A stretch of 64,000 bases of DNA from Gammaproteobacteria bacterium (GCA_965222615.1 CBDCUI010000008.1:448001-512000), one strand, 5' to 3'; numbered from the stretch's first letter, positions 1 through 64,000 are shown. Notes: generated from the sequence alone by a model not told the origin. Numbers and translations are program-made.

Positions 1-156
1 ATTATTCTAAATATAAATTCTTTTGATCAGATGGGTGTTGAACTGGGTAAAAGACTTGCAAATAAGTTGTTAGAAAAAATGCAAGATGAGGGAGAAGTTA
101 CTGATCAAGACTCTTCCACAAATGGCCTCATAAATTTTTATAAGAAATACTCTTAA
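1..156 (+). CDS. pgi: Glucose-6-phosphate isomerase, C-terminal fragment (gene begins before window)
   Basis: Frame 1 reads [20 protein letters not shown]...[15 protein letters not shown]; matches the PGI C-terminal INSFDQxGVELGK and DSSTxGLI motifs. Confidence 0.93.
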
Positions 157-500
157 TTTTTAGTATTGCTCAATTAAGGCAAGAAATGAGCGTTCAGTTT
201 ATTCATTAATTTTCATCAGAATTATTTTTTTACTTAGCGTTTTATTAAAAAGACAATGTGCCCTTTAGCATGATGTGATGCGCGGATAAGTGTTGCTATA
301 TTGGATTTTGATGATTGCTCGAGCCCAAAGTGGACACTCAACTTGAGAGCTTTTTGAAAATAAACTGATCTTGCTCCCAAAAACAGTGAGGTAATTTTCA
401 TATCTGACTCATATTGAAACTTTTTCACTTAACATTAACTCAAATGAAATGTAATACCCTAGCCACGGCATTAAAGCTCAAAATTAAAAAGGAAATACCA

Positions 501-1235
501 ATGTTGAAAATTTGTTTGAAATTTACCTTTACATTATTGTTTGTTGGGTTGATATTTGGGTTGAATGGTTGCGCTAGCTATACAACGCCAGGGGGAGGAG
601 TACAGATAAACGAACTCGCAGAAGCAGACATCAACGAATTAATGTCTAAAGAACCAGCAGCAATTTTTCCTGCTAATATTTCAGTTGCACGTGTTCAAGC
701 AGCAAATTACAGATCACATACTGCTGATAGCTTTGGAACAGGAAGATATAGTGTAGTAACTACCCGTGACGTAGAGTATGAAGAAGACTTCGTATATTTA
801 TCAAAATTACTTAAAGTGAAAGGTATTGCGCCTGTAGGCCGCATTCTTTTGTCTAAAAATCTGGATAGAATTAAATCATTGAGGGAAGCATCAGCGAGAC
901 TGAAAGCAGACATTCTTTTACTTTATACGTTTGATACTACTTTCCATGCTGGCGAGCAAAAATTCCTACCACTGAATGTAATTGCTTTAGGTTTTCTAAA
1001 AAATAAGCGAGTATCTGTAACCACAACAGCATCAGCAGCATTATTTGATATACGAACAGAATATTTGTATGGACTAGCTGAAGCAACTTCTAAGGAAAGC
1101 AAATTAGCAAGTGTGTGGAGTTCCGAAAATGCTGTTGATGATTTAAGGCTTACAGCAGAAAGAAGCGCGTTTGAAAAACTTTTACCAGAAATAGAAAAAA
1201 CATGGGGAGGAGTAGTCACTGAATATTCTAAGTAA
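501..1235 (+). CDS. Putative lipoprotein of unknown function
   Basis: ATG at 501 follows AAGGAA; hydrophobic signal ending in lipobox LNG-C; ORF-track start 414 is probably too long. Confidence 0.75.
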   Translation: MLKICLKFTFTLLFVGLIFGLNGCASYTTPGGGVQINELAEADINELMSKEPAAIFPANISVARVQAANYRSHTADSFGTGRYSVVTTRDVEYEEDFVYLSKLLKVKGIAPVGRILLSKNLDRIKSLREASARLKADILLLYTFDTTFHAGEQKFLPLNVIALGFLKNKRVSVTTTASAALFDIRTEYLYGLAEATSKESKLASVWSSENAVDDLRLTAERSAFEKLLPEIEKTWGGVVTEYSK

Positions 1236-1250
1236 TTTCGTTTAGACTTT

Positions 1251-1306
1251 CCCATCCAACTTGGTGAGCAACATTGGCCGGCATGTTGCTCACCAAGTTG
1301 GATGGG
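1251..1306. repeat. Perfect 24-bp inverted repeat (hairpin) after the lipoprotein stop
   Basis: CCCATCCAACTTGGTGAGCAACAT (1251-1274), 8-nt loop, ATGTTGCTCACCAAGTTGGATGGG (1283-1306). Confidence 0.9.
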
Positions 1307-1427
1307 TGTCATTAGGAGGTGCTATATTTTAATTTTTTATTGTCGACAGAGACTCAAAGTGGACATAATTAGATAATCAGTTTGCTAATTTTGTTATGCG
1401 ATTAATTACAAGTATTAGGAAAATAGA

Positions 1428-1718
1428 ATGGAATATAAATTTCAAGTAGAAAATATCAGATGCGGTGGATGTGCAAATACCATTACAAAAAAATTGAGAG
1501 AAATAAACGGGGTAAAGGACGTACATGTAAATGTTGAAGACAAACAGGTTATTGTTACTACCGAGCCAACTATCGATGCCGAAATTCATCATATTCTTAG
1601 TGAAAAACTTGTTAAATTAGGCTACCCAGAAGTAGGAACAATAGGGTCAAATAGTCTCAAGACCAAGGCGACTTCTGTGGTCAGCTGCGCCATAGGCAAA
1701 GTTTCAAACAAAAGTTAA
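1428..1718 (+). CDS. Heavy-metal-associated (HMA, CopZ-like) domain protein
   Basis: VENIRCGGCANTI metal-binding CxxC; C-terminal ATSVVSCAIGK motif. Confidence 0.88.
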   Translation: MEYKFQVENIRCGGCANTITKKLREINGVKDVHVNVEDKQVIVTTEPTIDAEIHHILSEKLVKLGYPEVGTIGSNSLKTKATSVVSCAIGKVSNKS

Positions 1719-1870
1719 GTATGTAAAATGACCGCTAGTGACTGCTACCTTAACCGATCGAAGCAACACATTGGCTAAATCGTTCTGCTGGTGTTTCAAA
1801 ATCTAAAGTTTGCCTGGGTCGTTCAATCAATTGCCTAGTGACGTGATTTAAAATTCATAACATTATTAAT

Positions 1871-2935
1871 TTATATAGCGCTGTGTTGTTCTAGCGCCCA
1901 TTCCACATGTTCGCGTACTAATTCACTTGGATGGTTCTGTTTTTCCTTTAAGGCATTAATTACTTCAGTTGTATGAGGTGCGTTACCCAGCGCAACAGCA
2001 ATATTTCTCAGCCAGCATTCATAGCTGATACGACGAATTGCTGAACCTTCTGTGTTCTTTAGAAACTTTTGTTCACTCCATTTAAATAACTCAATCAGAT
2101 TTGGTGCATCTAAATTGTTGCGCGTAACAAAATCTGCAAGCTCGCTTTTTTTCTCGAATCGATTCCAGGGGCAATAGAGTTGGCAGTCATCACAGCCATA
2201 AATACGATTTCCCATCGCCTTTCTAAACTCAACCGGGATGGCTTCTTTCAACTCAATGGTGTGATAGGAGATGCAACGTCGCGCATCTAATTTGTATGGC
2301 CCGATGATGGCCTGTGTGGGACAGACATCCATGCATGTGCTACATGTGCCACAATGATTTTCAACTGGTTCGTCAATGGGCAAAGGCAAGTCTGTGTAGA
2401 GTTCGCCTAGAAAAAACCAAGAACCACATTCGCGACTGATTAAGTTGGTGTGTTTTCCAATCCAACCAAGTCCAGCTTTTTCTGCCAAGGCTTTTTCTAA
2501 AACAGGTGCGCTATCTACAAAGGCTCGATAGCCAAATGTACCGACTTTGGCTTCGACACGTTCAGCCAATTTTTGTAAACGCTTGCGAATAACTTTGTGA
2601 TAATCACGTCCTAATGCATAGCGCGAAATATAAGCTTGGTTTTTGTTTGCTAATACCTCTTCTTCATTTTTTGCATCTGGCGCTTGATAATTGATGCGAG
2701 CAGAAATGATGCGAATCGTACCAGGAATTAATTTTTCTGGTTGAGAACGTTTTGTGCCATGTTTGCTCATATAGTCCATGCTTCCATGGTGATTGGCTGC
2801 TAACCAATTTAGTAAATGCGTTTCATGGTCATTCAACTTAGTATCCGTAATACCAAGTTCATCAAATCCAAGTGCTTTCCCCCAGGATTTTATTTGTTGG
2901 GCTAATTCGGAAAAATCTGAAATCGATGGGTTCAT
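1871..2935 (-). CDS. queG: tRNA epoxyqueuosine reductase QueG
   Basis: SRYALGRDYHK, FVDSAPVLEK, Fe-S motifs CGTCSTCMDVCPT and GCDDCQLYCPWN; divergent from nnr as usual. Confidence 0.97.
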   Translation of the reverse strand: MNPSISDFSELAQQIKSWGKALGFDELGITDTKLNDHETHLLNWLAANHHGSMDYMSKHGTKRSQPEKLIPGTIRIISARINYQAPDAKNEEEVLANKNQAYISRYALGRDYHKVIRKRLQKLAERVEAKVGTFGYRAFVDSAPVLEKALAEKAGLGWIGKHTNLISRECGSWFFLGELYTDLPLPIDEPVENHCGTCSTCMDVCPTQAIIGPYKLDARRCISYHTIELKEAIPVEFRKAMGNRIYGCDDCQLYCPWNRFEKKSELADFVTRNNLDAPNLIELFKWSEQKFLKNTEGSAIRRISYECWLRNIAVALGNAPHTTEVINALKEKQNHPSELVREHVEWALEQHSAI

Positions 2936-2987
2936 TTACCTAAATGTTGCATTTATGCTTCTGACTATGCTTACGTAGTATTCAATT

Positions 2988-4478
2988 ATGTACGACATTC
3001 CTAAAGAAATTTATCTCGCAAAACAAGTCCGTGAACTGGATTGCATTGCTATTGAGCAGTTTCAGGTACCTAGTTTTACCCTAATGCATCGAGCCGGGCA
3101 GGCTGCCTTTGAGGTAATACAGGAAATTTGGCCAAATACTCAAGAAATTATCGTATTAGCTGGAGCAGGCAATAATGGTGGGGATGGCTATGTCATTGCC
3201 AGCTTGGCGCTGACGGCAAATATTCGAGTAACGGTTGTCCAAGTAGGCGATCATACAAGGCTTCAAGGAGATGCCAAACAAGCTCACGACCTATATGTTG
3301 AACAAGGCGGTCAATGCAATACGTTTAAACACCAGCCGTTACCGGATTGCGATCTAATCGTGGATGCCTTGTTGGGCACGGGGATTACTCGTTCTGTGAA
3401 AGATGATTTTAAGGCAGCAATCCAATTGGCTAATGAGCATAGTGCCCCAGTTTTAAGTGCAGACATTCCCTCCGGTTTGGATGCGAATCGTGGAATTCCA
3501 CTTGGAGATGCAATAATTGCCGATGCCACGGTTAGTTTTGTTGGTATGAAGTTAGGCTTGCTTACCGGAGCAGGCAGGAAATACTCAGGTAAAATATATT
3601 TTAGTGATTTACAAATTCCAAAAGAAGTTTATCAGTCTATGAGCGCAACCTGCCATAACATCGATCTTGCCGATTTGCATGAAAAACTAGGTCCGCGTAG
3701 TGCAAGTGCACACAAGGGAGATTTTGGTCATGTAGTATTGATTGGGGGCAATCAAGGTTACGCTGGTTCTATCATGTTGACTGCAGAAGCGGCATTAAGA
3801 GTAGGAAGTGGTTTGGTATCTGTGGCTACACATCCAGCAAATGCAGCTGGGGCACAGCATTCATGCCGAGAAGTAATGGCGCATGCTGTCTCGAATGTAC
3901 GAGAACTCGATGCATTATTAAAACGTGCGACGGTAATCGCAATTGGTCCAGGGCTTGGACAAGACCAATGGGCACGAGATTTATTTATGCGTGTTTTAGA
4001 TTTTGATTTGCCGTTAATACTAGATGCCGATGCCCTAAATTTATTGGCACAAGAACCGCTGCAAAAAGATAATTGGGTGTTAACTCCCCATCCGGGTGAA
4101 GCGGCTCGCTTATTACAAAAAGAAACAACAGAAATTCAACAACAGCGCCTTGAATCAGTTCAACAACTGCAACAACAGTATGGTGGTATCGGCGTATTAA
4201 AAGGTAGTGGTACGTTAATTGCCTGTAGCGAACAGGTTTCTATATGTACGGCAGGTAATCCAGGTATGGCCACTGGCGGTATGGGTGATGTGCTAACAGG
4301 TGTTATTGCTGGGTTAGCTGCACAAGGTCTCAATACTTATGATGCAGCGAGATTAGCTGTGCAATTGCATGCACAGAGTGCAGATATAGCAGCACAACAA
4401 GGCATGCGTGGAATACTTGCCAGTGATTTGTTTTCACCTTTGCGTACCCTTGTTAATGTTAATGCACCATGCAATTAA
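2988..4478 (+). CDS. nnr: Bifunctional NAD(P)H-hydrate epimerase/dehydratase
   Basis: GNNGGDG, DALLGTG, DIPSG (YjeF-N) followed by HKGDFG, GPGLG, LTPHPGEA, GGMGDVL. Confidence 0.96.
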   Translation: MYDIPKEIYLAKQVRELDCIAIEQFQVPSFTLMHRAGQAAFEVIQEIWPNTQEIIVLAGAGNNGGDGYVIASLALTANIRVTVVQVGDHTRLQGDAKQAHDLYVEQGGQCNTFKHQPLPDCDLIVDALLGTGITRSVKDDFKAAIQLANEHSAPVLSADIPSGLDANRGIPLGDAIIADATVSFVGMKLGLLTGAGRKYSGKIYFSDLQIPKEVYQSMSATCHNIDLADLHEKLGPRSASAHKGDFGHVVLIGGNQGYAGSIMLTAEAALRVGSGLVSVATHPANAAGAQHSCREVMAHAVSNVRELDALLKRATVIAIGPGLGQDQWARDLFMRVLDFDLPLILDADALNLLAQEPLQKDNWVLTPHPGEAARLLQKETTEIQQQRLESVQQLQQQYGGIGVLKGSGTLIACSEQVSICTAGNPGMATGGMGDVLTGVIAGLAAQGLNTYDAARLAVQLHAQSADIAAQQGMRGILASDLFSPLRTLVNVNAPCN

Positions 4479-4912
4479 TTGGGCCAAGTGCCACTGAAGC
4501 CTTAGGTGCAAAGGTCGCAAAATATTGCTCACCTCCTGTGATTATTTATTTGATTGGTGAATTAGGCAGTGGTAAAACGACTTTCGCGCGTGGATTTATT
4601 CATTCACTTGGCCATACCGGCAATGTCAAAAGTCCCACGTTTACTTTAGCCGAAACCTACAACCTTAACGGCGTAACGCTTTATCACTTTGACTTGTATC
4701 GTCTGCAGGATCCAACAGAACTAGAGTATTTAGGCATACGAGATATCGCAGCAGAGCCGGATACAATTTGCCTCATCGAATGGCCACAGCACGGTGGTGA
4801 GGGTGTACCCAAGGCCGATTTATTGTTTACCTTTGAGCACCAAGGAGAGAATCGATCAGCGTCGTTCCAGGCCAAATCCTCTCGTGGACAGTCCATTATC
4901 AGCCAATTATAA
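4469..4912 (+). CDS. tsaE: tRNA threonylcarbamoyladenosine biosynthesis ATPase TsaE
   Basis: GELGSGKTT P-loop, KSPTFTL, HFDLYRL, LIEW; synteny nnr-tsaE-amiB. Confidence 0.96.
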   Translation: MQLIGPSATEALGAKVAKYCSPPVIIYLIGELGSGKTTFARGFIHSLGHTGNVKSPTFTLAETYNLNGVTLYHFDLYRLQDPTELEYLGIRDIAAEPDTICLIEWPQHGGEGVPKADLLFTFEHQGENRSASFQAKSSRGQSIISQL

Positions 4913-5032
4913 GGTCAGACTATAAAAAATTGCCCTAGGTCATTAGTTTTATTAAAGTTGTTGTTGCAATTTTATAAAAATTTGTCACACTTTCTCCACG
5001 GTTTCAGGATCTTAGGTCGCTCACCTTCAAAT

Positions 5033-6436
5033 ATGCAGCCATTCAAAAACCTAAATTTGCCTACAAATTGGGTACACCAGCGTTATCGGCTTTGGTTTCA
5101 ATTACTAGCTTTATTGTTGTGCTTGACTAGTTATTCAGTTCTTGCGGCCACTGGAATCACAAAAATAAACGATGTGCGCATCGCCGATCGCCAAGAGAAT
5201 ACGCGAATCGTTTTTGATTTATCATCCGCTACCGATCATCACGTATTTGTACTTAGAAATCCTGATCGAGTCGTACTTGATATTGATAATTGCAGTGCCA
5301 ATGGCAAGTTAAATACGACTCGAGTTGCAGGAACTTTGTTAAAAGAAATGCGCTATGCACAAAAGTCGGGTGAGAAATTACGCGTGGTATTTGATTTAAA
5401 TAAAGCGGTAGTTCCAAAGAGTTTTTTGCTGGCACCCTCTAGCAACAATAATCATCGTTTAGTAATAGATTTAACCGCGGCTAATGCAGCACCAGGTACA
5501 AGTAAATCAGTCATATCTGCAAAAACTGCTCCAGTCATTGAGGCTAAAGCGATTCCAGAAAATTTCCGTGATGTTGTTATCGCGATTGATGCTGGGCATG
5601 GCGGTAAAGATCCTGGTGCAATTGGTCGTGGTGGAACGCGCGAAAAAGACATTGTGCTGTCGATATCAAAACGACTTAAATCTCTTATCGATAAAGAAAA
5701 AGGTATGCGCGCTGTCTTAATTCGAAGTAATGATTCTTTTATTCCTTTAAGAGGCCGAATTAAAAAGGCAAACAAAGTGAGTGCAGATGTATTCATCTCT
5801 ATTCATGCCGATGCTGCAGTAAATCGTAATGCGCGTGGCTCGTCGGTATATGTATTGTCACAACATGGCGCAACCAGTGAAGCAGCACGGATCTTGGCAC
5901 AGCGTGAAAATGAAGCCGACAAAATTGGTGGTGTGAGTCTGGAAGATAAAGATGCGGTCCTCAAATCGGTATTAGTCGATTTATCTCAGACGGCAACGAT
6001 TGATGCCAGTATTGATTTGGCAGAAGACATTCTCACAGAGTTGGGTCAAGTGGGGAGAGTGTTACGTAATCGTGTGGAGCAAGCGGGTTTCGCAGTATTA
6101 AAGTCCCCGGATATTCCATCGGTGTTAGTCGAAACGGCCTTCATTTCTAACCCACAAGAAGAAAAGCGCCTTAAAAACAGTAAACATCAACAAGACTTAG
6201 CACAGGCAGTGTTAAAGGGCTTGCGCCGTTACCTGAAAGATCACTCTCCTAGTGACGCATTGCTAGCGAATTTAGGTAGGAGTAGTCGACATACCATACG
6301 ACGTGGCGAGACCTTATCTGGAATTGCAAATCGTTATCAAGTGAGTATTGTCACCTTGCGCAAAGTAAACGAACTTAAGTCAGATGTAATTCGAGTAGGG
6401 CAAGTGTTGATGATCCCACCTTCGACAGGCACTTAG
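5033..6436 (+). CDS. amiB: N-acetylmuramoyl-L-alanine amidase (AMIN, Amidase_3, LysM)
   Basis: AMIN repeats, IDAGHGGKDPGA, SIHADA, LVETAFISN, C-terminal LysM; start uncertain (ATG 5033 vs TTG 4958). Confidence 0.92.
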   Translation: MQPFKNLNLPTNWVHQRYRLWFQLLALLLCLTSYSVLAATGITKINDVRIADRQENTRIVFDLSSATDHHVFVLRNPDRVVLDIDNCSANGKLNTTRVAGTLLKEMRYAQKSGEKLRVVFDLNKAVVPKSFLLAPSSNNNHRLVIDLTAANAAPGTSKSVISAKTAPVIEAKAIPENFRDVVIAIDAGHGGKDPGAIGRGGTREKDIVLSISKRLKSLIDKEKGMRAVLIRSNDSFIPLRGRIKKANKVSADVFISIHADAAVNRNARGSSVYVLSQHGATSEAARILAQRENEADKIGGVSLEDKDAVLKSVLVDLSQTATIDASIDLAEDILTELGQVGRVLRNRVEQAGFAVLKSPDIPSVLVETAFISNPQEEKRLKNSKHQQDLAQAVLKGLRRYLKDHSPSDALLANLGRSSRHTIRRGETLSGIANRYQVSIVTLRKVNELKSDVIRVGQVLMIPPSTGT

Positions 6437-6494
6437 TTTCCGCTGATAGAAAATGTCTGTTCGCGGCTGATAGTAGTTATTCAAGTAACTTGAA

Positions 6495-7280
6495 TTAGCT
6501 TTTCTTTTTTGCTCTTTGAAGCTGCATGGATTCGATCATGGTTGAAAATTTCTGGTTTAACTCATTTTTTAGATCATCCTCAATTCCTACATTGGTCATG
6601 GCGATATTCATACAGTGCAGCCACTGTTGTTTGTTTCTTTCGCTTAATTCGAATCTACGATGACGTAATTCTAACCAGGTAATATTTACATACTGTTCTC
6701 CAAATAGTTCAGGTCCACCCAGCCAGTGAGTGATAAATTTAGCTAAGGCTTTTTTTGACATAAATAAGTTTTTCGGATGTAAGTCTCGCAACTCTTTTGC
6801 AAAAGGCTCTTTTTCCATTGTATCGTAAAACTCACTCGTTAATTCTTGCACCTTGGATAAACTACCAATTTTCTCAAACAACGATTCCTTTTTAACTGAC
6901 GCTTCCCCTGTTTCAACTATATCGGTTTTTGTGCTTTCGAATAAATCTAAAATCTCTTCTCGTTCTCTACTAGGAACCTTATGTCTATCCAATGTGTCTG
7001 CAACATAGGTGATAAAGATAAGCCAATCTTTTTGGGTAATACCCATGTCCTTATGCGCAGTCTTATTATCGCGTCCTGTATAATGCTCTGGTCCACCGGT
7101 ACTTGAGCACAAATAGTCAAGAAGGTATTCTTTATTTTTATTTATTCCATCTTCACATTTGCATTCCCAGTACTTACTCAATTCAGGGTCTGCTATAATT
7201 TGTGAGAATAAATTATTTGTGATTGTAGAAATCGTTTCACGACCACCTAATCTTGAATATAAAGTGCTGTCGTTGCTCAT
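6495..7280 (-). CDS. Two-domain truncated hemoglobin: group I (trHbN-like) fused to group II (trHbO-like)
   Basis: N-half LYSRLGG...STGGPEHYTGRD..TAHKDMGI; C-half SLFEKIG..EFYDTM..LHP..HWLGGP..LRHRRF..QWLHCM. Confidence 0.82.
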   Translation of the reverse strand: MSNDSTLYSRLGGRETISTITNNLFSQIIADPELSKYWECKCEDGINKNKEYLLDYLCSSTGGPEHYTGRDNKTAHKDMGITQKDWLIFITYVADTLDRHKVPSREREEILDLFESTKTDIVETGEASVKKESLFEKIGSLSKVQELTSEFYDTMEKEPFAKELRDLHPKNLFMSKKALAKFITHWLGGPELFGEQYVNITWLELRHRRFELSERNKQQWLHCMNIAMTNVGIEDDLKNELNQKFSTMIESMQLQRAKKKS

Positions 7281-7476
7281 TACCAGTATTCCTTACGTTT
7301 CTATGATAATAGGAATGTCTACTTTGGACCGCAAGTAGTCGTTAAATTGCGACAATGTATTTGCGGCATGGGCCAAAAATAATCATCCTGAATCAGATCG
7401 CATTTTCTAAGATACGATTCTTGCTCGCATATCCGTGTATTCATACTTTGTGTGGATAGCGGTTATTAAGAATTTA

Positions 7477-8502
7477 TCAAAACAGCTTAGAATCTTGTTC
7501 TTTCTGCTGCCAAGAAAAAGACAATTTATCCAACGTAGTATGTACGGATGTTGCAATTCGTTCACTAATTGTTTTAGGCACCGTGTAAGTCACTTCATAG
7601 ATATCTGCATCGTTACTTGCATTTAATAAATAATCATCACTGGTGATTAACTCGTCAACTAAATTAAGTGAGAGTGCACGGCTGGCAAGCCAGTGTTCAC
7701 CAGTTGCAACTTGATCGATATCCAAATTAGGACGGTTATCTTTAACAAATTCTTTAAACAGTGCGTGAGTATCTTCAAGCTGTTCATTAAAGTGCTCGCG
7801 ATCTTCAGGGGTGTTTTTGCCAAACATAGTGATGGTGCGTTTCAGCTCACCAGCTTTCATCAGTTCAAAGTCAACTCCATGCTTATCGAGCATGCGATTA
7901 AAGTTAGGTATTTGAGCGAGTACACCGATAGAACCGACGATTGCAAATGGTGCCGCTAAGATTTTATCGGCAACACACGCCATCATATAGCCACCACTTG
8001 CAGCTACCTTGTCGACTGCAATTGTAAGTGGGATGTCTTTTTGTTTAATGCGTTGCAACTGTGATGCGGCAAAGCCGTGTTCATGCACTAGACCACCCGC
8101 ATTTTCAAGACAGACTACGACTTCATCATTTTTAGTCGCTACCGACAATATTGCAGTAATTTCTTTGCGCAAGTGACGTACAGCGGTCGCCTTTATATTG
8201 CCTAAGAAGTTTAGTACGAAAATTCGTTTTCTATCTTTGCTTGTGGCAGTTTTCTTTTCTAGCTTAGTTTCTTTTTTGCGCTGTTTCTTAGCTTTTTTTA
8301 ATTCCTTTTTTGGCAGTAAAGAAAAACGTAAGGTGTCTGCCATAGATTTGTACTTTTCATTAAGATTGGTAATTTCGAAATGGTCATCTGACCTAGCCTT
8401 CTTTGAAAATGAGAAGACTAAGCTTGCAAGCAACCAGATGAATATTAAAATTGTAATCGCTTTTGCTAAAAATAAACCGTAATCCGTTATAAATTCAAGC
8501 AT
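7477..8502 (-). CDS. sohB: Inner-membrane peptidase SohB (S49)
   Basis: N-terminal TM, DKVAASGGYMMAC, APFAIVGSIGV, VATGEHW. Confidence 0.95.
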   Translation of the reverse strand: MLEFITDYGLFLAKAITILIFIWLLASLVFSFSKKARSDDHFEITNLNEKYKSMADTLRFSLLPKKELKKAKKQRKKETKLEKKTATSKDRKRIFVLNFLGNIKATAVRHLRKEITAILSVATKNDEVVVCLENAGGLVHEHGFAASQLQRIKQKDIPLTIAVDKVAASGGYMMACVADKILAAPFAIVGSIGVLAQIPNFNRMLDKHGVDFELMKAGELKRTITMFGKNTPEDREHFNEQLEDTHALFKEFVKDNRPNLDIDQVATGEHWLASRALSLNLVDELITSDDYLLNASNDADIYEVTYTVPKTISERIATSVHTTLDKLSFSWQQKEQDSKLF

Positions 8503-8526
8503 GTTAAATCTATCCTATCTCTTTTA

Positions 8527-9360
8527 TTAATTATATGAGCACGTGTAGCTACTAAAAAATTGCCCATAACTATTTTCTGAAATCTCATCATAAAATAATG
8601 TATTCAATTGGAGTCGACAGTTAGTTAATAGTTCTCCATCTAATAACGTTCCAAATACTTCTCCACCGAGAAATTGATGTGAGCTGGTTAAATACAATTT
8701 ATCTAATTGTTGGTCTTGCACCATAGTATGCAACATCTTTGGGCCCGCAATGAGATAAATGTGTTTATAGCCGTACTTAGTTAGTGCCTCTATCAAAGGG
8801 GCACCTTCTACATAAGTTGTTTTGCCGGCAGTTAGTATTTCATATCCTTGTTGTTGCCATTTTGCCAGCAAACTCTCGTGAGTCTTTTGGCCGGTAGCAA
8901 TATAGGTCTTTTGTCCATTTTCTTGAATGGATGGGTGCATGGGAAAGTCTAGCGTTGAACTTGCGATCACAATATCTGGGTTTGGACTCAGCCCTTTTTG
9001 TTTACGCCATTCATGTAGGGCAGTAAATTCTTTATCGTCACGTAGCTGCAGTATATTGCCAAGTTTATTGCTTGCTAAGTTGCGCATATAGCCTGCATGG
9101 GTAATCAAACAATCTGCTTGTGTGTAGAGTTCCAAAAACAATCGAAAATCTTCTTTGCTGGTTAAAGATTCAGGTAAGTGTAGATCTGAATCGGCATCTT
9201 TGCTTAATGCAATACGGCCATCGAGGCTAGTGACAAAGTTAGCCGCAACCACAGGTTTTGTTCTATTGGGCTGGTACCAGCCGTGATGGTGTAAATATAG
9301 GTTCTCCAAATCAAATGTAGTAGATGGATGCGGAAATAAGCGTAAGATTTGCTTTGACAT
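8527..9360 (-). CDS. Stand-alone RibD C-terminal/DHFR-fold reductase
   Basis: ANFVTSLDGRIA, D-FRLF, YLIAGP, LDKLYLT motifs; no deaminase domain. Confidence 0.8.
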   Translation of the reverse strand: MSKQILRLFPHPSTTFDLENLYLHHHGWYQPNRTKPVVAANFVTSLDGRIALSKDADSDLHLPESLTSKEDFRLFLELYTQADCLITHAGYMRNLASNKLGNILQLRDDKEFTALHEWRKQKGLSPNPDIVIASSTLDFPMHPSIQENGQKTYIATGQKTHESLLAKWQQQGYEILTAGKTTYVEGAPLIEALTKYGYKHIYLIAGPKMLHTMVQDQQLDKLYLTSSHQFLGGEVFGTLLDGELLTNCRLQLNTLFYDEISENSYGQFFSSYTCSYN

Positions 9361-9423
9361 GTATGTGAACGAATAATTTTAGTTGAAAATTTGTATTATC
9401 CTAGCACGAGCATTTCTAAACTT

Positions 9424-9792
9424 ATGCAAAAACCAGGTATTTCCACTGCAATTCCAAAGCAACGCTATAAGTTTGGGGCATATACGATTGTTGCGCTTGA
9501 AGAAATTACTTCAAATGATGGATTGGAATACGAGTATTTGCTTGCAGCTATCAAAGACGGGCACAATGAGCCTGAAGTGTTTATTACCTGCGAAAAAGCT
9601 CTTGATACCGAGGTTGATAACGGTTCTCACATCGTACGCGTATTTGCCGATCAGTTGGGTGACGATGAATCTGGGAAGATCATTGATCAATCCAACTCTT
9701 GGTCAAATAAGACTGCATTTGTTACTTATGCGCTCTCGGGTTTTCAGCAGATGCTGCAGCTGCAAGACGAGCAGCCAATTCCTTTAACTTAA
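9424..9792 (+). CDS. Hypothetical protein 11 nt upstream of mutL
   Basis: ORF with protein-like composition, ATG at 9424, abuts mutL; no recognised domain. Confidence 0.7.
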   Translation: MQKPGISTAIPKQRYKFGAYTIVALEEITSNDGLEYEYLLAAIKDGHNEPEVFITCEKALDTEVDNGSHIVRVFADQLGDDESGKIIDQSNSWSNKTAFVTYALSGFQQMLQLQDEQPIPLT

Positions 9793-9803
9793 GTCACGTA
9801 GTT

Positions 9804-11618
9804 ATGAAACCTATTCAACAGTTATCTACACACCTCATTAATCAAATTGCTGCGGGGGAAGTGATTGAAAGACCTGCATCGGTATTAAAAGAGTTATTGG
9901 AAAATGCCTTAGATGCAAAAGCCACAAAAATTTCGGTTGAATTGGATCAAGGTGGCATTACTACGATTCGGGTTAGTGACAATGGGCATGGCATCCCAAA
10001 AGATGAAATTCCTCTAGCTTTAGCGCGACATGCAACGAGTAAAATTTCGTCACTAGAAGATTTAGAACAAATTACTTCTCTTGGTTTTAGAGGTGAGGCC
10101 CTTCCAAGTATTGCATCGGTTTCTAGATTTAAAATTGCATCTAATGTAAATGTAGAAGGAAACGCAGGTTGGTGTGTGACAGGTGAAGGAGGTGAATTTT
10201 CACAAGATCCTGTGCCTGCGCGCCAAGAGTGTGGTACTACAGTTGAGGTAAAAGATATATTTTTTAATGTGCCTGCACGTAAAAAATTTCTACGTACAGA
10301 GAGAACCGAATTACAACACTGTGAAGCGATATTACGCAAAATCGCATTAAGTCGTTTTGATGTAAATTTGACAGCAAAGCATAATGGGCGCGAGAGTTTT
10401 GATTTTCGTTCAGCCAACTCCGAACATGATCGCACACTTCGTTTAGGAAAGATTTGTGGGCGGCAGTTTTCTGAACAAAGTATCTATTTAGAAAATATAG
10501 CTCAGGATGTAAGTATTCGTGGTTGGATTAGTCTGCCGACATTTTCGCGTAGTCAAGCGGATTTACAATATTTTTATGTTAATGGTCGAGTCATTCGTGA
10601 CAAGGTCATAGCGCATGCTATCAAGCAGGCTTACAAAGATGTTTTATATCAAGGCAGATTTCCAGCTTTTGTTTTGTTCTTAGAAATTGATCCTACTCAG
10701 GTTGATGTAAATGCGCATCCAACCAAACACGAAGTACGTTTTCGCCAAGCAAGGTATGTGCATGACTTTATACGCCACACTATTGCCAAAGCCATTGCCG
10801 AGACCATGCCTAAAGTTGAACAACAAGCGGCTCAGCAGTATCGAGAAGTAGTGGATGATTATATCCGTGCAGCACAAGCGCAGAGTTCTTTGCCGCAATA
10901 TGATTATTCTAACGCATCAACGCAAGCACATAGCCAAGTACATGAGGTCGATACAGACTACACAACTACTACACTGCCTGATCCAGTTTTAGAAACCAGT
11001 ACAACAGAGATTGGCTTACCTACTGCAGAACAAGCGCCGCCACTTGGATATGCCATTGCGCAACTGCATGGTATTTATATCCTTGCACAAAATGCAAGTG
11101 GCTTAATTATTGTTGATATGCATGCTGCGCATGAACGGATTGTGTATGAACAACTAAAATGTCAACACCAACAAGGTGAATTAGCTACTCAACCATTATT
11201 AATGCCGCTGACTATAAATGTGAGTCAACAAGAAGCTGATTTATCTGAGCAGTATCAAGATTTATTTTCTAAATTTGGATTTCATATTGAACGCTTTGGA
11301 AATGAAAGCATCGTAGTGCGCGAGATTCCATCACTATTACAGCAGGGCGATGTAAATGAATTGATTAGGGATGTATTGACAGATTTAAATATGTTTGGTT
11401 CATCTGAAAAACTTGAACAGGCAAATAATCAATTGCTTGCAACCATGGCCTGTTATGGTTCGGTTCGTGCACATCGAAAATTGACTATAACGGAAATGAA
11501 TGCCTTATTGCGTGAGATGGAAACCACGGAAAGAAGCGCACAATGTAATCATGGGCGCCCAACCTGGGTGCAATTAAGTGTGGAACAGTTAGATAAATTG
11601 TTTAAACGTGGCCAATGA
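9804..11618 (+). CDS. mutL: DNA mismatch repair endonuclease MutL
   Basis: NQIAAGEVIERPAS, GFRGEAL; endonuclease motifs DMHAAHERIVYE and CNHGRP. Confidence 0.98.
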   Translation: MKPIQQLSTHLINQIAAGEVIERPASVLKELLENALDAKATKISVELDQGGITTIRVSDNGHGIPKDEIPLALARHATSKISSLEDLEQITSLGFRGEALPSIASVSRFKIASNVNVEGNAGWCVTGEGGEFSQDPVPARQECGTTVEVKDIFFNVPARKKFLRTERTELQHCEAILRKIALSRFDVNLTAKHNGRESFDFRSANSEHDRTLRLGKICGRQFSEQSIYLENIAQDVSIRGWISLPTFSRSQADLQYFYVNGRVIRDKVIAHAIKQAYKDVLYQGRFPAFVLFLEIDPTQVDVNAHPTKHEVRFRQARYVHDFIRHTIAKAIAETMPKVEQQAAQQYREVVDDYIRAAQAQSSLPQYDYSNASTQAHSQVHEVDTDYTTTTLPDPVLETSTTEIGLPTAEQAPPLGYAIAQLHGIYILAQNASGLIIVDMHAAHERIVYEQLKCQHQQGELATQPLLMPLTINVSQQEADLSEQYQDLFSKFGFHIERFGNESIVVREIPSLLQQGDVNELIRDVLTDLNMFGSSEKLEQANNQLLATMACYGSVRAHRKLTITEMNALLREMETTERSAQCNHGRPTWVQLSVEQLDKLFKRGQ

Positions 11619-11766
11619 TCGTTCTAAAAATGTACTTTTTTCGCGATAGTTACATCAGCACTGTGCTTAAATTCTCATATAACACTACACTGCACCTACG
11701 TTAAATATTTTCGTCCGCATAGTGCTTCCTTAATTCTCACAAAAAAATTACTATTTTTAAAGACTC
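11617..11766. repeat. Degenerate palindromic miniature element, TIR type C
   Basis: Imperfect terminal IR GTTCTAAAAATGTACTTTTTTCGCGA / TCACAAAAAAATTACTATTTTTAAAGAC; inner IR AGCACTGTGC/GCATAGTGCT; degenerate version of the core seen at 21485, 53638 and 61430. Confidence 0.55.
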
Positions 11767-11808
11767 CTAAAAAATATAATTTTAGATTTAACTAACAATA
11801 GAAATCGA

Positions 11809-12738
11809 TTGAGCGCTATTCCGGTAGTTTTTTTAATGGGCCCAACGGCTTGTGGCAAAACTGAACTCGCATTTAAAATTTATGAGCAGTTTTCATGTGA
11901 AATAATCAGCGTCGATTCCGTAATGGTATACCGTGGTTTGGACATTGGTTCTGCCAAACCAAGTAAAGAAGTATTACAAAATTATCCGCATCATTTAATT
12001 GACATTCTTGACCCAAGTGAGTCGTATTCAGCAGCTTGTTTTCGAGCGGATGCCTTGCAGTTAATCAGGGAAATCCATGCCAGAAACAATATGGCATTGT
12101 TGGTGGGTGGCACGATGTTGTACTTTAGTGTGCTGCAATGGGGCTTGTCACAAATGCCCAGTGCAAATGCCGCAGTGCGTAAAATGTTAAGTGAACAAGC
12201 AGAGCTAAAAGGCTGGGAATCCATGCATGCTCGACTTAATGAAGTTGATCCGCAAGCTGCTGCACGGATTCATCCAAATGATCCTCAACGTATTCAACGG
12301 GCATTAGAAGTTTATGAATTAACAGGTATGCCGATAAGTACCTGGCATGCAAAACATAAAAAGCCTGTTCAGTCGTTGAATGCACTAAAGATAGCTTTGC
12401 TACCCGCCAGCCGAAGCTTGCTGCACCAGCGTATCGAATATCGCTTTCAATGTATGCTTGAAGAGGGTTTTATGGATGAGATGAAGTGGTTTTATCAGCG
12501 TGATGACATGCATCCCGAGCTTCCCGCAATGCGCTCAGTGGGCTATCGACAAGCTTGGAGACACCTAGATGGTGAGTATGATTACAAAACAATGTGTGAA
12601 AAAGTGGTAATCGCGACACGACAACTTGCTAAACGACAGCTTACTTGGTTGAAAAATGAAGTTGGTCTGACGAGTATTTCTGCTGAGAAGTACGATATTC
12701 ATGACGTTTGTCATAAAATTCACTCACATATAGACTGA
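11809..12738 (+). CDS. miaA: tRNA dimethylallyltransferase
   Basis: GPTACGKT, SVDSVMVYRGLDIGSAKP, VGGTMLY, TRQLAKRQLTW. Confidence 0.97.
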   Translation: MSAIPVVFLMGPTACGKTELAFKIYEQFSCEIISVDSVMVYRGLDIGSAKPSKEVLQNYPHHLIDILDPSESYSAACFRADALQLIREIHARNNMALLVGGTMLYFSVLQWGLSQMPSANAAVRKMLSEQAELKGWESMHARLNEVDPQAAARIHPNDPQRIQRALEVYELTGMPISTWHAKHKKPVQSLNALKIALLPASRSLLHQRIEYRFQCMLEEGFMDEMKWFYQRDDMHPELPAMRSVGYRQAWRHLDGEYDYKTMCEKVVIATRQLAKRQLTWLKNEVGLTSISAEKYDIHDVCHKIHSHID

Positions 12739-12833
12739 TCGAGCTGGTACACTATCATTTTTGAGTGGTAGACATAGTAATGTTGGTAACTCAATAATAG
12801 ACAAAAATAACAATAACTAGAGGTGTTACAGTA

Positions 12834-13067
12834 ATGTCAAAAGGCCAAACTCTCCAAGAGCCCTTTCTTAATGCATTGCGAAAAGAAAAAATCCCGGTCG
12901 CAATATATCTGGTAAATGGAATTAAACTACAAGGCCAGGTTGATTCATTCGATCAATTTGTTGTGTTGCTTAAAAATAGTGTAAACCAAATGGTGTACAA
13001 GCATGCCATTTCTACAATAGTACCTTCAAGGATGGTTAAAATACCCTTTGATGAGCAGCCTGAATAA
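12834..13067 (+). CDS. hfq: RNA chaperone Hfq (short C-terminal tail)
   Basis: [30 protein letters not shown]. Confidence 0.99.
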
Positions 13068-13106
13068 GTATATTTTTAGTATTGCACTTTTCACTGGAGT
13101 GACTGT

Positions 13107-14390
13107 TTGTTTGAGCGTCCAGATATAGGTCAACGCGCAATTCTTGTTCATGTACGTTTTCGCAGTGCGTCCAATAATCAAGAGATCAACGAGTTTAAGG
13201 AATTAGTTAAATCTACAGGCGCAGAAATTGCTACGGTTATCACCGTACAAAGGAACACACCAGATGCCAAGCTTTTGATTGGAAGTGGTAAAGTAGCGGA
13301 AATTGGTGGCCTGGCACGTTCCCTAGATGCAGATATCATTATCTTTAATTATTCATTATCACCAAGTCAGGAACGTAATGTAGAAAAAATATGTAAGAGA
13401 CGCGTATTAGATAGAACGGGATTGATACTGGATATTTTTGCTCAACGAGCACGATCTTATGAGGGTAAATTACAAGTAGAGCTGGCACAATTAAAATATT
13501 TATCTACTCGGCTTGTGCGTGGTTGGAGTCACTTGGAGCGCCAAAAAGGTGGCATCGGTCTGCGTGGACCAGGTGAAAAACAACTTGAATCAGATCGACG
13601 TTTACTTCGACAACGTATAAAACAAATTTCTAAACGCTTGGATAAGCTGCGTGCACAACGCGATCAAAGTCGAGCAGCAAGAAGGAAAACAACAACTCCT
13701 ACTGTTGCAATCGTAGGTTACACCAATGCAGGCAAGTCTACACTGTTTAATACATTAACTAACTCTAGTGTTTATTCGGCAGATAAATTATTTGCAACCT
13801 TGGATCCAACATTACGTCGATTACAAATATCTAAGGGACAATATGTAGTGCTGGCTGATACAGTAGGATTTATTCAAGATTTACCGCATGATTTGATCGA
13901 ATCCTTTCATGCTACTTTGCTAGAAACTCAAGAAGCAGATTTGATTTTACATATCGTTGATGCAAGCGATGAAAATCGTGACAATAATATTGAAGAAGTT
14001 GAGTCTGTACTTAAACAAATCAATGCTTCTGAAATTCCTCAAATTTTGATTTATAACAAGATAGATCAAATCAATATGCTGTCCAATGTGCAATTGGATC
14101 AAACTGGAAACATACAGCAAGTTTGGATTTCAGCGTTACGAAGTCAAGGTTTGGACCTTTTAATTAAAGCGCTTCGGCAGAATTTTGATTTCAAAACGAA
14201 ACGAATTTGGCTACGACTACCACCTTCAGCAGGCTATTTGCGTAGCGATTTATATGATAAAGATGAAGTTGTACAAGAATTTGCAGATGATGAGGGATAT
14301 TGGCAGATTGAAGCTGAAATTCCCATGCATAGGCTTAAAAGATTTGTGGGATTTCAAATTCCTCCACAGTCAAAGCAACTTGCTAGCTAA
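13107..14390 (+). CDS. hflX: Ribosome-associated GTPase HflX
   Basis: GYTNAGKST, DKLFATLDPT, DTVGF, NKID. Confidence 0.97.
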   Translation: MFERPDIGQRAILVHVRFRSASNNQEINEFKELVKSTGAEIATVITVQRNTPDAKLLIGSGKVAEIGGLARSLDADIIIFNYSLSPSQERNVEKICKRRVLDRTGLILDIFAQRARSYEGKLQVELAQLKYLSTRLVRGWSHLERQKGGIGLRGPGEKQLESDRRLLRQRIKQISKRLDKLRAQRDQSRAARRKTTTPTVAIVGYTNAGKSTLFNTLTNSSVYSADKLFATLDPTLRRLQISKGQYVVLADTVGFIQDLPHDLIESFHATLLETQEADLILHIVDASDENRDNNIEEVESVLKQINASEIPQILIYNKIDQINMLSNVQLDQTGNIQQVWISALRSQGLDLLIKALRQNFDFKTKRIWLRLPPSAGYLRSDLYDKDEVVQEFADDEGYWQIEAEIPMHRLKRFVGFQIPPQSKQLAS

Positions 14391-14474
14391 CTAGCTGATT
14401 TTTTCTAGTGACTTGATAGAATGCTAGGCAGCATAAATAAAAATTAATTCTGAAAACGTTCTCGGAGTAAAGCC

Positions 14475-15617
14475 ATGCCTTGGAATAGCCCAGGAGGCAA
14501 TAAAGACAATGACCCTTGGAGTCAGAATTCTGGCAATCAGGGTCCCCCAGATTTAGACGAAATATTTCGAAATTTAACTAAGAAGTTTGGCGGAATTTTT
14601 GGTTCGGGTTCATCCGGTGGTAGTAGTGGTAGCAAGGGAAGACCCAGTGCGTCCATGCTGTCATTTATTGTGATAGCGGGGCTTGCGGCTTGGGCCCTTA
14701 CGGGATTTTACACCGTGCAACAGCCCGAAAGAGGTGTAGAACTCAAATTTGGGAAATACAAACGAACCACTACGGCTGGTTTAAATTGGCATTGGCCGTT
14801 TCCGATCGAGAAAGTTGAAAAAGTAAATGTGGATGTCGTGCGGGAAGTATCACACAGAACTTCAATGCTGACACAAGATGAGAATATTGTTGAAGTTTCA
14901 TTAGAAGCGCAATACAAAATTAAAAGCGCTGAAGATTATAAATTTAATTTAAGAGATCCAGATGTTACCGTTAAGGATGCAATGGAAAGTGCCGTACGCG
15001 AGATTGTTGGGAAAAGTACTATTGATTTTGTACTGTTTGAAGGGCGGGAACAGATATCAAGTGCAACGCGAGAACTTCTACAAGGAATTATGGATGTATA
15101 TGGTGCAGGGATTTACATTCAAAAAGTAAACTTAGAGGAATCCCAACCGCCGGAGCAAGTGAAAGCCGCGTTTTCAGATGCAATTAAATCACGTGAAGAT
15201 CGTGACCGGTTTATCAAAGAGGCGGAAGCCTATGAAAATAGTATCATCCCGCAGGCACGTGGTGAGGCGTCAAGAATTTTGCAGGAAGCTCAAGCGTACC
15301 GTGATCGAGTAGTTGCAAATTCTGAAGGTGAAGCCAAACGCTTTTTGAAATTATTAACAGAATATGAGAAGGCACCCGAAGTGACGCGCGAACGTTTATA
15401 CCTTGAAGCAGTAGAATCGGTATTTTCTAACAGCAATAAAGTATTAATGGACGTCGAAGGAGGGAATAATTTACTTTATTTACCGCTTGATCAAATAATG
15501 AAGCCGCGTTCGATGAGTCCAAATGCTGCCCAAGATGTATTTACTTCTGACAAATTTGGCTTAAGCAATAAACAAAATAGTTCGGGGCGACCCGAGCGTG
15601 GTAGAGAGGGTCGCTAA
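14475..15617 (+). CDS. hflK: FtsH modulator HflK
   Basis: MPWN..GPPDLDE N-terminus, TM, SPFH domain, APEVTRERLYLE. Confidence 0.97.
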   Translation: MPWNSPGGNKDNDPWSQNSGNQGPPDLDEIFRNLTKKFGGIFGSGSSGGSSGSKGRPSASMLSFIVIAGLAAWALTGFYTVQQPERGVELKFGKYKRTTTAGLNWHWPFPIEKVEKVNVDVVREVSHRTSMLTQDENIVEVSLEAQYKIKSAEDYKFNLRDPDVTVKDAMESAVREIVGKSTIDFVLFEGREQISSATRELLQGIMDVYGAGIYIQKVNLEESQPPEQVKAAFSDAIKSREDRDRFIKEAEAYENSIIPQARGEASRILQEAQAYRDRVVANSEGEAKRFLKLLTEYEKAPEVTRERLYLEAVESVFSNSNKVLMDVEGGNNLLYLPLDQIMKPRSMSPNAAQDVFTSDKFGLSNKQNSSGRPERGREGR

Positions 15618-15618
15618 T

Positions 15619-16482
15619 ATGAATATAAAAATAATTATAGGAATACTCATAGCGATCATTATCGCGTCTTGGGCTTTTGTTTTCCAAGTGGATCAAAGAC
15701 AAAAAGCAATTAAATTGCAATTTGGTGAAATAAAAGACGCAACACTTGCGCCAGGGCTGCATTTTAAATTACCCGTTGTAAATACTATAGAAAAGTACGA
15801 TTCACGTATTCTTACCTTAGATGTTCCGCCAACCGAATTTCCTACCAGTGAGAAAAAATACGTTAAAGTAGATTTTTACGCGAAATGGCGAATTTCGGAT
15901 GTAGAGGAATATTTCAAGGCAACAAGCGGGCAGGAGTCACAAGCCAATCAGCGTTTAGAATTGATTCTTGTTAATGGGTTAAAGAACGAATTTGGTAAGC
16001 GTACTATACAAGAGGTTGTATCAGGGGAGCGCAGTGAAATTATGGATGTCATTCAAATTCAATCGAATGAAGATTCTAAAAACTTTGGTATAGAAGTAGT
16101 TGACGTTCGAGTCAGTAAAATTGATCTTCCTGATGATGTGAGTGAATCTGTATTTAATCGAATGCGTGCGGAACGAGATCGTGTAGCTAAAGATTTTCGT
16201 GCACGAGGAAAAGAACAGGCTGAAATCATTCGTGCAAAATCAGATAAGGAACGAACAGTAATTCTAGCGAATGCTTACAATGAAGCGGAACAGATTCGCG
16301 GTGATGGAGATGCGCGATCCGCAAAGATTTATGCTGATGCTTATACTAAAAACGAAGAATTCTACAGTTTTACTCGGAGTTTAAAGGCATATACCAATAC
16401 CTTTAATCAAAATGGTGATGTGTTGGTTATTGAGCCGGACTCTGATTTTTTCCGATATTTTAAGAAATCAGAACAAGAATAA
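15619..16482 (+). CDS. hflC: FtsH modulator HflC
   Basis: PGLHFKLP, RMRAER, EFYSFTRSL, PDSDFFRY; ATG 1 nt after the hflK stop. Confidence 0.96.
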   Translation: MNIKIIIGILIAIIIASWAFVFQVDQRQKAIKLQFGEIKDATLAPGLHFKLPVVNTIEKYDSRILTLDVPPTEFPTSEKKYVKVDFYAKWRISDVEEYFKATSGQESQANQRLELILVNGLKNEFGKRTIQEVVSGERSEIMDVIQIQSNEDSKNFGIEVVDVRVSKIDLPDDVSESVFNRMRAERDRVAKDFRARGKEQAEIIRAKSDKERTVILANAYNEAEQIRGDGDARSAKIYADAYTKNEEFYSFTRSLKAYTNTFNQNGDVLVIEPDSDFFRYFKKSEQE

Positions 16483-16506
16483 TCATCCCTTAGCTAGCTT
16501 GAATTC

Positions 16507-16701
16507 ATGTGGAATGACATACTGGTTGCAGTTGCACTTGTGCTGGTGTTTGAAGGTATTATTCCATTTCTAGTTCCAGATAAATTCAGGCAAGCACTCG
16601 CTCAACTCAGTCAATTACCAGATCAAGCGCTTCGTGTAATGGGTTTGGTGAGTATGATACTCGGGATCATTTTTCTTTATATTCTTAGGCTTGTTAACTA
16701 A
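16507..16701 (+). CDS. DUF2065 (YjeT-like) small membrane protein
   Basis: ALVLVFEGIIPFL..LRVMG motif; position after hflC. Confidence 0.9.
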   Translation: MWNDILVAVALVLVFEGIIPFLVPDKFRQALAQLSQLPDQALRVMGLVSMILGIIFLYILRLVN

Positions 16702-16704
16702 TTT

Positions 16705-17889
16705 ATGAGTAGAGAAGATCGTTGGTTATTACCTGAAGGAATAGAAGAGTCGTTGCCTGATGAGGCGGCATGGCTTGAACATTATCGTCGCACATTGCTC
16801 GATATGTTTTCCACTTGGGGCTATGAATTGGTCATAACGCCATTAATAGAGTATTTAGATTCATTATTGATTGGTCCAAGTGATGATTTAGATTTACAAA
16901 CTTTTAAATTGACCGATCAGCTTACCGGGCGAATGATGGGTGTGCGTGCCGATATGACATCACAAGTTGCGCGTATTGATGCACACATGTTAAAACGAGA
17001 TGCGCCCACGCGTTTTTGTTATTTAGGTACTGTGTTGCATACGCGCCCAAGTGGTCGTGATTTAACACGCAGTCCACTTCAGCTTGGTGTTGAACTATAT
17101 GGTCATTCTGGGATAGATAGTGATTTAGAAGTTATTGCCTTAATGCTCGAGGCATTAAAGCTTGTTGGTATCAAAAATATTTGTTTGGATTTAGGCCATG
17201 TTGGAATTTTTACTGGCTTAGTGCAACAGGCTGGTTTAAATGAGAATCAGCAAAAAACATTACAAACATTGTTACAACAAAAAGCTTTACCTGAGTATGA
17301 ACATTATTTATCTAAATGTGCGTTAACAGAAGAGTGGCAAGAAATATTAGTGTCACTTTCAGATCTCAGTGGTGATGTAGGCATAGTTGAACATGCGAAA
17401 AAAGTTTTACAAAAAACTAATGACTCTGTAATTGAAAATATAAATTATGTTGAAGAGCTTGCTAAGCGTGTGCACCAACTTTACTCAGATATTCAATTAC
17501 ATTTTGATTTTGCTGCATTAAGTGGTTATCGCTATCAAAATGGAGCAGTTTTTGCGGCATATATATCTGGTCAGGGTGAGCAAATAGCGCGTGGTGGGCG
17601 TTATGACATGATTGGCGAAGTATTTGGACGTTCTCGCCCCGCGACTGGATTTAGTTTAGATTTAAAAGAACTTGCAAAAATTTCGCCCAATACATGTAAA
17701 ACCATACGAGGCATATATGCACCGAACGTAAATGATGAAGAATTACGTAATAAAATAGCTCAACTAAGAGGGCAGGGTGAACGAGTAATCTGTGAATTAC
17801 AGAATCAGCATGGTGATGCAGCAAACATGAATTGCGATCGTGTTTTAGAAAAAGAAAATCAACAATGGATAGTCAAAGAAGTAAAATAA
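16705..17889 (+). CDS. hisZ: ATP phosphoribosyltransferase regulatory subunit
   Basis: WLLPEGIEE, RADMTSQVARIDAH, GGRYD, RPATGFS; upstream of purA. Confidence 0.95.
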   Translation: MSREDRWLLPEGIEESLPDEAAWLEHYRRTLLDMFSTWGYELVITPLIEYLDSLLIGPSDDLDLQTFKLTDQLTGRMMGVRADMTSQVARIDAHMLKRDAPTRFCYLGTVLHTRPSGRDLTRSPLQLGVELYGHSGIDSDLEVIALMLEALKLVGIKNICLDLGHVGIFTGLVQQAGLNENQQKTLQTLLQQKALPEYEHYLSKCALTEEWQEILVSLSDLSGDVGIVEHAKKVLQKTNDSVIENINYVEELAKRVHQLYSDIQLHFDFAALSGYRYQNGAVFAAYISGQGEQIARGGRYDMIGEVFGRSRPATGFSLDLKELAKISPNTCKTIRGIYAPNVNDEELRNKIAQLRGQGERVICELQNQHGDAANMNCDRVLEKENQQWIVKEVK

Positions 17890-19700
<1,811 letters not shown>

Positions 19701-19702
<2 letters not shown>

Positions 19703-20690
19703 GGGCCTGAATAATAAAACATTTTTAATTGTTGGTGGTGCAGGTTATATTGGCTCACATATGACACTTATGCTTCATGAGTTGGGTCATCAAGTAATCG
19801 TTGTGGATAATTTGTCTACTGGCTTTGAGGATGCAGTAATCGGCGCTGAATTAATTTGCGCTGATATTCAAGACTATGCAATGCTCGATCAGCTTTTTAA
19901 GGGGCGCGATATTGATGTCGTGATGCACTTTGCGGCACATATCGATGTGGGCGAATCCGTTCGCGATCCATTTAAATATTACCGTAACAATGTAGTCGCG
20001 ACACAGACTTTGCTGGAATGCATGGTTGCCAACGAGATAAATAATTTTGTGTTCTCATCTACCGCGGCAATTTTTGGTGAACCTGAATATGTGCCTATTG
20101 ATGAGACTCATCCTAAATCTCCAATCAATCCATATGGGCATAGCAAGCTCATTGTTGAGCAGATGTTGGAGAGCTACGATCAAGCCTATGGACTTAAATC
20201 GATATGTCTGCGTTATTTCAATGCAGCCGGAGCAGATCCAAAAACCAGATTAGGTGAAAGGCATGATCCGGAAACACATTTAATTCCTTTAGTGTTGCAA
20301 GCCGCATCAGGAAGGCGTGAATCCATTAGCATATTTGGTGACGACTACGACACGATGGATGGTACTTGTGTGCGAGACTACATTCATATCCTAGATTTGT
20401 GTAAGGCGCATTTACTGGCAACTGAATACATGTTGCAAAAGAGTGCAAGTGGGCAATTTAACTTAGGTAATGGAAGTGGCTATACAGTCAAACAAGTAAT
20501 CGACACGGTGAAAAAAGTAACCAATAAAAATTTAAATGTGAATTTAGCAACTAGGCGAGATGGTGATCCTGCAAAACTCGTAGCTGATGCAACGCTTGCC
20601 AAGCAAACGCTTAATTGGTCAACGGATTACCCTGCTTTAGAAGAAATAGTAGAGCATGCATGGAAATGGGAGCTTAAATATAGGGCTTAG
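19701..20690 (+). CDS. galE: UDP-glucose 4-epimerase
   Basis: GGAGYIGSH, FSSTAA, PYGHSK, LRYFNAAGA, DGTCVRDYIH. Confidence 0.96.
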
Positions 20691-20940
20691 CCTTTGATAA
20701 ATAAAAATCAAACCATAAAAAATTACCTATATTTAACAACTGCTTATATACAATCGAATAATTCCTTCCTTATTTTTTCCATAATTGGAATGGGAATCTT
20801 TGGCTCGATAGCTGAGTCTCAACCTCTAACACAGATATATTTTGAATAATTCTATGTAGACAACATAACTGTGTAAACGAAACACGTTATTGAACGTTTT
20901 AATGATTAATCAGTACTAATTTATTGTGGAGGGATTTGTC

Positions 20941-21408
20941 ATGTATAGGAATTTGATGTTATCTATCATTTTTGCTGGCAGTGTATTTTTAAGTGGTTGT
21001 GCAACCTATCATCCGCCGAATAAAGAAACGCAAGCCACTGTAGCAGGTGGTGTTATCGGTGGAGTGTTAGGCTCTACCATTGGCGATGGGCGAGGGCAGG
21101 TATGGGCTGCGGCAACAGGTACTTTAATTGGTGCACTTGTGGGCGCACATGTTGGACGACAACTGGATGAGCTGGATCGTCGTCGTGCAGGATATACGTT
21201 AGAAACTGCACGTACCGGTACTTCAAAAGGATGGGTCAATCCAGACTCTGGAACTGAATATAGAGTGACTCCTACGCGTACTTATGACTCAGGTTATGGA
21301 ACCCCGTGTCGTGAATTTACTATGGATGCGGAAGTTGGAGGCCGAGTAGAACAGGTCTATGGAACTGCCTGTCGACAAGCCGATGGTAGTTGGAAGATGC
21401 AAGCATAA
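20941..21408 (+). CDS. Glycine-zipper lipoprotein, 17-kDa surface antigen-like
   Basis: Lipobox LSG-C, glycine zipper, WVNPDSG, PCREF..GTACRQADGSW. Confidence 0.88.
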   Translation: MYRNLMLSIIFAGSVFLSGCATYHPPNKETQATVAGGVIGGVLGSTIGDGRGQVWAAATGTLIGALVGAHVGRQLDELDRRRAGYTLETARTGTSKGWVNPDSGTEYRVTPTRTYDSGYGTPCREFTMDAEVGGRVEQVYGTACRQADGSWKMQA

Positions 21409-21451
21409 CTGAGGAAAGCCCAGTAACATGGGCAAATGACATGGAGTGTTT

Positions 21452-21480
21452 AAAAAGCCCCGCATAGGCGGGGCTTTTTT
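21452..21480 (+). terminator. Rho-independent terminator, probably bidirectional
   Basis: AAAAAGCCCCGC-ATAG-GCGGGGCTTTTTT. Confidence 0.9.
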
Positions 21481-21484
21481 ATCT

Positions 21485-21700
21485 AAGGAAGTTCTGATTT
21501 ATTCTGATATGTCCCTAAAAAATTGATTATGGAAAATGTCTCGAGGTGCTCATGTATTTGCCTATACATTCCGCATTGACTCGCACCTTCCTGGTGCTCG
21601 GCCTACGGCTAGTAAAGCTTCCCAAATCTGCTCCCGGCAGATTTGTCTCGACATTTTTTGCCTAATTTCAGTCACTACGTTAATAAATCAGAGCTTCCTT
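21485..21700. mobile_element. MITE-like palindromic element, TIR type A, with nested ~70-bp insert
   Basis: TIRs AAGGAAGTTCTGATTTATT / AATAAATCAGAGCTTCCTT (1 mismatch in 19); colinear with 61430-61564 apart from an insert at about 21576-21645. Confidence 0.8.
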
Positions 21701-21736
21701 TAAGTGTAGAAGCAGAAATAGGTTTTGTTATAGAGT

Positions 21737-22291
21737 TTAAATTGTGTCTTGTTTCATGTGTTGGGCAAGCCAGGATTTAATTGCCCAAGGATATACTTCT
21801 TCAGACTTCGTTATGTCACTCCATCCATGCTCTATGTAATACTGATACACATCTGTGTCATGAATACATTGTACTTGAGTGGGTTTATTGCTTTGATTGA
21901 TACCAGTAGTATCAGATTCAACACGAAATGCATAAAGATCTGGTGAAGTTTGATCCTCTTGGTCTTTATACACAATAGTTAAATACGAGAACTCAGCATC
22001 TTTACGATGCAGTAATTTGTAGTCATTTATTTCCCACTTTTCTGCAGAATCATTTGCACTATTCTCCGTGATCATTGTGTCTTCTTTTTCGAATTGTTTG
22101 AAATAGTTACTAAACTCATCATCAGGTAAGTCGGATACAGAAAGCTCCAAGCCTTCTGTCCTGCGATCACCTTTCAAACGTCGATTTTTCTCAACGGTTT
22201 TACCATTATTATCTTTCAATGGAAAAGACACATTTTGACTATCATCTGTACGCCGGTCTTTTCCAGAGCGCCGATCATATTTAAGTTCCAT
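21737..22291 (-). CDS. Hypothetical protein with two N-terminal RRxxxDRR motifs
   Basis: DRRSGKDRR and NRRLKGDRR; rest unrecognised. Confidence 0.7.
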   Translation of the reverse strand: MELKYDRRSGKDRRTDDSQNVSFPLKDNNGKTVEKNRRLKGDRRTEGLELSVSDLPDDEFSNYFKQFEKEDTMITENSANDSAEKWEINDYKLLHRKDAEFSYLTIVYKDQEDQTSPDLYAFRVESDTTGINQSNKPTQVQCIHDTDVYQYYIEHGWSDITKSEEVYPWAIKSWLAQHMKQDTI

Positions 22292-22511
22292 ATCTTTTCG
22301 CCTTAGTAATATTCACCACAACAAAAGTACGTAAAATAATACCAGTCAAGCAAACATTAAGTGTGAACTCATTCACATCAGGTAATCCATTTAGCTGGGT
22401 AATTACACCTTTAGGAACTACAAGTCGTATTGTCGTTCAAAGTCGAGTTGGGTTATAAAGAAACTCATTTCTTTAAAATTTAAGTAATGAGATAAATCAG
22501 TGATGTACAAA

Positions 22512-25328
22512 CTATGAGGCCAAAGCGGTTGGATGGTCATTATCAAAGGGAAGCTGAGTTTCAGTTTGAGATATTTTTTGCGCATCACTCGCTTGTTCAC
22601 TAGCACTAAAAAAAGCTACCAGCTGATAGAGTTCTTTGGCTTGCTGTGCTAAATCCTCGCTAGCAGCTGTTGCTTCTTCGGCCATTGCTGCATTTTGACT
22701 AGTCAAAGATTGCAAGTGCCCCATTGCTTGATGGACTTGATTGACACCAAGTGATTGTTCATCCGCTGCAGTAGAAATTTCACCAACAATGGTTGTCACT
22801 TTTTCCACACCATTTACAATTTCACTGAGGGTTTCTCCCGATCTTGTTACTAACTTAGAACCACATTGTACTTTCTGTACACTGTCTTCAATTAATTCCT
22901 TGATTTCTTTTGCTGCAGTAGCACTGCGCTCGGCAAGATTTCTTACTTCATTTGCTACGACAGCAAAACCGCGTCCTTCAGTACCTGCTCGTGCAGCCTC
23001 AACCGAGGCATTTAGGGCTAGCAAATTAGTCTGAAACGCGATTTCATCAATTACACCTATGATTTCAGCAATTTGGTTGCTCGCTAGGCTTATCTGTTCC
23101 ATCGCATCGACTGCTTCTTTCACTACGTCGCCTCCATGAATTGCACATTCACGTGCTTCACACGCTAAATTTTTTGCTCGATTGGCATTGGAAGCTGTAT
23201 GTTGAACTGTAGAGGTAATCTCATTCATACTTGCAGCTGTTTCTTCTAGGTTTGTCGCTTGTTTTTCGGTGCGGCCGCTCAAATTGTTATTTCCTTCTGC
23301 GATGCTTGCAACTTTAATATTGACAGAAGCGGATGCTTGCTGAATTTTATTCACTACTTCCGTTAATTTTGCAACGGTTGCATTGGCATCTTTTTTTAAT
23401 TTTTCAAACGCACCTTCAAAATCATCGGCAATGCTTTCATTAAGATTTCCATGAGATACAGCTTCAAGCACACGACCTGTAGCAGAAAATACTTTGGTTA
23501 TCATATCCAGTGATGAATTAAGATTAGTTTTCATTTCCCCCAATTGACCAGGTAAATCATTCTCAACACGTGAATCAAGGTTGCCCTTGGCAACCATTGA
23601 CATTACTTGATGAATGCTACTTAGAGCATCATCAATGGATTGCATGGAACGATTGACGTGTTGTCCAAATTTATTGAACTCTCCTTTTAGTTCAGATGTC
23701 ATTCGGCGTTTGAAATCTCCTCGAACCAATGCATCCATTAATTCATTCAAAGAATCCATAGTTTTATCGATAGAATCCGCAGAAGTATTTACACTATTTT
23801 TGAGTTTTTCTAAATCGCCGTGCACGTTAGAAATTACTCGCCGACTAAAATCGCCTTGTGCAATACCACTTACAACCTCATTTACATCATGAATAGTTTT
23901 CTCTAAGTTGTTTAACAAGTCATTAAAACTATCTGCCGATTGGCCAATCTCGTCATTACTTGCAATGGCAACTCGCCGACTGAAATCGCCGGTAGTGATG
24001 ATATCTACCATAGTTTTTCTCATCGCTTCTATTGGTTTTGCAATCCCCTTAGCAAATTTTAATGCAGCCATGACTAATATAATCACTACGATTAGAGACA
24101 ACCCAGCAATTTGAAATTTGATTCTGTTTAACGATGCAAATGCTTCTTTAGCCTCTATATCAACCACCAATGCCCAGTTAAGTGGACCAAAACTAACTGG
24201 ACCATAACTTGAAAGCACCTCTGTACCAGCATAATTTTTTGACTCTAATACACCTGTTTCAGCAATTCCCTTGCGAATCGTTTCACTAACTATTTTTATA
24301 TTCTTTTTAAAAGATGTTTCGACTGAGTACAATTTTGGGTTTTTATAGGAATCAGATCGTAATAAACCGTCAGATCCTACAAGATAAGCCTCTCCAGTTT
24401 CTCCCATCCCGGAGCGCGTATTCATAATTGCTGATATTTTGTCTAAGGGCATCTGAAATATCAGTGCGCCTACCTTCTTATTGCCGTCAAATATGGGCGT
24501 TGCAATAAAACTGGCTGGTGATGCATAAGAAGGTAAATAGGGTGCATAATCTAGTAGTATAAATTCATCGTTTGATGTTAATTGATTGGCTTGTTTAAAA
24601 GCCTCAGCTAAGCCTGTGTCTGCAAATGGCCCATTAATTAGACTAGTGGCATAGTCTAGTTCTTTAAAGACAGAATACACGACCCTGCCTTGTTCGTTGT
24701 CCACTAAAAATATATCGTAATATCCAAATGCCTTAAGAAATTTTCTTAGACTTGGATGAATCAAAGCATGTGCAGCATCGTAATTTGTGTTTAACGAGGA
24801 AGCATCTTGATTATCTTTATTACCTAACGAAGCTGAATTGTTATAGATGTATGCATGCTGTAAAGCGATGGCTTCAGGACTTAGTTTGTCGAGAAGCTTA
24901 TCTACATCGATATCTTGTTGTTCGTTTAGTTCTTTGAATTGACGTAGAAATTCATTACGATAATAAAGCGAAAGCTCTTTCTTTAGTTTTGGTACATTAT
25001 CAAGGTCGTTTGAATCTTGTAAAAATTTTTCATATCCAACTTGAATTTTCTGAATGCCATCAATTAGTTCGCGACTTGAAGATAAAGTCAATACTTGTTG
25101 GATAATTGTGTCGCTATAGTTTTCGACTGCTTGTATTTTGCTATCACGTAAAGACTCAAGCTGACTATAAGCTTGGTTGGTTATATTATTGTGTGATTGC
25201 CAAACAGCGATGCATGCAGTAATTAACATTGGGATCATACCAATGGGAATAAATGCCGTAACAAGTTTATGTTTAAGACTGCTTTTTACAAGTGCCTTTA
25301 GTGAGCCAGATTGATTTCTAGTGATCAT
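22512..25328 (-). CDS. Methyl-accepting chemotaxis protein (large periplasmic Cache-like sensor, poly-HAMP)
   Basis: Two TMs, GMGETGEAYLVG, repeated GDFSRR HAMP units, IAFQTNLLALNASVEAARAG hairpin tip. Confidence 0.95.
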   Translation of the reverse strand: MITRNQSGSLKALVKSSLKHKLVTAFIPIGMIPMLITACIAVWQSHNNITNQAYSQLESLRDSKIQAVENYSDTIIQQVLTLSSSRELIDGIQKIQVGYEKFLQDSNDLDNVPKLKKELSLYYRNEFLRQFKELNEQQDIDVDKLLDKLSPEAIALQHAYIYNNSASLGNKDNQDASSLNTNYDAAHALIHPSLRKFLKAFGYYDIFLVDNEQGRVVYSVFKELDYATSLINGPFADTGLAEAFKQANQLTSNDEFILLDYAPYLPSYASPASFIATPIFDGNKKVGALIFQMPLDKISAIMNTRSGMGETGEAYLVGSDGLLRSDSYKNPKLYSVETSFKKNIKIVSETIRKGIAETGVLESKNYAGTEVLSSYGPVSFGPLNWALVVDIEAKEAFASLNRIKFQIAGLSLIVVIILVMAALKFAKGIAKPIEAMRKTMVDIITTGDFSRRVAIASNDEIGQSADSFNDLLNNLEKTIHDVNEVVSGIAQGDFSRRVISNVHGDLEKLKNSVNTSADSIDKTMDSLNELMDALVRGDFKRRMTSELKGEFNKFGQHVNRSMQSIDDALSSIHQVMSMVAKGNLDSRVENDLPGQLGEMKTNLNSSLDMITKVFSATGRVLEAVSHGNLNESIADDFEGAFEKLKKDANATVAKLTEVVNKIQQASASVNIKVASIAEGNNNLSGRTEKQATNLEETAASMNEITSTVQHTASNANRAKNLACEARECAIHGGDVVKEAVDAMEQISLASNQIAEIIGVIDEIAFQTNLLALNASVEAARAGTEGRGFAVVANEVRNLAERSATAAKEIKELIEDSVQKVQCGSKLVTRSGETLSEIVNGVEKVTTIVGEISTAADEQSLGVNQVHQAMGHLQSLTSQNAAMAEEATAASEDLAQQAKELYQLVAFFSASEQASDAQKISQTETQLPFDNDHPTALAS

Positions 25329-25804
25329 ATATGTTTAATTAGTTCATCGAATGAATTTATTTATTAAACATTTATGTTTGCGCAGAAATAAAATTTGCCT
25401 TCTGCACTGCCCGATTTGACTAAGGCAGTGATATAAAAATTTAGTATATATAATGTATATGACGGCAATTATTGTTTTATATGCATTCGGATTGTCGGTT
25501 TAAAAATGATTTTCATCAAAAAAATACAAATTCCTTTCTGCATTGCACACGTTTATATTGTTGATTACGTTTCTGGTATCTAGTTGATATATCAACTTTT
25601 ATTTGAAATTTTTAGTAAACCGTATGCTCAGATATTGACTTTAGCAGTGCTAATATTGCATCAGTGAGTTTTAGTTGGCTCAATAGGATTAGACCCAACT
25701 AGCTTATCTACTAAATATGGAAAATATATTGTGTGATTTGCTAAATTCTTAGCAGAAAATTTAGAGAAATATTTATTGAACTATTTACTATTACTTATAT
25801 GTAA

Positions 25805-25969
25805 TTAGTCTTGTTCATATAAGCAATCGATAAACTCTGTTGACTCTTCGTTTAGTATTTCAATGTTCCATATTTGGTTGGATAATCTACTTTCTAGAAG
25901 AAAAGTATTTTCACTCAGTTTTGTAAGGAAGTATAAATGTGACAACTGTTTATCTACTTCTAAATTCAT
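25805..25969 (-). CDS. Possible small protein (54 aa)
   Basis: ATG at 25969 preceded by AGGA; no homology recognised. Confidence 0.3.
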   Translation of the reverse strand: MNLEVDKQLSHLYFLTKLSENTFLLESRLSNQIWNIEILNEESTEFIDCLYEQD

Positions 25970-26180
25970 GAAGAATTCCTGTATTAATCTGAGATAACCT
26001 AATACACACCGTAGCAAACATTTTTTTACGAAAGTGTTAAATAGGTCTATTCTAATAGACCGTTTACACCGCTGATTTCACCCATTGAGAAATTTCTGCA
26101 GAGAAAAAATAAAATCCCTTAAACAGAAGTCACAATAATCTTTTTTCTTATACGGTATTTATCATCCACAGTTTAGAAAA

Positions 26181-26653
26181 AAGGTGTCGCTTCGCGACAG
26201 ATCCATTTGCGTGTACTACCAGGTCACATCCATAGTAGGTTGTTAGAACTGCTAGGTAACATGTGACCTATTTTTTTGGGTGAGAAAAGAACATGTGTTA
26301 CTTGCGTGACAACTTCTATTTGGGTGGGATACTCAAGTTATACTGGTTTTGTGTGCCTTCGGCACAATTAATTTGCAGGCAATAGCCGCCTAATTTGAAA
26401 AGGAATCGCTACGCGATATTTGATTTGCGCATAATACCCATGCGCACGTGTGATACCGAGGAGAGGATTGAACCAGGTCGCACCCACTAAAATAAAGAAA
26501 TGAGAAATTCTATCGTGCGACCTATTACTGCTTAGTCAAAAAAATTTCAGGAGTATTTGGAGGTAGGTCTTCTCTTCGTATACAGCATATTCTATTTTGA
26601 GAAGGTGTCGCTTCGCGACAGATCCATTTGCGTGTAATACCCACACGCAAGTG
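26181..26653 (-). repeat. tRNA-linked mosaic repeat array downstream of tRNA-Leu(CAG)
   Basis: 35-bp exact repeat at 26181-26215 and 26602-26636; degenerate copy of the tRNA 3' end at 26451-26474; modules shared with 51036-51329. Confidence 0.85.
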
Positions 26654-26740
26654 TGGTGCCGAGGAGAGGACTTGAACCTCCACGGGATTGCTCCCACTAG
26701 CACCTGAAGCTAGCGCGTCTACCAATTTCGCCACCTCGGC
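26654..26740 (-). tRNA. tRNA-Leu (CAG)
   Basis: GCCGAGGTGGCGAAATTGGTAGACGCGCTAGC-TTCAGGT-GCTAG...GGTTCAAGTCC...GGCACCA; long variable arm, encoded CCA. Confidence 0.97.
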
Positions 26741-26781
26741 TTTTGAACGATTTTCGATCAGATAGACCGGAAAGGTGTCGA

Positions 26782-26811
26782 ACTCTAGCGAAGGGCAACT
26801 TCCTTTGTCAA
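26782..26811 (-). promoter_or_regulatory. Sigma70 promoter for tRNA-Leu(CAG)
   Basis: TTGACA-18 nt-TAGAGT about 40 nt upstream of the tRNA. Confidence 0.65.
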
Positions 26812-26896
26812 CGCAGTATAAATTTGTCCTTATGTGTCTGGATGAAATGTATTGGATTTTCAGTTGTGTTTAGAAAAGGGTAAAGTGCGTTCACCC

Positions 26897-29122
26897 ATGG
26901 CACGCAAGAATAAGAAAAGATTTAAAGACCCATACGCCAAACGAGAAGCGGCGAAGTACGAACACCCAATAGCAAGTCGTGAGCTCATTCTTGAGATATT
27001 GGAAACTAGTGAAGGACCACTGTCCTTGTCGGCGTTACATGAAGCGTTAGAAGTCGATTCAGATGAGGTTGTTGATGCCCTAGCGCGACGTCTAGGTGCA
27101 ATGGAACGCGATGGTCAAATCATTCGTAATCGGCAAAACCACTATTTACCCATTAATAAAGTTGATTTGGTACGTGGACGAGTGGTGGGTCATCCTGAAG
27201 GGTTTGGGTTTTTGATACCTGACGAAGGTGGGGAAGATCTTTTTTTACCTCCTTATGAAATGCGAGTTTTAATGCATGGTGACCGTGCAATTGTTCGGCC
27301 TGCAGGAAAGTCTAAGCGCGGTAAATTACAGGGCAAGCTCGTTGAAATTATTGAACGCCACAATAAACAAATTGTAGGCAGGTATTATAAAGAAGCTGGA
27401 ATAGGTTTTGTGGTGCCAGATAATAAACGCCTGAATCAAGATGTCATGATTCCGGCAGACCAATCTAATGCGGCGTCAAATGGCCAATTTGTAGTAGTAG
27501 CTATTATCGAGCAACCAAACAAATCTCGACAACCGATTGGCAAAGTGATCGAAGTATTAGGGGATCATTTAGCACCTGGGATGGAGATTGATGTCGCTAT
27601 TCGTTCTTATGACCTTCCATACCAGTGGCCAAAACAAGTACTGCAAGAAGCTGAGCAGTTTAATGCAGACTCGATTCAACAGCAGCTAAATAATCGAAAA
27701 GATTTGCGTGACTTAGCATTTGTAACCATAGACGGTATTGATGCAAAGGATTTTGATGATGCAATATATTGCGAACCACGTGAAAATGGTTGGCGTTTGT
27801 GGGTGGCTATTGCAGATGTCTCGCATTATGTGCAAGCAGATTCGGCACTAGACCAAGAAGCACGCAAACGTGGCACCTCTGTATATTTTCCAGAGCGAGT
27901 TATTCCGATGTTGCCAGAACAACTTTCCAACGAGCTATGCTCACTAAAACCTGATGTCGATCGACTTTGTATGATCTGTGAGATGTTTGTTTCTAAAGAC
28001 GGTGAGTTAAAAAGACATGCGTTTTATGATGCGATTATGTGTTCTGCCGCCAGGCTTACTTATGATGAAGTATATCAAATACTTTATGAAAAAAATAAAC
28101 AGGCGCGTGAGAAACATCATAATTTATTATCTGATCTAGAAAATTTACAAAAGACATATAATGCATTACGCAAACAACGCACGAAGCGTAGTGCAATTGA
28201 TTTTGAAACTAAAGAAACCATTTTTAAATTTGATGAAAATAAAAAAATAAAAACAATTCTTCCGCGCAAACGCAATCAAGCACATATGATTATTGAAGAA
28301 TGTATGATCAGTGCTAATGTTGCAGCGGCAAAATTCATTACAAAGCGTAAATTACCCACTTTATATCGAGTGCACGATGGACCAACCGAAGAAAAACAAA
28401 GAGATTTAAGAGAATTTCTACAATCGTTAGGTGTGGGTTTTACTAAAGCAAACAAAGTCAAGCCAAGTGACTACATGGCGGTAATGAAAAAAATTGCGCA
28501 TAGAAAAGATAAGCATATTATTGAAATTATTTTATTACGTTCTATGGCTCAAGCCGTATACAGCTCAGATAATATTGGTCATTTTGGTTTAGCATTGCCA
28601 CTGTACACCCATTTTACTTCACCGATTCGACGTTATCCTGATCTTATTGTGCATCGCGCGATTCGTCATTTGTTAGATGAAAGAAATAAGAATTCATTTC
28701 CTTTATCACGTAATGATTTGCTTCTTTTGGGCGAAGAATGTTCGATGTGTGAGCGTCGTGCCGATGATGCGACGCGTGATGTAGATGCGTGGCTTAAGTG
28801 TGAGTTTATGCTGGATAAATTAGGGCAACATTTTACTGGCGTGATCAACTCTGTTACTGCGTTTGGATTTTTTGTGATACTTGATGATGTTTTTGTAGAA
28901 GGGCTCGTGCATGTAACTGCACTGAAAAATGATTATTATCATTATGACGAGCAATCACATTGTTTATTTGGTGAAAAAAGCAAAATACGTTATAGCCTAG
29001 GAGACACAGTGGATGTGATTGTGGCTCGTGTAAGTCTGGATGAAAGGAAAATAGATTTTGTTTTAAATGAGTCTGCTAGTAAACAAAGCAAAAAAAAATA
29101 TAAAAGACGCAAAAAACATTAA
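26897..29122 (+). CDS. rnr: Ribonuclease R
   Basis: HTH, CSD GHPEGFGF, TIDGIDAKDFDDA, YTHFTSPIRRYPD, S1 domain, basic tail; ATG 26897 preferred. Confidence 0.97.
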   Translation: MARKNKKRFKDPYAKREAAKYEHPIASRELILEILETSEGPLSLSALHEALEVDSDEVVDALARRLGAMERDGQIIRNRQNHYLPINKVDLVRGRVVGHPEGFGFLIPDEGGEDLFLPPYEMRVLMHGDRAIVRPAGKSKRGKLQGKLVEIIERHNKQIVGRYYKEAGIGFVVPDNKRLNQDVMIPADQSNAASNGQFVVVAIIEQPNKSRQPIGKVIEVLGDHLAPGMEIDVAIRSYDLPYQWPKQVLQEAEQFNADSIQQQLNNRKDLRDLAFVTIDGIDAKDFDDAIYCEPRENGWRLWVAIADVSHYVQADSALDQEARKRGTSVYFPERVIPMLPEQLSNELCSLKPDVDRLCMICEMFVSKDGELKRHAFYDAIMCSAARLTYDEVYQILYEKNKQAREKHHNLLSDLENLQKTYNALRKQRTKRSAIDFETKETIFKFDENKKIKTILPRKRNQAHMIIEECMISANVAAAKFITKRKLPTLYRVHDGPTEEKQRDLREFLQSLGVGFTKANKVKPSDYMAVMKKIAHRKDKHIIEIILLRSMAQAVYSSDNIGHFGLALPLYTHFTSPIRRYPDLIVHRAIRHLLDERNKNSFPLSRNDLLLLGEECSMCERRADDATRDVDAWLKCEFMLDKLGQHFTGVINSVTAFGFFVILDDVFVEGLVHVTALKNDYYHYDEQSHCLFGEKSKIRYSLGDTVDVIVARVSLDERKIDFVLNESASKQSKKKYKRRKKH

Positions 29123-29134
29123 GTTTATTAGATT

Positions 29135-29878
29135 GTGCAAAATATTATTTATGGGTTTCATAGTTGTCTCGCTGCAATACAGCAGAAATCATTTTATATA
29201 CGAGAGGTTTGCTTGTTAGAGTCACGAGAAGATAAACGTATACAGCGAATTCAATCTGAGATTCTTGAAAGGAAAATAACGCATCGATTTGTTACCAAAC
29301 AAGAAATTGAACAAATCTGTGGTGATGCTAACCATCAAGGTGTAGTAGTCATTTGCAACAATCGACAAACTGCAAGTGAAGCAGATTTGCTTGAATACTG
29401 TATGCAGGCACAATCTCCTTTATTGTTACTTGTGCTAGATCAAATAGTAGATCCACATAATTTGGGTGCATGTTTGCGAACCGCAGAAGCCGCTGGCACA
29501 AATGCCGTAATTTGTTCTGCAAGAAAATCGGCAGCACTTACCCCAACAGTGCGTAAAGTTTCTTGTGGGGCATCCGAACGCATACCGCTGGTTATTGCAA
29601 AAAATCTTGTTCGTTATCTAAAAGAATTAAAGCAGTTAGGTATTTGGGTCTATGGAACGCAACCAGATGCAGAGAAGTTGATCTACACGGCTGATTTTAG
29701 TCGCTCTGTGGCATTGGTAATAGGCGCGGAGTCTACAGGCATGCGTCGGCTCACCGCTGAAGCCTGTGATGAATTGCTAAGAATGCCTATGTCAGGTGAT
29801 ATGGCCAGTTTGAATGTATCGGTTGCAGCGGGAATTGGATTATTCGAGGCCGTTCGTCAACGCACTTGTATAGATTGA
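29135..29878 (+). CDS. rlmB: 23S rRNA Gm2251 methyltransferase
   Basis: HQGV, DPHNLGACLRTA, IGAES, SLNVSVA; follows rnr. Confidence 0.95.
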   Translation: MQNIIYGFHSCLAAIQQKSFYIREVCLLESREDKRIQRIQSEILERKITHRFVTKQEIEQICGDANHQGVVVICNNRQTASEADLLEYCMQAQSPLLLLVLDQIVDPHNLGACLRTAEAAGTNAVICSARKSAALTPTVRKVSCGASERIPLVIAKNLVRYLKELKQLGIWVYGTQPDAEKLIYTADFSRSVALVIGAESTGMRRLTAEACDELLRMPMSGDMASLNVSVAAGIGLFEAVRQRTCID

Positions 29879-29956
29879 TTCTAAAGGGATAATAGGTGAG
29901 AGCTTGCCTGTTGATGTAGCTTCACGTAGACTGCGCTGCTCTTAAAAATACATATG

Positions 29957-30005
29957 CTCCTTGCTTCACTAGTCTATGTGCTAGGAGGCATATATTCATA
30001 AGGAG
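29957..30005 (+). promoter_or_regulatory. Putative S6:S18 ribosomal leader
   Basis: CTCCTT (29957) can pair with the SD AAGGAG (30000-30005), enclosing a GCTTC-CTAG/CTAG-GAGGC stem directly upstream of rpsF. Confidence 0.55.
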
Positions 30006-30011
30006 AACTAA

Positions 30012-30485
30012 ATGCGTCACTACGAAATAGTGTTTCTGGTGCATCCTGACCAGAGTGATCAAGTGCCTGCAATGATTGAGCGCTACCGTTCTATCATTGA
30101 GAATCAAGGTAACGGCAAAGTCCACAGATTAGAAGACTGGGGGCGTTTGCAACTTTCATATCCTATACAAAAAGTCCATAAAGCACATTATGTGTTGATG
30201 AACATAGAGTGTGATCAAGAAGTCTTAAATGAAATGACTAGTGCTTTTCGGTTTAACGACGCCGTAATCCGCAATATGGTCATAGCGATGAAAAAAGCAG
30301 TGACAGAAGCTTCGCCAATGATGAAGATTATAGAGAAAGAAAATGCTGAAAGTGAAAAGCAGAGTTCTTTGAAATCTTCAAAGTCATTGGATGAAAGCGA
30401 TAATCCTGGGCAATTAGAAGATTCGTTTCAATCTAAAGATGCAGAAACAGAACAAGAACCCGCTGAGTCGCAGGTATTAGAATAA
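30012..30485 (+). CDS. rpsF: 30S ribosomal protein S6 with acidic C-terminal extension
   Basis: [37 protein letters not shown]. Confidence 0.98.
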
Positions 30486-30529
30486 AGTATAGATGAATAT
30501 GGTATTGAAAAACTATAGAGGTATTTGAT

Positions 30530-30754
30530 ATGGCACATTATTTCCGTAGAAGAAGATATTGCCGCTTTACAGAAGAAGGTATTGAAGAAATCGATTATAA
30601 AGATATTGAGTTGCTAAAAGACTTTATTACTGAGACGGGTAAAATTGTTCCAAGTAGAGTGACTGGCACAAAAGCAAAGTATCAGCGCCAACTATCAACG
30701 GCAATTAAACGTGCGCGATATGTTGCATTGTTGCCATATTGTGATCAACACTAA
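30530..30754 (+). CDS. rpsR: 30S ribosomal protein S18
   Basis: [32 protein letters not shown]. Confidence 0.99.
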
Positions 30755-30931
30755 GAACCAATCTCAAAATGCATTTAGCACGTTGATAACGTGTTGTAGA
30801 CCTTTCTCAGGTATTTTCTGTTGTCATGTGAGCTCTACTTTTCAGGGGCTCTGTGCCTTGTCTAAGTACACTATTTACTATTTTGGAATGGACTCTAACT
30901 TTAGTGACGGAGTATTTTTCAATAATTAATC

Positions 30932-31846
30932 ATGCGTTCACTGGCTCGTTACTTATTAACCGGACCTATTCAAGCCACTATAGTTATATTTGGTTTTGCT
31001 GTGTTGTCTTTTCCATTTCCCATTTTGCTTATTTTTAGTGGTGGGGCACTTGTCTTAGTAATGCTCCAACAAGGCTTTAGGCAAGGAGTGAGTGTTTTAG
31101 CTATCTGTATACTGCTTATGGTGGTTAGCGGTCTTTTAGTTTTTGGAAAATTGGTGGTTGAGCCATTAACAGTTTGGATAACAATCATGGTGATTGCAAC
31201 GATTTACCTTAATTCCAAGTCCCTTAATGTAACATTGCAATTATTAACGCTAATTGGTTTGTTTTTAGTATTACTGATTTCGATTATATTTCCTGATTTA
31301 TCCAATCGATGGCTTACGTTTTTACAAAATATTTTGCAAGCAGCAAGTAAGGATCCATCATTTAATTCTATGCTGCAAAGTGCAAGACTAAGCAGTGAAA
31401 AGATTGAACAATATTTGCCAATAATCGCTTCAGTGATTACGGGTGGGCTCATTGCGTTGTATTTGCTTGTGTCAAGCCTAATGCTGTTTTTTGGTCGCTG
31501 GTGGCAAGAGATTTATACTAATACCCAGGCTTTTCGTAAGGAGTTTATTTCCTTAAAGCTTGGTAAAGTGCTAGCTATACTAGCAATTTTATTTGTATTC
31601 GCTGGATTGGTTGTTAAACATGCAATTCTCTGGCAGTTAGCGATCGTATGTCTTAGCATGTTCTCGATTCAGGGAATGGCAATAGTTCATGCTCTAGTTG
31701 GGCAACTATCTAGTCCTATATTTGGGTTTATAGCTGTGTATGGGCTACTTTTTATCGTTCCACAGGTAGCTTTTGTGTTATCTGCCTTGGGAGTATTGGA
31801 TTCATTTATTAATTTTCGAATAAAACTTACAAAGTCAAATACATAA
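30932..31846 (+). CDS. DUF2232-like membrane protein
   Basis: Multi-TM, GRWWQ..FRKEF and LGVLDSFINFR motifs; position between rpsR and rplI. Confidence 0.85.
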   Translation: MRSLARYLLTGPIQATIVIFGFAVLSFPFPILLIFSGGALVLVMLQQGFRQGVSVLAICILLMVVSGLLVFGKLVVEPLTVWITIMVIATIYLNSKSLNVTLQLLTLIGLFLVLLISIIFPDLSNRWLTFLQNILQAASKDPSFNSMLQSARLSSEKIEQYLPIIASVITGGLIALYLLVSSLMLFFGRWWQEIYTNTQAFRKEFISLKLGKVLAILAILFVFAGLVVKHAILWQLAIVCLSMFSIQGMAIVHALVGQLSSPIFGFIAVYGLLFIVPQVAFVLSALGVLDSFINFRIKLTKSNT

Positions 31847-31891
31847 TTATCAAGAAAATATTTTTTTATAAATTTTTAAAAGAGAAAGAAA

Positions 31892-32344
31892 ATGGAAGTT
31901 ATTTTATTAACTAAAATTGAAAATCTAGGTGATCTTGGTGAAAAAGTCAAAGTGCGACCTGGATATGCACGTAATTTTCTTATACCAAGTGGTAAAGCTA
32001 AGTTTGCTACTGCAGAAAATCTTGCAGAATTTGAAGCGCGTCGTGCGGAGTTAGAAAAACTTGCTGCCGATTCATTGACGACAGCGCAAGCACGTAAAGC
32101 CGAGCTAGATGGCAGTACAATTACAATTACTGCAAAAACCTCAGGGGAGGAAGGTAAAATATTTGGTTCAGTAGGGACCGTTGATATAGCAAATGCATTA
32201 AATGAGGCTGGCAAACACGTTGAAAAGAAAGAAATACGCTTGCCTTCAGGGGCATTTAGGCATGTTGGCGAATATCAAGTCGACATACATTTACATACAG
32301 ATGTCAATGCCACAATAAATTTAGAAATTGTTGGAGAAGAGTAA
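31892..32344 (+). CDS. rplI: 50S ribosomal protein L9
   Basis: MEVILL..NLG..VRPGYARNFLIP, GKIFGSV. Confidence 0.99.
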   Translation: MEVILLTKIENLGDLGEKVKVRPGYARNFLIPSGKAKFATAENLAEFEARRAELEKLAADSLTTAQARKAELDGSTITITAKTSGEEGKIFGSVGTVDIANALNEAGKHVEKKEIRLPSGAFRHVGEYQVDIHLHTDVNATINLEIVGEE

Positions 32345-32377
32345 TATAAGGCATCAAATTTTTTGTAGAATACTTTT

Positions 32378-33793
32378 GTGGCAGAACTAACAACCATCGG
32401 TACAGACTTTAATGCAACCAATACAGAAAGCCTGCGCACGCCCCCCTATTCATTAGAAGCTGAGCAAGCTGTCCTTGGCGGGTTGTTACTAGATAATAGC
32501 GCTTGGGATCAAATTGCTGACAAGCTAAATGAGACAGATTTTCATTTATTTGATCATCGTTTAATTTTTCGCGCCATCGATGAACTGGTCGACAAGTGTC
32601 AGCCCTTTGATGTGCTCACGTTATCTGACCTGCTACGTCAAAGGAGTGAAATTAAAGATACCAATATTCTGGCTTATCTGGGGAGCCTTGCTAATGAGAT
32701 TCCCAGTGCAGCAAATATCACTGCTTATGCAGATATCGTTAGAGAAAAATCCGTATTGCGTCAGTTAGTACAAGTTGGTACGGAAATAGCCTCCAGTGGT
32801 TATTCACAAGACGGCAAAGAAATTAATCAACTTCTTGATGAGGCCGAGCAAAAAATATTTCAAATTACCGATCGTAGTGCGCAAGTAGGACAAGGCTTTG
32901 TCAATATTAAATCACTATTGAAAACCACAGTTGAACAGATTGATGAGTTATTTGAACGCGATGACCATATAACAGGAATTCCGAGTGGTTTTGATGAATT
33001 TGATGAAAAAACTGCGGGTTTGCAAGATGGCGAATTGATTATTATAGCGGGTCGTCCCTCTATGGGTAAAACCAGCTTAGCAATGAACATCGTTGAGTAT
33101 GCAGCACTACGTAATAAAGCATGCGTAGCTATTTTTAGTATGGAAATGCCGGCCCGCTCTTTAACAATGCGAATGCTGTCTTCAATGGGTCGTATTGATC
33201 AACAACGGGTGCGTACTGGTAAGTTAACAGATGATGATTGGCCACGTTTGACTAGTGCAGTATCCATGTTATCGGAAGCGAATTTATATATTGATGATTC
33301 TGCCGCACTTTCTCCAACTGAATTACGTGCAAGGGCACGTCGTTTAAAACGTGAACATAATTTATCGTTAATTGTCGTTGATTATTTACAGCTGATGAAG
33401 ATCAGTGGTACATCTGAAAATCGTGCTACAGAAATCTCTGAGATTTCACGTTCTTTAAAGGCATTGGCCAAAGAATTAAATGTGCCCATCATTGCCCTAT
33501 CTCAGTTGAACCGAAGTTTAGAACAGCGTACTGATAAAAGACCGGTGATGTCTGATTTGCGAGAGTCAGGCGCGATTGAGCAAGACGCCGATCTAATTGT
33601 GTTTATCTATCGAGATGAGGTGTATAACGAAGATTCTCCAGAGCAAGGGACAGCAGAAATTATTGTAGGTAAGCAACGCAATGGTCCTATATTCAAAACT
33701 CGACTTACTTTTTTAGGCCAGTACACGCGATTTGAAAACTATGTTCCTGAAATCTATACCGGAGAAAATTTTAGCGGAGATAGCTTTACATGA
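32378..33793 (+). CDS. dnaB: Replicative DNA helicase
   Basis: PPYSLEAEQAVLG, AGRPSMGKT, VDYLQL, SQLNR, DLRESGAIEQDAD, KQRNGP. Confidence 0.99.
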   Translation: MAELTTIGTDFNATNTESLRTPPYSLEAEQAVLGGLLLDNSAWDQIADKLNETDFHLFDHRLIFRAIDELVDKCQPFDVLTLSDLLRQRSEIKDTNILAYLGSLANEIPSAANITAYADIVREKSVLRQLVQVGTEIASSGYSQDGKEINQLLDEAEQKIFQITDRSAQVGQGFVNIKSLLKTTVEQIDELFERDDHITGIPSGFDEFDEKTAGLQDGELIIIAGRPSMGKTSLAMNIVEYAALRNKACVAIFSMEMPARSLTMRMLSSMGRIDQQRVRTGKLTDDDWPRLTSAVSMLSEANLYIDDSAALSPTELRARARRLKREHNLSLIVVDYLQLMKISGTSENRATEISEISRSLKALAKELNVPIIALSQLNRSLEQRTDKRPVMSDLRESGAIEQDADLIVFIYRDEVYNEDSPEQGTAEIIVGKQRNGPIFKTRLTFLGQYTRFENYVPEIYTGENFSGDSFT

Positions 33794-34872
33794 GGCGAGC
33801 GGCGTACGCGCTGATTAACCTTTCTTATCTAAAAAACAATCTTGCAATCACAAGAAAGATTGTAAGTTCTTGCAAAATTATGGCAGTGGTTAAGGCCGAT
33901 GCCTATGGTCATGGGGTATTACAAGTTTGTAAAAGTTTGTCTGCTGCAGATGCATTTGGTGTGGCATATATAAGTGAAGCAATGGAATTACGTGAAAGCG
34001 GGGTGGGTAAACCAGTTTTGGCATTACAGGGATTTAATACAAGCAAAGAGCTAGACCTTGCGATAACGAATGACATTCAAGTTGTTATTCATCAATCTGA
34101 ACAATTAAAAATATTACAAAGTGTTTCGCTTACAAAGCCCTTAGATGTATACGTTAAGCTCGATACGGGTATGCATCGCCTTGGTTTTGAGCCAGTGTTA
34201 TTTAAACAAATTATCACCGAAATAAAATCCATTTTGCCAGCGAAATCCAATCTAAGTGTGATGACTCATTTAGCTTGTACAGATGAGGTGAATAATTCCG
34301 CCACACAACAACAATTAGCCGAATTTGATCATGCCCTGGTTGATCAGTATTACACACAAAGTGTGGCGAATTCCGCGGGGATTTTGGCGTGGCCACAATC
34401 TCATCGTGATTGGGTGCGACCGGGATTGATGCTCTATGGCCTAAATCCGTTGCAAGAGGCAGATGGACTGAGCATGCCGGGAAAAATACGGCCTGTGATG
34501 AGTCTTCGTGCCCCTTTTATTTCGATAAAGATTTGTAAAAAAGGCGCTAGAATTGGTTATGGTGGCGATTATTGTTGTCCCCGTGATATGGTCATAGGTG
34601 TGGTAGCCGCGGGTTACGCAGATGGGTACCCTCGGCATTTATCCCAAGCACCTAAATGTATGGTCCATGGGAAGCTTGTATCAATTGTTGGGCGGGTTTC
34701 AATGGATATGATTACGGTAGATCTATCAAACGTACAGGCAAAAGTGGGTGATGAGGTTGAGCTATGGGGAGAGCATGTTTCGGTAACGGATATCGCAAGG
34801 GATGCTGAAACCATTAGCTATGAGTTGTTGTGTGCTGCAGGCAACGCTGTGCATCGAAAGTACGTAGAATGA
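33790..34872 (+). CDS. alr: Alanine racemase
   Basis: AVVKADAYGHG, DTGMHRLG, GYADGYPR, GRVSMD. Confidence 0.97.
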   Translation: MRRAAYALINLSYLKNNLAITRKIVSSCKIMAVVKADAYGHGVLQVCKSLSAADAFGVAYISEAMELRESGVGKPVLALQGFNTSKELDLAITNDIQVVIHQSEQLKILQSVSLTKPLDVYVKLDTGMHRLGFEPVLFKQIITEIKSILPAKSNLSVMTHLACTDEVNNSATQQQLAEFDHALVDQYYTQSVANSAGILAWPQSHRDWVRPGLMLYGLNPLQEADGLSMPGKIRPVMSLRAPFISIKICKKGARIGYGGDYCCPRDMVIGVVAAGYADGYPRHLSQAPKCMVHGKLVSIVGRVSMDMITVDLSNVQAKVGDEVELWGEHVSVTDIARDAETISYELLCAAGNAVHRKYVE

Positions 34873-34909
34873 GTTCTCTATATAAAAATATATTTTTGGG
34901 TGGTCTAGC

Positions 34910-36571
34910 ATGGAAAAAGTTTGGTTAAAAAGCTATCCACAAGGTATTCCTGAAAATACCAATTTAGATCAATATAAATCTTTAGCACATATGTTTGATG
35001 AAAGTGCTGAACGGTATAGTTCGCTTCCTGCGTTTGCCAATATGGGGACCAGTTTAAGTTTTTCTGAACTTAATATCGAAAGCTATAACTTTGCTGCATA
35101 TTTACAGGCAGAACTGGGGCTAAGTAAAGGTGAACGCGTGGCCATTATGTTGCCAAATCTTTTACAGTTTCCGGTTGCAATGTACGGAGTCTTGCGTGCG
35201 GGCTTGGTGGCGGTTGATGTGAACCCTTTATATACTTCTCATGAACTTGGACATTACTTAAAAGATTCCGGTGCAAAAGCGATTGTAATACTAGAGAATT
35301 TTGCAGATGTATTGGCTGAAGTTATTAATGACACACCAGTAGAACATGTAATTCTTACACGTGTAGGTGATTTACTAAGCTTTCCAAAGTCTGCAATTGT
35401 TAACTTTGTTTTAAAGTATATACAGAAAAAAATTCCAAAATATAAATTAAGCAAGATCATCCCATTTAAAGAAGTCCTTGCAGTAGGGCAACAAAGACAA
35501 CTTGCAAAACCTGAAATCACTAAAGACGATCTTGCCTTTTTGCAATTTACAGGGGGTACAACGGGTTTAGCCAAAGGCGCAATGCTGACACATGGAAATT
35601 TGCTGGCTAATGTTTCTCAAGCAGAAGCATGGTTTAAACCGATTCTTGAAGAAGAGAAAGAAATTGTAATCACTGCATTACCGCTGTATCACATTTTCTC
35701 TTTGACTGCGAACTGTTTTTTATTTACGCGTATTGGTGGTTTAAATTACTTGATTACTAACCCGCGCGATATGAAAGGCTTTGTTAAAGAGTTAGGTAAA
35801 GTTAAATTTTCAGTGATTACTGGTGTAAATACGTTGTTTAATGGTTTGTTAAATACAGAAGGTTTTGCTGATTTAGATTTTTCGAATCTCAAAGTAACGC
35901 TTGGTGGTGGCATGGCCGTGCAGGAATCTGTTGCCGAAGAATGGCACCAAGTCACCGGAAATGTTTTAGCTGAAGCATATGGTTTAACGGAAGCTTCCCC
36001 TGCCGTTACTATTAACCCAATTACTTTAGAAAAATATAATGGTTCAATTGGATTACCCATTCCAAATACAGAAATTTCTATACAAGACGACGAAGGTAAG
36101 CATCTAGGAATTGGAGAAGCCGGCGAACTTTGTGTACGCGGACCTCAAGTTATGAAGGGTTATTGGAATCGCCCAGAAGAAACCAAAGCCGTATTAAGTG
36201 ATGAGGGTTGGTTACGAACAGGTGATATTGCCACAGTGGATGAACAAGGTTTTGTGCGAATTGTAGATCGTAAAAAGGATATGATCTTGGTTTCCGGATT
36301 TAATGTTTATCCTAACGAAATTGAAAATGTAGTTGCAGCCCATGCAGGAGTGTTGGAAGTGGCTGCGGTAGGGGTTGATGATGAAGAGTCAGGTGAAGTC
36401 GTCAAGCTATTTATCGTCAAGAAAGATCCCAATTTGACCGAGGAAGATGTGTTAGAGCATTGTAAGGACCGCCTGACACGCTATAAATGGCCTAAGCATA
36501 TCGAGTTTCGTGAGGAGTTACCCAAGACCAACGTCGGTAAAATCCTGCGTCGCGCACTTCGTGACGAGTAG
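34910..36571 (+). CDS. fadD: Long-chain-fatty-acid-CoA ligase
   Basis: FTGGTTGLAKGA, YGLTE, GWLRTGD, DRKKDMILVSGFNVYP, PKTNVGK. Confidence 0.95.
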   Translation: MEKVWLKSYPQGIPENTNLDQYKSLAHMFDESAERYSSLPAFANMGTSLSFSELNIESYNFAAYLQAELGLSKGERVAIMLPNLLQFPVAMYGVLRAGLVAVDVNPLYTSHELGHYLKDSGAKAIVILENFADVLAEVINDTPVEHVILTRVGDLLSFPKSAIVNFVLKYIQKKIPKYKLSKIIPFKEVLAVGQQRQLAKPEITKDDLAFLQFTGGTTGLAKGAMLTHGNLLANVSQAEAWFKPILEEEKEIVITALPLYHIFSLTANCFLFTRIGGLNYLITNPRDMKGFVKELGKVKFSVITGVNTLFNGLLNTEGFADLDFSNLKVTLGGGMAVQESVAEEWHQVTGNVLAEAYGLTEASPAVTINPITLEKYNGSIGLPIPNTEISIQDDEGKHLGIGEAGELCVRGPQVMKGYWNRPEETKAVLSDEGWLRTGDIATVDEQGFVRIVDRKKDMILVSGFNVYPNEIENVVAAHAGVLEVAAVGVDDEESGEVVKLFIVKKDPNLTEEDVLEHCKDRLTRYKWPKHIEFREELPKTNVGKILRRALRDE

Positions 36572-36783
36572 TAAAGACTCAGTTGCCCCAAGGTAGTTAG
36601 AGTTGAAAAGAAAAGAAATACTGGATTTTTGTTCAAATTCCCATCAAATTTTGAGGTATTTGACTAAAATGTGACGAAATTCCGTTGATCCTACCTCGGA
36701 TATCCGTAACTATAGCCAAATCATCTCATTCCCCAAACAAGGCCTTTGCGGGCGATGGCAAAGCATTAGGAGTTGGTAATAAT

Positions 36784-37281
36784 TTGAAATCGTACGAGCA
36801 GACAGAAGATGCCAAAGATGCCCAGCTTGCAATAGAGCGCCGTGATCGTACGGATCGCCGTAGACCGTCGTTAAAAGGGTTTGTCTATGGTTTATTTCGC
36901 GCGCGACGCAGAGGTCCTAGAAGAGCGGAAAATTATTTAAGCCACCACACCGATTGGTACGATGTAAAACTCTTGGTGCTATCCCTGAGTTTACTTTTGC
37001 TTTCTTGTCTAGATGCTGCCATGACCATGAAGTTATTGTCTTTTGGTGCAGTTGAGATAAATCCTATTATGGATGAGTTATTGAAGCAGGGGACGAAGTA
37101 TTTTGTGGCGATTAAAATTGCAGTTACTGCATTGTGCATTATCGTATTAGTAGCACATAATCGGTTTAAAATATTTAATACTGTCCGTGTAGATATATTG
37201 TTAATCGCAGCAGTATTTATTTATCTAGGGTTAGTTACTTATGAGTTCTACCTCTTCACTCTAGGTGCACCAACTGTTTAG
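36784..37281 (+). CDS. DUF5658-like membrane protein with arginine-rich N-terminus
   Basis: ERRDRTDRRRP, RRRGPRR, then LSCLDAAMT..GAVEINPIM and three TMs; TTG start at 36784 after AGGAG (track start 36685). Confidence 0.75.
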   Translation: MKSYEQTEDAKDAQLAIERRDRTDRRRPSLKGFVYGLFRARRRGPRRAENYLSHHTDWYDVKLLVLSLSLLLLSCLDAAMTMKLLSFGAVEINPIMDELLKQGTKYFVAIKIAVTALCIIVLVAHNRFKIFNTVRVDILLIAAVFIYLGLVTYEFYLFTLGAPTV

Positions 37282-37290
37282 TATTAATAC

Positions 37291-37635
37291 TTAGTGCAAG
37301 TTTTCATTTGAATCACGACGAATTTTAGAGAGCTGTTTTTTCCAAAGAGTTATATTTTCAGGATTAATACCTTTTTCTATGCTATCTAGCCATTGATCAT
37401 GGCAATACATAACAAGCTCTAAACCATCATCAGTAAAATCTGAAAGTTTTATTTCAAAACTTTGCCATTCTTCAATATTTTTGGGCATGTTTTGTTTAAA
37501 TAGTTTGCTTTCAATTAAGAAGCCAAGAAGTGGCTCATAACGAGACTTGAATTTTTTAATGGCATCCATTTGAGCAGCACTGTCCATGTCCGCATAGATG
37601 TACCATTTACACGCATCGATTATGAATTCTTTCAT
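37291..37635 (-). CDS. Hypothetical protein, possibly immunity-like
   Basis: ATG with AAGGA SD; SDFTDDG..DQWL..KG.NP motif. Confidence 0.65.
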   Translation of the reverse strand: MKEFIIDACKWYIYADMDSAAQMDAIKKFKSRYEPLLGFLIESKLFKQNMPKNIEEWQSFEIKLSDFTDDGLELVMYCHDQWLDSIEKGINPENITLWKKQLSKIRRDSNENLH

Positions 37636-37800
37636 CGAGCATCCTTTTGTATATGTTATTTCCTTATAAAATGATGGCTCACTTATTGTTTAAGAAAACC
37701 ATAGGCGTATTGTTGTGGTAACAGGCTGGTAAATTCAATAACTGATATAGCAAGTTGTCTGTCAATAATTACCACTTGTCCTGGTTTAATATTTTTTAAC

Positions 37801-38565
37801 TTATACTTTAACGATCACAGAGTTGAAAAACCGTGAATAAACTTGTAAGGCTAAATCTTTGGCGTGGCCCAAATGTTCAGCGAGGGCAAGGTCAATTCCA
37901 CGAAAGTTGATATCGGTTGGACTACCTTGTTTATCATCAGATATATACAGAGGCGAATCACGATTCGTCAATAAAAAAGTTCTAGATATTGTGTTTTCAA
38001 CGGGTATATCAAGTGACATATAGTTAAGTGATGAAGCATGTTGTTTCGCATGTTGCTTGGCTGCAGTTGTAATATCGTCAAAGCGTGCAGATAAGACATC
38101 ACCTTGTTGATTTCCAAACCATTTATTTAATTGCTTACTTTGAATATTTAAGATCTCATCACCATGGATACTACCTAGTTCACTGATTGCATAAACGTAA
38201 AAGGTATAAAGTTGATATAGTTTTATCGAATTTTGAAAAACGGATAAAAATGCTTGTGGAGTAGAATCATCTGCTTTTACTGAATAGTTGAAAGGTGGTA
38301 AGTCATTGAGTAGTAGATGAAGTGGGTAGAATGCAACATTCTTAATGGTTCGTACCTCGCTTTTTAAGGCTTCATCTTCTGGGCCTAAGTGGTATTCCTG
38401 TAAACTAAGCAGGGCCGAAGATTTGCGATTTGCGACTTCATTAGCGGTGAGCCCCCATAAATCTGGGTAGTTGTCTTTATTTTTAGGCTGCGGTAAAGCC
38501 ACTGAAATTCTCCTCAAATGTAAGGTATTTCTGAGATTTAAAGCTGATTTTAGAAGTGGAGGCAA
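37801..38565 (-). CDS. Hypothetical protein
   Basis: 254-codon ORF with no competing frame; start uncertain. Confidence 0.55.
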   Translation of the reverse strand: MPPLLKSALNLRNTLHLRRISVALPQPKNKDNYPDLWGLTANEVANRKSSALLSLQEYHLGPEDEALKSEVRTIKNVAFYPLHLLLNDLPPFNYSVKADDSTPQAFLSVFQNSIKLYQLYTFYVYAISELGSIHGDEILNIQSKQLNKWFGNQQGDVLSARFDDITTAAKQHAKQHASSLNYMSLDIPVENTISRTFLLTNRDSPLYISDDKQGSPTDINFRGIDLALAEHLGHAKDLALQVYSRFFNSVIVKV

Positions 38566-38776
38566 TTAGGACGCTACCGGCACGAGATCACACGTCATAT
38601 CTAATAGATGGATGGATTCAGTATATTTTCTCTAGTTGTGTAAACTCAGAAATTGACTAAATTTGTAGCTATGCCAGATGATTATAGAGATCAAATGGCG
38701 GAGACGGCCTATCCAATCTAATGGCAAAGGGTTAATATGAGGACATTCTGCAAATCTTACAATAAAGCAAAGTAAC

Positions 38777-39307
38777 ATGAGTGCAGCAAAAAAATCTATT
38801 AATGCTATGCTGAAATCAGAGAAAACTGATCTAGCTAATGGAAAGCTGATGGATAAGCAAAAAACTAGTGAGTTAGATACGCTTGATCAAATTAGGGAAA
38901 TGCTCTTTGGTGAGCAAGTTGCTGCATTGCATGAGAAATGTCAATTTTTAGATAGTAATCTAGAAAAAAATATTTCAGCTTTAAGAACTGAAATGAAATC
39001 TTCTATAGATGAGTTGAAGACATATATCGAGAAAAATATTGATCAGCTACAGAAACGTATCAATTCTGAAGAAACAGAACGAGAAGGCCTAGATGAGCGT
39101 CTTAGTACTTCACTAACTAATATTCACTCAGATATCAGCACAATGATTGATCTTGAAGCCAAACGGATTGATGAGGTGATCGAGCAGCATCACCAGGAGT
39201 ATGTACATCAGCTGGGTAAAGTAACTGAATCTTTAGTCAGTAAATTAGATAGAAAATCACTGGCTCAACTTTTTAATCAATTTGCTGATAACTTAGAAGG
39301 CTCATAA
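38777..39307 (+). CDS. Coiled-coil protein, first gene of a three-gene operon
   Basis: LDQIREMLFGEQ, heptad-rich body, C-terminal KLDRKSLAQLF. Confidence 0.85.
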   Translation: MSAAKKSINAMLKSEKTDLANGKLMDKQKTSELDTLDQIREMLFGEQVAALHEKCQFLDSNLEKNISALRTEMKSSIDELKTYIEKNIDQLQKRINSEETEREGLDERLSTSLTNIHSDISTMIDLEAKRIDEVIEQHHQEYVHQLGKVTESLVSKLDRKSLAQLFNQFADNLEGS

Positions 39308-39342
39308 GCGAAGTTATTGATGCTTCGCATCTGGCGAGAGTC

Positions 39343-41136
39343 ATGTTGCAGTCCCAAAAAAGTAATCGAGACACGAGTCTAAAGTCAAACCGTAGGCAAG
39401 CGACAGGCTTGAATGATCTAGACCAACTGCGCAAGTTACTTTTAGGAAGTGAATATCATGAACTTCTCGAGTTGCAGCGCGAGTTTTCAGATCATTCACA
39501 TACCAGCAAAAAAATTTCTGAAGTTATCTCTGAAGCTATTGCGCTGCGTTCAAAGCAGGATAATTCCCTAACCTATGCGCTAGCACCTTCTGTTGAAGAG
39601 GCAATTCATAGTTCGGTGAAGCGCAATCCAAGGCGATTAGCCAATGCTTTATTTCCAGTTATTGGACCAGCGATTAGAGAATCAGTTGCGGAAACGGTCA
39701 GTTCCATGATGCAGCAGGTGAACCAAGCTCTGGAAAACAGCTTTAGCATACGCTCGATTAAGTGGCGTATCGATGCATTACGTACTGATCGTACATTTGC
39801 AGAAGTTATGTTATCTGAAACTGTGCTTTACCAGGTAGAGCAAGTGTTTCTAATCCACCGTGAATCTGGTTTATTAATTAATCACCTTACCTCTAAAGAA
39901 GCAATTGTTAAAGATCCGGATATGGTTTCCGGCATGCTTACTGCAGTGACGGATTTTGTTAAAGATTCCTTCGTTGTTGATAAGCAACAAAATGTCAAAT
40001 CAATTAAATTCGGGCAGCTTAATTTATTATTTGAGGCGGGTCCTTATGCAATTCTTGTTGCTGCAGTTCGTGGTATCACGCCGCCGGATCTACAGATTAC
40101 ACTGCGCGAGCAGATAGAAGAGCTACATAGGTTATATAGTATGCAGCTCGAAACCTACGACGGGGAAGCACAGCAATTTCCCGACACCTATCCACAGTTA
40201 AACCGATGTCTATTAAGGAAAAGTATAAAAGAGTCGAGTGATAATCAAAGTAATATACCTTGGGCTGCAATTGTTACATTAAGTCTGCTTCTACTATTAC
40301 CTCTTGCTTGGTTAATCTTTCAAAAGATTGAGCAGTCTAGCGAGCAGTCTCAATGGAATAGTATTGTACAAGAGTTTCAACAGGAGCCCGGAGTAGTTAT
40401 TTTAGATTATCAAAAGCGAGATGGTGGATATATTGTAAGGGGATTGCGTGATTCACTGTCAAGAGATCCGCATGAGATTAGTTCAGCTATACAGGAATTC
40501 GAGCACCCAATCACCTGGAAATGGCAATCCTATTTTTCTAACGAAAAAAACATAGTATTACAGCGAATCAACAAGGTAATTGAACCACCACCAACCGTAA
40601 ATATCGATTACGACCGAGGAAAGTTAATATTATCTGGTAAAGCAGATTCAAATTGGATTGCAGAGCTATCGGCTAAGTTACCCTATGTTTGGGGTGTGCA
40701 AGAAATAGATTCGAGTGGACTTAAATCTAAGCTCGATTTCGAGCTGAAGTTACGACAGTTCATCGGTTCTCTTGAATCGATAGTCTTGGAATATCAGCCA
40801 AATGTATATGAACTAAAGCCTAATCAGTATAAGAAATTATCTGAAGTAGCAGAGTTAATTAGTGGGATAAATGAGGTTGCGGAAATGAAAAACGTCCAAT
40901 TAAAAATTGGGATTTTAGGTTTTGCGGATAAAACAGGCATAACCACAGTCAATCGCGAACTTAGTGAAAGACGTGCTCGAACTGTTCATGATGCGTTATT
41001 GAAGTTTGGTGTTCCTGAAGACTTAATGCTCGCGCAAGGATTGGGAGAGTTCGGATCTCGGGCGCGAGTTGCAAAATCTGCTAGTTGTGTGCATCAGCGT
41101 TGTGTAATATTTGAAGCTTATCCAAATCGGTTTTAA
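39343..41136 (+). CDS. Membrane protein: cytoplasmic helical and roadblock/longin-like region, TM, BON-like and OmpA-like domains
   Basis: LANALFPVIGPAIR, YQVEQVFLIHRESGLL, DMVSGMLTAVTDFVKDSF; TM IPWAAIVTLSLLLLL; GFADKTG..NRELSERRA OmpA_C motif. Confidence 0.85.
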   Translation: MLQSQKSNRDTSLKSNRRQATGLNDLDQLRKLLLGSEYHELLELQREFSDHSHTSKKISEVISEAIALRSKQDNSLTYALAPSVEEAIHSSVKRNPRRLANALFPVIGPAIRESVAETVSSMMQQVNQALENSFSIRSIKWRIDALRTDRTFAEVMLSETVLYQVEQVFLIHRESGLLINHLTSKEAIVKDPDMVSGMLTAVTDFVKDSFVVDKQQNVKSIKFGQLNLLFEAGPYAILVAAVRGITPPDLQITLREQIEELHRLYSMQLETYDGEAQQFPDTYPQLNRCLLRKSIKESSDNQSNIPWAAIVTLSLLLLLPLAWLIFQKIEQSSEQSQWNSIVQEFQQEPGVVILDYQKRDGGYIVRGLRDSLSRDPHEISSAIQEFEHPITWKWQSYFSNEKNIVLQRINKVIEPPPTVNIDYDRGKLILSGKADSNWIAELSAKLPYVWGVQEIDSSGLKSKLDFELKLRQFIGSLESIVLEYQPNVYELKPNQYKKLSEVAELISGINEVAEMKNVQLKIGILGFADKTGITTVNRELSERRARTVHDALLKFGVPEDLMLAQGLGEFGSRARVAKSASCVHQRCVIFEAYPNRF

Positions 41137-41142
41137 TTTTTG

Positions 41143-43002
41143 ATGGTTTCTACTAGCCTACAAACACTCCTTTCTCTTTATAGAAGATTGGGAATAGTCG
41201 TAATGGAGCAACAACAAGATAAAAGTCTTTGGTTGTTGTCACCAGAACCTAAGTGGTTCTCGCTGATTGGTAAGCTAGATGATAGCGATGATGCACAGAG
41301 GGTTACAACGGTCACCTCAAAATCTTTACAGACTTTTATAGATATAAATGTGCAAGATATGTGGCTAAGTAGCCAGGAACGACAAATATCCCAAATTTGG
41401 GTTGAATTGGATGCATCAGATAATAAATTCCCATTCGAAGCAACTGCCTTACGCCAAGTAGATAGTATGTTGATTGTAATTGAGCATGTCCCACAGACCT
41501 ATGAGGCTAAACAACTACAGGCCCAGCAAACACGCGAGAATGATTTGCTAAAAGGACTCTTAGAAAACAAAAAAGCAAAGCAGGCAGAAAAGATCGCTTC
41601 TCGTGAAGTTGAATTAGAACAAGAAATAAATGAGCGTATAGCTTTAGAGAAGCAACTTACTCATCTTGCATTTCATGATGCTTTAACTGGGCTTCCTAAC
41701 CGTTCGTTATTTGTAGATCGGTTGCAACGTGCCATTGCTGAAGCAGAACGTAAAAAAGAATCTGTAGTCGTGATGTTTATAGATCTAGATGATTTCAAAA
41801 AAATTAATGATTCTTTTGGTCATCATGTTGGAGATAAAGTGATTCAAGGTGCGGCATTGCAACTAAAAAGATGCTTGCGCGATATTGATTCAATCGCACG
41901 TATGGGAGGAGATGAATTTACGATACTTATTCCACATGTAGGTGGCAAAGAAGATATAGAAGTTATTGCTAGACGCTTAATTGAGTCTTTAGACAATCCG
42001 ATTGTGGTGGAAGGCTCTGAATTTAAAATGTCGATTAGTATTGGAATTTCTATCTTTCCTAATGACGCTAAGAATGAAGATAATTTACTAAGAAATGCAG
42101 ATACCGCAATGTATTTTGCTAAACATACACGTGGCCCAAGTTTTACTTTTTATGATTCGGAAATGGGAACCTCGCCATCGAAACGCTTGGCTTTAACTTC
42201 AGATATTGAGCTTGCGCTACAACAAAAAGAGTTTTTCTTGGTTTATCAACCGATTATTACTGTGCAGACAATGGAAGTTGTTGGTGCGGAGGCATTATTG
42301 CGTTGGCGGCGTTCCGACGGAGAAATCGTGGGCCCAGACCGATTTATTCCTTTGGCATGTGAGTCAGATTTAATTACTAAAATTGGATCGTGGGTAATTG
42401 AGAACAGCTGCCTTCAATTAAAAAACTGGAGGGGAATCTATGGGAATAAATTTAGAATAAATATTAATTTATCAGTGCGCGAATTTGAATCTAGCCTTTG
42501 TAAGGAGATGCTAAAGAAAAATTTAATAGATCTACATTTGCCTGATAAAAGTTTAGAAGTAGAGATTACAGATACAATGCCTATTGATAATACAAGTATT
42601 ATGCAATCTAATATTGAATCTTTGAAAAGTGTGCATATATCTACTGCCATAGATCGATTTGGCGAACGCAAGACTTCATTGAAATCAATTAAAACCCTTG
42701 GGCTGAATACAATAAAAATCGATCGATATTTTACTAAGGATATTGCAATGGATAAGGATAGCTATGAAGTATTCATGGGTTTGGTTCAACTAGGTTCCGC
42801 ATTATCTAATAGGGTTTTGGCAGAAGGTATTGAAACGGAGGAACAATTCGATTTGGCCCAAAAAGCGGGTATCGATGAAGTACAGGGGCATTTATTTACT
42901 CAACCGCTAGAGTCACACTTTTTTGATCAGTGGATGAAAGAATTTGATAAGAAACAAAAATCACAATTAAAATTAGTGCAGAAGAAAAAAAGCACAATGT
43001 GA
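41143..43002 (+). CDS. GGDEF-EAL protein with unknown N-terminal input domain
   Basis: HDALTGLPNR, RDID I-site, ARMGGDEF, EALLRW; loop 6 degenerate (DRFGER). Confidence 0.93.
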   Translation: MVSTSLQTLLSLYRRLGIVVMEQQQDKSLWLLSPEPKWFSLIGKLDDSDDAQRVTTVTSKSLQTFIDINVQDMWLSSQERQISQIWVELDASDNKFPFEATALRQVDSMLIVIEHVPQTYEAKQLQAQQTRENDLLKGLLENKKAKQAEKIASREVELEQEINERIALEKQLTHLAFHDALTGLPNRSLFVDRLQRAIAEAERKKESVVVMFIDLDDFKKINDSFGHHVGDKVIQGAALQLKRCLRDIDSIARMGGDEFTILIPHVGGKEDIEVIARRLIESLDNPIVVEGSEFKMSISIGISIFPNDAKNEDNLLRNADTAMYFAKHTRGPSFTFYDSEMGTSPSKRLALTSDIELALQQKEFFLVYQPIITVQTMEVVGAEALLRWRRSDGEIVGPDRFIPLACESDLITKIGSWVIENSCLQLKNWRGIYGNKFRININLSVREFESSLCKEMLKKNLIDLHLPDKSLEVEITDTMPIDNTSIMQSNIESLKSVHISTAIDRFGERKTSLKSIKTLGLNTIKIDRYFTKDIAMDKDSYEVFMGLVQLGSALSNRVLAEGIETEEQFDLAQKAGIDEVQGHLFTQPLESHFFDQWMKEFDKKQKSQLKLVQKKKSTM

Positions 43003-43006
43003 TTTC

Positions 43007-44221
43007 TCAGTCAGTTTGATTGTAATGACTCTCGACATATTGTTGCACGATATCTTGAAATTGTTGAGCAATATTGTCGCCTTTTAATGTAGTAAATTTA
43101 TTTCCATCAACATAAACCGGTGCAACCGGCTCTTCGCCTGTACCGGGGAGACTAATGCCTATGTTAGCGTATTTGCTTTCACCTGGCCCATTGACAACAC
43201 AACCCATTACGGCCACATTCATGTTTTCAACACCAGTATATTGTTGTTTCCAGTCCGGCATTTTTTCGCGAAGATAATTTTGAATGTCTGCAGCTAAATG
43301 CTGAAAATATTCGCTTGTAGTACGCCCACAGCCTGGGCAAGAAGTTACTTGCGGCGCAAATGAGCGTAAGCCCATTGTTTGTAAGATTTGCTGGGCTACA
43401 AGTACTTCTTGGGTGCGATCACCGCCAGGTTCAGGCGTGAGCGAAATACGAATAGTATCCCCAATACCTTCTTGTAAAAGTACCGACAATGCTGCAGTGG
43501 ATGCGACAATACCTTTAGATCCCATACCTGCTTCGGTTAAACCCAGATGCAATGCATAATCACATTTTGTTGCTAGATCTTTATATACACTAATTAGCGC
43601 TTGTACTTCGCTAAGTTTACAAGACAAAATAATTTTGTTGTGTGCAAGTCCAATTTTTTCTGCAAGTACAGCACTGTCTATTGCGGAGGCAATCAAAGTG
43701 TCATGCATTACTTGTTGTAAAGATTTAGGTTTTTTAAGAAAGGAATTTTCATCAAGTTTCTTAGCAAGCAGATCTTGATCTAGACTGCCCCAATTCACAC
43801 CTATACGGACTGGTTTTTCATAGCGGCAAGCAATTTCAATAATTTCGCTAAATTGTTTATCGTGTAAATTACCTCGGCCTACATTGCCTGGATTGATGCG
43901 AAACTTATCAAGCGATTTTGCGCATTCCGTGTATTTTTTTAACAGACGATTACCATTAAAATGGAAGTCTCCCACGAGGGGTGTTTCAACACTATTGATA
44001 CGCAGGCGCTCACGTATTTCAGGTACTGCTTGTGCTGCATTTTTATTATTAACAGTTATGCGTACGATTTCTGACCCAGCTTTAGCTAAAGCAGAGATTT
44101 GCTCAACTGTATGGGCGATATCAGCAGTATCTGTATTCGTCATAGATTGTACGACGATTGGTGAATCGCTACCGACTGGAACTTCGCCCACCATTACAAG
44201 TGTGCTTAAACGTCTGGCCAT
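43007..44221 (-). CDS. ispG: (E)-4-hydroxy-3-methylbut-2-enyl-diphosphate synthase
   Basis: [50 protein letters not shown]. Confidence 0.98.
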
Positions 44222-44358
44222 TACAATAGTTTTTTACACAATTTTATTTTGGAGATGTATTCTAAACAATGCTAAGTGGTTATGATATTACCTATCTTAG
44301 CAGAGCGATGATCTCAAATAGATACTTGGTGAATCAAAAATTTTAAATTTAACGAATA

Positions 44359-44775
44359 ATGTATTGGCAGGATAAATTTACCATTTCCTCAACGGGACGG
44401 GGTACATACAACATTAGTCAAAGTGTTGATGAGATGATACAACGTTCGGGTATTCAACAAGGCCTTTGTCACTTATTTATTCACCATACTAGTGCATCCC
44501 TTATTCTATGTGAAAATGCAGATCCTACAGTGCGGCATGATTTGGAAACCTTTATGGCAAAGATTAGCCCGGATGGAGATCCCATGTTTACACACCGCTC
44601 TGAAGGAGATGACGACATGCCTGCGCATATTCGTAGTGTACTCACGCAGACAGAACTAAGTATTCCTGTAATAAACGGCTGTTCTGCGCTTGGTATATGG
44701 CAAGGAATTTATTTATGGGAGCATCGCACTGCACCTCACCAAAGAAGTATTACGGTTACAGTACACGGCGAATAA
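44359..44775 (+). CDS. yjbQ: YjbQ/UPF0047 family protein
   Basis: HTSASLILCENADPTV, EGDDDMPAHIRS, LGIWQGIYLWEH. Confidence 0.92.
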   Translation: MYWQDKFTISSTGRGTYNISQSVDEMIQRSGIQQGLCHLFIHHTSASLILCENADPTVRHDLETFMAKISPDGDPMFTHRSEGDDDMPAHIRSVLTQTELSIPVINGCSALGIWQGIYLWEHRTAPHQRSITVTVHGE

Positions 44776-44784
44776 CATTTTCAT

Positions 44785-45477
44785 ATGACTAATTTTTCTT
44801 CAATACGCTGCATTGCGTTTGATTTAGACGACACCTTGTGGCCATGTGATCCGGTAATTAATAAAGCAGAACAAGAGTTGTATGCTTGGTTAAGTAAACA
44901 TTATCCATTGATCACACGATGCTATTCACTTGAAGAAATAAAAATGCTTCGTGCACAATACGGTGAGAAACACCCAGAACTATCTCATAACGTTACTGCG
45001 CTACGACACCAATCTCTTGTTGAGCTAGCAAAAGAATTTAATTACCCAAATGAAATGGCTGATAGAGGCTTGGCATTATTCCGTTATTTTAGAAATAAAG
45101 TTGACTTTTTTGATGATGCATTTACAACTATCAACGAACTTAAAAAGTATTTTAAAATTTGCGCATTAACAAATGGAAATGCGGATTTAGATGAGATTGG
45201 AGTAAGCGACAAGTTTGATATTATCGTTACTGCGGAAATGGCTGGAGCTGCTAAGCCAGACGAAAAAATTTTTAAATATGCCGAAACTCAAGCGCGGCTT
45301 GACTGCAACCAAATGATGTTAGTTGGCGATGCGCCTAAAGTGGACGTAATTGGAGCACGACAATGTGGGTGGCAGGCAATTTGGTTTAATCCAGATAAAG
45401 ATCATTGGAGTGATAGCATTAAACCAAATGCTGAAATACAAAAATTAAGTCAATTAGTTTCACTTTTAATTAAATAA
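44785..45477 (+). CDS. HAD-superfamily hydrolase (YigB-like)
   Basis: FDLDDTLW, LTNGNAD, AKP, VGD..DV.GA. Confidence 0.9.
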   Translation: MTNFSSIRCIAFDLDDTLWPCDPVINKAEQELYAWLSKHYPLITRCYSLEEIKMLRAQYGEKHPELSHNVTALRHQSLVELAKEFNYPNEMADRGLALFRYFRNKVDFFDDAFTTINELKKYFKICALTNGNADLDEIGVSDKFDIIVTAEMAGAAKPDEKIFKYAETQARLDCNQMMLVGDAPKVDVIGARQCGWQAIWFNPDKDHWSDSIKPNAEIQKLSQLVSLLIK

Positions 45478-45521
45478 CTATCAAATTATACAATAGTACT
45501 GCGAGACAATTGGAGGAGATG

Positions 45522-45851
45522 ATGTCAGAATTGAATCTTGAAGATCGGGTTAAAAATTTAGAACGTATTGTTAACACAATGCGTATCGCCATAATTGTTT
45601 TTGTGGGATTTATACTTTATGATGTAATTTCAAAAGACTCAGGGTCGAGTATTATCTTTGCAGATAAGATTAAGTCACGAGAATTTGTATTGCTTGGCCC
45701 AGGTGATCAGCCCGTTGGTTTTTGGGATTATAAAGATACAAATGGTTTAAAGATGTATTCCAAAAAAGGCGATCACATTGTGTTAACCTCAGATGCAGTG
45801 ACTTTTTATGAGGATCGTTTAAATCCAGTTGTTAAATCTAGGCTTGACTAG
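45522..45851 (+). CDS. Hypothetical single-TM protein
   Basis: GGAGG SD, short coiled coil, TM, small beta-rich domain. Confidence 0.65.
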   Translation: MSELNLEDRVKNLERIVNTMRIAIIVFVGFILYDVISKDSGSSIIFADKIKSREFVLLGPGDQPVGFWDYKDTNGLKMYSKKGDHIVLTSDAVTFYEDRLNPVVKSRLD

Positions 45852-45877
45852 TTATTATTTTGAAATAGGTTCTAAAT

Positions 45878-47362
45878 TTAATCTAGAGATTCACCGTACT
45901 TCTTTTTGAAAAGTCTTTTGGATTGGCTAACCCATTTATCTCGCTGTATTCTATCAGGGAAGCTTTCGAGCGTATTGGCAAGTGATTCAATGTCATCCTT
46001 TGTAAGTCTACCTAGTTGCTCAAACGAGTAAACTCCAAAGTCATTTAGTTTATTTTCCATAACTGGACCAATACCCTTAATTTGTTTTAGGTCATCTTTG
46101 ACTTTTGCTGCCGCTATTTTTAAACCTTTTGCCGGTGCCTTTAAACCTTTTACAGGTTTGGAAGAAGGCTTTTTAGCTGATTTAGCTTTTTTTATAGCTG
46201 CACTCTTTCTAAGTCGTGGAGTAGGCTTTTGAACTAGCTTATTTTTAAAAGCCTCAATAGTATGTTCGTGTTCGCGTAACATGGCCAAATTACTATTCAT
46301 GGCTTGTAATTCGGTTTCAAGTTCTTGGATACGTGTACTACTTTTTTGAATTGTCGCAGCACTAGATGCCTGTGCTCTATTTTCTGCAGTGCGTACTTGC
46401 TCGCGCAAATCATCAATAATGGCATCTTTTTCTTCACAGGTATCCACATATACACGTTCTTTTTCAACTGCTTCACGTTTGACCTCGTTTATCTGCTTAT
46501 AAGTCCGGCCCAAAACAGTATTTTTCGAGGTGCCAACTAAACGAATCTTATCCATAAATCGATTAAATTTTGTGTCTTGACCTGGAAGGCCACCTTCTAG
46601 GGGTGTGAGCTGCTCAATTCGCTTTTGCAAAGACTCAGCGGCGAGTTGATGTTGAGTTTCCTGCTGCTGAAATTGCTCGGTATATTTCTTATCAAGTTCC
46701 GCAAGACGCCATTGAGCACTATTCTTTTGCTCTTCTATTTGAGGTTGAATGGTTCGCAAATGAGATGCTTCATTACGGTCGTTACGCCATTTGCTTTGTA
46801 CTTGCGCAATCATGCCGTAAAGACCTCGCATACTGTTTTCTGAATGGGTCACTTTAGTATTTAAACGTTGAACTTTAGGGATCATTTCACCCAACTGATA
46901 TTTATAAGCTTCTTGATCGGCTACGTGCTTGTTCAGGCGCTTAATTTTTTGATTTGCATCCAAATGCATTGCCGAATACTGCTCGGCAAGATTTGAGAAG
47001 TTATCTCGTTCTTCACAGGTTTGTAGGTACTTATGTTGAATTTTTTTCAACCATGATTGATATTTCGGTAATTCTTTTGCTTGTTTTAAAGTTGATTGCC
47101 AACGTGAAGTCATTAGCATTAAATCACTATTTTGTAATTCGTACTTCGATTGTAAATCTGCAAAACGCGACTTAAGTTGTGAATATTGTGAGTTTAATTT
47201 AGTAGTAGTTTCATTCAGTTCGCTCTTAGATTGGTCAAGCTCTTGTTGCAAGTTTGCTAAATCACGGTTACAGCCGCATCGGCGCATTAACCATCCAACT
47301 AAAGTTCCAAGTGCTGCAGCAACAATCAAATAGAGTAAAATTTCATTTAGTAAATAAGTCAT
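45878..47362 (-). CDS. N-terminal TM, long coiled coil, Lys/Ala linker, C-terminal helix-hairpin-helix (COG3743-like) protein
   Basis: MTYLLNEILLYLIVAAALGTLVGWL; DDLKQIKGIGPVMENKLNDFGVYSFEQL..RIQRDKWV. Confidence 0.82.
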   Translation of the reverse strand: MTYLLNEILLYLIVAAALGTLVGWLMRRCGCNRDLANLQQELDQSKSELNETTTKLNSQYSQLKSRFADLQSKYELQNSDLMLMTSRWQSTLKQAKELPKYQSWLKKIQHKYLQTCEERDNFSNLAEQYSAMHLDANQKIKRLNKHVADQEAYKYQLGEMIPKVQRLNTKVTHSENSMRGLYGMIAQVQSKWRNDRNEASHLRTIQPQIEEQKNSAQWRLAELDKKYTEQFQQQETQHQLAAESLQKRIEQLTPLEGGLPGQDTKFNRFMDKIRLVGTSKNTVLGRTYKQINEVKREAVEKERVYVDTCEEKDAIIDDLREQVRTAENRAQASSAATIQKSSTRIQELETELQAMNSNLAMLREHEHTIEAFKNKLVQKPTPRLRKSAAIKKAKSAKKPSSKPVKGLKAPAKGLKIAAAKVKDDLKQIKGIGPVMENKLNDFGVYSFEQLGRLTKDDIESLANTLESFPDRIQRDKWVSQSKRLFKKKYGESLD

Positions 47363-47364
47363 GT

Positions 47365-48177
47365 TTATTGTCTCCTGGTCACCTCAAAATCGATACGCCG
47401 ATTCGTTGCACGACCCTCTGCAGTATCGTTAGAGGCAATAGGTTTAGATTCGCCATAGCCGGTCGCATTCAAACGCTCAGATTGAATGCCTTGACTAATT
47501 AAGTAATTCATTACAGAAGCTGCTCGTTGTTGGCTTAGCTCAAGATTTAGATTTTTATCGCCGGTATTATCAGTATGGCCCTCAATTGCGATATCAAATT
47601 CGGGATGCTGATTTAATATCCTCACGACATCATTAAGAATGACAATGCCTTCAGCGGTAATCTCATCACTCCCAAACAAAAAAGTGATTCCCGAGAGATC
47701 TAAGGTTTGTAGGAGTCCTTCAACCGCTTCTTCTTCAGTTAAGATTTGCTCTGGTTCCTGAACCAGAGCCACTTGCGGTTGAGGATCTTCGGCAATTTCA
47801 GACATTGGTTGAGGCTGTTCAGCAATCTCAGCTTCCTCTATTGGTTTTGCTTCAATAATAGGTTTGCTGATGATTTCTAACTGGTTATCTACTATACGAA
47901 TACCGGCTAGAGAAGCAATAATCGTTTCAATTTCCTGAGATCGCTCTTCGGTTTCCACAGTGCCTGTGAGAATGGCATCTCGGCCATCCATATTTACGAT
48001 CACACCGCCAACTTGTTGATCAGAAAGTAAGCTATTACTTTTAATGCTTAGATCGTTTTCGATGAATTCGGCGCGGCTTTCTTTAGCCCACCAATATAAA
48101 GCGGATAGGCCAATGAGTCCTAGAATAAGAGGGATAAGCATGCATAACATGCAGCTATCTTTACGCTGATCCGTCAT
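47365..48177 (-). CDS. BON + OmpA-like peptidoglycan-binding protein (ArfA/Rv0899-like architecture)
   Basis: TM, DGRDAILTG..GIRIVDNQL BON, EP-rich linker, IEGHTDNTG..LSQQRA..GYGESKP..NRRIDF. Confidence 0.9.
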   Translation of the reverse strand: MTDQRKDSCMLCMLIPLILGLIGLSALYWWAKESRAEFIENDLSIKSNSLLSDQQVGGVIVNMDGRDAILTGTVETEERSQEIETIIASLAGIRIVDNQLEIISKPIIEAKPIEEAEIAEQPQPMSEIAEDPQPQVALVQEPEQILTEEEAVEGLLQTLDLSGITFLFGSDEITAEGIVILNDVVRILNQHPEFDIAIEGHTDNTGDKNLNLELSQQRAASVMNYLISQGIQSERLNATGYGESKPIASNDTAEGRATNRRIDFEVTRRQ

Positions 48178-48422
48178 AGGCGAAAAAGTTATAGTCTTTA
48201 GTATTCGTTATTTATTGTGTCGCGGTTGACACTTTTCGACGATAACTAAGTATTGCTTGAACTAAAAAAATTCGCAAACAAATTTATGCAATAAGCTGCA
48301 AAATCCCTATGGATTAAAGCAGTATAAAAGTTTTTTACCTTAGTATTATTAGGGTGATTAAATGGACACAAAAGCTTATTAGGCATCTAGCCTAAATTTT
48401 AAGCTAAGCTGTAAACATAACT

Positions 48423-48842
48423 TTACGAGTGTGAAGCAGTAACTAAATTGTTACTAAGCTTCTCGATTAAAGACTCCAGCTGTTTAAAATCAGACTCAGA
48501 ATACTGAGAGAACATTTCTTTGTAAGCATTATCCATTAAAGAAATTCCCAGTTTGGCGAGTTTTTCACCTTTAGCAGTAAGTTTGATATCCACCACTCTA
48601 CGGTCCATTTGGTTGTGGGTTCGCTTAATACAATCGTTAGCCTCCAATTGATCAAGATAGCGACTAACAGTAGCGCGTTCTATCATGAGTTCGTCTGCGA
48701 GTTTTGCAGGTGTGTATACTGATTTTGAATATATGGTGTTAATCAATCTCCATTGATTGAATTTCATGCCATGAGCACCCAGCTCTTTGTTCAAAGTGGT
48801 GCGAGCAAAAGAATTTAACCGGTCTGCAAAAGAAAGAATCAT
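48423..48842 (-). CDS. MarR-family transcriptional regulator
   Basis: QWRLI..LADELMIERATVSRYLDQLE, DRR..LTAKG winged helix. Confidence 0.92.
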   Translation of the reverse strand: MILSFADRLNSFARTTLNKELGAHGMKFNQWRLINTIYSKSVYTPAKLADELMIERATVSRYLDQLEANDCIKRTHNQMDRRVVDIKLTAKGEKLAKLGISLMDNAYKEMFSQYSESDFKQLESLIEKLSNNLVTASHS

Positions 48843-49125
48843 AGGCTATATAAGTTTATTTAGTTAAAAATAAGTCAGCTTTTTCAAGTTAAAAAGTTTT
48901 GGTTTAGTTAATGTAAGTATCTAAATTATGGTTATTTTTTTAAGTAGTTACGATTTGTGATTACTAGTTTTAACACACTTGAGCAGTAATATAGCCTATT
49001 AAATAACAAATGTTACGAATGTTTACAGTTAGAAAATGGAATAGTTAACAACTGTAAACTTATGCACAAGTAATTGAACTTAGCTGGATAACTTCTGTTA
49101 CCCGCGATGAATTGAGGTCCATTTC

Positions 49126-49149
49126 AAAGCGGAAATTACAATCCGCTTT
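49126..49149. terminator. Possible terminator hairpin
   Basis: AAAGCGGA-8 nt-TCCGCTTT. Confidence 0.45.
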
Positions 49150-49215
49150 AAATGCAATCACAGCAGGATTTTCTAAGATTAAGGAAGTAATTAACTAAAT
49201 CGGCTATCTATCTAA

Positions 49216-49452
49216 TTAATTCGGTCTGTGAGTGGGTTTGTAGATTCCTCGAATTTCAGAATATTCAAGGACAGTTATGCTCAATGCGAGTTGAATCTCT
49301 TTTGATGTGAACCCTTTAGATTCTAATTCTATGATTAAATTTTCTATTGCATTAAAAACTTTTGCCAAAGACTTGAATTCATCAGCATATTTTTTTGCCG
49401 AGAATTTATTGGAATAATATGTCGAATCTTCACTCACAGTAAGAAGTATCAC
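49216..49452 (-). CDS. Possible small hypothetical protein
   Basis: 78-codon ORF in an AT-rich gap; weak start context. Confidence 0.35.
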   Translation of the reverse strand: MILLTVSEDSTYYSNKFSAKKYADEFKSLAKVFNAIENLIIELESKGFTSKEIQLALSITVLEYSEIRGIYKPTHRPN

Positions 49453-49534
49453 TGATGAAAAGTATTTAATGTGTAATAAATTGTGAATTGAAGTTGCGGA
49501 AATAAATAATTATCAATTTAAATTTGATCAACTT

Positions 49535-49711
49535 TTTAATAAAAATTATGTAAACGTACTCCAAGGATAGTGGCGCCCCGAGTAGGAGTTGAACCACCCT
49601 TGCGTGGGGGTAGTCCACGCGAATAGCAGTTGTCGCGTGAGCGACACAAATTTAATAAAAACTATGTAAATGTACTCCAAAGATAGTGGCGCCCCGACGA
49701 GGATTCGAACC
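49535..49711. repeat. Tandem ~61-bp direct repeat (period 116) including the tRNA-Arg 3' end
   Basis: TTTAATAAAAATTATGTAAACGTACTCCAAGGATAGTGGCGCCCCGA.. at 49535 vs TTTAATAAAAACTATGTAAATGTACTCCAAAGATAGTGGCGCCCCGA.. at 49651. Confidence 0.88.
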
Positions 49712-49763
49712 TCGGACTTCATCCTTAGGAGGGATGCGCTCTATCCAGCTGAGCTATCGGGGC
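49687..49763 (-). tRNA. tRNA-Arg (CCT)
   Basis: GCCCCGATAGCTCAGCTGGATAGAGCG-CATCC-CTCCTAA-GGATG..GGTTCGAATCC..GCCA. Confidence 0.96.
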
Positions 49764-49889
49764 ATTATTTTTTGCTATCAATAACATACACTCAAATTAA
49801 CATCTCTTTATTTTAAATTTACAACCACACTGGCACCACAACACTAAGTTGTTGATTTTAAATTAGTACATCCCCCTAAATAGGGACGA

Positions 49890-50720
49890 CTATTTGTTTA
49901 ATTTATTCCACTTATCTAATGAAATTCTCTTAGCTGTAATTTCGCTTTGCTTTCGTTCATTGGGTTCATTGTATGCATAATTAAAATACCAAGTGCCCTC
50001 AATGTAGGATCTTATATTGGGAGCGTTAAAAGAAATAATATCTGGGCTGTATATAGTTCTATAGCAGGTAGGGCTTATAAATGTAGCAGATTTCACATCA
50101 CCGACATTCAAATGAAAATTATGATCTATCTCTATAAGATTAAAGTTCAATATGTTTTTCTCTTTTTCTCTTTTTCTCTCGCAAACTATATCAAATCTAA
50201 AGGTACCCCCACCTTTGTCAATAGCTTCTGGCGTCAGAAGTGACTCATGAGGAATTGAATGTTTAAACTTCCCTTTAAACTCTAAGTTCTGAATTATTAA
50301 AGGTTCATGCCAGCGGTTTACTAACAGTGCATTTACACCATAAGCGAATTCTCCTAAGTTTGTTTCCACCAGATACAAATCTAGTTTATGAAAATGTACG
50401 GTTGGTATCTGAGATTCAATGTGTTTTTTGTATGCAAAAGCTATAATGACAAAGATGATTAAAATCGAAATCAAAACCACCAATTGAAAAATATTATTCT
50501 TCAATTTTTTAGCATTAAAATTACACTTTAGACTAATTGATGAATCACTTGAAATTATCTTATCGAGGAATAAAGGTGTTATTAGCGTTAATGACGTAAT
50601 AATCAAAATTGCAAAGATATAGGGATTCAAATATATTGGAAATGGATTAAACACCCAAGCCAATCCTCCCAATATTGCAGCCCCGATTAAGTAAAGAGTA
50701 ACTTTTGTATCTTTTGTCAT
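49890..50720 (-). CDS. AT-rich hypothetical membrane protein (three N-terminal TMs), probable island cargo
   Basis: 276-codon ORF, visibly AT-rich, lying between the intact tRNA-Arg and its 5' fragment. Confidence 0.65.
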   Translation of the reverse strand: MTKDTKVTLYLIGAAILGGLAWVFNPFPIYLNPYIFAILIITSLTLITPLFLDKIISSDSSISLKCNFNAKKLKNNIFQLVVLISILIIFVIIAFAYKKHIESQIPTVHFHKLDLYLVETNLGEFAYGVNALLVNRWHEPLIIQNLEFKGKFKHSIPHESLLTPEAIDKGGGTFRFDIVCERKREKEKNILNFNLIEIDHNFHLNVGDVKSATFISPTCYRTIYSPDIISFNAPNIRSYIEGTWYFNYAYNEPNERKQSEITAKRISLDKWNKLNK

Positions 50721-50954
50721 TCATACACTTTAGAAGCTTTGGTATAAATTTGCATATTGAATTCATAAAATCTGTGAATTCAGAGTATTTATTCTTAATT
50801 TATTGGTCACCCTGTGGTCACCTTCGAAGATTTAAGAATTGTTGAACCACACATACACCACATTCTTTTGGCACGATACGGCATTGAACAGAGCAGTTTG
50901 GTTCGTATATCAATAACTTTCATAACGCATTGATTATTTCTTAATCAAATACGA

Positions 50955-50993
50955 TTAGGAGGGGGACGCTCTATCCAGCTGAGCTATCGGGGC
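50955..50993 (-). pseudogene. 5' half of tRNA-Arg(CCT), ending at the anticodon loop (att-like fragment)
   Basis: GCCCCGATAGCTCAGCTGGATAGAGCG-TCCCC-CTCCTAA; identical to the intact gene except in the anticodon stem. Confidence 0.85.
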
Positions 50994-51035
50994 GATGTTG
51001 GGTTTGTAATTATAAAGAAAATTTTTTAAGAGCAT

Positions 51036-51329
51036 GAATCGCTACATGATGCTTGATTTGCGTGGAATACCAGGTTTCGTCCATATCTATTAATTAAGAA
51101 GTTATTTGTTACACGAAACCTATCATCTATAGGTGGAAGAGAATAGGAGCGCGCTTCGCGGCGCTTAATTTACGTGGAGTCTCTCCACGCGAGCAGCAGT
51201 TCATTATTTGAGAACGAGGTAATAGGTGTCACTTGCGTGACAACTTCTATTTGTGATGAGCTCCCTCACGTTAATATATTTGTGTGGCTGCACCACCCTT
51301 AATTTGCGCATAGTACCCATGCGCACGTG
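51036..51329 (-). repeat. tRNA-linked mosaic repeat array downstream of tRNA-Leu(CAA)
   Basis: 51226-51253 matches 26295-26322 (27/28); 51302-51331 matches 26423-26452 (29/30). Confidence 0.85.
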
Positions 51330-51416
51330 TGGTGCCGGGAGAGAGACTCGAACTCTCACTCTGTTGCCAGAACCGGATTTTGAATCCGGCGCGTCTACCA
51401 GTTCCGCCACCCCGGC
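51330..51416 (-). tRNA. tRNA-Leu (CAA)
   Basis: GCCGGGGTGGCGGAACTGGTAGACGCG-CCGGA-TTCAAAA-TCCGG..GTTCGAGTC..GGCACCA. Confidence 0.97.
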
Positions 51417-51440
51417 ATTTCAGTGACCATCGAATGTTGA

Positions 51441-51468
51441 AGTGTAGCGTAAATTGATATGCTAGCAA
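51441..51468 (-). promoter_or_regulatory. Putative sigma70 promoter for tRNA-Leu(CAA)
   Basis: TTGCTA-16 nt-TACACT. Confidence 0.5.
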
Positions 51469-51503
51469 CAATCAACTTCTAATAAAGAATATTTCCTTTT
51501 ACA

Positions 51504-52529
51504 GTGAATCTTGATCAATTCGATTACGAACTTCCAGCCGAGCTAATTGCACAATTTCCATTAACTGAAAGAGCGGCAAGTAGGCTATTGCACTTTGTTG
51601 CGGGTGGTACAGATTTTAATGATTTAAAGTTTATAGATTTACCTGACTTGTTGCGTGAAGGAGACTTACTAGTGTTTAACGATACTAAAGTCATTGCCGC
51701 ACGGTTATATGCTAAAAAAGAATCAGGCGGGAAAGTTGAACTGTTACTGGAGCGTATACTTGATGCGCACACCATGTTAGTACAGCTTAAAGCAAGTAAA
51801 ACTCCTCGGTCTGGGACTAGAATAATATTTGAAAATAGTGTCGGGGCTGAGGTGATTGATCGACATAATGAGTTTTTCGTAGTGCAATTAAAGGGTGGGA
51901 TAGAAGTCAAAAGTCTATTAGACGAATGTGGGCAAGTACCCTTGCCACCCTATATACAGCGGAGGTCAGAGCCTGAAGATTTTAATCGCTATCAAACAAT
52001 TTATGCTTTGCACAAAGGTGCTGTAGCGGCACCCACTGCAGGCCTACATTTTGATAATGCTATGTTTGACCAGCTACGACAGCAGGGTGTGGAGTTTGCT
52101 TTTATAACTTTGCATGTTGGCGCGGGAACCTTTCAACCTGTCAGGACAAACAAAATTGAAGAACATGTCATGCATGCAGAATATGTGAAGGTACCTCAAG
52201 TGGTTTGTGACCAGATAAATAAGTGTAAGCGTCGTGGAGGAAGGGTGATAGCAGTTGGAACCACAGTTGTTCGTGCATTAGAGTCCATGGTTTTAAAGAA
52301 AACCCTGAGTCCTTACGAAGGCGATACTAATTTATTTATTAATCCTGGTTTTGAGTTTAAGGTTATAGATGCCTTGCTTACGAATTTTCATCTACCAAAA
52401 TCTACTTTGCTTATGTTGGTAAGTGCGTTTGCTGGATACGAAACTATTATGTCGGCATATCAACACGCCGTTGCCCAACGTTATCGCTTTTATAGCTTCG
52501 GTGATGCTATGTTTATTGAGAAAAAATAG
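51504..52529 (+). CDS. queA: SAM:tRNA ribosyltransferase-isomerase
   Basis: LIAQFP, PLPPYI, AAPTAGLHF, LHVGAGTF, TNFHLPKST, YSFGDAM. Confidence 0.98.
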   Translation: MNLDQFDYELPAELIAQFPLTERAASRLLHFVAGGTDFNDLKFIDLPDLLREGDLLVFNDTKVIAARLYAKKESGGKVELLLERILDAHTMLVQLKASKTPRSGTRIIFENSVGAEVIDRHNEFFVVQLKGGIEVKSLLDECGQVPLPPYIQRRSEPEDFNRYQTIYALHKGAVAAPTAGLHFDNAMFDQLRQQGVEFAFITLHVGAGTFQPVRTNKIEEHVMHAEYVKVPQVVCDQINKCKRRGGRVIAVGTTVVRALESMVLKKTLSPYEGDTNLFINPGFEFKVIDALLTNFHLPKSTLLMLVSAFAGYETIMSAYQHAVAQRYRFYSFGDAMFIEKK

Positions 52530-53779
<1,250 letters not shown>

Positions 53780-53843
53780 TCCAAGAACGTGAAGACTATG
53801 GCATAATACGCCGCTGCAATTTTTTAAGAAGCACTAACAGCCT

Positions 53844-54170
53844 ATGTTTTTAATATCAGATGCCATGGCAGAGACAGCGCCTGCGCCGGTAAATCCCGGT
53901 TATTCTATGTTTATCATGATCGGAATATTTTTTGCGATTATGTACTTTATGATTATTCGACCACAGCAAAAACGACAGAAGGAGCATCAAAAACTGATTA
54001 GTTCATTGTCAAAGGGTGATGAAGTGGTTACATCCGGAGGGATGTTAGGCAAAGTCCTAAAAGTGGGTGAAAACTCTATTAAAGTCGAAGTTGCCGAAGG
54101 GGTGGCGATTAAACTGCAAAAAAATTCTATTTCTTCTGTGTTGCCCAAAGGTTCCCTAAAGAATGACTAA
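53844..54170 (+). CDS. yajC: Preprotein translocase subunit YajC
   Basis: YFMIIRPQQKRQKEH, KGDEVVTSGG. Confidence 0.97.
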   Translation: MFLISDAMAETAPAPVNPGYSMFIMIGIFFAIMYFMIIRPQQKRQKEHQKLISSLSKGDEVVTSGGMLGKVLKVGENSIKVEVAEGVAIKLQKNSISSVLPKGSLKND

Positions 54171-54247
54171 GTTGCAAGACTAATTCGCTTAAATACATCT
54201 TACCAACGAATATTATTTAGGAAGGTCAGGCTAAAACCGTGGTCCCA

Positions 54248-56107
54248 ATGAATCATTATCCATTGTGGAAGTATCTGCTAATTTTATTATTGATTGCAGT
54301 GGCGGCTTTGTATGCGATTCCTAACCTGTATCCAAATGATCCGGCTGTACAAATATCACATCAATCCGGTGAACTACCGGGAAACACACTGACGGTAATT
54401 CAGAATGCGTTAAAGAAAAAAAATATTGAAGTGAAAAATGAAGAGCAGCAGGACAATAAAATTTTGCTGCGTTACGCTAATGAAGAACAACAGCTGGTCG
54501 CCAAAGAAGAAATTAAAGAAGCTCTTGATGAACGCTACAATGTTGCCTTAAATCTTGCTCCTGCCACGCCTGGTTGGTTACGTTCCATCAATGCATCACC
54601 CATGAATCTAGGCTTAGATCTACGTGGTGGCGTACATTTTTTGCTACAAGTCGACATGGATGCGGCGATTGAGAAGGCACTTAATAATAATGTTTCTTCG
54701 TTTAGAACTACACTGCGTGATGCGAATATCCGGCGCACTTCGGTAAGAATTGAAGACAATAAATTGTGGGTGAAATTTAAAGATGCAGAAAGTCGTACTC
54801 AGGGTCTTGAGGTGTTACGCAAAGAATATGTTAATGAGTTGAATTTTAGTGAAGAAGATAATGGTGGTGATTATTTTGTAACGGCCAGTATCAGTGAAGA
54901 TGCGGTACGTGAGATACAAAGTCTGGCCATTCAGCAAAACATACAGACCTTACGTAACCGCGTGAATGAACTCGGTGTGGCCGAACCGGTGATTCAGCAA
55001 CAAGGCGCGGAACGAATCGTCGTGCAACTTCCAGGTGTGCAAGACACAGCGGCTGCTAAAGAAATATTAGGTGCAACGGCAACAGTCGAATTCCGTATGG
55101 TCTGTGAAACCGAAGATCCCTTTCGTGCTGCAGAAACCGGCCGTGTCCCAATAGGTTGTATATTGTATGAAGAACGCGAAAGTGGTAATCCGGTATTGCT
55201 AAAACGTGAAGTGATGCTAACCGGTGATCGCATTATCAACGCGAATTCAGGTTTTGATGAAAACGGCTTGCCTGCAGTGATTATCACATTAGATGGTAGG
55301 GGTGCGAGCCGCTTTGCCGAAGTAACGGCTGCAAACATCAATAAATTAATGGCCGTTGTATTTATCGATAACAAAACACAATTAGTAGAAAAAGATGGCA
55401 AGCAAGAAAGAACAACCATCAGAGATGAGAAAGTTATCAATCAGGCGGTGATACGTGACACCCTCAGTAAACGGTTTCAAATTGAAGGTTTAGATTCCAC
55501 CCATGAGGCGTTGAAATTATCACTGCTATTGCGTGCCGGTGCCTTAGCGGCACCGGTGGAAATTGTTGAAGAACGCACGGTGGGCCCCAGTCTGGGGAAA
55601 CAAAATATTGAGCTGGGTAAAAAATCGATTCTGATTGGGTTGATCTTAGTGATGATCTTTATGGCCTTGTACTACAGGGTTTTTGGTATTGCAGCCAATT
55701 TTGCTTTACTAGCCAATTTGATTTTAATCATCGGTATTATGTCTTTGATACCGGGTGCAACTTTAACGCTTCCAGGTATTGCTGGGATTGTATTAACAGT
55801 AGGTATGGCAGTTGATGCCAATGTATTGATTTTTGAACGCATACGTGAAGAGTTGCGTAACGGCAATTCACCGCAAGCTAGTATTCATGCTGGCTATGCC
55901 AAGGCACTTTCCACTATTGCCGATGCCAATATCACCACTTTGATCGCAGCCGTTGTTTTATTTGTGTTTGGTACTGGGCCTATAAAAGGGTTTGCTGTGA
56001 CTTTGTCTATTGGTATCGTGTGTTCAATGTTCACCGCCATTATGGGAACACGTGCCTTAATCAATTTATTTTACGGTGGTAAAAAATCTCCAAAATTAGC
56101 GGTATAA
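54248..56107 (+). CDS. secD: Protein translocase subunit SecD
   Basis: LGLDLRGGVHF, RNRVNELGVAEP, GMAVDANVLIFERI. Confidence 0.98.
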   Translation: MNHYPLWKYLLILLLIAVAALYAIPNLYPNDPAVQISHQSGELPGNTLTVIQNALKKKNIEVKNEEQQDNKILLRYANEEQQLVAKEEIKEALDERYNVALNLAPATPGWLRSINASPMNLGLDLRGGVHFLLQVDMDAAIEKALNNNVSSFRTTLRDANIRRTSVRIEDNKLWVKFKDAESRTQGLEVLRKEYVNELNFSEEDNGGDYFVTASISEDAVREIQSLAIQQNIQTLRNRVNELGVAEPVIQQQGAERIVVQLPGVQDTAAAKEILGATATVEFRMVCETEDPFRAAETGRVPIGCILYEERESGNPVLLKREVMLTGDRIINANSGFDENGLPAVIITLDGRGASRFAEVTAANINKLMAVVFIDNKTQLVEKDGKQERTTIRDEKVINQAVIRDTLSKRFQIEGLDSTHEALKLSLLLRAGALAAPVEIVEERTVGPSLGKQNIELGKKSILIGLILVMIFMALYYRVFGIAANFALLANLILIIGIMSLIPGATLTLPGIAGIVLTVGMAVDANVLIFERIREELRNGNSPQASIHAGYAKALSTIADANITTLIAAVVLFVFGTGPIKGFAVTLSIGIVCSMFTAIMGTRALINLFYGGKKSPKLAV

Positions 56108-56127
56108 CAATATTCAGTATAACGACT

Positions 56128-57066
56128 ATGCAATTTCTAAAAGATAATTTAAAAATAGACTTCATGGGTAAGCGCAAAGTGGCTTTAGTACTTTCGCTTG
56201 CGCTGATTATTATTTCGATTGCGGCAATTGTCATACGTGGCTTAAATCTGGGTATCGACTTTACTGGTGGCACCTTGGTAGAAGTGGGTTATCCTGAATC
56301 CATAGAGCTTGAACCAGTGCGTGAAGCATTACGTGCAAGTGGTTATGAAGATGCTATTGTGCAGCACTTTGGTACCAGTAAAGATGTACTCATACGTTTA
56401 CCAGTAGTTGATGAAGACAAAGATAAAGCGGAGCTTAGCAATCGTGTGCTTGATGCGTTGGCACCCACCGGAAATCCGGAAATGCGCCGGGTTGAATTTG
56501 TTGGACCACAAGTCGGGGATGAATTGCGTGACAAAGGTGGACTAGCCATGCTGTATGCTCTAATTGGCATACTCATCTATGTGACATTACGATTCGAATG
56601 GAGGTTTTCACTAGGTTCAGTTGCCGCATTAATTCACGATGTGATTTTAGTGGTAGGTTTTTTTGCCATTACCCAAGTCGAATTTGATCTCACCGTATTA
56701 GCGGCTTTGCTCGCTGTAATTGGTTATTCCTTGAATGACACCATTGTAGTGTTTGATCGAATTCGTGAAAACTTTCGCCGCATACGTAAAGGCACTTCGG
56801 AAGCCATTTTAAATACTTCTATAAATCAAACGTTGTCTAGAACGTTAATAACCTCTCTTACTACTTTACTAGTCTTATTTGCGCTATTTCTATTTGGAGG
56901 CGAAGTGATTCATGCGTTCTCTATTGCTTTAATCGTAGGCGTCATTGTTGGAACCTATTCCTCCATATTCGTTGCGGGCTCGTCTTTATTAGCATTGAAT
57001 GTCAGTAAAGAAGACTTAATGCCGGTTGAAAAGGCAAACTTAAATGAAGACGGTAGTCAGGTTTAG
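56128..57066 (+). CDS. secF: Protein translocase subunit SecF
   Basis: LGIDFTGG, VGPQVG, GYSLNDTIVVFDRIRE. Confidence 0.98.
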   Translation: MQFLKDNLKIDFMGKRKVALVLSLALIIISIAAIVIRGLNLGIDFTGGTLVEVGYPESIELEPVREALRASGYEDAIVQHFGTSKDVLIRLPVVDEDKDKAELSNRVLDALAPTGNPEMRRVEFVGPQVGDELRDKGGLAMLYALIGILIYVTLRFEWRFSLGSVAALIHDVILVVGFFAITQVEFDLTVLAALLAVIGYSLNDTIVVFDRIRENFRRIRKGTSEAILNTSINQTLSRTLITSLTTLLVLFALFLFGGEVIHAFSIALIVGVIVGTYSSIFVAGSSLLALNVSKEDLMPVEKANLNEDGSQV

Positions 57067-57872
57067 GTATTATTACTAATTGCAATGTGAATCGAATTTA
57101 GCATTAAGCGAAATATTTTAGGGTTGGCGGCGACAATATCGCCAGTTTCTAAATGCATGGCACCGCCTTGTGGATCACCCACTAAACCCCCAGCTTCTTG
57201 TATGAGCAAACATCCAGCGGCAATGTCCCAGGTATGCAAACCAAATTCCCAAAAACCATCTAATCTTCCGGCGGCGACATAGGCAAGGTCCAGAGCCGCT
57301 GATCCTGCACGGCGAATTCCCGAGGTATGTAGCATAAGTTCACGCAAGCTCGCAAGATAGACATCGATATTTTGATTTTCTCGAAATGGAAATCCTGTGC
57401 CTAACAAGCTACCTGTATAGCTGCTTACTTTAGATACTCTTATCTTGCGGTCATTCAAGGTCGCACCATTTCCACGTCCAGCGCAATAAAGTTCATCTTT
57501 AAAGGGGTCATAGATTACTGCTACTTCTAAGCGCTGTTGATGACGTAATGCAATGGATACTGCATAGTGCGGAAACCCACGTAAAAAGTTTGTAGTACCA
57601 TCCAGTGGATCAATAATCCATTGGTATTCATCCCCTCCGCTATCACCAGAACTGTCACTAGCTCCACTTTCTTCCGCCAGAATACTATGACTTGGATAGG
57701 CTCGATGAATAATATTTATTATTTCTTGCTCTGCTAAGTGATCAACTTCACTTACAAAGTCATTTTTTTGTTTGGCTTGTATGTTGAGCGAATCAATTCG
57801 TTCAATGTTACGAAAGATTATTTTTCCTGCTTGGCGTGCGGCATTGATAGCGATCGTTAGTGTTGCTTGCAT
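57063..57872 (-). CDS. suhB: Inositol monophosphatase SuhB
   Basis: WIIDPLDGTTNF, RRAGSAALDL, WDIAAG; divergent from trmJ. Confidence 0.96.
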   Translation of the reverse strand: MQATLTIAINAARQAGKIIFRNIERIDSLNIQAKQKNDFVSEVDHLAEQEIINIIHRAYPSHSILAEESGASDSSGDSGGDEYQWIIDPLDGTTNFLRGFPHYAVSIALRHQQRLEVAVIYDPFKDELYCAGRGNGATLNDRKIRVSKVSSYTGSLLGTGFPFRENQNIDVYLASLRELMLHTSGIRRAGSAALDLAYVAAGRLDGFWEFGLHTWDIAAGCLLIQEAGGLVGDPQGGAMHLETGDIVAANPKIFRLMLNSIHIAISNNT

Positions 57873-57974
57873 AGAATTGTTTGCTTATTAACATGCTTGT
57901 TATTTTGAACAGCATAGCATTGTCATGCGAAAATCCGTATACACTTCTCTTGTTGTGATACTAAAATTACATCC

Positions 57975-58001
57975 ATATCAGGATAAATCAGAGCTTCCTT
58001 A
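57975..58001 (-). repeat. Solo end of the TIR type A element
   Basis: Reverse complement TAAGGAAGCTCTGATTTATCCTGATAT matches the left ends at 21484 and 61430. Confidence 0.75.
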
Positions 58002-58010
58002 AGTCAGGCT

Positions 58011-58757
58011 ATGCGTACTTCAAACAAAATTTATATTGTGCTGGTTGAACCTTCGCATCCAGGTAATATCGGTGCGGCTGCACGTGCGGCTAAAACAATG
58101 GGGATCGAAAATATGCTATTGGTGAACCCAAAAAGCTTTCCAGATAAGCAAGCCACTATACGCGCAACCGGGGCTGTGGATGTTTTAGAACATGTGCAAG
58201 TTTTTGCTACTTTAAAAGAAGCGATAAGTGGCTGTACATTTGTAGTTGGAACCAGTTCGCGTCAGCGAGGTTTGCCTTGTCCACAAATTGCACCGAAAGA
58301 TTTAGGTGTAAAAGTTAGACAAGAGCTACAAAATGGAAGCGTAGCTATTGTTTTTGGTCGCGAAAGCAGTGGTTTGTCTAATCAGGAAATGGATCTGTGT
58401 CAGTATGCAACCACTATCCCTACTAGTTGGGAATTTGGTTCTTTAAATTTAGCTGCAGCGGTACAAGTGATTGCATATGAGATCTTTATGGCGACATTGA
58501 GTCAACCATCGAATGAGGCAGCTGCAGAACATGTGTTGGCGACGTCTGATGAGTTAGAACGCTTTTATGCACATCTTGAAGAAGTGCTCTTGAGCATCGA
58601 GTTTCTTGATCCCAAGCAACCCAAATTGTTAATGCGGCGCTTACGGCATCTATACAATCGTGCGCGCCCAACGCAAGTTGAAATTAACATTTTGCGAGGA
58701 GTACTGAGCTCAACCCAGAAAGTAGTTGATTCAGTCGATACCCAACAAGATGCTTGA
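58011..58757 (+). CDS. trmJ: tRNA C32/U32 2'-O-methyltransferase
   Basis: HPGNIGAAARA, VFGRESSGLSN, SLNLAAAVQ, EINILRG. Confidence 0.95.
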   Translation: MRTSNKIYIVLVEPSHPGNIGAAARAAKTMGIENMLLVNPKSFPDKQATIRATGAVDVLEHVQVFATLKEAISGCTFVVGTSSRQRGLPCPQIAPKDLGVKVRQELQNGSVAIVFGRESSGLSNQEMDLCQYATTIPTSWEFGSLNLAAAVQVIAYEIFMATLSQPSNEAAAEHVLATSDELERFYAHLEEVLLSIEFLDPKQPKLLMRRLRHLYNRARPTQVEINILRGVLSSTQKVVDSVDTQQDA

Positions 58758-58842
58758 TTATTTCAAGTAATGGCATTTGATTTAGGTCCTGACCTAGTCC
58801 CTTACCAACGGGATAGTGTGACTTTATAGGCCTCTCCATATA

Positions 58843-58877
58843 ATACCTGATTAAAATACTAGGTTATTTGTTATACT
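58843..58877 (+). promoter_or_regulatory. IscR type-1 box adjacent to an extended -10
   Basis: ATACCTGATTAAAATACTAGGTTAT matches 21/25 of ATASYYGACTRWWWYAGTCRRSTAT; followed by TG-T-TATACT. Confidence 0.75.
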
Positions 58878-58924
58878 GTATGCCTAGAATTGTGGATTAA
58901 TTTACAAATAAGGGGCGATTTGCA

Positions 58925-59383
58925 ATGAAACTCAGTACCAAAGGTCGGTATGCCGTGACGGCAATGTTTGATATCGCACTTCATCATAATGAAGGTCCAG
59001 TTTCCTTGTCAGAAATTTCTGAGCGACAAGGGATCTCGTTGTCATATTTAGAGCAGCTTTTCACGCGTTTGCGCGCGCAGGGTTTGGTAAAGAGCACCCG
59101 TGGACCTGGTGGTGGTTATACCTTGGCAATGGATTCAAAACAAATTGCAATTGCAGATGTGATTGATGCGGTGGATGAAAATGTAGATGCAACACGTTGT
59201 GGTGGTAATGCAAATTGTCAAAATCATGAGCGTTGTTTAACACACGATTTGTGGGAAAATTTGAGTGACCAAATACGTGATTACCTTACTAGTATCTCAC
59301 TTGCTCAGGCAGTGAGTGATTCCCAAGTGCGTGAAGTGTCAAATCGCCAAGATCATCGATTACACCAATTCGAAATGATGTAA
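58925..59383 (+). CDS. iscR: Fe-S cluster regulator IscR
   Basis: [26 protein letters not shown]-x5-C-x5-C-x2-H ligands. Confidence 0.97.
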
Positions 59384-59428
59384 AAAATTTTGCTCTACAT
59401 TACATGAGATACACGTAAGGAGTAAGCA

Positions 59429-60652
59429 GTGACAGATATTAAATTACCAATATATTTGGATTACAGCGCTACAACACCTGTAGACAAACGTGTTGCAGAT
59501 GCAATGATGACATGTTTGACACAAGAAGGTAATTTTGGAAATCCTGCATCACGTAGTCACCAATATGGATGGAGTGCAGAAAAGGCCGTTGAAGAAGCTC
59601 GCAAAAACGTTGCTGGTTTAATTAATGCAGATCCAAAAGAAATTATTTGGACCAGTGGCGCAACAGAATCAGATAATTTAGCGATTAAAGGTGCTGCACA
59701 TTTTTATAAAAAGAACGGCAAACATATTATTACTTGTAAGACTGAGCATAAAGCAGTACTCGATACCTGTCGTCAACTTGAACGTGAAGGATTTGAAGTA
59801 ACTTATTTAGAGCCACGCGAAAATGGTTTGATAAATATGGAGGATTTAAAAGCAGCAATTCGTGAAGACACCATCTTAATTTCTATTATGCATGTGAATA
59901 ATGAAATCGGTGTGATTCAGGATATTAATTCCATCGGTAAGATAGCTCGCGAACATAAAATTATTTTTCATGTTGATGCCGCACAAAGTCCAGGCAAAGT
60001 GCCTGTAGATGTAGAAGACATGAATGTGGATTTAATGAGTTTGTCTGCTCACAAAGTGTATGGACCTAAAGGAATTGGCGCCTTGTATGTACGCAGGAAA
60101 CCGCGCGTGAGAATCGAAGCACAAATACACGGTGGTGGTCACGAACGTGGTATGCGTTCTGGCACCTTGCCCACACACCAAATTGTCGGTATGGGTGAGG
60201 CATTTCGTATTGCCAAACAAGAAATGGCAGCGGATAACGAGCGTATATTGATGCTTAGGAATAGATTGTTGAATGGGCTCAAAGATATTGAAGAAATTTA
60301 TGTTAATGGTGATTTGGAACAACGAATTCCTGGCAATCTCAATGTCAGTTTTAATTTTGTTGAGGGCGAGAGCTTAATTATGGCACTTAAGGATATTGCG
60401 GTGTCATCTGGTTCTGCATGTACAAGCGCCTCGCTTGAACCCAGTTATGTATTACGTGCTTTGGGCCGTGATGATGAGCTCGCGCATAGTTCAATTCGTT
60501 TTACGATTGGAAGATTTACTACAGTTGATGAAGTTGACTATGCAATAGACCTTATTAAGAAGGCAGTTGTAAAGTTGCGTGATCTTTCCCCTTTATGGGA
60601 AATGCATAAGGAAGGTATAGATCTTAAAACTGTAGAGTGGGCAGCCCATTAA
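59429..60652 (+). CDS. iscS: Cysteine desulfurase
   Basis: [28 protein letters not shown]-terminal EWAAH. Confidence 0.99.
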
Positions 60653-60686
60653 AAGAAAAGCTTTTTAATTTAAGGAGACGATAACC

Positions 60687-61091
60687 ATGGCTTATAGTGA
60701 TAAAGTACTAGACCATTACGAAAATCCTCGTAATGTTGGATCACTTGATAAAGAAGACACAAATGTTGGTACTGGGATGGTAGGTGCACCAGCTTGTGGT
60801 GATGTGATGAAATTACAGATCAAGGTTGATGAGAATGGCGTAATTGAAGATGCCAAATTTAAAACCTATGGCTGTGGTTCAGCTATCGCATCTTCTAGCC
60901 TATTAACCGAATGGGTCAAAGGTAAAACTCTTGAACAAGCAAGTGAAATTAAAAATACCGATATTGCAGAAGAGTTAGCTCTGCCACCGGTTAAGATTCA
61001 TTGTTCTGTGTTGGCCGAAGATGCCATTAAGGCTGCCATTAGTGACCTTAAGTCCAAAGCTGAAGGTAGTGATCAAAAGAAGATTGCTTAA
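60687..61091 (+). CDS. iscU: Fe-S scaffold protein
   Basis: [23 protein letters not shown]. Confidence 0.99.
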
Positions 61092-61108
61092 GGATAAGAA
61101 AGCAAGTC

Positions 61109-61432
61109 GTGTCGATTACCCTAACAGATAGTGCCGCAGAGCACGTAAAGTCTTACCTTGAAAAACGAGGTAAAGGAGTTGGTGTGCGTGTGGGAATTAA
61201 AACTACTGGCTGTTCTGGCATGGCTTATACCATCGAGTTTGCGGATCAAGTCGAAGAAGAGGATCATGTTTTTGAAAACAAAGGCGTTAAGGTTATCGTC
61301 AGCCCAAAAAGCATGGTGTATTTGTCAGGCACGGAGTTAGATTACGCAAAAGAAGGCTTAAACGAAGGGTTTAAATTTAATAATCCAAACGAAAAAGATA
61401 GATGCGGGTGTGGCGAGAGCTTCAGCGTATAG
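61109..61432 (+). CDS. iscA: Fe-S carrier IscA
   Basis: [15 protein letters not shown]. Confidence 0.98.
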
Positions 61433-61564
61433 GGAAGCTCTGATTTATCCTGATACGTTGTTAAAAAATGTCTCAAAATGCTCATGTATTGTCATATACA
61501 CTCCGCTTTCTCGACATTTTTTGCCTCGTCTCAGCCATTCCATTAATAAATCAGAGCCTCCCTA
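61430..61564. mobile_element. MITE-like palindromic element, TIR type A, TA-flanked, overlapping the iscA stop
   Basis: TAGGGAAGCTCTGATTTAT / ATAAATCAGAGCCTCCCTA (1 mismatch in 19). Confidence 0.82.
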
Positions 61565-61620
61565 GATGCAAATCTCGCTATTTTTAAAAACCATATATAA
61601 CCCTTAAAATTTAAATACCG

Positions 61621-62163
61621 ATGGATATTGATCTTACTCGGAACTATTTCGAGTTGTTTGGGTTTGCGGAAGGCTTTGAAATTGACCAAGATGAATTGGC
61701 AAGTAGATATCACACCTTCCAAACGATCTTGCATCCAGATCGGTTTGCTAATGCTAGCGATCAAGAACGGCGTATTTCGGTGCAAAGTACTGCATTTGTA
61801 AATGAGGCCTATGCTACGTTGAAAAGTAATTTAAAGCGGGCACATTATTTACTAAAATTAAAAGATATTGATTTTGATGCAGAAACAGAAACTTCCAATG
61901 ATGTTGAATTTCTTAATCAACAAATGGAATTGCATGAACGAGTAGAGAAACTAGATAGTTTAAAAGATCCTTTGCAGGCCTTGGGTGAGCTATCAAAAGA
62001 GTTTAAACAGCAACAGGAAAAATTAATTTCTCAATTCGCAACTCAGTATGCGATGAATAGTTTTAGCGAAGCTAAAAATTCTGCTTTGAAGTTACAGTTT
62101 TATGAGCGACTAACGAATCAAATCCAAAAAAAGCAAGAAAAATTTGAAGAAAAGCTTTTATAG
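61621..62163 (+). CDS. hscB: Fe-S co-chaperone HscB
   Basis: NYFELFG, HPD J-domain motif, NEAYATLK, FLNQQME. Confidence 0.96.
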   Translation: MDIDLTRNYFELFGFAEGFEIDQDELASRYHTFQTILHPDRFANASDQERRISVQSTAFVNEAYATLKSNLKRAHYLLKLKDIDFDAETETSNDVEFLNQQMELHERVEKLDSLKDPLQALGELSKEFKQQQEKLISQFATQYAMNSFSEAKNSALKLQFYERLTNQIQKKQEKFEEKLL

Positions 62164-62169
62164 CAACTC

Positions 62170-64000
62170 ATGGCGTTATTACAAATTTCTGAACCTGGTC
62201 AGTCAACAGCACCGCATGAACATCGGCTTGCAGCAGGTATCGACTTAGGTACGACAAACTCACTCGTAGCAAGTGTTCGTAGTGGGGTAGCACAAACACT
62301 GGCAGACGAAAAAGGCACTCATATTTTACCGTCGGTGGTTCGCTATTGTGATACGGGTGAAGTGATGCTAGGAGTGCAGGCCCTTGAGCACAGCCACTCT
62401 GATCCATTAAATACGATCGCGTCGGTAAAACGAATCATGGGAAGATCGGTGCAAGATCTTGCTACCTTACAAGGCTATTTGCCCTATCAATTTGTAGATC
62501 AAAATAGCAATGTGCCACGCATACAAACGGTGGCTGGTGTTGTGACACCTGTTGAGGTATCTGCTGAAATTTTAAAAGCGCTACGTCATCGTGCAGAAGC
62601 TAGTCTTGGTGGCGAGCTTGCAGGTGTTGTGATTACTGTGCCGGCATATTTTGATGATGCGCAACGTCAAGCAACTAAAGACGCTGCGAAACTTGCTGGC
62701 TTGAATGTATTTCGTTTACTCAATGAGCCAACGGCAGCAGCAGTTGCGTATGGTCTTGACCAGCAGGCCCAAGGGGTAACAGCAGTTTATGATTTGGGTG
62801 GCGGGACGTTTGATATTTCCATACTGAAACTTACTAAGGGTGTGTTCGAAGTATTAGCAACGGGTGGGGATACGGCATTGGGTGGGGATGATTTTGATCG
62901 AGAATTAGCCGCCTGGATATTACAGAAAATAAATTCAACAATTGATGACGACCATCCATTCATGCGTCGTGTAATGAGTGAAGCACGACGTGTAAAAGAA
63001 GTGCTTACAGATTCTGAAAACGCAGCAATTCGATTACAACTCAAAGATGGCTCATTTTTTGAAGACGAAATAACACGACCACAATTTGAGGAACTGATTG
63101 ATAGCTATGTTAAAAAAACCATTAACTGGTGTCGCAAAACGATACGGGCTGCAAATATTGAGGTCACCGATGTAGAGCATGTCGTTATGGTAGGGGGCTC
63201 AACGCGTACCCCCTATGTTCGCAATCAAGTCGAGGCATTCTTTGGTAAGCCGCCTTTAACAAATATAGATCCAGATAAAGTGGTTGCAATTGGTGCTGCG
63301 CAACAAGCGGATGTTCTTGCCGGAAATAAACCTAATGATGAGATGCTTTTACTTGATGTGTTACCACTTTCTCTTGGTATCGAAACAATGGGTGAGTTGG
63401 TTGAGAAAATCATTGAGCGCAATACAGTAATCCCAGTTGCTCGGGCACAAGAATTTACTACTTTTAAAGATGGGCAGACTGCTATGCGTATACATGTGCT
63501 TCAAGGAGAGCGCGAAAAAGTTAAAGATTGTCGTTCACTTGCAAAGTTTAATTTAACCAATATTCCACCTATGGTAGCGGGAGCAGCACATATTAAAGTT
63601 ACTTTTCAAGTTGATGCGGATGGATTATTGAGTGTGCATGCAGAAGAGCAAACAAGTGGTGCACACGCAGGTGTTGAAGTGAAGCCATCCTATGGGCTTA
63701 CAGATTCTGAAATTGAAACTATGCTAAAAGACTCTATTGAACATGCACAAGATGATATGTCTGTAAGGCAATTAGTTGAGCAACAAGTTGAAGCAGATCG
63801 AGTTTTACAGGCACTGCATGCAGCATTGACAAAAGATGGTAATGAGTTGCTTAGTGAAGAGGAGAAAACAAAAATAGAAATTGCAAAAGAAAAATTAGTA
63901 GCTGCACGACGAGGCAAAGATACTGAATTGATTAAACAGTCTATCAAAAAGCTGGAACAAGCAAGCGAAGAATTTATTGCGCGTCGTATGAATCGAAGTG
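62170..64000 (+). CDS. hscA: Fe-S chaperone HscA (runs off the window end)
   Basis: ATG 62170 [41 protein letters not shown]; absent from the ORF track because there is no stop in the window. Confidence 0.97.

Follow-up and report, generated by a model that had tools for sequence, protein, structure and literature searches.

An apparently lineage-specific two-hairpin module in repeat arrays behind tRNA genes of a gammaproteobacterial genome

Introduction

The tRNA-linked repeats (TLR) of E. coli were first described in 1978, and most of them are presented, in the portion of the literature drawn on here, as having no known function or origin (PMC8144298). In the same portion the family comprises 22 copies distributed over ten loci, and every copy closes with 18-19 nt of whichever tRNA or rRNA precedes it (PMC8144298). 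We compared with them a locus in a 64,000-nt stretch of Gammaproteobacteria DNA (hereafter the window) that is, judged from its sequence, a tRNA-linked-repeat locus built from a lineage-specific module of two hairpins, referred to as hairpin 1 and hairpin 2. Like the TLR of that account (RtT RNA, tyrT operon, RF00391; PMC8144298), its repeats lie directly behind tRNA genes in one to several tandem copies, and copies of the upstream tRNA 3' end are present at 26451-26474 (Leu(CAG)) and 49571-49595 (Arg(CCT)). The module differs from the TLR in length (~50 nt versus about 100-180 nt), in starting at the tRNA CCA where a TLR ends with a tRNA-end copy, and in showing insertion into its own hairpin loop. 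RtT RNA (RF00391) had no match in window positions 25500-52000 at E up to 1.

The archaeon Methanopyrus kandleri carries a palindrome ~10 bp behind half of its tRNA genes, for which a role as maturation signal was guessed (PMC5217627). It resembles the module in being lineage-specific and at a fixed distance behind tRNA genes, but it is archaeal and of different sequence, and the cited part of that source describes no arrays, second hairpin or insertion (PMC5217627).

REP, BIME and REPIN elements are similar to the module as short extragenic hairpins in tens of copies, single, inverted or clustered, with the structure kept and the stems variable. HUH origins and REPs have a conserved loop, freely covarying stems and strand-specific folding. 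Outside genes, an imperfect palindrome of 20-40 nt was found here in many copies, as in REP/REPIN families, and no cognate RAYT was flanked by the module or co-distributed with it. Unlike REP/REPIN, the module is specific to tRNA 3' ends and includes a second hairpin and fixed flanks in its unit.

Tyrosine recombinases process integron attC sites and the CTX phage hairpin as folded strands. The module is like attC and the folded CTX-phage site in that structure is kept over sequence, one strand is favoured and newer units are proximal to a fixed site; unlike attC, its alignment lacks R and L boxes (RYYYAAC...GTTRRRY) and its units are mostly gene-less, and unlike an integron array, the arrays adjoin no integron integrase, a gene present in only 6 of the 29 module-bearing genomes. 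Williams is said to have described in 2002 how tyrosine-integrase islands use sublocations of tRNA genes, with crossover in the 7-nt T or anticodon loop. Such att sites share with our locus the direct repeats that begin in a 7-nt loop between inverted arms and extend as far as the tRNA 3' end, and the tandem accretion; a classical example, with integrase, is present in the same genome at tRNA-Phe. Unlike integrase islands, most inserts at the loci described here are 55-420 nt long and gene-less, and hairpin 1, which is not part of a tRNA, would be a second target. Xer/dif sites have two different 11-bp arms and a 6-8 bp centre and occur once per chromosome, at the terminus, whereas hairpin 1 is multi-copy and palindromic with variable inner arms.

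Results

Array anatomy in the window

The window corresponds to C8:448001-512000 of genome G000 (3.1 Mb, 39% GC, 65 tRNA genes). ARAGORN and Rfam identified three tRNA genes in it, each on the minus strand, so that 26181-26653 and 51036-51329 are true 3' flanks. The features are listed below; coordinates of the array parts were counted by hand and may be in error by a base or two. A slash outside brackets marks a junction.

26175-26199, minus: terminator-like site at the far end of the array, hairpin 2 then CCTTTTTTCT (consensus scan)
26185-26220, minus: right part of hairpin 1 (GG TAGT ACACGC AAAT) and hairpin 2 (29.9 bits)
26221-26269, minus: long hairpin LH-b, AGGTCACAT...ATGTGACCT (sequence, RNA fold)
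26296-26322, minus: half module (AAAT, 5 nt, hairpin 2 with GCAA loop), 27/28 identical to 51227-51253
26353-26390, minus: degenerate module M3 (31.2 bits), with weak hairpin 1, AAAT 26371-26374 and hairpin 2 26353-26365
26405-26450, minus: module M2, prefix CACGT (covariance model, 75.4 bits), with hairpin 1 26427-26445 (GCGCAT, GGGTATT, ATGCGC), AAAT 26423-26426 and hairpin 2 26405-26417
26451-26474, minus: degenerate tRNA-Leu 3'-end copy from the T-loop boundary, GGTTCAAT...ATCA (sequence match)
26475-26523, minus: long hairpin LH-a, AGGTCGCAC...GTGCGACCT (RNA fold -18.6 kcal/mol, z -3.7)
26604-26653, minus: module M1 (covariance model, 74 bits), with prefix CACTT 26649-26653, hairpin 1 26630-26648 (GCGTGT, GGGTATT, ACACGC), AAAT 26626-26629 and hairpin 2 26606-26620
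26654-26740, minus: tRNA-Leu(CAG) gene (ARAGORN, Rfam)
26782-26811, minus: sigma-70-like promoter upstream of tRNA-Leu(CAG), TTGACA, 18 nt, TAGAGT (consensus scan only)
49535-49595, minus: 61-nt copy (89%) of the tRNA-Arg 3' end (25 nt from the T-loop) with 36-nt trailer (sequence repeat)
49596-49648, plus: module inverted relative to tRNA-Arg(CCT) (53.9 bits)
49687-49763, minus: tRNA-Arg(CCT) gene (ARAGORN, Rfam)
50955-50993, minus: tRNA-Arg(CCT) 5' fragment cut off near the anticodon loop, first 27 nt identical to 49737-49763
51038-51121, minus: long hairpin LH-c (51072-51121), right part of hairpin 1 and hairpin 2 (51038-51050) (23.6 bits)
51148-51189, minus: variant module, CGTGGAG...CTCCACG, TAAAT, hairpin 2 with GAA loop (20.7 bits, weak)
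51284-51329, minus: module behind tRNA-Leu(CAA) (73.1 bits), with hairpin 1 51306-51324 (GCGCAT, GGGTACT, ATGCGC), AAAT 51302-51305 and hairpin 2 51284-51296
51330-51416, minus: tRNA-Leu(CAA) gene (ARAGORN, Rfam)

The initial annotation had described a unit shared by the 3' flanks of the two tRNA-Leu genes, and the same two-hairpin layout was indeed found right after CCA in each. Hairpin 1 has arms GCGNNN and NNNCGC in both flanks, with loop GGGTA(T/C)T, and is preceded by CAC(T/G)T. The near-identical pairs reported earlier were recovered as 26181-26220 versus 26602-26641 (40 nt at 98%, the first 35 identical), 26295-26322 versus 51226-51253 (28 nt at 96.4%) and 26423-26452 versus 51302-51331 (30 nt at 96.7%); the sequences at 26403 and 51036 are related but match more weakly. 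The last 14 nt of the tRNA 3'-end copy noted at 26451-26474 match the end of tRNA-Leu(CAG) at 12/14, and the hairpins noticed behind tRNA-Arg belong to the inverted module at 49596-49648. The description of the arrays as mosaics also held. The hairpin-1 pattern GCGNNNGGNTANTNNNCGCAAAT (at most 1 mismatch) occurred 4 times in the window versus 0.00 expected (100 shuffles), and a longer hairpin-1 pattern gave 20 occurrences in the genome versus 0 for its reversed control, which excludes chance.

The segment 26185-26220 belongs to the distal copy of a 40-nt direct repeat whose proximal copy is 26602-26641. LH-a abuts the tRNA-Leu end copy at the junction ACCT/GGTTCAA (between 26474 and 26475), and in the Leu(CAA) array, which has no tRNA 3'-end copy, LH-c is joined at ACCT/GG to the right part of a hairpin 1 (TATT CCACGC AAAT; 51070 to 51072). 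The inverted module is flanked by two 61-nt copies (89%) of the tRNA-Arg end and trailer, and abuts the tRNA 3'-end copy at AAGGGT/GGTTCAAC. A GC-rich hairpin with a T-run is present at the array-end hairpin 2 (26185-26199 followed by T6) and weakly at M2, and most other hairpin 2 copies are without a T-run.

A CRISPR-like array was ruled out, the repeats being non-identical and without spacer logic, as was an assembly artefact, identical anatomy being present in several independent genomes. No polymorphism among samples was seen in low-depth metagenome contigs covering the locus, which break at the 40-nt repeats; two metagenome-contig joints have short sides (28-29 nt) and probably derive from the paralogous Leu(CAA) array, and runs X4 and X5 left 26212-26615 without cover.

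The array lies between a gene for a 938-aa methyl-accepting chemotaxis protein (dCache, HAMP, MCPsignal; 22512-25328) and the RNase R gene (26852-29122), and the linkage of tRNA-Leu(CAG) to rnr is retained in G001 and G014. The tRNA-Arg(CCT) 5' fragment at 50955-50993 is separated from the complete gene by an insert of ~1.2 kb, which contains a 276-aa predicted membrane ORF (49890-50720, minus) with no Pfam match and no paralogue in the genome; the corresponding two tRNA genes of the relatives G007 and G022 are 124-233 nt apart.

Structure and strand of the module

The module of ~50 nt consists of hairpin 1, AAAT, 5 nt and hairpin 2, and its basic form starts at the tRNA CCA (CCA-(C/G)ACNT, then hairpin 1, AAAT, 5 nt and hairpin 2). 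Hairpin 1 has a covarying stem of 6-7 bp, the fixed loop GGGTATT and the flanks ACNT and AAAT; hairpin 2 has a short GC-rich stem of 5-6 bp and a G-N-A loop. Both hairpins were reproduced by RNA folding (M1 -20.3 kcal/mol, z -3.7; two other modules z -1.4 and -2.3).

Fifty-one copies, 30 from G000 and 21 from relatives' loci, were aligned with chance-like and half copies left out, and a covariance model was built from this alignment. Standard pairs filled 96.7% of its cells versus 78.4% in shuffles, and cells with a double change numbered 118 versus 39, a count that none of 500 shuffles reached; the copies are related within and between genomes, so these statistics overstate independence. When the partners were slid by 1-3 columns, pairing dropped to 16-48%. 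Covariation was found in the three inner pairs of hairpin 1 and every pair of hairpin 2, and the loop, outer GCG/CGC and flanks of hairpin 1 are fixed. The non-Watson-Crick cells, read on the module's own strand, comprised 18 G-T versus 3 A-C (binomial p 0.0015, for copies that are not independent), with a like bias on their own strand in the inverted copies. This bias indicates that one strand of defined polarity folds, as RNA or DNA. A G-N-A triloop, which forms a stable DNA minihairpin, closes hairpin 2 in 39 of the 51 copies. No family matched the module in an Rfam search of window positions 25500-52000 (E up to 1), and the two-hairpin module itself, as far as sequence comparison goes, is new and lineage-specific.

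Distribution in the genome

A regex scan of G000 gave 38 matches, 32 of them judged real by the presence of hairpin 2 and 6 chance-like. Nine modules begin 6 nt behind the CCA in which an intact tRNA gene ends (Thr, Leu x4, Glu, Pro x2 and Tyr). The covariance model gave 49 matches at E up to 0.01, and 9 of these start exactly at CCA. The link to tRNA genes seen in the window extends to this genome-wide family, with 34 of the 49 matches located in the 0.97% of the genome that lies no more than 700 nt downstream from intact tRNA genes. A module lies at the end, or within 30 nt of it, in 13 of the 65 tRNA genes.

Most of the 12 distant matches are behind tRNA 3'-end copies that close islands of 1.4-13.5 kb (Met 1.4 kb, Val 2.3 kb, Pro(tgg) 6.4-6.7 kb, Lys 13.5 kb). 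The cargo is an OLD-type nuclease in the Val island, rimK and mgtE in the Pro island and a gene of unknown function in the Met island. No integrase was found in the small islands at tRNA-Pro(tgg), Met and Val, nor beside the window tRNAs. At C9:952324-954105, a single-gene island runs from tRNA-Val(gac) to a 16-nt end copy and holds an OLD-family ATPase/TOPRIM nuclease, a candidate defence gene.

At locus L042 (C7:345976-350286), 25 tRNA genes are packed in 4.3 kb, three of them followed by a module, with HNH endonuclease, SPFH, PcfJ-like and RtcB ligase genes downstream of the tRNA array. The locus is beyond attR (C7:353356) of a 14.7-kb integrase island at tRNA-Phe; a degenerate tRNA-Phe fragment is present near C7:331650, and the surroundings look like tandem islands. 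At C9:724868-725640, two tandem units (241 and 253 nt) precede an initiator-like tRNA-Met, each with a promoter-like region, a leader, the first 7 nt of the tRNA and a module that replaces the tRNA body; at the orthologous tRNA-Met locus of G014 there are three units of this kind, 166 nt each.

The sense strand of the module was leading in 21 cases versus lagging in 11 (hand count), with no strict bias, and a replication-strand bias was dropped because this ratio is no stricter than general gene orientation. Cumulative GC skew placed the origin near C7:650 kb, where the paired modules (C7:653.8-654.2 kb) lie at a distance of ~4 kb, and the terminus near C9:270 kb, where a dif-like site adjoins a short tyrosine recombinase gene.

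Distribution among relatives

When one genome from each of 185,579 species was scanned for the exact pattern, 19 loci came up, and every one belongs to an uncultured MAG carrying the label Gammaproteobacteria, Pseudomonadota, Thiotrichales or 'bacterium'. Locus L019 appears to be a chance match, and in 10 of the 19 the module is directly behind an intact tRNA gene. With the covariance model, the module was detected in 29 of 56 genomes of the bacterial family: in 12/15 of genus g7 and 13/16 of g8, also in g11 and g2, and as one weak match in g6. The model found none in g3 (0/13), g5 (0/3) or G001, a congener of G000. Copy number was highest in G000 (44 at a stricter setting), followed by G011 (33). 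Many copies are common to several genera, so that most events are old.

Orthologous loci differ in their number of modules. The Leu(CAA) spacer has none in G014, one in G007, where it is followed by a long hairpin directly before tRNA-Arg, and two in G022 and the genome of locus L028, the extra module of these two being tRNA-proximal. The Leu(CAG)-rnr locus of G001 has no module and contains three extra tandem copies of the tRNA's last 25 nt, with a period of 136-148 bp.

Junctions between array units

The sequence at C7:653813-653880 has an intact hairpin 1 (GCGTGT GGGTAGT ACACGC), a hairpin 2 and a distinctive 40-nt tail, and represents an empty site. Its paralogue ~240 nt on (C7:654030-654200) is the filled site, with a complete module of ~63 nt inserted right after GCGTGTGGG. 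Five further nested cases, behind Thr, Arg(tct) and Met and at Met, Val and Ser(tga) end copies, have the identical junction, in which the left arm and GGG (one arm being truncated) are followed by a complete module. The left end of inserted whole modules is fixed (A-CACNT) and the right end variable, 7-20 nt after hairpin 2.

The 40-nt repeat of the window starts at GG/TA in the hairpin 1 loop and extends to 4 nt past hairpin 2. Its copies are 381 nt apart, and this interval ends in a long hairpin of ~50 nt closing with ACCT, and a T-run follows the distal copy, not the proximal one. The tRNA-Lys array has a like plan, with a ~43-nt repeat from GG/TA and two 133-nt units, and the blocks between the window and tRNA-Lys repeats end in a long hairpin and ACCTGG. 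The stems of the long hairpins differ in sequence yet are paired. Repeats starting with /GGTTCRA were found in four unrelated contexts: the 25-nt copies of G001 (x3), the 61-nt Arg copies, Ile of the tRNA cluster and the window Leu copy. A long-hairpin junction pattern applied to the whole family proved too loose (background 0-2 per genome) and showed clear enrichment only in G000 (9 vs 0) and G011 (8 vs 1). Together, the junctions and the filled/empty comparisons point to what would be serial insertion at the 5' edge of the hairpin 1 loop and at the tRNA T-loop.

Discussion

What was observed is a module family linked to tRNA genes, its covariation and strand asymmetry, where its junctions fall, and the gain or loss of modules at orthologous loci; the initial reading of an array system that grows at tRNA 3' ends is partly supported by these observations. 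Growth at the tRNA end with a record of past insertions is a fair reading, as extra units are tRNA-proximal and the oldest, terminator-bearing piece is distal. The explanation that we favour, though at about an even chance of being right, is that the arrays grow by structure-specific insertion, in which a tyrosine-type recombinase supplied in trans uses a folded single strand. We infer that such a recombinase would act on this strand with exchange at one loop edge. Small, mostly gene-less units would insert into a 7-nt loop at its 5' edge, and there would be two targets: the tRNA T-loop, giving repeats from /GGTTCRA to CCA or beyond, and the hairpin 1 loop, with the junction GG/(G)TATT. Each unit would bring its own segment from the loop to hairpin 2 and end in a long hairpin of ~50 nt closing with ACCT(GG), and insertion would produce direct repeats of ~40 nt that begin inside the loop. 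New material would thereby come to lie next to the tRNA, and the original right half, with the terminator, would be moved distally.

Several features bear against insertion of this kind. TGG microhomology is present at the junctions, so that comparable products could come from slippage or tandem duplication at hairpins. In the long-hairpin units the left and right arms at the junction do not form an inverted repeat, unlike in an ordinary tyrosine-recombinase core, and the fixed left and variable right ends of the whole-module insertions would not be explained by a single circular intermediate.

The reading that ranks second, which we consider on the whole unlikely although worth keeping in view, takes the module as a functional tRNA 3' trailer RNA, that is a processing, stabilising or termination signal, and the arrays as products of decayed tandem tRNAs and slippage with no dedicated recombination. 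The AU-rich single-stranded linker AAAU-UAAGU between two stable hairpins resembles an endonuclease site, a constant distance separates CCA and module at 9 intact tRNA genes of G000 and 10 of the 19 relatives' loci, and both the covariation and the excess of G-T over A-C suit an RNA of the tRNA strand; in the inverted copies, however, the G-T pairs are retained on the module strand, here antisense to the transcribed tRNA. Module-free tRNA genes carry ordinary terminator palindromes at the equivalent place, and promoter-like and terminator-like sites bracket the array, a fit to co-transcription by consensus only. A T-run is nevertheless missing from most hairpin 2 copies. The Methanopyrus kandleri palindrome, as far as the cited part of its description extends, provides a precedent (PMC5217627). 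A general trailer signal is difficult to reconcile with a copy within 30 nt in only 13 of 65 tRNA genes and with the absence of the module from the congener G001 and from 27 of the 56 family genomes, by which it is dispensable; nor would it account for six nested insertions that share one loop position. If it applied, the module would be a new lineage-specific tRNA trailer signal, of narrower interest.

An HUH nuclease of the RAYT or Rep type would give a REP/REPIN-like element moved by a loop nick on single-stranded DNA with rolling-circle-like copying to the long hairpin, which we regard as improbable. The junctions inside the hairpin 1 loop and the G-N-A triloop of hairpin 2 (39/51 copies) are in its favour, and the conserved loop, covarying stems and strand-specific folding of the module may by analogy be likened to HUH origins and REPs. 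G000 does have a gene that matches the model of REP-associated tyrosine transposases below cut-off (71 bits, cut-off 80), but no module flanks it. Moreover, Y1_Tnp was not found in G007 (100% complete, 7 modules), G019, G022 or G011 and was found 3 times in the module-free G001, and a strict lagging-template bias was lacking. Least credible of all, and very improbable, are units that are DNA copies of processed tRNA-trailer RNAs inserted by a template-switching reverse transcriptase (RT), even though the fixed left end of inserted modules is tRNA position 76, with a variable right end, and module starts adjoin 12-nt tRNA-end copies in antisense. Of the 41 genomes searched, only 10 gave RVT_1, and the five module-bearing relatives included in that set gave none; the single RT of G000 is closest to antiviral Drt models, below their cut-offs. 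This gene (C7:115555-117069, 504 aa), the only RVT_1 match in the genome, has Drt4 and Drt3b as its best matches.

For structure-specific insertion by a tyrosine-type recombinase, the candidate enzyme would be a host Xer or an integrase acting in trans. A recombinase, RT or HUH nuclease co-distributed with the module was sought, and none could be tied to it in the genomes searched. Tyrosine recombinases (Phage_integrase) were present in 41 of the 41 genomes searched and are thus uninformative for co-distribution. In G000, XerC and XerD both scored over cut-off, integrases adjoin tRNA-Phe and tRNA-Gly, and a short one is beside the dif-like site at the skew terminus. That site (C9:261058) was the only one returned by a scan with a 21-nt dif-type motif; a likeness of hairpin 1 to dif was dropped as support, as it is confined to the GCGCAT variant. 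An integron integrase is encoded at C9:397309-398292 of G000 (TIGR02249, 490 bits vs cut-off 265), not near any module. It was found in 6 of the 56 family genomes, 6/29 module-bearing versus 0/27 module-free, an association that is weak and confounded by relatedness. A single classical attC-like site (ACCTAAC...GTTAGGC, 90 nt) at C9:395443-395532, 1.8 kb from the integrase, is unlike hairpin 1. A narrower and distinctly doubtful version is that hairpin 1 is an attC-like site, used as folded single-stranded DNA by a host tyrosine recombinase (Xer or, in genomes that have it, the integron integrase), with tRNA 3' ends as integron-like platforms on which the newest unit is next to the tRNA; if so, the arrays would be a polarised natural record of insertion events and would offer a mechanism for tRNA-linked repeats in general.

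The module makes an unusually legible system, related to tRNA-linked repeats yet distinct, with strong covariation, dozens of copies, clear filled and empty sites and junctions on one and the same edge in both the hairpin loop and the tRNA T-loop. It turns the origin of tRNA-linked repeats into a testable question of structure-specific recombination or processing, and may represent a new class of hairpin target for mobile DNA.

A second class of units, ~170-200 nt long and ending in a tRNA-end copy of 12-19 nt, was found in G000 behind nine other tRNA genes, namely tRNA-Ser(tga) x2, Thr(tgt), Lys(ttt), Ser(gga), Ser(gct), Arg(tcg), Arg(acg) and Pro(ggg). These units contain GGTTCGACAAA-like motifs, and two of them (tRNA-Lys and tRNA-Ser) match the Rfam RtT family below threshold (37 and 28.6 bits vs the gathering score of 45). 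One unit of this class is called a 96-nt 'tRNA-Trp' by ARAGORN.
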